Shown here: one piece after another, positions 1 to 6,899 of the stretch
Layout of the letters: the number at the start of each line of letters is the position of its first letter
Position numbering within the stretch: position 1 is the stretch's first letter
IMG/VR virus record: IMGVR_UViG_2698536369_000004
Coordinates: 1-6,899 of that record
DNA: 6,899 nt
Direction: 5' to 3' (one strand)
Source of the DNA: a virus
Taxonomy: Duplodnaviria; Heunggongvirae; Uroviricota; Caudoviricetes
Notes under the pieces: generated by a model
The model's database searches: none
Told to the model about the DNA's origin: nothing
What the model saw: only the letters and a program-made list of their open reading frames with translations
Made by a program: the position numbers and the translations under genes

Positions 1-12
1 GGGATCGTGAGG

Positions 13-39
13 CAAAGAAAACCCGGCGCTGAGGCCGGG
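13..39 (-). terminator. Intrinsic terminator closing the leftward (cI-strand) transcription unit
   Basis: GC stem CCCGGC (22-27) / GCCGGG (34-39) with a 6-nt loop. On the minus strand the stem is followed by TTTTCTTTG (21..13). Lies about 20 nt past the stop of the 42-aa ORF. Confidence 0.6.
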
Positions 40-60
40 TTCTGTCATCTAACTTAAGTA

Positions 61-189
61 TCAAGCCGCTTTTTGTGAATGATTGATGTGAGCTTCAAAG
101 TCGCGGCGTAGATTTTGAACGCGCTCTACACATCCGCGCATTTCAGCCAAAAGCTTACTAACGGCAGTATAGTCAAACGCTTTAGTCAT
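61..189 (-). CDS. Hypothetical small protein (42 aa), second gene of the cassette downstream of cI
   Basis: Not in the ORF track (under 60 aa); found by reading the minus strand. ATG at 189..187, stop TGA at 63..61. Translation: MTKAFDYTAVSKLLAEMRGCVERVQNLRRDFEAHINHSQKAA. Preceded by GAGGGG plus an A-run, 15 nt after the stop of the upstream 120-aa ORF, and followed by the terminator at 13..39. No recognisable motif. Confidence 0.5.
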   Translation of the reverse strand: MTKAFDYTAVSKLLAEMRGCVERVQNLRRDFEAHINHSQKAA

Positions 190-204
190 TTTTTTTCCCC
201 TCGT

Positions 205-567
205 TTAAATGTAAGGCTCAACATCAAGGGCTGCTATTGCTGCGCACAATGCGTCAGGATCGTCAGCATCGATGGCTTGAGCCAGGTCATTAGCCAGTAT
301 AAGTAACTTATCGATGACAGCGATTTCGCTGGTCTTATCTACACGAAAGTATGGGAGCAGAGCATTACATACGTCTCTGAATGTCCGTAATTCTGCGACA
401 ACGTTCGAAAAGGTAGGATCTTTCTTACGAAGATCCACCAATGGCGCTACTTTAGCTGTTTTCAGCATTGCACTAATCTCGCCAATCATTGTTCCATGCA
501 GACGATTAAATTCATCAACAGCTCGGTCATGCAAGCTCTTGTTGATTGGCAATACGTTTTGGGTCAC
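205..567 (-). CDS. Hypothetical protein (120 aa), first gene of the cassette in the rexA-equivalent position
   Basis: Six-frame ORF with GTG start at 567..565 (first in-frame ATG is codon 27). Minus-strand AAGGAG sits 8 nt upstream of the GTG. Same strand as cI and immediately downstream of it. No similarity to RexA/RexB that I can recognise; no Walker or TM features seen. Confidence 0.7.
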   Translation of the reverse strand: MTQNVLPINKSLHDRAVDEFNRLHGTMIGEISAMLKTAKVAPLVDLRKKDPTFSNVVAELRTFRDVCNALLPYFRVDKTSEIAVIDKLLILANDLAQAIDADDPDALCAAIAALDVEPYI

Positions 568-784
568 TAACTATACTCCTTATATAGGTGTTCGCCAACA
601 GATTTTCAATATGACTTGGGCGATTTCTGAACAATAAGCACGATTTAGCAATGATTAATTGATGTTAAGCACAAATATCTCTACATCGTGCATTTTTAAC
701 TATTTATACACATAAAATCTAATAAATGGATATAAACCTTATGATGATTTTTCTCAATCGAATTGAATAATGATCTCTATCACA

Positions 785-1501
<717 letters not shown>

Positions 1502-1504
1502 TTA

Positions 1505-1533
1505 AATCTATCACCGCAAGGGATAAATATCTA
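1505..1533 (-). promoter_or_regulatory. PRM maintenance promoter
   Basis: Minus-strand -10 TAGATT (1510..1505) and -35 TAGATA (1533..1528), as in lambda PRM. Predicted start coincides with the cI ATG at 1498. Confidence 0.8.
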
Positions 1534-1572
1534 ACACCGTGCGTGTTGACTATTTTACCTCTGGCGGTGATA
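1509..1572. promoter_or_regulatory. Right operator OR3-OR2-OR1 (CI/Cro binding sites)
   Basis: Three 17-bp operators matching lambda: OR3 TATCACCGCAAGGGATA (1509-1525), OR2 TAACACCGTGCGTGTTG (1532-1548), OR1 TACCTCTGGCGGTGATA (1556-1572). Confidence 0.92.
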
Positions 1573-1574
1573 AT
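1546..1574 (+). promoter_or_regulatory. PR early rightward promoter
   Basis: -35 TTGACT (1546-1551) and -10 GATAAT (1569-1574), 17-bp spacer, overlapping OR2/OR1. Drives cro, whose SD is AAGGAGG at 1588-1594. Confidence 0.88.
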
Positions 1575-1589
1575 GGTTGCATGTACTAA

Positions 1590-1799
<210 letters not shown>

Positions 1800-1806
1800 A
1801 TAACCC

Positions 1807-1838
1807 CGCTCTTACACATTCCAGCCCTGAAAAAGGGC
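1807..1838 (+). promoter_or_regulatory. nutR N-utilisation site (boxA plus boxB hairpin)
   Basis: boxA CGCTCTTA (1807-1814) and boxB GCCCTGAAAAAGGGC (1824-1838), a 5-bp stem with 5-nt A-rich loop, placed just downstream of cro as in lambda. Confidence 0.88.
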
Positions 1839-1844
1839 ATCAAA

Positions 1845-1917
1845 TTAAACCACACCTATGGTGTATGCATTTATTTGCATACATTCAATCAATTGTTATC
1901 TAAGGAAATACTTACAT
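1845..1917 (+). terminator. tR1-equivalent rho-dependent terminator region (by position and lambda-like sequence)
   Basis: The segment between nutR and the cII start matches the lambda nutR-tR1-cII leader as recalled (CACACCTATGGTGTATGCATTTATTTGCATACATTCAATCAATTG...). Rho-dependent sites have no clear hairpin, so this is called by homology only. Confidence 0.5.
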
Positions 1918-2196
1918 ATGCAACTTACAAGTACTCGCAAGAAAGCGAATGCAATTACAAGCAACATCCTGAATCGAATTGCTGTACGTGGTCAGCGAAA
2001 GGTTGCCGACGCGTTAGGGGTTAATGAATCGCAAATTTCGCGATGGAAAGACAGCTTCATCCCCAAAATGGGAATGCTTCTGGCTGTTCTTGAATGGGGT
2101 GTTGAAGACGAGGAGTTGGCGGAACTGGCTAAGCAAGTAGCCAGAATGCTGACAAAAGAAAAAGCCCCGAAGAACGGCGAATTCTTCGAGGCCTAA
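1918..2196 (+). CDS. cII: CII-like transcriptional activator (92 aa), diverged from lambda CII
   Basis: ATG at 1918 is preceded by the lambda cII initiation region (TAAGGAAATACTTACAT-ATG). The protein (MQLTSTRKKANAITSNILNRIAVRGQRKVADALGVNESQISRWKDSFIPKMGMLLAVLEWGVEDEELAELAKQ...) aligns with lambda CII around the HTH (QISRWK) and LLAVLEWGV, but differs at many positions. Confidence 0.85.
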   Translation: MQLTSTRKKANAITSNILNRIAVRGQRKVADALGVNESQISRWKDSFIPKMGMLLAVLEWGVEDEELAELAKQVARMLTKEKAPKNGEFFEA

Positions 2197-2220
2197 TGTA
2201 GAAAGACTGGATCAATCCAC
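2152..2220 (-). ncRNA. Candidate oop-like antisense RNA overlapping the 3' end of cII
   Basis: Minus-strand intrinsic terminator: stem GCCCCGAAGAA (2164-2174) / TTCTTCGAGGC (2182-2192) with one mismatch, followed on the minus strand by TTTTTCTTTTGT (2163..2152). A minus-strand CATAAT -10 lies at 2233..2228, in the same position relative to the O-type start region as lambda pO. The predicted ~70-nt RNA is comparable to lambda oop (77 nt). Inferred by analogy, not proven. Confidence 0.4.
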
Positions 2221-2230
2221 GGGAGTAATT

Positions 2231-2392
2231 ATGACAAAACGTCGTAAGAAATACCAGGAAAAAGAAGAGATTCGACACCCTGATTCACCTGAAGGATTAG
2301 TGGTAGCCGCAGCAAATAACAGGGCGTTCGCAGAGCGCCTTGTTGGTGTTTACAGACTAGCCAAAGCAGGAGTGAAACATGGGCGTCGTTAA
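2231..2392 (+). CDS. Candidate small ORF (53 aa) between cII and the O-type gene
   Basis: Not in the ORF track (under 60 aa). ATG at 2231 with GGGAG 7 nt upstream; the initiation region resembles the lambda O start (..GGAGTCATT-ATGACAAA..). Translation: [53 protein letters not shown]. Ends at TAA 2390-2392, overlapping the O-type start by 14 nt in another frame. Could instead be a non-coding remnant. Confidence 0.35.
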   Translation: MTKRRKKYQEKEEIRHPDSPEGLVVAAANNRAFAERLVGVYRLAKAGVKHGRR

Positions 2393-3200
2393 GTTAGCTG
2401 ATTACAGGCCTCAACTGGAGGTCGTGGAGCATCGCGTGGCAGATACCGAAGATGGTTTCATGCGCGTTGCTAACGAGATTACCGACAGTCTGCTGATGGC
2501 TGATTTAACCGTCCGGCAGCTGAAGGTGATGCTCGCTATCATGCGCAAGACATACGGATTCAATAAGCCGATGGATCGACTCACAAACACGCAGATAGCA
2601 GCCATGACAGGTATTCATCACACTCATGTTTGCGCTGCCAAGCGCCAGCTTATTGAGCGTAAATTCCTCATTGCTGATGGCGTGAAAATCGGAGTGAACA
2701 AGGTGGTTTCGCAGTGGATTAGCCAGGACAGCTTAACATTAGCTAAAACAGCTAATAAAACATTAGCCAAGTCGGCTAATAGGTATAAGCCAAGTCAGCT
2801 AAACACAAAAGACAATATACAAAAGACAATAAATACAAATACCCCCTTACCCCCTAACGGGGGCGGCGATGGGCAGGTTAAACCTGAACGTCGCAAGGCA
2901 GAACGAATCGACTACGAATCCTTCCTGAACGCCTACAACACCGAAGTCGGTAACAGACTTCCACACGCTGTTGCGGTCAACGAGAAACGCAAACGCCGCC
3001 TGAAGAAAATCATCCCGCAACTAAAAACGCCAAACGTGGACGGTTTCAGAGCGTATGTCAGGGCGTTTGTGCATCAGGCCAAGCCGTTTTACTTCGGAGA
3101 CAACGACACGGGCTGGACGGCTGATTTTGATTACCTGCTGAGAGAAGATTCGTTAACGGGAGTTCGGGAAGGGAAGTTTGCAGACAGGGGGATTGCATGA
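2379..3200 (+). CDS. O: Replication initiation protein, lambda O / P22 gp18 type (273 aa)
   Basis: N-terminal region aligns with lambda O as recalled ([28 protein letters not shown] versus lambda ADLTKRQFKVLLAILRKTYGWNKPMDRI). Contains an internal iteron origin. Stop TGA overlaps the helicase ATG (ATGA at 3197-3200). Confidence 0.92.
2719..2863. repeat. Origin of replication inside the O-type gene: four iterons, AT-rich tract, GC hairpin
   Basis: Four ~18-bp iterons with internal dyad symmetry: TTAGCCAGGACAGCTTAA (2719-2736), TTAGCTAAAACAGCTAAT (2739-2756), TTAGCCAAGTCGGCTAAT (2763-2780), TAAGCCAAGTCAGCTAAA (2786-2803). These are followed by an AT-rich stretch with CAAAAGACAATA repeats (2804-2841) and the palindrome CCCCCTAACGGGGG (2850-2863). 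Same architecture as ori-lambda. Confidence 0.78.
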
Positions 3201-4573
3201 GACAGGATATCGAAGCGAGCGTTATCGGTGGCCTGCTGATTGGTGGATTAACACCAACCGCCAGCGACGTTCTGGCAACGCTGGAGCCGGAAGCGTTTTC
3301 AATTCCGCTCTACCGGAAAGCCTTCGAGGTTATCCGCAAGCAGGCGCGAAACAGAAATTTAATCGACGCGCTGATGGTTGCCGAGGCGTGCGGAGAGGAG
3401 CATTTCACGTCAATCCTGATGACCAGCAAAAACTGCCCGAGTGCCGCAAACCTGAAGGGATATGCCGGAATGGTCGCGGATAACTATCACCGCCGTCTGG
3501 TGCTGGAAATCATGGATGAAATGCGTGAACCAATCCAAAGCGGAACCATCGACGCATCGAGTCAGGCGATGGATGAGCTTGTAAAGCGTCTTTCAGCCAT
3601 CAGAAAGCCCCGTGACGAGGTTAAACCGGTACGCTTAGGGGAAATCATCACTGACTACACCGACACGCTTGACAGGCGTCTGAGGAACGGAGAAGAGTCA
3701 GATACCCTGAAGACCGGAATTGAAGAACTTGACGCCATCACCGGAGGGATGAACGCAGAAGACCTAGTGATTATCGCCGCTCGTCCTGGTATGGGGAAAA
3801 CCGAACTGGCGCTGAAGATTGCCGAAGGCGTGGCAAGCCGCGTTATTCCTGGTTCTGACGTCCGGCGCGGGGTATTGATTTTCTCAATGGAAATGAGCGC
3901 ATTGCAGATTGCAGAGCGAAGCATTGCCAACGCCGGGAGGATGTCGGTTAGCGTACTGCGAAATCCTGCATCGATGGATGACGAAGGCTGGGCGCGTGTT
4001 GCTAACGGCATGAGTCAGCTTGCAGATTTTGATGTATGGGTAGTCGATGCCTCGCGGTTATCGGTCGAAGAAATACGCTCAATCGCAGAACGGCACAAAC
4101 AGGAAAATCCAAACCTGTCACTCATCATGGCGGATTATCTTGGCCTGATTGAGAAGCCGAAAGCAGACCGCAACGACCTCGCAATTGCTCACATCTCCGG
4201 AAGCCTGAAGGCGATGGCGAAAGACCTGAAAACGCCTGTTATCTCCCTGAGTCAGCTTTCGCGCGATGTTGAGAAGCGACCAAACAAACGCCCGACAAAC
4301 GCAGATTTGCGTGATTCAGGAAGCATTGAACAGGACGCAGACTCAATCATCATGATCTATCGGGAAGCGGTATATGACGAGAACAGTAGCGCCGCGCCAT
4401 TTGCTGAAATCATCGTGACGAAAAACCGTTTTGGCTCGCTTGGTACGGTTTACCAGCGGTTCTGCAACGGACACTTTGTTGCATGTGACCAGGATGAGGC
4501 CAGACAGATTTGCACAGCATCAAATGCACCCGCTGCACGTGGAAGACGATATGCACAAGGGGCTGACGTATGA
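3197..4573 (+). CDS. Replicative DNA helicase, DnaB family (458 aa), P22 gp12-like
   Basis: Walker A in [13 protein letters not shown] and a DnaB-like motif [10 protein letters not shown] in a RecA-type C-terminal domain, with a DnaB-like N-terminal domain. Size and position directly after the O-type gene match the P22-type replication module. Confidence 0.93.
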
Positions 4574-4598
4574 CCATCTACATCACTGAGCTAATAAC

Positions 4599-4630
4599 AG
4601 GCCTGCTGGTAATCGCAGGCCTTTTTATTT
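4599..4630 (+). terminator. Intrinsic terminator downstream of the helicase gene (tR2-like position)
   Basis: Perfect 8-bp stem AGGCCTGC (4599-4606) / GCAGGCCT (4615-4622), 8-nt loop, followed by TTTTATTT (4623-4630). Confidence 0.72.
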
Positions 4631-4659
4631 GGGGGAGAGGGAATTGGAGGCTTTAAGAA

Positions 4660-4875
4660 ATGAGTACGATAGCTGAGCTTGTCAGGGCTAATTTTCGTGA
4701 AGAGTTGGTGCGTTGGTATCGGTATCGTTCATCGTCCAGTTTGCCGATTGATGAGTTGTATGAGCATTCACCTGCTGCACGACGCTATCCGCGTGACCGT
4801 GTTCTTCGACGGTTGTTCAAACTCAACAATGAGTTTCAGCGCAACAGAATAATCCGGAGTCTGGATTTAAAGTGA
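4660..4875 (+). CDS. Hypothetical basic protein (71 aa)
   Basis: ATG at 4660 with GGAGG 9 nt upstream. Arg-rich (MSTIAELVRANFREELVRWYRYRSSSSLPIDELYEHSPAARRYPRDRVLRRLFKLNNEFQRNRIIRSLDLK). First ORF after the terminator; no family recognised. Confidence 0.6.
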   Translation: MSTIAELVRANFREELVRWYRYRSSSSLPIDELYEHSPAARRYPRDRVLRRLFKLNNEFQRNRIIRSLDLK

Positions 4876-4885
4876 AGGAGTGAGC

Positions 4886-5071
4886 ATGAGTCGACGAAGT
4901 AGCTTTTTGGGGTTTGTAATATTCCTATTCTGCACTGGTTACATCGTAATCTGGTCAATTTCGAACATTGAACGTGGCGGGGAATATCTCATTGTAATGT
5001 TCTTTCCTTTGTTTCTTGGGTGGTACGCCGCAAGGTTGCTGGAAGAATGGGGTTACAGGCATAAAAAATAA
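4886..5071 (+). CDS. Hypothetical small membrane protein (61 aa, two predicted TM helices)
   Basis: The ORF-track start at 4880 is GTG; the ATG at 4886 has AAGGAG (4875-4880) 5 nt upstream. Hydrophobic segments FLGFVIFLFCTGYIVIWSI and YLIVMFFPLFLGWYAA; basic C-terminus (YRHKK). Confidence 0.6.
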   Translation: MSRRSSFLGFVIFLFCTGYIVIWSISNIERGGEYLIVMFFPLFLGWYAARLLEEWGYRHKK

Positions 5072-5130
5072 AGGAGTGTTCAGTGAAGCAAACCCTTTTT
5101 TATTGGATTAAGAGCGAGGGGTAAGTACCG

Positions 5131-5313
5131 ATGGTAAATGCATTTATTTGTAGTTTATTTCTTGTCGCGATTTTTCATGGATTCCTTCTGATGATGAGTT
5201 TTGTTCTCTGGAATAATGAATATCGCATATTGGGAGTAGGTTTTGTTTTACGGTTTTCAGTTGTCTGCGCGTTGCTACCGATAATTATGGCGACTATCAA
5301 ATATTATTGGTAA
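5131..5313 (+). CDS. Hypothetical small membrane protein (60 aa, two predicted TM helices)
   Basis: ATG at 5131 with GAGGGG about 10 nt upstream. Hydrophobic segments AFICSLFLVAIFHGFLLMMSFVLW and ILGVGFVLRFSVVCALLPIIMATI. AT-rich codon usage. Confidence 0.55.
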   Translation: MVNAFICSLFLVAIFHGFLLMMSFVLWNNEYRILGVGFVLRFSVVCALLPIIMATIKYYW

Positions 5314-5328
5314 CCCAAAAAATCATCG

Positions 5329-5697
5329 ATGGAGAGTGATATGGACGAATCAAGAAAGCAGTTTGAGGAATACGTTGCCAAAAAATTGAGATTACCATTC
5401 GAGATGATAACCGAGGCAAGAAATGGTGATAGGTACTTCGCATTTTCAAGCATGGATATTCGTCACTCCTTAAATGAGTGGTGGACTTTATGGCAGGCAT
5501 CGCGAGCAGCTATTGAACTGGATATCGACTGGCCAGAATCGAATGACGACTTTTGGAGAGATGGTGAAGAAGGTGCTTATGCGATGGGTTATGAGAATGG
5601 GCGTGACAAAACGGTAATTGCAGTAATGAAAGCTATCAGAGCCGCTGGAATTAAAGAGAAGAATTTCGATGAAGCAAACAATCTTCCTCCGAAGTAA
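5329..5697 (+). CDS. Hypothetical acidic protein (122 aa; alternative start at 5341 gives 118 aa)
   Basis: Long ORF. The ATG at 5341 has GGAGAG (5331-5336) upstream, whereas the ATG at 5329 has no SD. Acidic and Trp-rich (NEWWTLWQASRAAIELDIDWPESNDDFWRDGEEGAY). 3' end overlaps the ninB start by 29 nt. No family recognised. Confidence 0.62.
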   Translation: MESDMDESRKQFEEYVAKKLRLPFEMITEARNGDRYFAFSSMDIRHSLNEWWTLWQASRAAIELDIDWPESNDDFWRDGEEGAYAMGYENGRDKTVIAVMKAIRAAGIKEKNFDEANNLPPK

Positions 5698-6079
5698 GCA
5701 ACAACAGCAAGCCGCAATCAACGCCATCCTCGCAACACCACTCGATAAAGACAAGCCAGTCACCATCCGCATTACTGACTACAAGCGCAACCTTGACCAG
5801 AACGCAAAATTTCACGCGATGGTCGCAGATATCGCTCGTCAAGCTCAATGGTGCGGCAAATGGTTAAAACCAGAACAATGGAAGGTTTTGTTGATCAGCG
5901 GTCATGCAGTGGCAACAAAGCAGGAAGCTGATGTTTTGCCCGGGCTTGAAGGCGAATACGTCAACATTCGCGAAAGCAGCGCGCAGATGAGTGTGAAGCG
6001 TATGGCAAGTCTTATCGAGTACACAACAGCTTGGGCTATTGGTCAGGGTGTCAGATTTACCGACAGGAGGTACGAATGA
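5669..6079 (+). CDS. ninB: NinB (Orf-family recombination mediator), 136 aa
   Basis: Aligns with lambda NinB as recalled ([20 protein letters not shown] versus MKKLTFEIRSPAHQQNAIHAV; [12 protein letters not shown] versus RSLDQNRKLWAC). Stop overlaps the ninE start (ATGA at 6076-6079). Confidence 0.9.
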
Positions 6080-6252
6080 GACGACAGCGACGAAGTATCA
6101 CCGACATCATCTGCGAAAACTGCAAATACCTTCCAACGAAACGCTCCAGAAATAAACGCAAGCCAATTCCAAAAGAATCTGACGTAAAAACCTTCAACTA
6201 CACGGCTCACCTGTGGGATATCCGGTGGCTAAGACATCGTGCGAGGAAATGA
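6076..6252 (+). CDS. ninE: NinE (58 aa)
   Basis: Translation from ATG 6076: [58 protein letters not shown], matching lambda NinE as recalled. AGGAGG at 6065-6070. The ORF-track start at 6031 is an upstream in-frame extension overlapping ninB. Confidence 0.88.
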
Positions 6253-6254
6253 CA

Positions 6255-6596
6255 ATGGATTATTCACAGTTAAGTGATTTTGAAATTAACCGAATGGTAG
6301 GAGACATAATTTTTAAAGGCCTTTGGGCATGTAAGCCTGAAACATCAGGGAATAACACCAACAAATGGTATTACGGAAATGCCGATGTAAGTCTTGAGCC
6401 ATTAAACCCTTTGCCTGACTACTGCAATGATCCGAGCGCTTCATGGCCGATTATTGAGAAATACAGGATTTCTATCTTAGACCAGTTAACTGAATGGTGT
6501 GTGGATGCAAAAGGCGTAAGCCCAATATTTGATACCAGACCTCTCCGCGCCGCCATGATTGTCTTTCTCCTGATGCAGGAGGCCAATAATGCTTAG
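6255..6596 (+). CDS. nin-region hypothetical protein (113 aa) in the position of P22 NinX
   Basis: ATG at 6255 directly after the ninE stop, with GAGGAA upstream; the ORF-track start at 6213 overlaps ninE. Lies between ninE and ninF, where P22-type nin regions carry ninX. Identity to NinX is positional only. Confidence 0.65.
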
Positions 6597-6765
6597 CCCA
6601 TCTCAATCCCTTCAATACCAGAAAGAAAGCGTCGAGCGGGCTTTAACGTGCGCTAACTGCGGTCAGAAGCTGCATGTGCTGGAAGTTCACGTGTGTGAGC
6701 ACTGCTGCGCAGAACTGATGAGCGATCCGAATAGCTCAATGTACGAGGAAGAAGACGATGAGTGA
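6589..6765 (+). CDS. ninF: NinF (58 aa)
   Basis: Not in the ORF track (under 60 aa). Translation from ATG 6589: [58 protein letters not shown], matching lambda NinF as recalled, with Cys-rich CxxC...CxxCC. Overlaps the preceding ORF by 8 nt. Confidence 0.88.
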
Positions 6766-6784
6766 TTACCTGAAATGGTATCTC

Positions 6785-6899
6785 TGAACCGCCCCGGGAA
6801 TCCTGGAGACTAAACTCCCTGAGAAAGAGGTAAACAGAATGACTAAAAATACTCGTTTTTCCCCCGAAGTCCGTCAGAGGGCGATTCGTATGGTTCTGG
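6785..6899 (+). mobile_element. Left end of an IS3-family insertion sequence (IS629/IS1203-like); continues beyond the window
   Basis: Terminal inverted repeat beginning TGAACCGCCCCGGG at 6785, typical of IS3-family ends (5'-TG). It is followed at the expected distance by an orfA start whose N-terminus MTKNTRFSPEVRQRAIRMVL matches IS629/IS1203 OrfA as recalled. Confidence 0.85.
6839..6899 (+). CDS. IS3-family transposase OrfA, N-terminal fragment (truncated by window end)
   Basis: ATG at 6839; translation MTKNTRFSPEVRQRAIRMVL... (HTH-containing OrfA of the IS629/IS1203 group). Confidence 0.85.
   Translation, partial: MTKNTRFSPEVRQRAIRMVL

What the first reader, a model, noticed from the sequence alone, without database searches (positions are those of the whole stretch)
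13..567. Unrecognised two-gene cassette in the rexAB slot directly downstream of cI: candidate lysogen-expressed exclusion/defence module
In lambda, cI is followed on the same strand by rexA (279 aa) and rexB (144 aa), co-transcribed from PRM/PRE in the lysogen. Here a near-lambda cI is followed on the same strand by a 217-bp AT-rich spacer, a 120-aa ORF (GTG start, AAGGAG SD), a closely coupled 42-aa ORF (own GAGGGG SD, 15-nt gap) and a hairpin plus T-run terminator. I see no terminator between cI and the cassette, so PRM read-through should express it in the lysogen. Neither protein resembles RexA/RexB or carries a motif I recognise. The repressor-adjacent position is an established hotspot for prophage-encoded anti-phage systems (RexAB in lambda; BstA next to the repressor in BTP1-type prophages). 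A long protein plus a tiny partner is also the layout of many toxin-antitoxin and abortive-infection pairs.
Basis: partly seen in the sequence, partly recalled or inferred. Interest (0 to 1): 0.82.

Follow-up and report, generated by a model that had tools for sequence, protein, structure and literature searches.

The report
Uncharacterised two-gene prophage cassette beside cI
Where phage lambda carries its rexAB exclusion genes, this prophage carries a conserved but uncharacterised gene pair: an acidic helical protein of about 120 residues and a 42-residue partner whose tail looks like a protease tag, which makes it a credible but untested candidate for a new lysogen-expressed, toxin-antitoxin-like phage-defence module.

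Summary
On the minus strand, lambda-type cI (785-1498) is followed by a 217-bp AT-rich spacer, gene A (205-567, GTG start, AAGGAG SD), gene B (61-189, 15-nt gap) and the lambda tIMM-type terminator (about 9-44). Both genes are real: the pair is conserved across Enterobacterales, Gilliamella and Vibrio and is under purifying selection. In 37 of 41 informative loci it lies directly downstream of a CI/S24 repressor, next to at least 12 repressor types. It also occurs at other prophage positions, so it is a mobile moron, not a repressor accessory.

New findings:
- The family is hypervariable, with at least three A/B allele types. A 28-nt island over the RBS and start codon (561-588) stays invariant where synonymous sites are saturated.
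- All 23 distinct B proteins end in AA or VA, usually KKAA, which resembles ClpX C-terminal degrons.
- The island holds a positionally conserved sigma-70-like promoter.

Neither protein matches Pfam, NCBIfam, PADLOC or PDB sequences. PHROGs lists both as unknown function, and fold matches are generic helical bundles. The function is therefore inferred. The best guess (about 0.35) is a cytosolic TA-like/abortive-infection module with a ClpXP-labile partner. This is a new variant of a known kind, of moderate to high interest.

The parts
785..1498 (-). Lambda-type cI repressor (237 aa). This is context: the upstream gene of the transcription unit, with lambda OR/PRM and cro immediately to its right.
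   Evidence: ORF list. PHROG phrog_4, transcriptional repressor, E = 2.8e-61. The sequence is lambda CI with a few substitutions (own knowledge).
589..784 (-). AT-rich upstream region that travels with the cassette. It is conserved in blocks and contains the inverted repeat 633-648/681-696. It probably holds regulatory or promoter sites.
   Evidence: GC 27-37%. The same blocks lie upstream of gene A next to different repressors and in a Pantoea prophage with no repressor upstream. Inverted repeat. No conserved RNA structure was found.
561..588 (-). Invariant 28-nt island CCTATATAAGGAGTATAGTTAGTGACCC. It holds the SD (576-581), the start codon (565-567) and the first 4 nt after it. It overlaps two sigma-70-like arrangements: TTGAAA (604-609)-17-TATATA (581-586), and TTGGCG (593-598)-17-TATAGT (570-575). 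A palindrome CTATA-N7-TATAG brackets the SD.
   Evidence: The island is identical in cassettes whose A proteins are 42-49% identical or not alignable, while dS is saturated. The start codon varies GTG/ATG/TTG. Promoter-like hexamers are positionally conserved in 13 of 14 lineages. In the L006-L008 lineage the element becomes TTGATT-16-TATAAT, loses the SD and is displaced 57 nt from A's ATG.
205..567 (-). Gene A: 120 aa, acidic (pI 4.9), soluble, all-helical protein of unknown function (PHROG 13858). Family motifs are GEISxMLxxAKLxP, NP(S/T)F and a C-terminal AAIAALDxxPYI.
190..204 (-). The 15-nt A-B intergenic gap, with B's own SD GAGGGG (197-202).
   Evidence: Every B allele has its own SD 5-10 nt before its ATG.
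61..189 (-). Gene B: 42 aa, basic amphipathic-helix peptide (PHROG 12503) with no transmembrane segment. It has a Cys20 that is invariant among the ten Enterobacterales window-type (B1) alleles aligned, and a family-wide C-terminal ...KAA tail (candidate ClpX degron).
   Evidence: Among 23 distinct B proteins, 21 end in AA and 2 in VA, and 19 have K at position -3. The GCN codons of the tail vary at synonymous sites.
9..44 (-). Rho-independent terminator of lambda tIMM type: hairpin at 18-43 plus a U-tract. It forms the downstream boundary of the cassette slot.
   Evidence: Fold. Window 1-41 is 100% identical to the annotated terminator of the HK542/HK244 immunity regions and matches about 100 lambdoid phage records. 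The same ACCCGGCC...GCCGGGTTTTTT stem follows nearly all cassette alleles.

Best explanation
The cassette is a self-contained prophage accessory operon (a moron) sitting in the cI-tIMM slot of a lambda-immunity lambdoid prophage. In the lysogen it is transcribed leftward by read-through from PRM/PRE. It is probably also transcribed from its own sigma-70-type promoter, which is embedded in the invariant island at the start of gene A.

A is a soluble, acidic helical-bundle protein with no catalytic signature, so it most likely acts by binding another protein. B is a cognate, co-evolving 40-residue amphipathic helix with a C-terminal (K)KAA/KKVA tail. That tail would mark it for rapid degradation by ClpXP or a related AAA+ protease.

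The most likely working model is a toxin-first, TA-like abortive-infection module. B continuously neutralises A. When a superinfecting phage shuts off host or prophage gene expression, B decays and freed A blocks the infection or the cell. The promoter inside the island would start transcripts just downstream of A's start codon. Such transcripts could express B without full-length A, much as PLIT does for rexB in lambda.

**Shown:** gene reality, pairing, prophage and repressor association, hypervariability, the invariant island, the conserved B tail.
**Inferred:** the A-B complex, B's instability, lysogen expression, toxicity and an anti-phage role.
For: - **Pair conservation.** A and B are adjacent in every locus examined, across three orders of Gammaproteobacteria.
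- **Co-variation.** A and B allele types co-vary strictly. Pairwise identities correlate at r = 0.77.
- **Selection.** Both genes are under purifying selection.
- **Position.** The pair is always prophage-borne, and in 37 of 41 informative loci it is directly downstream of a CI/S24 repressor, next to at least 12 repressor types. The cI-N interval is a recognised hotspot that holds RexAB and BstA, and cI is among the most transcribed prophage genes in lysogens (PMC8585504).
- **Independent assortment.** The same cassette occurs with different repressors, and the same repressor with different cassette types.
- **Extreme allelic divergence at a fixed locus**, as expected for genes in an arms race.
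- **B tail.** It is invariant at the protein level while codons vary. It resembles ClpX C-motif 1 (ssrA ...LAA) and C-motif 2 (MuA ...RRKKAI) (PMC12723719).
- **Transcription signals.** There is no terminator between cI and A, a tIMM terminator follows B, and promoter-like hexamers are positionally conserved. Their retention and improvement in the L006-L008 lineage supports promoter function.
- **Precedent (own knowledge).** E. coli RnlA-RnlB and LsoA-LsoB are toxin-first TA pairs that abort T4 infection. Their small antitoxin is degraded by ClpXP/Lon.
Against: - There is no homology to any toxin, antitoxin or defence protein: Pfam, NCBIfam and PADLOC give zero hits, and PHROGs says 'unknown'.
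- A has no conserved catalytic-type residues.
- Its predicted fold matches only generic or designed helical bundles.
- B has no DNA-binding domain, unlike classical type II antitoxins.
- No toxicity, instability, transcription or plating data exist, and no paper mentions the family.
- The degron assignment rests on a 2-4 residue resemblance.
- Linked genes co-vary whether or not they interact.
Confidence: 0.35

Rival explanations
1. Modulator of host proteolysis or of the lysis-lysogeny switch. B would be a decoy substrate or competitive inhibitor of ClpXP/FtsH, as lambda CIII is for FtsH. Alternatively, A would be an adaptor or anti-adaptor. Either way the pair would tune the stability of phage or host regulators (O, CII, RpoS, LexA-regulon proteins) and so affect prophage maintenance or induction.
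For: - B is a short amphipathic helix with a protease-tag-like tail.
- The pair sits in the immunity operon next to cI.
- A is a small acidic helical protein with no enzymatic motifs, like known anti-adaptors (own knowledge).
- RexA/RexB themselves influence the switch (own knowledge).
Against: - The cassette assorts independently of repressor type.
- It also occurs far from any repressor.
- Hypervariability is unexpected for proteins that target conserved host machinery.
Confidence: 0.2
2. Prophage-addiction (post-segregational killing) TA pair. It would stabilise the prophage or its immunity region against loss and have no role against other phages.
For: - The evidence is the same as for the TA-like features: a tight cognate pair and a degron-like tail on the small partner.
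- The pair is always on prophages, including degraded ones such as RM8385.
Against: - There is no recognisable toxin.
- The family is rare: 98 of 5,426 E. coli genomes and 2 of 100,044 species representatives.
- It is hypervariable, which fits diversifying selection better than simple addiction.
Confidence: 0.12
3. Lysogenic-conversion factor acting on host physiology or virulence, for example a regulator-binding protein in STEC, and unrelated to phage-phage conflict.
For: - The window allele is concentrated in O26/O103/O111-type STEC and related strains.
- It has moron architecture with its own regulatory region.
- One conserved block includes a palindrome that I read as Fur-box-like, TGATGAAAATCATCA, in some lineages. 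This is a weak resemblance judged by eye.
Against: - The family spans very different hosts and lifestyles: Proteus, Pantoea, Hafnia, Klebsiella, Gilliamella, Vibrio.
- Its alleles are too divergent for a single conserved host target.
Confidence: 0.12
4. Counter-defence (anti-defence) pair that protects the prophage or its progeny from host immune systems.
For: - A is small, acidic, helical and hypervariable, which is typical of many anti-defence proteins (own knowledge).
Against: - The pair lies in the immunity operon, outside the pL and pR early operons (context), so it should be expressed in the lysogen rather than early in infection.
- A dedicated labile partner is unusual for anti-defence proteins.
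Confidence: 0.08

Closest known systems
Lambda RexA-RexB (immunity-operon abortive-infection pair)
   Same: - Exactly the same slot, between cI and the tIMM terminator, on the same strand. It is therefore the same expected PRM/PRE transcription unit.
- Two genes.
- A possible internal promoter that would favour the distal gene, like PLIT for rexB (inference; PLIT is own knowledge; the RexB-excess effect is cited in PMC8585504).
   Different: - No sequence similarity: no Pfam or PADLOC hit.
- The sizes are 120 + 42 aa, against 279 + 144 aa for RexA and RexB.
- Both proteins are soluble, whereas RexB is a polytopic membrane protein.
BstA-aba of BTP1-type prophages
   Same: - Encoded directly downstream of the prophage repressor in many unrelated prophages.
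- A functional nucleic-acid element spans the 5' end of the gene: aba is 29 bp upstream plus 34 bp of bstA (PMC8585504). Here the counterpart is the 28-nt island spanning -21 to +7.
   Different: - BstA is a single large protein with its own terminator. There is no homology.
- aba is cognate-specific and varies with BstA, whereas this island is invariant while the proteins vary.
Toxin-first type II TA abortive-infection pairs RnlA-RnlB / LsoA-LsoB
   Same: - Same gene order: larger effector first, small neutraliser second.
- The small partner is expected to be rapidly degraded by ClpXP/Lon, so host shut-off would release the effector (own knowledge of RnlAB; the B tail evidence is).
   Different: - A is 120 aa and has no RNase or other toxin domain.
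- Toxicity and instability have not been shown.
Lambda CIII (small amphipathic-helix inhibitor and substrate of FtsH)
   Same: - B is a phage-encoded peptide of about 40 aa and a single amphipathic helix. It is apparently built to engage an AAA+ protease.
   Different: - No sequence similarity.
- CIII acts alone and is expressed from pL, whereas B always comes with a cognate A and sits in the immunity operon.
Morons as defined for HK97/HK022-type phages
   Same: - An autonomous unit flanked by a promoter-like region and a terminator.
- Variably present at a fixed junction between conserved phage genes.
   Different: 'Moron' is an architectural class, not a function. Here the coding part is hypervariable while the 5' island is invariant, which is unusual.

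Membership tests
RexAB | Homology to RexA and RexB | tested here: not met
   Neither protein hits any Pfam, NCBIfam or PADLOC family.
RexAB | The second protein is a multi-pass membrane protein | tested here: not met
   B is 42 aa with GRAVY -0.50 and no hydrophobic segment. A is soluble and acidic.
RexAB | Located between cI and tIMM on the cI strand | tested here: met
BstA | BstA protein homology (large single protein) | tested here: not met
   There is no family hit, and the proteins are only 120 and 42 aa.
BstA | Encoded downstream of the prophage repressor | tested here: met
   37 of 41 informative loci.
Type II toxin-antitoxin | Two small adjacent co-directional genes inherited as a cognate pair | tested here: met
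Type II toxin-antitoxin | A recognisable toxin domain or fold | tested here: not met
Type II toxin-antitoxin | Antitoxin with a DNA-binding domain that autoregulates the operon | tested here: not met
   B is a single helix of about 40 aa with no domain hit.
Type II toxin-antitoxin | A proteolytically labile antitoxin | not testable with these tools
   The only evidence is a conserved (K)KAA/KKVA tail that resembles ClpX C-motifs.
Type II toxin-antitoxin | Toxicity of one partner, neutralised by the other | not testable with these tools
   This needs an expression experiment.
Known anti-phage defence systems (PADLOC-DB 2.0) | A match to a defence-system protein model | tested here: not met
   One search covers the window proteins. 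One search covers the Vibrio homologues and their neighbours.
Tai (tail-assembly inhibition) and HepS (HEPN Abi) prophage defences | Sequence or fold similarity; the Rx4-6H motif for HEPN | tested here: not met
   tblastn of A against 50,697 phage records finds only Proteus phage Pm34, so no similar sequence was found in any other record of that collection. No PDB sequence or fold hit to HepS was found. No conserved Rx4-6H motif is present.
Moron | Own promoter and terminator, variably present between conserved phage genes | tested here: inconclusive
   The terminator and variable presence are shown. The promoter is supported only by a consensus match and by comparative conservation.

The most novel reading that the evidence does not exclude
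A/B could be a 'trans-degron' immunity module. The hypervariable helical protein A would recognise a specific protein of an invading phage. Its obligate partner B would supply a ClpX degron in trans, so the captured target is fed to the host ClpXP protease. That would be a natural PROTAC-like anti-phage mechanism. Its expression would be governed by a previously undescribed invariant 28-nt element that is at once promoter, RBS and start codon.
Probability: 0.06. Interest if true: 0.9.

Novelty: new variant of a known kind. Interest (0 to 1): 0.6.

Why it matters
The cI-N interval of lambdoid prophages is the historical home of RexAB and of BstA, yet most of what occupies it in wild prophages is unannotated.

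This work defines a compact, experimentally tractable family of about 160 codons in total. The family is confined to prophages and swaps freely between immunity types. It shows the evolutionary signature of conflict genes: highly divergent alleles at a fixed locus.

It also has two concrete handles for experiments, a protease-tag-like tail on the small partner and an invariant 28-nt control element.

If the pair is a defence system, it adds a new, very small TA-like or Abi module. Alleles of the family occur in about 2% of complete E. coli genomes, many of them O26/O103/O111 STEC. If it is not, it still exposes an unexplained regulatory element and a probable ClpXP-linked phage function.

Tried and rejected
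- **Homology searches.** Pfam, NCBIfam and PADLOC on A and B returned nothing, as did Pfam on eight other alleles and on all 32 members of the deep A alignment. PHROGs returned only 'unknown function' families.
- **PDB sequence and profile searches** hit only de novo designed helical bundles, a compositional effect.
- **H-NS N-terminal similarity of B** (a weak Pfam hit, E = 0.0045) was rejected by profile comparison (probability 0.5%).
- **Homology of the A2 allele type to A1** could not be demonstrated (hhalign E = 0.017, probability 2.7%).
- **Rfam** found nothing in the window.
- **A conserved leader RNA structure** was rejected. RNAalifold finds only the invariant SD hairpin, with no covariation, and different folds in different subgroups.
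- **Ideas for the island that remain untested.** I considered a CsrA-type GGA-in-loop site, a leaderless-mRNA promoter, an overlapping small ORF and an antisense CTATACT promoter. None could be tested. The leaderless and small-ORF readings are unlikely from spacing and from nucleotide-level rather than codon-level conservation.
- **Tai, HepS and BstA** were considered and rejected as relatives.
- **Literature searches** by accession, PHROG id and topic found no description of the family. Degnan et al. 2007 is not held.
Full report
**1. What is in the window.** The window is the immunity and early-right region of a lambdoid prophage with lambda immunity.
- cI (785-1498, minus strand) is lambda CI with a few substitutions.
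- The lambda OR/PRM region and lambda Cro (1599-1799) follow.
- After them come a non-lambda CII-like activator, an O-like initiator, a DnaB-like helicase and nin-region genes.

- a 217-bp spacer (568-784) that drops to 27-32% GC;
- a 120-codon ORF (A, 205-567) with a GTG start 8 nt after AAGGAG;
- a 15-nt gap containing GAGGGG;
- a 42-codon ORF (B, 61-189);
- a 10-bp GC hairpin with a U-tract (about 9-44).

Window 1-41 is identical to the terminator annotated in the HK542/HK244 immunity regions and recurs in about 100 lambdoid phage records. It is therefore the lambda tIMM-type terminator. No terminator is predicted between cI and A, and the spacer RNA is not unusually structured.

**2. The ORFs are real genes and an obligate pair.**
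- PHROGs contains both proteins (phrog_13858 and phrog_12503, 'unknown function'). Pfam, NCBIfam and PADLOC contain neither.
- The exact 800-bp cassette is present in 89 of 5,426 complete E. coli genomes, mostly O26/O103/O111-type STEC, where both genes are annotated 'hypothetical protein'.
- A profile search of 1.84 billion representative proteins finds only 36 relatives, all about 105-180 aa. Named sources are Citrobacter, Pantoea, Hafnia, Escherichia, Gilliamella and Vibrio, always 'hypothetical'.
- Two isolated phages carry the pair: Proteus phage Pm34 (gp26/gp27) and Klebsiella phage RAH1 (ORF9/ORF8).
- In every locus examined a 38-49-codon ORF with its own SD follows A within 10-50 nt. 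This includes A relatives at 25-30% identity in Gilliamella, Vibrio and unassigned metagenomic contigs.
- Where synonymous divergence is measurable, dN/dS is 0.06-0.34 for A and mostly 0.07-0.57 for B.

**3. Where the pair sits.** In 37 of 41 informative loci the gene immediately upstream on the same strand is a CI/LexA-type (HTH + S24) repressor. These repressors fall into at least 12 clusters at 60% identity.
- The identical cassette occurs next to different repressors. In E. coli RM8385, homology to the window ends at position 812, leaving 28 nt of a lambda-cI 3' end next to a different repressor.
- One repressor type occurs with different cassette types (L020/L022 versus L100). The cassette therefore assorts independently of immunity specificity.
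- There are exceptions to repressor adjacency. The pair lies at the edge of a prophage with Mu/P2-type baseplate genes in Pantoea, next to host ccm/focA genes. It lies at the edge of a P2-like prophage, convergent with its repressor. In Vibrio parahaemolyticus it lies between collagen-repeat, tail-fibre-like genes. In Gilliamella it lies between CI-like genes and an integrase.

It is thus a prophage-restricted mobile unit with a strong preference for the rex slot.

**4. A hypervariable cassette with invariant ends.** I searched IMG/VR for the 20 nt around A's start (TATAAGGAGTATAGTTARTG). This returned 55 contigs. The same island is in 98 of 5,426 E. coli genomes but in only 2 of 100,044 species-representative genomes.
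- Behind this one sequence lie at least three very different A types.
  - A1 is the window type.
  - A3 is related to A1 (PHROG E = 7.5e-9; tblastn to Pm34 E = 6e-8).
  - A2 is not demonstrably homologous to A1 (hhalign probability 2.7%).
- Each A type comes with its own B type.
- Synonymous sites between types are saturated (dS above 1-3 or not computable). Even so, the 28 nt CCTATATAAGGAGTATAGTTAGTGACCC (window 588-561) are identical in lineages found by protein similarity alone (7 of 10 distinct cassettes).
- The conservation extends into codons 2-3 at the nucleotide level (nCC Cnn) while the amino acids vary.
- Only the start codon changes (GTG, ATG or TTG), which confirms it as the start.
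- Downstream, the K-A-A-stop codons vary at synonymous positions, and the tIMM-type stem ACCCGGCC...GCCGGGTTTTTT is shared by nearly all alleles.
- The roughly 200 bp upstream are conserved in blocks and travel with the cassette even where no repressor is upstream.
- Non-Enterobacteriaceae relatives lack the island.

**5. What the island might be.** It combines several features:
- a 7-nt SD, UAAGGAG;
- an 8-nt spacer and the start codon;
- the palindrome CTATA-N7-TATAG, which as RNA forms a weak hairpin presenting AAGGA in its loop;
- two positionally conserved sigma-70-like arrangements, TTG(A/T/C)AA-17-TATATA and TTGATC/TTGGCG-16/17-TATAGT.

A natural experiment favours promoter function for the second arrangement. 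In the L006-L008 lineage the SD is degraded (AAAGAG), the start codon opens only an 11-codon uORF, and A's real ATG lies 57 nt further on. Yet the hexamers are retained and are closer to consensus (TTGATT-16-TATAAT). In L030 the -10-like hexamer changes from TATAGT to TATGAT, which is equally good.

In the window, a start about 7 nt after TATAGT would fall just inside A (near 563-561). Such transcripts could express B, which has its own SD, but not full-length A. Full-length A would need transcripts from upstream, such as PRM/PRE read-through or a spacer promoter. This is inference. It resembles the PRM/PRE/PLIT control of lambda rexA-rexB (own knowledge; the RexB-excess effect is cited in PMC8585504).

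No conserved leader RNA structure or Rfam family was found. Why all 28 positions are invariant remains unexplained.

**6. The proteins.**
- A is acidic in all allele types (pI 4.6-5.1) and soluble.
- A is predicted with pLDDT 81.8 to be a helical bundle: a long helix over residues 5-40, a short one at 43-47, and three more at 53-73, 79-101 and 104-115.
- Conserved positions in A are structural or motif-like: F20, L35, A38-K39, P42, L46, P51, L60, A96-A98-I99 and the C-terminal LDxxPYI. No catalytic-type constellation is present.
- B is a single amphipathic helix, mostly basic, with no hydrophobic segment.
- Across 23 distinct B proteins, only the initiator Met and the C-terminus are invariant. 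Twenty-one end in AA and two in VA. Nineteen have Lys at position -3, and the typical tail is KKAA.
- The two C-terminal degron classes of ClpX are exemplified by ssrA (...YALAA) and MuA (...RRKKAI) (PMC12723719; Flynn et al. 2003, cited there). B's tail resembles both.
- I therefore infer that B is built to be a substrate of ClpXP or a related AAA+ protease. This is an inference from a short motif, not a result.

**7. Most likely mechanism and rivals.**
- **Favoured model (0.35).** The pair is a cognate, co-evolving set made of a stable binder and a labile small partner. It is prophage-restricted, sits in the operon most highly expressed in lysogens, and diverges fast at a fixed locus. That fits a toxin-first, TA-like abortive-infection or exclusion module best, with RnlAB/LsoAB as the functional analogy.
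- **Against it.** There is no toxin domain, no DNA-binding antitoxin, no PADLOC match and no data.
- **Rivals.**
  - A modulator of host proteolysis or of the lysis-lysogeny switch, CIII-like or anti-adaptor-like (0.2).
  - A pure addiction module (0.12).
  - A host-directed conversion factor (0.12).
  - An anti-defence pair (0.08).
  - Spurious ORFs are excluded.
- **Contrast with Rex.** Both proteins are cytosolic, so any mechanism differs from the membrane-depolarisation model proposed for Rex.

**8. Comparison with known systems and novelty.**
- The cassette shares position and transcription-unit logic with RexAB and BstA, but it fails their membership tests.
- It meets the layout criteria of type II TA systems. 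It does not meet the criteria for a toxin domain or a DNA-binding antitoxin, and the functional criteria could not be tested.
- It fits the architectural definition of a moron.
- I found no paper or database entry that names it.
- I rate it a new variant of a known kind: a prophage immunity-operon accessory and candidate defence cassette.
- Two features seem unusual: the invariant promoter/RBS/start island in front of hypervariable genes, and the universal degron-like tail.
- Interest is moderate to high (0.6). The family is small, tractable and sits in a classic locus, but its function is wholly inferred.

Noticed in passing
window 561-588 (minus strand): A 28-nt island spanning SD, start codon and +7 of gene A is nucleotide-invariant across cassette alleles whose coding sequences are saturated at synonymous sites. 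It overlaps promoter-like hexamers on both strands (antisense CTATACT at about 571-577) and a CTATA-N7-TATAG palindrome. No explanation accounts for all 28 positions.
   Followed up: partly
window 785-812; L001 12785-12812: Homology between the window and the E. coli RM8385 prophage ends at window 812. RM8385 thus keeps the last 28 nt of a lambda-type cI as non-coding DNA beside a different repressor. This is a mosaic junction, and it suggests the cassette was once linked to lambda-type cI.
   Followed up: partly
L009/L010/L011/L012 5548-5772, L006 5568-5771 (outside the window, just beyond its left end): A conserved ORF of 67-74 aa lies on the opposite strand between the cassette terminator and the N gene region in many related prophages (MGLGMDMGWDELLEDRAAFIAGEIGG...). 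It is convergent with A-B and shares the terminator. It is absent from RM8385 and is not annotated there.
   Followed up: partly
window 4880-5071 and 5131-5313 (plus strand): Two adjacent small hydrophobic ORFs (63 and 60 aa, each with predicted membrane helices) sit in the nin region. Neither has a PHROG match. Window 4640-5340, which contains them, has no counterpart in the RM8385 prophage region compared.
   Followed up: no
window 633-648 / 681-696: A 16-nt inverted repeat (core GCACGAT / ATCGTGC, 32 nt apart) lies in the spacer. In a related lineage one arm reads GCGCGAT, which is still pair-compatible as RNA through a G-U pair. AAATCG-like motifs recur about every 21-23 nt between it and gene A.
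   Followed up: partly
L042 2813-3014 (the same contig as L084): A natural deletion variant fuses A codons 1-36 to B codons 11-42, removing most of A together with the start of B.
   Followed up: no
L006-L008 about 4935-5000: In the P0020 lineage the ancestral start of A (now TTG) opens only an 11-codon uORF. A restarts 57 nt downstream with a new ATG and again begins 'MT', which suggests an insertion or duplication at the 5' end.
   Followed up: partly
window 1858-2196: The mechanically listed CII-like ORF (112 aa) matches CII profiles only from residue 21. The real start is therefore probably the internal ATG at about 1918.
   Followed up: no
L107/L108 2369-10315: In Vibrio parahaemolyticus the A-B pair is embedded among four large genes (663-826 aa). 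They have no Pfam or PADLOC match except collagen repeats in one of them. The block is inserted at different chromosomal sites in different strains.
   Followed up: partly

Follow-up and report, generated by a model that had tools for sequence, protein, structure and literature searches.

The segment between the cII-like gene and the O-type replication gene of this virus raises two questions. One is whether the 3' end of cII is overlapped by an antisense RNA analogous to lambda oop; the other is whether the 53-codon open reading frame (ORF) that begins at a lambda-O-like start is an unannotated micro-protein gene or the fossil of a recombination junction. Throughout, the window means the whole stretch of DNA that was analysed, 6,899 nucleotides long. 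We consider it very likely that the region comes from a lambdoid phage whose replication module is of the P22/HK97 type, and that it is an ordinary cII-oop-orf-O junction made up of an oop homologue, the gp53 gene and a conserved box that acts as a linker.

According to the ORF list and the Pfam matches, the window is the early-right region of a lambdoid phage. The genes and repeats that frame the junction are as follows.

785-1498, minus strand: cI-type repressor gene
1599-1799: cro
1918..2196, plus strand: cII-like activator gene, 92 aa, of the Sf6 gene 41 / HK620 cII type (Pfam Phage_CII, E 1.7e-42; Sf6 annotation at homologous coordinates)
2379..3200, plus strand: O-type replication initiator gene of the HK97 gp54 / P22 gp18 type (Pfam Phage_rep_O, E 5.7e-33; BLASTP against lambda O)
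2718-2802, within the O-type gene: four 18-nt iterons (repeat analysis)
2805-2832: A+T-rich repeat, which together with the iterons forms a putative ori (repeat analysis)
3197..4573, plus strand: DnaB-like replicative helicase gene of the HK97 gp55 / P22 gp12 type (Pfam DnaB and DnaB_C)

By BLAST, the closest phage records were HK446 and HK544 (98.6-98.9% identity over 1858-2700). Sf6 was 99.5% identical to the window over 1858-2409 and 99.6% over 2140-2400, and HK97 was 99% identical from 2206 rightwards. The window is one more mosaic permutation, in which a lambda-like cI/cro immunity region is joined to an Sf6-type cII and to an HK97-type O gene and helicase. The order repressor-cro-cII-gp53-O-helicase was found in every relative examined. 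The whole arrangement has been described by Hayes et al. 2012 (PLoS One 7:e36498, PMC3349717), and nothing in it is new: oop unit, 33-bp box, boundary sequence and gp53 ORF were all known before. Since the oop unit and gp53 had been described and annotated in related phages, the finding is ordinary, and as its parts are both published and annotated in GenBank, it has little weight as a discovery. What the window does provide is a tidy example of a short DNA segment with five roles at the same time: promoter, 5' end of an RNA, ribosome-binding site, start codon and linker for recombination.

Every feature described in the earlier sequence-only reading was present where it had been placed. The left part of the junction, the putative leftward transcription unit, consists of four elements.

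2152..2194, minus strand: tO-like intrinsic terminator (stem 2194..2162, T-run TTTTTCTTTTGT at 2163..2152)
2155..2220, minus strand: predicted oop-like antisense RNA of about 63-66 nt (alignment with the 77-nt lambda oop, P22C-oop and BTP1)
2228..2236, minus strand: pO-like extended -10, TGT plus CATAAT (read from the sequence; the bases are those of lambda pO)
2251..2257, minus strand: weak -35-like element, either TGGTAT with a 17-bp spacer (2/6 matches) or CTGGTA with an 18-bp spacer (3/6)

The terminator lies on the leftward strand within the C-terminal coding region of cII. It had been described as a 10-bp stem with one mismatch; the terminator itself was confirmed, but the stem (minus-strand AGGCCTCGAAGAATTCGCCGTTCTTCGGGGCTT) has 13-14 pairs including G-U around a 5-nt loop. 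The hairpin has a dG of -19.5 kcal/mol (z = -5.6 against shuffles), and the terminator of BTP1 is identical to it in the alignment. Per-sequence folds showed a hairpin at this position, with a dG between -14 and -22 kcal/mol and a T-run after it, in 14 of 14 lineages (the window, P22, ES18, Erwinia phage 49, Cronobacter ENT47670, Enterobacter ENT1, six prophage contigs, lambda and HK97). MAFFT followed by RNAalifold on 12 terminator sequences returned no consensus structure, because the MAFFT alignment is a sequence alignment and not a structural one. In its place we used the per-sequence folds together with a stem-indexed pair table. The stem sequences differ among the 14 lineages, with many double (compensatory) changes, so that several Watson-Crick or G-U pair types occur at every stem position. 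Taken together, the comparison gives strong support to a terminator conserved as a structure. The P22 TPA record annotates a feature at the homologous site as 'terminator; oop; similar to phage lambda'.

The predicted RNA would begin at 2220 by homology to the lambda +1, or at 2217 by the P22 RNA-seq read, and would end in the U-run near 2155, overlapping the last 42 nt of cII, codons and stop included (2155-2196). The fold of the whole 84-nt RNA has a dG of -26.9 (z = -3.75). The base-for-base alignment of the window with lambda extends over the -10 and about the first 15 nt of oop RNA. The first 22 nt of its minus strand, read from 2217, are those of the sequenced P22 oop RNA, and from the predicted +1 to the terminator end only 2 of 69 nt differ from BTP1 (97% identity). 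Small-RNA sequencing of P22 infection recovered P22C-oop, GAUUGAUCCAGUCUUUCUACAUCAGGCCUC...GGCUUUUCUUU (PMC13397905). OOP-BTP1 was annotated at the homologous position in the transcriptome study of prophage BTP1 (PMC7067206), whose supplements do not give the OOP coordinates. The P22 TPA record also carries 'promoter; oop; similar to phage lambda' at the homologous site, and the HK633 record annotates lambda oop directly before a gp53 gene. An Rfam search of the window gave no match. This is uninformative, because lambda oop itself gave no match either and Rfam holds no oop family. Judged from the alignments, the predicted leftward RNA is a homologue of the oop RNA of lambda, P22 and BTP1: its position, terminator, -10 and 5' end are all homologous to theirs, which bears out the proposal that it is an oop analogue.

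The comparison with lambda shows what is shared and what is not. Lambda oop lies at 776..700 on the minus strand of L004 and has a -10 that is the reverse complement of ATTATG; the alignment confirmed its 77-nt sequence. In both phages the unit is antisense to the cII 3' end and convergent with pR, its -10 TGTCATAAT overlaps the ATG of the following gene, the RNA 5' end, predicted in the case of the window, falls within the shared 33-bp box 11 nt ahead of this start codon, and an intrinsic terminator sits in the C-terminal codons of cII. The predicted RNA of the window is shorter (about 63-66 nt versus 77), because it lacks a distal 15-nt part of lambda stem-loop I. The terminator stems, with 13 pairs in the window and 8 in lambda, are unrelated in sequence; the -35 is TGGTAT/CTGGTA instead of TTGAGT; and the ATG of the box starts gp53 in the window but O in lambda. 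P22 and BTP1 are closer in layout, with the short oop type and a small ORF at the box ATG before an O-like gene and a DnaB-like helicase. Their small ORF, however, is orf48 (DUF2740), which lies between c1 and gene 18 and belongs to another family than gp53, and their -35 of the orf48 type is TGGTCA where the window has TGGTAT. With HK97 gp53, Sf6 gene 42 and ES18 gp58 (all phrog_1331), together with the Sf6 boundary sequence, there is no difference of substance, and the 14-nt overlap with O described below is the same.

In lambda, oop RNA pairs as an antisense with cII mRNA, leads to RNase III cleavage and biases the phage toward lysis, and pO interferes with pR as a convergent promoter and affects the initiation of replication (PMC12197685, PMC3985674, PMC3349717). 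As far as the work of Krinke and Wulff (1987) is presented in PMC7067206 and PMC12197685, the RNase III-dependent reduction of cII is known for lambda only. By analogy, a leftward transcript in the window would start about 7 nt downstream of the extended -10, at ~2217-2220, and would stop at the intrinsic terminator in the cII 3' end, near 2155. Such an RNA could pair with the last ~42 nt of cII and the intergenic spacer on the pR transcript. Pairing would then lead to RNase III cleavage and less CII, and would push the phage toward lytic growth; the convergent pO might also dampen pR transcription into the replication genes. Both transcription from the window's own version of the promoter and the action of RNase III on its cII are steps that we infer.

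Whether that version of the promoter can be active is the point at which an alternative to the oop reading arises. As had been proposed, the minus-strand CATAAT is found where lambda pO lies, and the alignment puts the two at the same position. The hexamer (2233..2228) overlaps the ATG at 2231 and is preceded by TGT, which makes it an extended -10 of the TGn type. The consensus promoter scan called no promoter at the pO-like site, because the -35 is too weak for the rule of the scan. The oop promoter half might therefore be vestigial in gp53-type phages, with the terminator and the -10 persisting only by way of the conserved box and the cII coding sequence and with little or no oop RNA being made. 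The -35 with its two or three matches out of six and the negative scan fit this possibility, as does the fact that a transcript was detected only in phages with a P22-type -35. Nevertheless, an extended -10 (TGn) lessens the need for a -35 in sigma-70 promoters, which is established knowledge. Moreover, despite drift in both sequences, a -10-like hexamer with A2 and T6 and, 60-80 nt downstream, a strong terminator are retained in each of the diverged gp53 lineages. The hexamer adjoins or covers the start codon in all lineages compared, in the forms CATAAT, TAAAAT, TATAAT, CATACT, TAGAAT, CATTAT and TAAGAT. The distance from CTGGNN to the -10 is 18 nt in 7 of 8 lineages (19 nt in Erwinia phage 49), despite shifts of the ATG by 3-4 nt. 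We therefore regard a vestigial promoter as quite unlikely; the extended -10 and the conserved spacing of CTGGNN, as read from these sequences, argue for activity of the promoter in the window.

Further observations concern this promoter. Part of the -35-like element is CCAGG (plus strand 2254-2258; CCTGG on the minus strand), which is invariant in all gp53 lineages and is kept although the amino acid of codon 8 varies (Y, H, S). The motif CCWGG is the Dcm site, and CCAGG fits it. At this offset the P22 sequence reads TGGTCA, which its record labels as the oop promoter. In lambda pO, a point mutation in the -10 inactivates the promoter (PMC3985674).

The right part of the junction is built around three features.

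2206..2238: conserved 33-bp box holding the oop 5' end, the pO -10, a Shine-Dalgarno sequence and an ATG with the next five bases (exact consensus match)
2231..2392, plus strand: gene for a 53-aa protein of the HK97 gp53 family (phrog_1331, E 1.4e-37, full length)
2379..2392, plus strand: 14-nt overlap ATGGGNCGNCGNTAA, read as ..CAT GGG CGT CGT TAA at the gp53 end and as ATG GGC GTC GTT AA at the O start

The sequence-only reading had likened the Shine-Dalgarno sequence and the ATG at 2231 to the lambda O start. The likeness was borne out by the 33-bp box, which matches the degenerate consensus ACTGGATCNATCNACNGGAGTNATTATGNCAAA with no mismatch, while none of 200 shuffles matched. The lambda O start region and the window share ACTGGATC-ATC-AC-GGAGT-ATTATG-CAAA. 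As published for lambdoid phages (Hayes et al. 2012, PMC3349717), the pO/oop consensus of the box, ACTGGATCaATCcACAGGAGTaATTATGaCAAA, carries the -10 and the RNA 5' end. In the Sf6 record, a misc_feature at coordinates equal to window 2206-2238 is labelled 'bsq5; boundary sequence'. In VT2-Sakai and the PA-series Stx phages, BLAST found similarity to the stretch at 2206-2240 as the sole match. The lambda-O-like start region is thus a known module boundary.

The contents on either side of the box change from phage to phage. A search of viral contigs with protein alignment gave only 100% identical copies of gp53; these were useless for divergence, and we used them for breakpoints. Among the 80 viral contigs with identical gp53, the left breakpoints clustered at ~2196-2197, 2147-2150, 1901 and 1831, and the right breakpoints at ~2410 (41 of 80). 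At least three types of initiator follow the shared first ~10 codons of O. By the breakpoint clusters and the varied initiators, gp53 is a separately reassorting module with two flanking linkers. A box that remains nearly identical among otherwise unrelated lambdoid modules, and that would serve at once as -10, RNA 5' end, Shine-Dalgarno sequence and start codon, serves in consequence as a linker for homologous recombination, and this role accounts for the start of lambda O standing before a different gene here. A lambda/P22 hybrid has a correspondingly hybrid pO, with the -10 of lambda and the -35 of P22 (PMC3349717).

Given this linker role, the box could be kept only as a translation-initiation region and recombination linker; the oop-like features would then be incidental, and the hairpin would have its role in the rightward pR mRNA, for instance as a stabilising element. 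That the box holds a Shine-Dalgarno sequence and a start codon and is a documented module boundary agrees with such a view. It is nevertheless very unlikely. On the plus strand the hairpin has an A-run before it and no U-run after it, so its orientation is that of a leftward terminator. Leftward RNAs with exactly these ends have been sequenced in P22, and relatives in Erwinia and Cronobacter have moved the ATG but kept a -10 hexamer (TATAAT, TAAAAT).

We then come to the ORF that starts in the box. The suggestion that it is unannotated did not hold: the 53-aa protein is 100% identical to HK97 Gp53 and Sf6 gene 42, its family also includes ES18 gp58, epsilon34 gp49 and ST104 ORF27, and the label 'hypothetical protein' is given to it by PGAP in E. 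coli genomes and also in phage records. The 162-nt ORF of HK97 was named by Hayes et al. 2012 (PMC3349717). Residues 1-53 match positions 1-53 of the 53 in the phrog_1331 profile, and the gp53 DNA is present in 582 of 5426 complete E. coli genomes (~11%). A Shine-Dalgarno sequence, GGAG, lies at 2222-2225, 5 nt before the ATG. No disruption of the frame was seen in diverged relatives (62-80% protein identity; Cronobacter, Erwinia, Enterobacter, Citrobacter, Lelliottia and others), where it stays open and insertions or deletions come in multiples of three. In pairwise comparisons the differences fell on codon positions 1/2/3 as 8/4/23, 10/6/28 and 9/3/26, so that third-position changes exceed first-position changes roughly 3-fold and second-position changes about 5-fold. 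In an alignment of 31 sequences, 7 columns were invariant and 15 more nearly so. The kept frame and the third-position excess are the signature of purifying selection on the protein, and by this sequence signature gp53 is a real protein-coding gene. That the frame is instead no gene, but a non-coding spacer or recombination fossil open by chance, would suit its length of 53 codons, the lack of a Pfam, NCBIfam or PDB relative, the small number of representatives and the occasional truncated copies, yet with the Shine-Dalgarno sequence, the frame kept open in all diverged relatives and the conserved columns it is scarcely credible, and the substitution pattern already contradicts it. Overall, the choice between micro-protein and fossil junction was a false one: each half stood, and the either/or did not, as a coding gene lies at a recognised recombination boundary.

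What gp53 might do is less accessible to homology. Sequence searches found no relative in Pfam, NCBIfam or PDB. An exhaustive profile search of 1.84 billion representatives returned only 24 matches, all of them small proteins of the same family, and the literature search on HK97 gp53 returned only unrelated proteins called gp53. The product is basic/acidic, and the AlphaFold2 model (pLDDT 68, moderate confidence) predicts disorder for residues 1-19 and helices at 20-29 and 31-46, consistent with a probably disordered N-terminus followed by two helices. Two assignments were rejected. The 2231 frame is not lambda O or Phage_rep_O, as it has only Met-Thr and part of codon 3, inside the box, in common with lambda O, and the Phage_rep_O domain belongs to the gene at 2379. 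Nor is it P22 orf48 / DUF2740 (PF10872): gp53 has no Pfam match, whereas orf48 scores 98 bits. Homology between the two was rejected beyond the first 12 residues, the only ones aligned by hhalign (probability 0.7%).

The 3' end of gp53 overlaps the replication gene. The 53-codon frame was correctly described as stopping 14 nt into the O-type gene at 2379, whose product does align with lambda O (residue 17 versus 19 onward, 42% identity, E 2e-30 by BLASTP). The 14-nt overlap was found in every relative examined, that is, in four contig sets and in the annotated phage relatives, which makes coupling of O to the translation of gp53 plausible. Ribosomes that reach the end of gp53 in this overlap probably reinitiate on O. 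The O-like gene also has a good Shine-Dalgarno sequence of its own (AGGAG at 2368-2372, 6 nt before the ATG), and the coupling may therefore be dispensable.

The occurrence of small ORFs at the box may also be related to the helicase. Of 84 sampled loci that carry the box, 30 are lambda-P-type modules; in every one of these O starts at the box ATG and a small ORF is absent. All 53 loci with a small ORF (33 gp53, 20 orf48) encode their own DnaB-family helicase, either DnaB-like (42) or a 626-aa Toprim plus DnaB_C fusion (11), and none has lambda P; they include gp53 before an O whose N-domain is 93% identical to that of lambda O. Since the lambda O-P module is effectively one lineage, the association is a lead and not a statistic. 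Tentatively, and with the odds well against it, we suggest that the small genes at the box ATG (gp53, and the unrelated orf48/DUF2740 in P22-type phages) are dedicated accessory factors of lambdoid modules with their own DnaB-family helicase, their first ~12 codons being dual-coded with the pO -35 region. The accessory role may be, for example, to act as an adaptor in helicase loading or to modulate host DnaB/DnaC. The literature search returned no functional study of orf48.

As a separate observation, MTK...YQ(E/D)K and, at one and the same offset, the octamer TACCAGGA are common to gp53 and orf48; this offset is the position of the pO -35. Because of this octamer and the invariant CCAGG, the first ~12 codons seem to be dual-coded with the -35.

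Finally, the distance from pO to the first iteron is ~498 nt in the window and ~359 nt in lambda, which places the putative origin ~140 bp farther away. Insertions of 6-500 bp at that place are nonetheless reported to abolish the replication of lambda plasmids (PMC3985674).

We compared the small gene at the ATG of the 33-bp oop box and its replication partner in a sample of 84 viral contigs that carry the box (loci L105-L224). The features of the window that enter this comparison and the following ones are:

2150-2168, plus strand ACAAAAGAAAAAGCCCC: T-run of the oop terminator and codons of the cII tail
2231-2392: gp53 gene
2252-2259, plus strand TACCAGGA, minus strand TCCTGGTA: conserved element
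2718-2832 region, inside the O-like gene: four 18-nt iterons of the ATTAGCCAAGTCGGCTAA type, spaced 20-24 bp
3197-4573: helicase gene

Overall, the small ORF at the box ATG was gp53 in 33 of these contigs and orf48, the P22-type ORF with DUF2740, in 20. Every one of these small-ORF loci (53 of the 84) also encoded a phage helicase of the DnaB family, which was DnaB-like in 42 and a 626-aa fusion of Toprim and DnaB_C in 11. In the modules with a lambda-P-type loader, O began directly at the box ATG (30/30). Three contig loci (L189, L136 and L166) carried gp53 upstream of an O with an N-domain sharing 93% identity with lambda O, and there the partner was the primase-helicase.

The element at 2252-2259 coincides with the -35 position of pO, the leftward promoter of the oop RNA. 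Its CCAGG, which is also a Dcm site (CCWGG), was unchanged across all diverged gp53 genes, although the amino acid at codon 8 differs. The orf48 family, unrelated to gp53, carried TACCAGGA at the same distance from its ATG. Although the start codon has moved, the element and the -10 hexamer were separated by 18 nt in seven of eight lineages.

At the other end of the predicted antisense RNA, the Lys-rich codons of the cII tail (T-K-E-K-A-P), read in reverse, form the T-run of the terminator. The A-run at 2150-2168 kept its position in all cII variants compared, which argues for a mutual constraint between the oop terminator and the Lys-rich motif at the C-terminus of CII.

Within the O-like gene, an A-rich tandem repeat of 14 nt comes after the four iterons, and together they constitute a putative replication origin; in ES18 and epsilon34, a lambda-like ori is annotated at the matching place. 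From the predicted pO start to the first iteron, the distance is ~498 nt in the window (2220 versus 2718-2802), compared with ~359 nt in lambda (L004, 776 versus 1135).

A second mosaic joint lies at ~2379-2410. At least three different initiator types have in common the gp53 end together with the opening ~10 codons of the O-like gene, and 41 of 80 loci diverged from the window at ~2410.

In two reference records, the ~170-nt gap between cII/c1 and O contains an intact orf48/DUF2740 gene of 48 aa that is left unannotated: VT2-Sakai (NC_000902; L014, locus 726-872) and BTP1 (LT714109; L013, locus 683-829). The BTP1 orf48 is identical to that of P22.

What the first reader, a model, noticed from the sequence alone, without database searches (positions are those of the whole stretch)
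4660..5697. Accessory cluster of four small ORFs between the helicase terminator and ninB, including two tandem 2-TM micro-proteins
Immediately after the intrinsic terminator at 4599..4630 lie four closely spaced same-strand ORFs: a 71-aa Arg-rich protein, two ~60-aa proteins each with two predicted TM helices, and a 122-aa acidic Trp-rich protein whose end overlaps ninB. The segment from about 4880 to 5330 is visibly more AT-rich than the flanking helicase and nin genes. Lambda carries ren (an exclusion-related gene) in this interval, and the region is variable among lambdoid phages. Small paired membrane proteins here could be superinfection-exclusion or abortive-infection effectors, or anti-defence factors. 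None matches a family I recognise.
Basis: partly seen in the sequence, partly recalled or inferred. Interest (0 to 1): 0.65.

Follow-up and report, generated by a model that had tools for sequence, protein, structure and literature searches.

The report
Mosaic phage accessory genes before ninB
The four small genes between the replication helicase and ninB of this lambda-like prophage are real, but they are an ordinary recombination-shuffled set of accessory genes of unknown function; two are tiny membrane proteins that NCBI's standard annotation pipeline misses.

Summary
After a tR2-type terminator (4599-4632) lie four same-strand genes, each with a Shine-Dalgarno site.

- ORF1 (4660-4875) belongs to Pfam DUF7301.
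- ORF2 (true start ATG 4886, 61 aa) is a two-helix membrane protein.
- ORF3 (5131-5313, 60 aa) is also a two-helix membrane protein.
- ORF4 (true start probably ATG 5341, 118 aa) belongs to the phiTE_015 family (PF26207, phrog_343).

ORF2 and ORF3 are unrelated to each other, so they are not tandem duplicates. A single recombination event put them side by side and left an 11-nt ninB start remnant at 5083-5093.

ORF2 is under purifying selection (pN/pS 0.31). ORF3 shows none among close relatives (0.92). It does have 30-40% identical relatives of 61-65 aa with a conserved motif, in early operons of other lambdoid prophages.

The interval works as a slot system: tR2, then one of several small (mostly membrane) proteins, then phiTE_015, then an optional gene, then ninB.

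No defence, anti-defence, RNA or structural match was found. The genes sit behind tR2 with no promoter of their own. This favours delayed-early lytic expression over exclusion by the lysogen. Function is still unknown, and interest is modest.

The parts
4599..4632 (+). tR2-type intrinsic terminator after the DnaB-type helicase gene (3197-4573)
   Evidence: Terminator scan finds an 8-bp stem with 6 GC pairs followed by TTTTTATTT. The same element is annotated 'tR2 terminator' in phage Nil2, AJ413274.
4660..4875 (+). ORF1: 71-aa Arg-rich soluble helical protein, Pfam DUF7301 / phrog_1785
   Evidence: Pfam PF23975 E 9.3e-26, 90.2 bits against a cut-off of 27. phrog_1785 E 2.6e-33. PGAP annotates it as 'DUF7301 family protein'. 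GGAGG lies 9 nt upstream of the ATG. pN/pS 0.20. Single-sequence AF2 model is all-helical, pLDDT 72, with no specific fold match.
4869..4890 (+). 22-nt inter-module linker AAAGTGAAGGAGTGAGCATGAG, holding the stop of the upstream gene, a Shine-Dalgarno site and the start of the downstream gene
   Evidence: The identical sequence joins phiTE_015>ORF2 in other prophages, DUF7301>Lar-like gene in Stx phages, and DUF7301>ORF2 here. It is inferred to be the homologous recombination point. It fixes ATG 4886 as the ORF2 start.
4886..5071 (+). ORF2: 61-aa predicted two-helix inner-membrane hairpin with an unnamed, narrow family
   Evidence: AAGGAG lies 5 nt upstream. Hydrophobic segments at residues 5-26 and 34-49, N-terminal RR and a basic C-terminus. 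Compared with a 70%-identical homologue (P0004, locus L008) there are 47 nt differences, no indel, codon positions 17/6/23, and pN/pS 0.31 in frame against 0.82 and 1.79 off frame. 17 alleles, none with a stop. No Pfam, PHROG, NCBIfam or PADLOC match. Not annotated by PGAP but annotated in some GenBank records.
5083..5124 (+). Recombination scar. A ninB Shine-Dalgarno site (5072-5076) and the first 11 nt of ninB (GTGAAGCAAAC, 5083-5093) are fused at about 5093 to the T-tract of a lost tR2-type terminator (CCTTTTTTATTGG). Together they form a 13-codon ORF that ends 6 nt before ORF3.
   Evidence: In prophages where ORF2 directly precedes ninB, the same GTGAAGCAAAC is the ninB start. Where ORF3 follows the helicase, CCCTTTTTTATTGG is the tail of the terminator. 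BLAST module boundaries meet at 5093. All 33 loci with ORF2>ORF3 share this breakpoint. Translation is VKQTLFYWIKSEG*. No terminator is predicted here.
5131..5313 (+). ORF3: 60-aa predicted two-helix membrane protein, member of an unnamed family with motif SFVxWxNA[FY][RK]xLGxG[FY][VI]xR
   Evidence: GAGGGG lies 9-10 nt upstream. Hydrophobic segments at residues 1-27 and 32-59, with invariant H16 among close relatives and R41 across the whole family. A profile search of 1.84 billion proteins finds relatives of 61-65 aa at 30-40% identity (P0129 E 4e-9; P0131, P0132, P0134). Two of these, P0129 and P0132, were looked up and lie in early operons of other lambdoid prophages; the P0132 gene overlaps the gene upstream (ATGA). 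Identity to locus L010 is 91% over the ORF but 32-50% just upstream. Caveats: pN/pS is 0.92 among close relatives, and PGAP does not annotate it.
5341..5697 (+). ORF4: 118-aa acidic, Trp-rich soluble protein of the phiTE_015 family (PF26207 / phrog_343). Its last 29 nt overlap ninB.
   Evidence: phrog_343 E 1.8e-31. 135 homologue clusters, and all 120 listed carry the precomputed label PF26207. GGAGAG lies 4 nt before ATG 5341; relatives start MDESRK. pN/pS 0.38. The C-terminal half (W..WQASRAAIELDIDWPE..DD.W..GEEGAYA.G...G.DK..IAV.KAIRAAGIK) is conserved and the N-terminal third is variable. AF2 model has pLDDT 70 and no significant fold match. PGAP calls only a shortened 81-aa form starting at 5452.
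5669..6079 (+). ninB (flanking anchor gene), followed by ninE, ninX and ninF
   Evidence: Pfam NinB E 1.8e-54, NinE 7.5e-44, NinX 3.4e-16, NinF 1.8e-12.

Best explanation
This is a four-gene accessory cassette of the nin/ea type in the early-right (pR) operon of a lambda-immunity lambdoid prophage. It was assembled by recombination from independently circulating one-gene modules.

Shown:
- All four ORFs are genuine protein-coding units with ribosome-binding sites.
- ORF1 is DUF7301 and ORF4 is a phiTE_015-family protein.
- ORF2 and ORF3 are two unrelated proteins of about 60 aa, each with two hydrophobic helices.
- Across lambdoid prophages the interval follows a slot pattern: tR2, then one of {phrog_1165 two-helix protein, ORF3, phrog_5903 membrane-anchored protein, DUF7301}, then phiTE_015, then one of {nothing, ORF2, phrog_1603, DUF7301 plus Lar-like}, then ninB.
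- The window is a composite of two such arrays. It is joined at a conserved 22-nt linker (4869-4890) and at an illegitimate junction (about 5093) that kept the first 11 nt of ninB.

Inferred:
- The genes have no promoter of their own and lie behind tR2, so they are transcribed only when N antiterminates. That makes them delayed-early lytic genes, like ren and the nin genes.
- ORF2 and ORF3 insert in the inner membrane as helical hairpins. ORF2 probably has both ends in the cytoplasm.
- They most likely act there during lytic growth as dispensable host- or competitor-directed factors. Possible roles are blocking DNA entry of a second phage, as T4 Imm does, or blunting a membrane-acting abortive-infection system. 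They are less likely to protect the lysogen.

The biochemical target is unknown.
For: Gene reality:
- Shine-Dalgarno sites lie before all four starts.
- ORF2 has pN/pS 0.31 in frame against 0.82 and 1.79 off frame, over 47 substitutions with no indel.
- ORF3 has relatives of 61-65 aa at 30-40% identity with a conserved motif. The two that were looked up (P0129, P0132) lie in lambdoid early operons, and P0132 is translationally coupled to its upstream gene.
- Homology blocks begin and end at the ORF3 boundaries.
- ORF1 and ORF4 match curated families.

Mosaic and slot structure.

Operon position:
- One terminator at 4599 and no +-strand promoter in 4400-5900.
- The same element is annotated tR2 in Nil2.
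- nin-region genes are described as nonessential and tightly packed (PMC8022706).

Membrane character: two hydrophobic segments in each protein, with basic termini on ORF2.

Nothing else is encoded there: no Rfam match.
Against: - There is no expression or functional data of any kind.
- ORF3 shows no purifying selection among close relatives (pN/pS 0.92). An ORF this size would stay open by chance in 34-48% of simulations.
- In 22 loci the ORF3 Shine-Dalgarno site is weakened from GAGGGG to GAGTGG.
- PGAP does not call ORF2 or ORF3.
- Transmembrane helices and topology rest on hydropathy only.
- The promoter scan is a simple sigma-70 consensus and could miss a weak or atypical promoter, so lysogenic expression is not excluded.
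- The membrane-directed lytic role is reasoned from position and analogy, not tested.
Confidence: 0.55

Rival explanations
1. Defence by the lysogen. ORF2 and/or ORF3 are made in the lysogen and exclude superinfecting phages or trigger abortive infection, as SieA, SieB, RexB or HK97 gp15 do.
For: They are small inner-membrane proteins. Their GC is lower than the flanks, typical of acquired cargo. They vary in presence among related prophages. Several known exclusion proteins are small membrane proteins (my own knowledge; reviews PMC11436027 and PMC10883804 were listed but not read in detail).
Against: No promoter is predicted on the + strand and no terminator follows the genes. They are embedded co-directionally behind tR2 in the repressed pR operon. 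No PADLOC model matches. The known lambdoid exclusion genes (rexAB, sieA, sieB) have their own prophage-active promoters (my own knowledge).
Confidence: 0.15
2. Two-part module. The phiTE_015-family protein (ORF4) works together with an interchangeable small membrane protein (ORF3, phrog_1165, phrog_5903 or ORF2), which tethers or targets it at the inner membrane.
For: Among 70 ORF3-family loci, a phiTE_015 gene begins within 120 nt downstream in 61 and within 400 nt in 3 more. The conserved ORF3 block runs on through a fixed 27-nt spacer into the first 30 nt of phiTE_015. The 40%-identical relative P0129 also lies two genes upstream of a phiTE_015 gene. In a phiTE_015-anchored sample of 80 loci, the upstream neighbour is a membrane protein in roughly three quarters. 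ORF2 usually lies directly after a phiTE_015 gene.
Against: In about a fifth of loci the upstream neighbour is the soluble DUF7301. The Atlantibacter relative P0132 has no phiTE_015 gene within 4 kb on either side. The interval holds few gene slots, so adjacency may be positional only. The locus samples are biased towards close relatives and contain repeated lineages. No interaction was modelled.
Confidence: 0.15
3. One or both micro-ORFs, ORF3 above all, are non-functional. They would be a decaying gene or a chance ORF in T-rich spacer or leader DNA carried along with the phiTE_015 gene.
For: ORF3 has pN/pS 0.92 and variable sites spread evenly over codon positions (7/9/11). A T content of 43% favours hydrophobic codons. 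PGAP leaves both unannotated. Chance survival of the open frame is not unlikely.
Against: ORF3 has distant protein-level relatives of the same length with a conserved motif. Of the two looked up, one is syntenic and the other lies in a different operon, with a strong Shine-Dalgarno site and ATGA coupling. Sequence identity drops sharply just outside the ORF. ORF2 is clearly under purifying selection in its frame. No RNA family matches.
Confidence: 0.1

Closest known systems
Lambda ren and nin-region genes, and the P22 nin/ea genes (nonessential early accessory genes of lambdoid phages)
   Same: Same operon and same interval (replication genes to ninB). The genes are tightly packed, small and variable among relatives, and are read only after antitermination at tR2 (PMC8022706).
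   Different: No sequence similarity to ren. In some prophages ren sits upstream of the same cluster, so the cluster adds to ren rather than replacing it. ORF2 and ORF3 are membrane proteins. ren and the named nin proteins found in the window (NinB, E, X, F) are not known as membrane proteins (my own knowledge).
Pfam DUF7301 (PF23975) / phrog_1785
   Same: ORF1 matches end to end, well above the curated cut-off.
   Different: Nothing differs. The family itself has no known function, and no paper in the library mentions it.
Phage_phiTE_015 family (PF26207) / phrog_343, which includes Sf6 gene 48 and homologues in 933W, VT2-Sakai, HK022 and mEp213
   Same: ORF4 shares the conserved C-terminal half and the MDESRKQFE start. 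It occupies the family's usual place just upstream of ninB.
   Different: The N-terminal third is a variable cassette that differs between members. No function is known and no paper was found.
T4 Imm (small two-helix inner-membrane protein made early in infection that blocks DNA entry of a second phage)
   Same: Functional analogy only: small size, two predicted helices and early lytic expression (my own knowledge of Imm; for the window).
   Different: No homology was tested or claimed. No exclusion phenotype is known for ORF2 or ORF3.
Class II holins / pinholins (for example phage 21 S21, about 70 aa, two transmembrane helices, charged C-terminus)
   Same: ORF2 has a similar size, two hydrophobic helices and a basic C-terminal tail.
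   Different: It lies in the early operon, not the lysis cassette. The related O26 prophage has its own lambda-family holin, endolysin and spanin downstream. No Pfam or PHROG holin model matches.
phrog_1165 (68-aa two-helix protein) and phrog_5903 (106 aa, N-terminal membrane anchor)
   Same: They fill the same slot as ORF3, as the first gene after tR2 and directly upstream of phiTE_015, in other prophages.
   Different: No detectable sequence relationship to ORF2 or ORF3. They are absent from the window.

Membership tests
Pfam DUF7301 (PF23975) for ORF1 | Full-length HMM match above the curated gathering score | tested here: met
   90.2 bits against a cut-off of 27; residues 1-64 align to profile positions 1-64 of 65. 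PGAP gives the same name.
Phage_phiTE_015 (PF26207) for ORF4 | Match to the Pfam model | tested here: inconclusive
   The local Pfam copy lacks this model: P0008, which carries the precomputed PF26207 label, also returns nothing. Indirect support is strong. All 120 listed homologues, including one 97% identical over 118 aa, carry PF26207.
phrog_343 for ORF4 | HMM match over most of the protein | tested here: met
   E 1.8e-31; residues 1-118 align to profile positions 32-131 of 135. The Gally gene noted as 'similar to P22 EaD' matches the same phrog.
Lar / Lar-like restriction alleviation (phrog_599; zinc ribbon) for ORF1 or ORF4 | HMM match and the CxxC...CxxC zinc-ribbon cysteines | tested here: not met
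   The Stx-phage 'Lar-like' protein (MSDLSLTQPKLKECPFCGG...CDLC) matches phrog_599. ORF1 and ORF4 contain no cysteine and match other phrogs. No Lar-like gene is in the window.
Lambda Ren | Sequence similarity to Ren | tested here: not met
   tblastn of a Ren protein (from locus L007) against the window gives a best E-value of 4.3 on the wrong strand.
Known anti-phage defence proteins (PADLOC-DB v2) | Match to any defence-system HMM | tested here: not met
   No match at E <= 1 for any of the four proteins.
Holins (class II) | Two transmembrane helices, location in a lysis cassette next to an endolysin, and a holin family HMM match | tested here: not met
   Two hydrophobic helices are present. 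The location is the early operon, and a separate lambda-family holin, lysozyme and lysis-protein cassette lies downstream in the related prophage. No holin family matches.
ORF3 family (unnamed; defined here) | About 60-65 aa, two hydrophobic segments, central motif SFVxWxNA[FY][RK]xLGxG[FY][VI]xR, and a location in a lambdoid early operon | tested here: met
   Alignment A4 has invariant S23, F24, W27, N29, L34, G35 and R41. Relatives were found at E 4e-9 to 2e-4 in a library of 1.84 billion proteins.
Tandem paralogues (ORF2 and ORF3 as duplicates) | Detectable sequence or profile similarity between the two | tested here: not met
   hhalign probability 0.3% over 8 aligned columns. They occur independently in other prophages.
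T4 Imm-type superinfection immunity protein | Homology to Imm and blockage of DNA injection | not tested
   No Imm sequence or assay was available. The comparison is by analogy only.

The most novel reading that the evidence does not exclude
The phiTE_015-family protein and an interchangeable small membrane protein (ORF3, ORF2, phrog_1165 or phrog_5903) form a previously unrecognised two-part early-lytic module that is widespread in enterobacterial lambdoid phages. The membrane hairpin would recruit or gate the acidic soluble partner at the inner membrane, to exclude competing phages or to disarm a membrane-acting host defence. The window would then carry two alternative membrane partners for one phiTE_015 gene.
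Probability: 0.12. Interest if true: 0.6.

Novelty: new member of a known kind. Interest (0 to 1): 0.33.

Why it matters
The practical value is in annotation. Two small membrane-protein genes occur in about 4% of complete E. coli genomes (214 of 5,426), but RefSeq/PGAP leaves them out, and neither is in Pfam or PHROGs. One of them defines a conserved family of about 60 aa with a clear motif, found in early operons of lambdoid prophages.

The locus also shows clearly how lambdoid accessory genes are shuffled. One junction uses a conserved 22-nt stop/Shine-Dalgarno/start linker that different gene pairs share. The other is an illegitimate junction that fossilised the first 11 nt of ninB.

If the membrane proteins prove to act in phage competition or counter-defence, phage Gally would be a convenient model. 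It is a cultured P22-like phage that carries ORF3, phiTE_015 and ORF2. As things stand, the cluster is typical lambdoid 'dark matter' and not a new kind of system.

Tried and rejected
- Known RNA in the AT-rich segment: Rfam at E <= 1 gave only a chance snoRNA hit at 0.84.
- Defence systems: PADLOC gave nothing.
- NCBIfam gave nothing for any of the four proteins.
- PDB sequence search: nothing at E <= 1 for ORF1-3. For the ORF4 profile, only a chance hit at E 0.58.
- ORF2/ORF3 paralogy: rejected.
- Relationship of ORF2 or ORF3 to the positional analogue phrog_1165: rejected.
- 'Lar-like restriction alleviation' labels on neighbouring database entries belong to a different zinc-ribbon protein that is absent here.
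- ren homology: none.
- Weak Pfam hits (Acyl_transf_3, QcrA_N, VMA21, DUF4181) are below their cut-offs and look like hydrophobic-composition noise.
- The label 'Renin receptor-like protein' on one ORF2 cluster member is unsupported by any search here. I take it to be the same kind of artefact.
- The search for related loci with the divergent ORF3 alignment failed because no stretch was conserved enough.
- Literature searches for phiTE_015, DUF7301 and vb_24B_15 returned no papers.
- The link of ORF4 to P22 EaD rests only on an annotator's note in the phage Gally record. I did not test it against P22 itself.
Full report
**Context.** The window is the immunity, replication and nin segment of a lambdoid prophage.
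- A cI repressor lies at 785-1498 (minus strand; S24 peptidase plus HTH).
- It is followed by cro, cII (Phage_CII), an O-type replication protein (2379-3200) and a DnaB-type helicase (3197-4573).
- After the region in question come ninB, ninE, ninX and ninF.
- The cI and cro translations look like those of phage lambda. That is my own recollection and was not tested.
- The exact ORF2 and ORF4 proteins are on record from a 6,899-bp E. coli contig, the same length as the window.

**Checking the observation.**
- The terminator scan finds one intrinsic terminator, with a stem at 4599-4622 and a T-run after it, and no +-strand promoter between 4400 and 5900. Phage Nil2 has the same element annotated as tR2.
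- Four same-strand ORFs follow.
- The segment 4880-5330 has GC 0.390, against 0.529 for the helicase gene and 0.491 for ninB. ORF3 alone is 0.344, with 43% T.
- ORF1 has 14 Arg in 71 residues. ORF4 is acidic and has five Trp. ORF2 and ORF3 each have two hydrophobic segments.

The description is therefore correct. Two start codons need revision.
- ORF2 begins at ATG 4886, giving 61 aa. AAGGAG lies 5 nt upstream, and the GTG at 4880 lies inside that Shine-Dalgarno site.
- ORF4 most likely begins at ATG 5341, giving 118 aa. GGAGAG lies 4 nt upstream, relatives begin MDESRK, and the ATG at 5329 has no Shine-Dalgarno site.

**Family assignments.**
- ORF1 is a full-length member of Pfam DUF7301 (90.2 bits, cut-off 27) and of phrog_1785.
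- ORF4 matches phrog_343 (E 1.8e-31). It has 135 homologue clusters, and all 120 listed carry the precomputed Pfam label PF26207, Phage_phiTE_015. The local Pfam copy lacks that model.
- The phiTE_015 family is found in 150 phage records, including 933W, VT2-Sakai, Sf6 (gene 48), HK022 and mEp213. All of these entries are 'hypothetical'.
- ORF2 and ORF3 match nothing in Pfam, PHROGs, NCBIfam, PADLOC or the PDB.
- Structure predictions for ORF4 (pLDDT 70) and ORF1 (pLDDT 72, single sequence) are helical and have no significant fold match.
- The 'Lar-like' labels seen on neighbouring entries belong to a cysteine-rich zinc-ribbon protein (phrog_599) that is not in this window.

**Are the two micro-ORFs genes?** RefSeq/PGAP does not annotate either one, and it calls ORF4 only from an internal ATG.

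For ORF2 the evidence is good.
- A 70%-identical homologue sits directly after a DnaB helicase gene in another contig. It differs at 47 of 186 nt with no indel.
- The changes fall 17/6/23 by codon position. pN/pS is 0.31 in frame, against 0.82 and 1.79 in the other two frames.
- None of the 17 alleles has a stop codon.

For ORF3 the close relatives say little.
- There are 17 differences from the most divergent one, pN/pS is 0.92, and the chance of staying open at random is 34-48%.
- A profile search of 1.84 billion representative proteins settles the matter. It finds proteins of 61-65 aa at 30-40% identity with the same two hydrophobic segments. They share a conserved central motif, SFVxWxNA[FY][RK]xLGxG[FY][VI]xR.
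- The 40%-identical relative lies in the same helicase-to-ninB interval of another prophage.
- A 30%-identical relative from Atlantibacter hermannii lies in the early-left operon, between dam and a TraR-type zinc-finger gene. It has GGAGG upstream and an ATGA overlap with the gene before it.
- Identity between the window and a diverged locus is 91% across ORF3 and 32-50% just upstream of it. This is the usual gene-boundary pattern of lambdoid mosaics.
- No Rfam family matches the segment.

I conclude that both are protein-coding. ORF3 appears to be under relaxed or diversifying constraint within its E. coli clade.

**Relationship and origin.**
- ORF2 and ORF3 are unrelated (hhalign probability 0.3%). 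Each circulates on its own.
- ORF2 usually lies between a phiTE_015 gene and ninB. ORF3 is usually the first gene after tR2 and lies directly before a phiTE_015 gene.
- In the cultured phage Gally the order is helicase, ORF3, phiTE_015, ORF2, ninB.

In the window, three junctions can be read from the sequence.
1. At 4869-4890, the 22-nt string AAAGTGAAGGAGTGAGCATGAG holds a stop codon, a Shine-Dalgarno site and a start codon. The identical string joins phiTE_015 to ORF2, and DUF7301 to the Lar-like gene, in other phages. It is probably a homologous crossover point.
2. At about 5093, the ninB ribosome-binding site and first 11 nt (GTGAAGCAAAC) are fused to the T-tract of a tR2-type terminator whose stem has been lost. 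All 33 loci with ORF2 next to ORF3 share this breakpoint, so the adjacency arose once. The scar forms a 13-codon ORF that ends 6 nt before ORF3.
3. The ORF3 block continues through a fixed 27-nt spacer into the first 30 nt of phiTE_015 (97% identity). After that, similarity collapses to 30%.

**The wider pattern.** I surveyed 113 loci anchored on ORF2 or ORF3 and 80 anchored on phiTE_015. The interval behaves as a slot system:
- tR2;
- then one of phrog_1165 (68 aa, two helices), ORF3, phrog_5903 (N-terminal anchor) or DUF7301;
- then phiTE_015;
- then nothing, ORF2, phrog_1603, or DUF7301 plus Lar-like;
- then ninB.

Among 70 ORF3-family loci, a phiTE_015 gene starts within 120 nt downstream in 61 and within 400 nt in 3 more. 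This raises the possibility that phiTE_015 works with a small membrane partner. Three points weaken that idea. The soluble DUF7301 fills the same slot in about a fifth of loci. The Atlantibacter relative has no phiTE_015 gene nearby. The samples are also not independent lineages.

**Distribution.**
- The full four-gene arrangement is in 54 of 5,426 complete E. coli genomes (those listed are mostly O26 strains, identified by strain name or serotype) and in no phage record.
- Some part of 4876-5330 is in 214 genomes.
- Among 50,697 phage records, ORF2 is in four and ORF3 in one.

**How it probably works.**
- The genes are co-directional, closely spaced, and behind tR2 with no promoter of their own. 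They should therefore be made only when N antiterminates, as delayed-early lytic products like ren and the nin genes. Those genes are described as nonessential (PMC8022706).
- ORF2 has a basic N-terminus (RR), a short loop and a basic C-terminal tail. This suggests a hairpin with both ends in the cytoplasm.
- ORF3 has few charges, and a His (invariant among its close relatives) and a family-wide invariant Arg within its hydrophobic segments.
- My best guess is that they act at the inner membrane during lytic growth. They might work against competing phages or membrane-acting host defences, by analogy with T4 Imm. That analogy rests on my own knowledge and was not tested.
It cannot be excluded without transcript data.
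- None of this is demonstrated.

**Verdict.** The cluster is a typical mosaic set of uncharacterised lambdoid accessory genes. Two belong to named families of unknown function. The other two are unnamed small membrane proteins that standard annotation misses. Interest is modest.

Noticed in passing
window 205-567 (- strand) and 61-189 (- strand); low-GC gap 568-784: Downstream of cI, where lambda carries rexA/rexB, there is instead a 120-aa ORF (phrog_13858, unknown function, E 5e-73, no Pfam) and a 42-aa ORF (phrog_12503). A spacer of GC about 0.30 separates them from cI. This is a candidate prophage-expressed cargo position.
   Followed up: partly
window 5072-5124: The ninB remnant keeps its AGGAG Shine-Dalgarno site and GTG start, and encodes VKQTLFYWIKSEG*. 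It stops 6 nt before the ORF3 ATG. Ribosomes loading there could couple translation into ORF3. This is specific to the ORF2>ORF3 arrangement.
   Followed up: partly
window 4886-4912 (ORF2 residues 1-9): The N-terminus MSRRSSFLG resembles a twin-arginine (Tat) motif (S-R-R-x-F-L-K) but has one extra residue. The two Arg are invariant in all four homologue clusters. More likely this is a positive-inside anchor than a Tat signal.
   Followed up: no
window 5341-5697, compared with RefSeq E. coli O26:H11 11368 (L004 6893-7138): PGAP calls the phiTE_015-family gene from an internal ATG (window 5452, 81 aa). That drops the conserved MDESRKQFE N-terminus present across the family. It is probably a systematic start-site error in RefSeq.
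   Followed up: partly
window 2231-2392: A 53-aa ORF between cII and the O-type replication gene matches phrog_1331 (unknown function, E 1.4e-37). It is also called in related prophages, as a 53-aa gene at the same position in L010 and L014.
   Followed up: partly
L010 3455-3661 and 3674-3994; same genes in many loci: Two further small membrane proteins, phrog_1165 (68 aa, two helices, GRAVY 1.5) and phrog_5903 (106 aa, N-terminal anchor), fill the first slot after tR2 in other lambdoid prophages. Small membrane proteins are the commonest occupants of this slot in the loci sampled.
   Followed up: partly
protein cluster 3: The 90%-identity cluster holding the DUF7301 protein also lists unrelated 'Lar family restriction alleviation' zinc-ribbon proteins (P0157, P0161, P0163). 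This looks like a clustering or labelling artefact that could mislead name transfer.
   Followed up: partly
L114 3556-4008: In the prophage carrying the 40%-identical ORF3 relative, a 150-aa protein with faint MarR/IclR-type HTH hits sits between the helicase gene and the ORF3 relative, overlapping its start by 8 nt.
   Followed up: no

Follow-up and report, generated by a model that had tools for sequence, protein, structure and literature searches.

An IS629-group insertion sequence interrupts an accessory nin-region gene directly after ninF in a lambda-immunity prophage

We found that the stretch of DNA analysed here, 6,899 nucleotides of lambdoid prophage DNA from the early-right operon (hereafter the window), breaks off within the left end of an insertion sequence of the IS629 group that lies just downstream of ninF. 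The reading that we favour, to which we give about three chances in four, is a simple transposition of an IS629-group element into a 70-amino-acid gene of the family phrog_3973 after its ninth codon, with the rest of the nin region and Q following beyond the element and with little effect on Q. The insertion is real but ordinary: it involves a known IS in a known kind of place, and a near-equivalent has been published in phage Sf6.

The window spans a 6.9-kb early-right operon with lambda immunity. In the list of open reading frames, a lambda-type cI repressor gene lies on the minus strand at 785-1498 and a lambda-type cro gene on the plus strand at 1599-1799. The promoter PR, read from the sequence within OR1-OR3, occupies 1546-1574 on the plus strand and is of lambda type, with TTGACT and GATAAT elements 17 nt apart; it is the origin of the operon that crosses the insertion site. 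Downstream of cro lies nutR (1808-1839, plus strand), composed of boxA CGCTCTTA (1808-1815) and boxB GCCCTGAAAAAGGGC (1825-1839), which we take to be identical to the nutR of lambda. The replication block follows, with cII (1918-2196), an O-type initiator gene (2379-3200) and a DnaB-type helicase gene (3197-4573). Just 3' of the helicase gene, a terminator scan revealed a tR2-like intrinsic terminator (4599-4622, plus strand) whose 8-bp stem has six GC pairs and is followed by TTTTATTT; the homologous site in Sf6 carries the annotation tR2. Several small open reading frames separate this terminator from ninB (5669-6079), after which come ninE (6076-6252), ninX (6255-6596) and ninF (6589-6765, plus strand). 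The last of these encodes 58 amino acids, matches the Pfam family NinF (PF05810, E 1.8e-12), terminates with TGA at 6763-6765 and is the final gene left whole upstream of the IS. In Rfam, the window matched no family at gathering score. The window as a whole is mosaic. Its best matches, at about 97.5% identity, extend over no more than 69% of its length and are to HK544/HK97-like phages and to prophages of O26 and other E. coli. The exact NinF protein is widespread, being listed in 16,485 collection blocks.

Two further parts of the window were also inspected. To the left of cI, where lambda has rexAB, positions 1-790 hold two minus-strand genes of unassigned function, one of 120 amino acids (205-567, phrog_13858) and one of 42 amino acids (61-189, phrog_12503). 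This segment is 100% identical to prophages of the STEC O103 strain RM8385 and of other strains; the RM8385 prophage is integrated next to ybhC and has, just past the equivalent genes, a 90-amino-acid open reading frame in the N position and sieB. Between the terminator and ninB, the segment 4880-5320 has a GC content of 0.37-0.39, compared with about 0.48 around it, and holds two small hydrophobic open reading frames of 63 (4880-5071) and 60 (5131-5313) amino acids, neither of which matched Pfam or PHROG. RefSeq has no annotation for the equivalent DNA in prophages of O26 and O103.

The IS sequence begins at position 6785 and runs on the plus strand to the end of the window at 6899, so that 115 nt of the element are covered and its right end and everything beyond lie past 6899. 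These 115 nt are identical at every position (115/115, no mismatch) to L003:2001-2115, the left-terminal 115 nt of an IS3-family element of 1310 bp (L003:2001-3310). The terminal inverted repeats of that full-length copy start TGAACCGCCCCGGG and match each other at 23 of 25 nt, and its transposase bears an IS3 family annotation that includes a programmed frameshift. In the window, the left terminal inverted repeat (6785-6809, plus strand; TGAACCGCCCCGGGAATCCTGGAGA) begins with 5'-TG and is complementary at 23 of 25 positions to the right end of the full copy. The first 20 codons of transposase orfA occupy 6839-6899 on the plus strand (MTKNTRFSPEVRQRAIRMVL), are preceded by AAGAGG at 6825-6830 and begin identically to orfA of L003. 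They read in the same direction as transcription from PR (sense), and the 20 residues that they encode gave a weak match to the Pfam family HTH_Tnp_1 (E 0.013).

Annotated IS629/IS1203v copies in Stx phages matched the fragment at 112-113 of 115 nt (97.4-98.3%). In VT2-Sakai (AP000422) the corresponding DNA falls under the annotation 'inverted repeat from left end of IS629', with 97.4% identity over 115 nt, and LC567824, which carries another annotated IS629 sub-type, matched at 107 of 115 nt (93.0%, over these 115 nt only). Over its full length, the L003 copy is 95.4% identical to an annotated IS629; in ISfinder practice, the isoform level corresponds to about 95% or more nucleotide identity across the element. 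IS629 sub-types differ from one another by 4-5%, a spread inside which the value of 95.4% falls, with IS1203 and IS3411 regarded as isoforms (PMC3271280). The left terminus and the orfA start are features that the window has in common with the IS629/IS1203/IS3411 group, whereas none of the phage-borne EHEC copies matches its exact 115-nt variant at 100%. On these comparisons the element is the left end of an IS3-family insertion sequence of the IS629/IS1203 group, which bears out the earlier note, where an IS629/IS1203-like element with an IS3-family repeat starting at 6785 had been proposed.

The junction between phage and IS DNA is sharply defined. An ATG at 6758-6760 overlaps the ninF stop as ATGAGTGA, and the frame that it opens runs for nine codons (MSDYLKWYL) to a TGA at 6785-6787, which consists of the first three bases of the IS; 19 nt (6766-6784) separate the ninF stop from the element. 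The earlier note had reported this ATG, the nine-codon frame, the IS-derived TGA and the 19-nt gap, all with correct coordinates. Uninterrupted relatives show no mismatch on the phage side as far as 6786, where the homology ends. Since the TG at 6785-6786 is common to the IS end and the target, the breakpoint is ambiguous by 2 nt, and we placed the insertion after 6784 because annotated IS629 copies begin TGAACC. Homology to the IS begins at the terminal nucleotide of the element, and the join therefore points to transposition rather than to chance similarity or a random assembly join.

In the relatives, the target reads TATCTC|TGCC. IS629 generates duplications of 3-4 bp (PMC3271280), and the annotated IS629 of LC567824 is accompanied by a 3-bp target-site duplication. 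The duplication predicted here would be CTC (or TCTC), with its left copy at 6782-6784 and its right copy past the end of the window. For a simple insertion, the right junction would read ...GGTTCA-CTC-TGCC..., or with longer flanks ...CCCGGGGCGGTTCA-CTC-TGCC(A/T)CCGCTGGTTAAT, and the region would be about 1313 bp longer than its uninterrupted counterpart. From the predicted right copy onwards, the rest of the 70-amino-acid gene would read CTC-TGCC(A/T)CCGCTGGTTAATTAAG....

The truncated frame (6758-6787, plus strand), preceded by a Shine-Dalgarno-like GAGGAAG and made up of nine native codons and the TGA supplied by the IS, corresponds to the 5' end of a conserved 70-amino-acid nin-region gene. 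Positions 6758-6786 are identical at 29 of 29 nt to the intact alleles at nine loci, all of which start 8 nt before the end of ninF. The intact gene, found for example in E. coli A3019 and in the Salmonella phage vB_SalP_ABTNLsp11242, is 213 nt long, starts at the same ATG and encodes a 70-residue product (...(H/L)RWLIK...) that matches phrog_3973 with an E value of 8.7e-52 over 70 of 70 positions. With nine codons surviving in the window, the assignment to this family rests on synteny and nucleotide identity. For the 70-amino-acid protein, Pfam yielded sub-threshold noise alone, a sequence search of the PDB found no relatives, and all 18 named homologue clusters are called 'hypothetical'.

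It had been proposed that the insertion lies in the 5' end of the gene after ninF and that this gene is ninG. The position proved right, after codon 9, whereas the identity did not: the 29-nt match assigns the gene to phrog_3973, and ninG diverges immediately after the start codon. In a ninG-type locus (L010) the gene begins at the same ATG and reads ATGGCTAAACCAGCG... (MAKPARRR), where the window reads ATGAGTGATTACCTG (MSDYL), and the matches to ninG-type prophages stop at window position 6760, right after the common ATG. When the flanks were aligned with the intact nin regions of relatives, the next gene was indeed seen to start at the ATG at 6758, before the insertion.

We found the gene order 70-amino-acid gene, ybcO/DUF1364, rusA, ninH and Q after NinF in 7 of 10 distinct contexts with an identical NinF. 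The Q gene of these relatives is of the P22 gp23 type and starts 1009 nt past the insertion point, and start/stop overlaps of 4 or 8 nt link the genes from the 70-amino-acid gene to Q, within a chain of start-to-stop overlapping genes that extends from ninE to Q. The earlier suggestion that the gene after ninF lies on the route from PR to Q thus holds in the uninterrupted relatives. The 70-amino-acid gene itself is, as judged from its distribution, a minority accessory module. It was present in 7 of 50,697 phage records, compared with 400 records matched by the ninX-ninF segment, and the slot after ninF is taken by at least four alternative modules, namely ninG, KilAC/Rha antirepressors, an HNH gene and the 70-amino-acid gene. 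Naturally frameshifted or truncated alleles of the gene also exist. Because it is rare in phage records, is replaced by other modules at the same ATG and is found broken in nature, we infer that the gene is dispensable.

The ATG overlapping the ninF stop was also seen to be a mosaic hotspot (window 6757-6792), where at least four modules are built on one start codon. The point at which homology to the window ends differs between groups: besides 6760 for ninG, it is 6768 for the KilAC antirepressor and 6773 and 6778 for Rha and other types, and the 70-amino-acid type runs through. A second joint lies within the 70-amino-acid gene, as the C-terminal 48 residues of its product, from Met23, also occur as a separate open reading frame (L027:4001-4147, and L028-L032). 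At L027 an unrelated gene lies upstream of this frame and is coupled to it through an ATGA overlap, which makes a mosaic joint inside the gene. The internal start at Met23 would exist in the present prophage too if the part downstream of the IS were intact. The cluster of 48-amino-acid proteins was considered as a possible set of right-junction contigs and rejected, since five of its six listed places begin 1-2 nt before Met23 and the sixth is the mosaic joint at L027.

Under simple transposition, a copy of an IS629-group element (IS3 family, 1310 bp when complete) would have jumped into this lambda-immunity lambdoid prophage. Its left terminus abuts the target exactly, and the 70-amino-acid gene is reduced to a 9-residue peptide. 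On the right, the IS would be complete and flanked by the CTC duplication and the remainder of the gene, and beyond it ybcO/DUF1364, rusA and ninH would follow in that order, with Q roughly 1 kb downstream. The immediate result would be the loss of one dispensable accessory gene and the addition of about 1.3 kb of DNA.

Megablast located the junction between phage and IS in none of 5,426 complete E. coli genomes and in none of 50,697 phage records, and exact-pattern scans of the GTDB species representatives, IMG/VR and the JGI metagenomes did not detect it either. The right IS end with its duplication was likewise recovered by none of these junction searches (E. coli genomes, phage records, GTDB, IMG/VR and JGI), and the contigs encoding the exact NinX and NinF proteins presented uninterrupted contexts only. 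Because the junction was found in none of the searched collections, the insertion looks private to the strain and is probably recent. In O157, prophages and prophage-like elements account for 62% of the IS629 copies, without a specific target sequence having been seen (PMC3271280).

The IS had also been read as a hint of an enterohaemorrhagic host background. This hint appears weak: APEC plasmids and strains outside EHEC, environmental ones among them, carry the exact 115-nt variant at 100% identity, and a match to the 115-nt fragment is present in 3,606 of the 5,426 complete E. coli genomes, at a median of 3 places per matching genome and at up to 50. As a pointer to the host, the identity of window positions 1-790 to STEC O103 prophages seems weak at best.

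Insertions of related elements at comparable positions are known from phages. In the Shigella phage Sf6 (NC_005344; Casjens et al. 2004), IS911 lies 98 nt into the gene directly after ninF, upstream of ninH-ninI-Q; it destroys this nin gene, yet Sf6 is a functional phage. Sf6 resembles the window in having an IS3-family insertion in a lambdoid/P22-like genome with nutR, and it also has tR1 and tR2. It differs in that the element is IS911 and not IS629, the target is ninG and not phrog_3973, and the IS is antisense there, as opposed to sense here; furthermore, the viability of Sf6 is experimental, whereas the prophage of the window is known from sequence alone. Deletions that remove IS911 from Sf6 left the onset of late transcription unchanged and made lysis faster (Dover et al. 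2016, PMC5630979), and since lysis is sped up, the IS does carry a fitness cost in Sf6. In the Stx2a phages PA27 and PA52 (KP682380; PMC4587872), IS629 is inserted in roi, between ninE and ninG-ninH-Q, and the DNA of PA27 came from particles that were set free when ciprofloxacin was used for induction (PMC4587872). PA27 differs from the window in its target, roi, in the antisense orientation of its IS and in being Stx-converting, and the left end of its IS matches that of the window at 112 of 115 nt. Because the IS is antisense in both Sf6 and PA27 and sense here, these phages are close, not exact, models. In lambda, nin5 is a deletion of the nin region, and the P-Q interval is dispensable for lytic growth. 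Deletions of the nin5 type also remove terminators, whereas the window gains DNA and keeps tR2. The genes between P and Q have been described as dispensable for laboratory lytic growth (PMC5630979). Elsewhere among phages and prophages, phage VT2phi_272 (HQ424691; L037 4501-5810) carries IS629 in its late lysis region, flanked by the lysozyme gene on one side and ant/Rz on the other and antisense to the late operon, and a related prophage in E. coli 7_26_9A (NZ_CP074826.1) has an annotated IS600, of the IS3 family, in the replication/nin segment that matches the window.

Several features of the insertion could be taken to mean, in line with the polarity and defective prophage raised as a possibility in the earlier note, that the IS is strongly polar, so that transcripts from PR would end in or after it, Q would not be made and the prophage would be locked in a defective state. 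The insertion lies between PR and Q, as placed in the relatives, and breaks the chain of start/stop-overlapping genes that leads toward Q. In a modelled right junction, built from the L003 IS, CTC or TCTC and the downstream sequence of L016, about 230 nt from the transposase stop to the ybcO start would be untranslated and could expose Rho entry sites, exposure of such sites in untranslated RNA being a general mechanism (PMC12360218). The majority of O157 prophages have been described as defective (PMC4587872), which was also counted for a polar effect. Against this, both nutR and the tR2-like terminator lie in the window (the N gene falls outside it). Because a polymerase arriving at the IS would already have passed these two sites, it should be N-modified and, being N-modified, should resist Rho-dependent polarity. 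Adhya, Gottesman and de Crombrugghe reportedly observed in 1974 that IS insertions lose their polarity where transcription is N-modified. Moreover, the terminator scan found no intrinsic-terminator-like site on the sense strand of the full-length IS (L003), and both Sf6 and PA27 accommodate elements of the IS3 family in equivalent places. We consequently regard a polar effect on Q that would kill the prophage as unlikely; on this analysis, Q expression after induction would probably be affected mildly at most, and translational coupling along the overlapping ninE-Q chain could matter. In another reading, an outward promoter in the IS, a possibility raised in the earlier note, or a hybrid -35/-10 promoter at the right junction would drive ybcO-rusA-ninH-Q without PR and N. 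The right ends of IS3-family elements do carry an outward -35, which is used in the circle-junction promoter, and this was counted in its favour. However, a relaxed sigma-70 scan of the modelled junction gave a single 8/12 match, located wholly in phage DNA, and no promoter using the IS end; a consensus scan of the IS returned no promoter-like site; and constitutive Q would kill a lysogen. Such a promoter appears very improbable.

The IS could also be the edge of a larger rearrangement (a deletion, an inversion or IS-IS recombination), in which case the sequence past the IS would belong to something other than the remainder of this prophage and Q and the late genes might be missing or displaced. 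The window stops inside the IS, and in O157 genomes matching duplications were found at just 21 of 47 IS629 sites (PMC3271280), a proportion from which we infer that rearrangements at IS629 copies are common. The full-length reference copy L003 itself has no duplication, and no genome sharing the junction was found for comparison. The left junction, on the other hand, is a clean join of terminus to target, as simple transposition predicts; a window end within a multicopy IS is expected as well from a short-read contig break or an arbitrary cut; and positive evidence for a rearrangement was none. We regard this account as possible, with a minor share of the probability. That the prophage contig was joined in assembly to an unrelated IS copy is, by comparison, barely credible. 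The IS629 group is multicopy and the window halts 115 nt into the element, which would favour such a chimera, but phage sequence gives way to IS sequence precisely at the terminal nucleotide of the IS, whereas mis-joins normally fall inside common sequence.

A natural deletion ends at nearly the same point as the insertion. In other phages (L033:3001-3318, L035 and L036), codons 1-43 of DUF7301 are fused in frame to codons 9-70 of the 70-amino-acid gene, which amounts to a nin deletion of about 2 kb with ninB-ninF gone. The left arm of the fusion is 100% identical to window positions 4570-4789, and the fusion protein is encoded on at least 23 contigs. Its junction lies in a TATC microhomology (window 4786-4789 and 6779-6782), 0-3 nt from the IS insertion point, and the fusion sequence GCTAT|CTCTG would equally result if an IS left precisely this site and took the left flank with it. 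In Sf6, nin deletions associated with IS911 have been seen experimentally (PMC5630979). Because the IS lies in the sense orientation inside an N-antiterminated PR operon, induction could bring strong read-through transcription and translation of the transposase. It is conceivable, though we consider it a long shot, that SOS induction drives the sense IS629 transposase through N-antiterminated PR and so leads to a burst of transposition or excision, with the DUF7301::orf70 fusion being an excision scar at a recurrent IS target. If this were true, the insertion site would be both a recurrent target of IS elements and a source of nin deletions.

The significance of the insertion is modest, as it provides a private insertion usable as a strain marker and inactivates one accessory gene. 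It would gain weight if the IS blocked Q, giving a newly locked-in prophage, or if it marked the boundary of a deletion. Insertions of the IS629 group are among the main drivers by which prophages diversify in pathogenic E. coli, and the examples of Sf6 and PA27 suggest that a phage can stay functional with such an insertion at some fitness cost.
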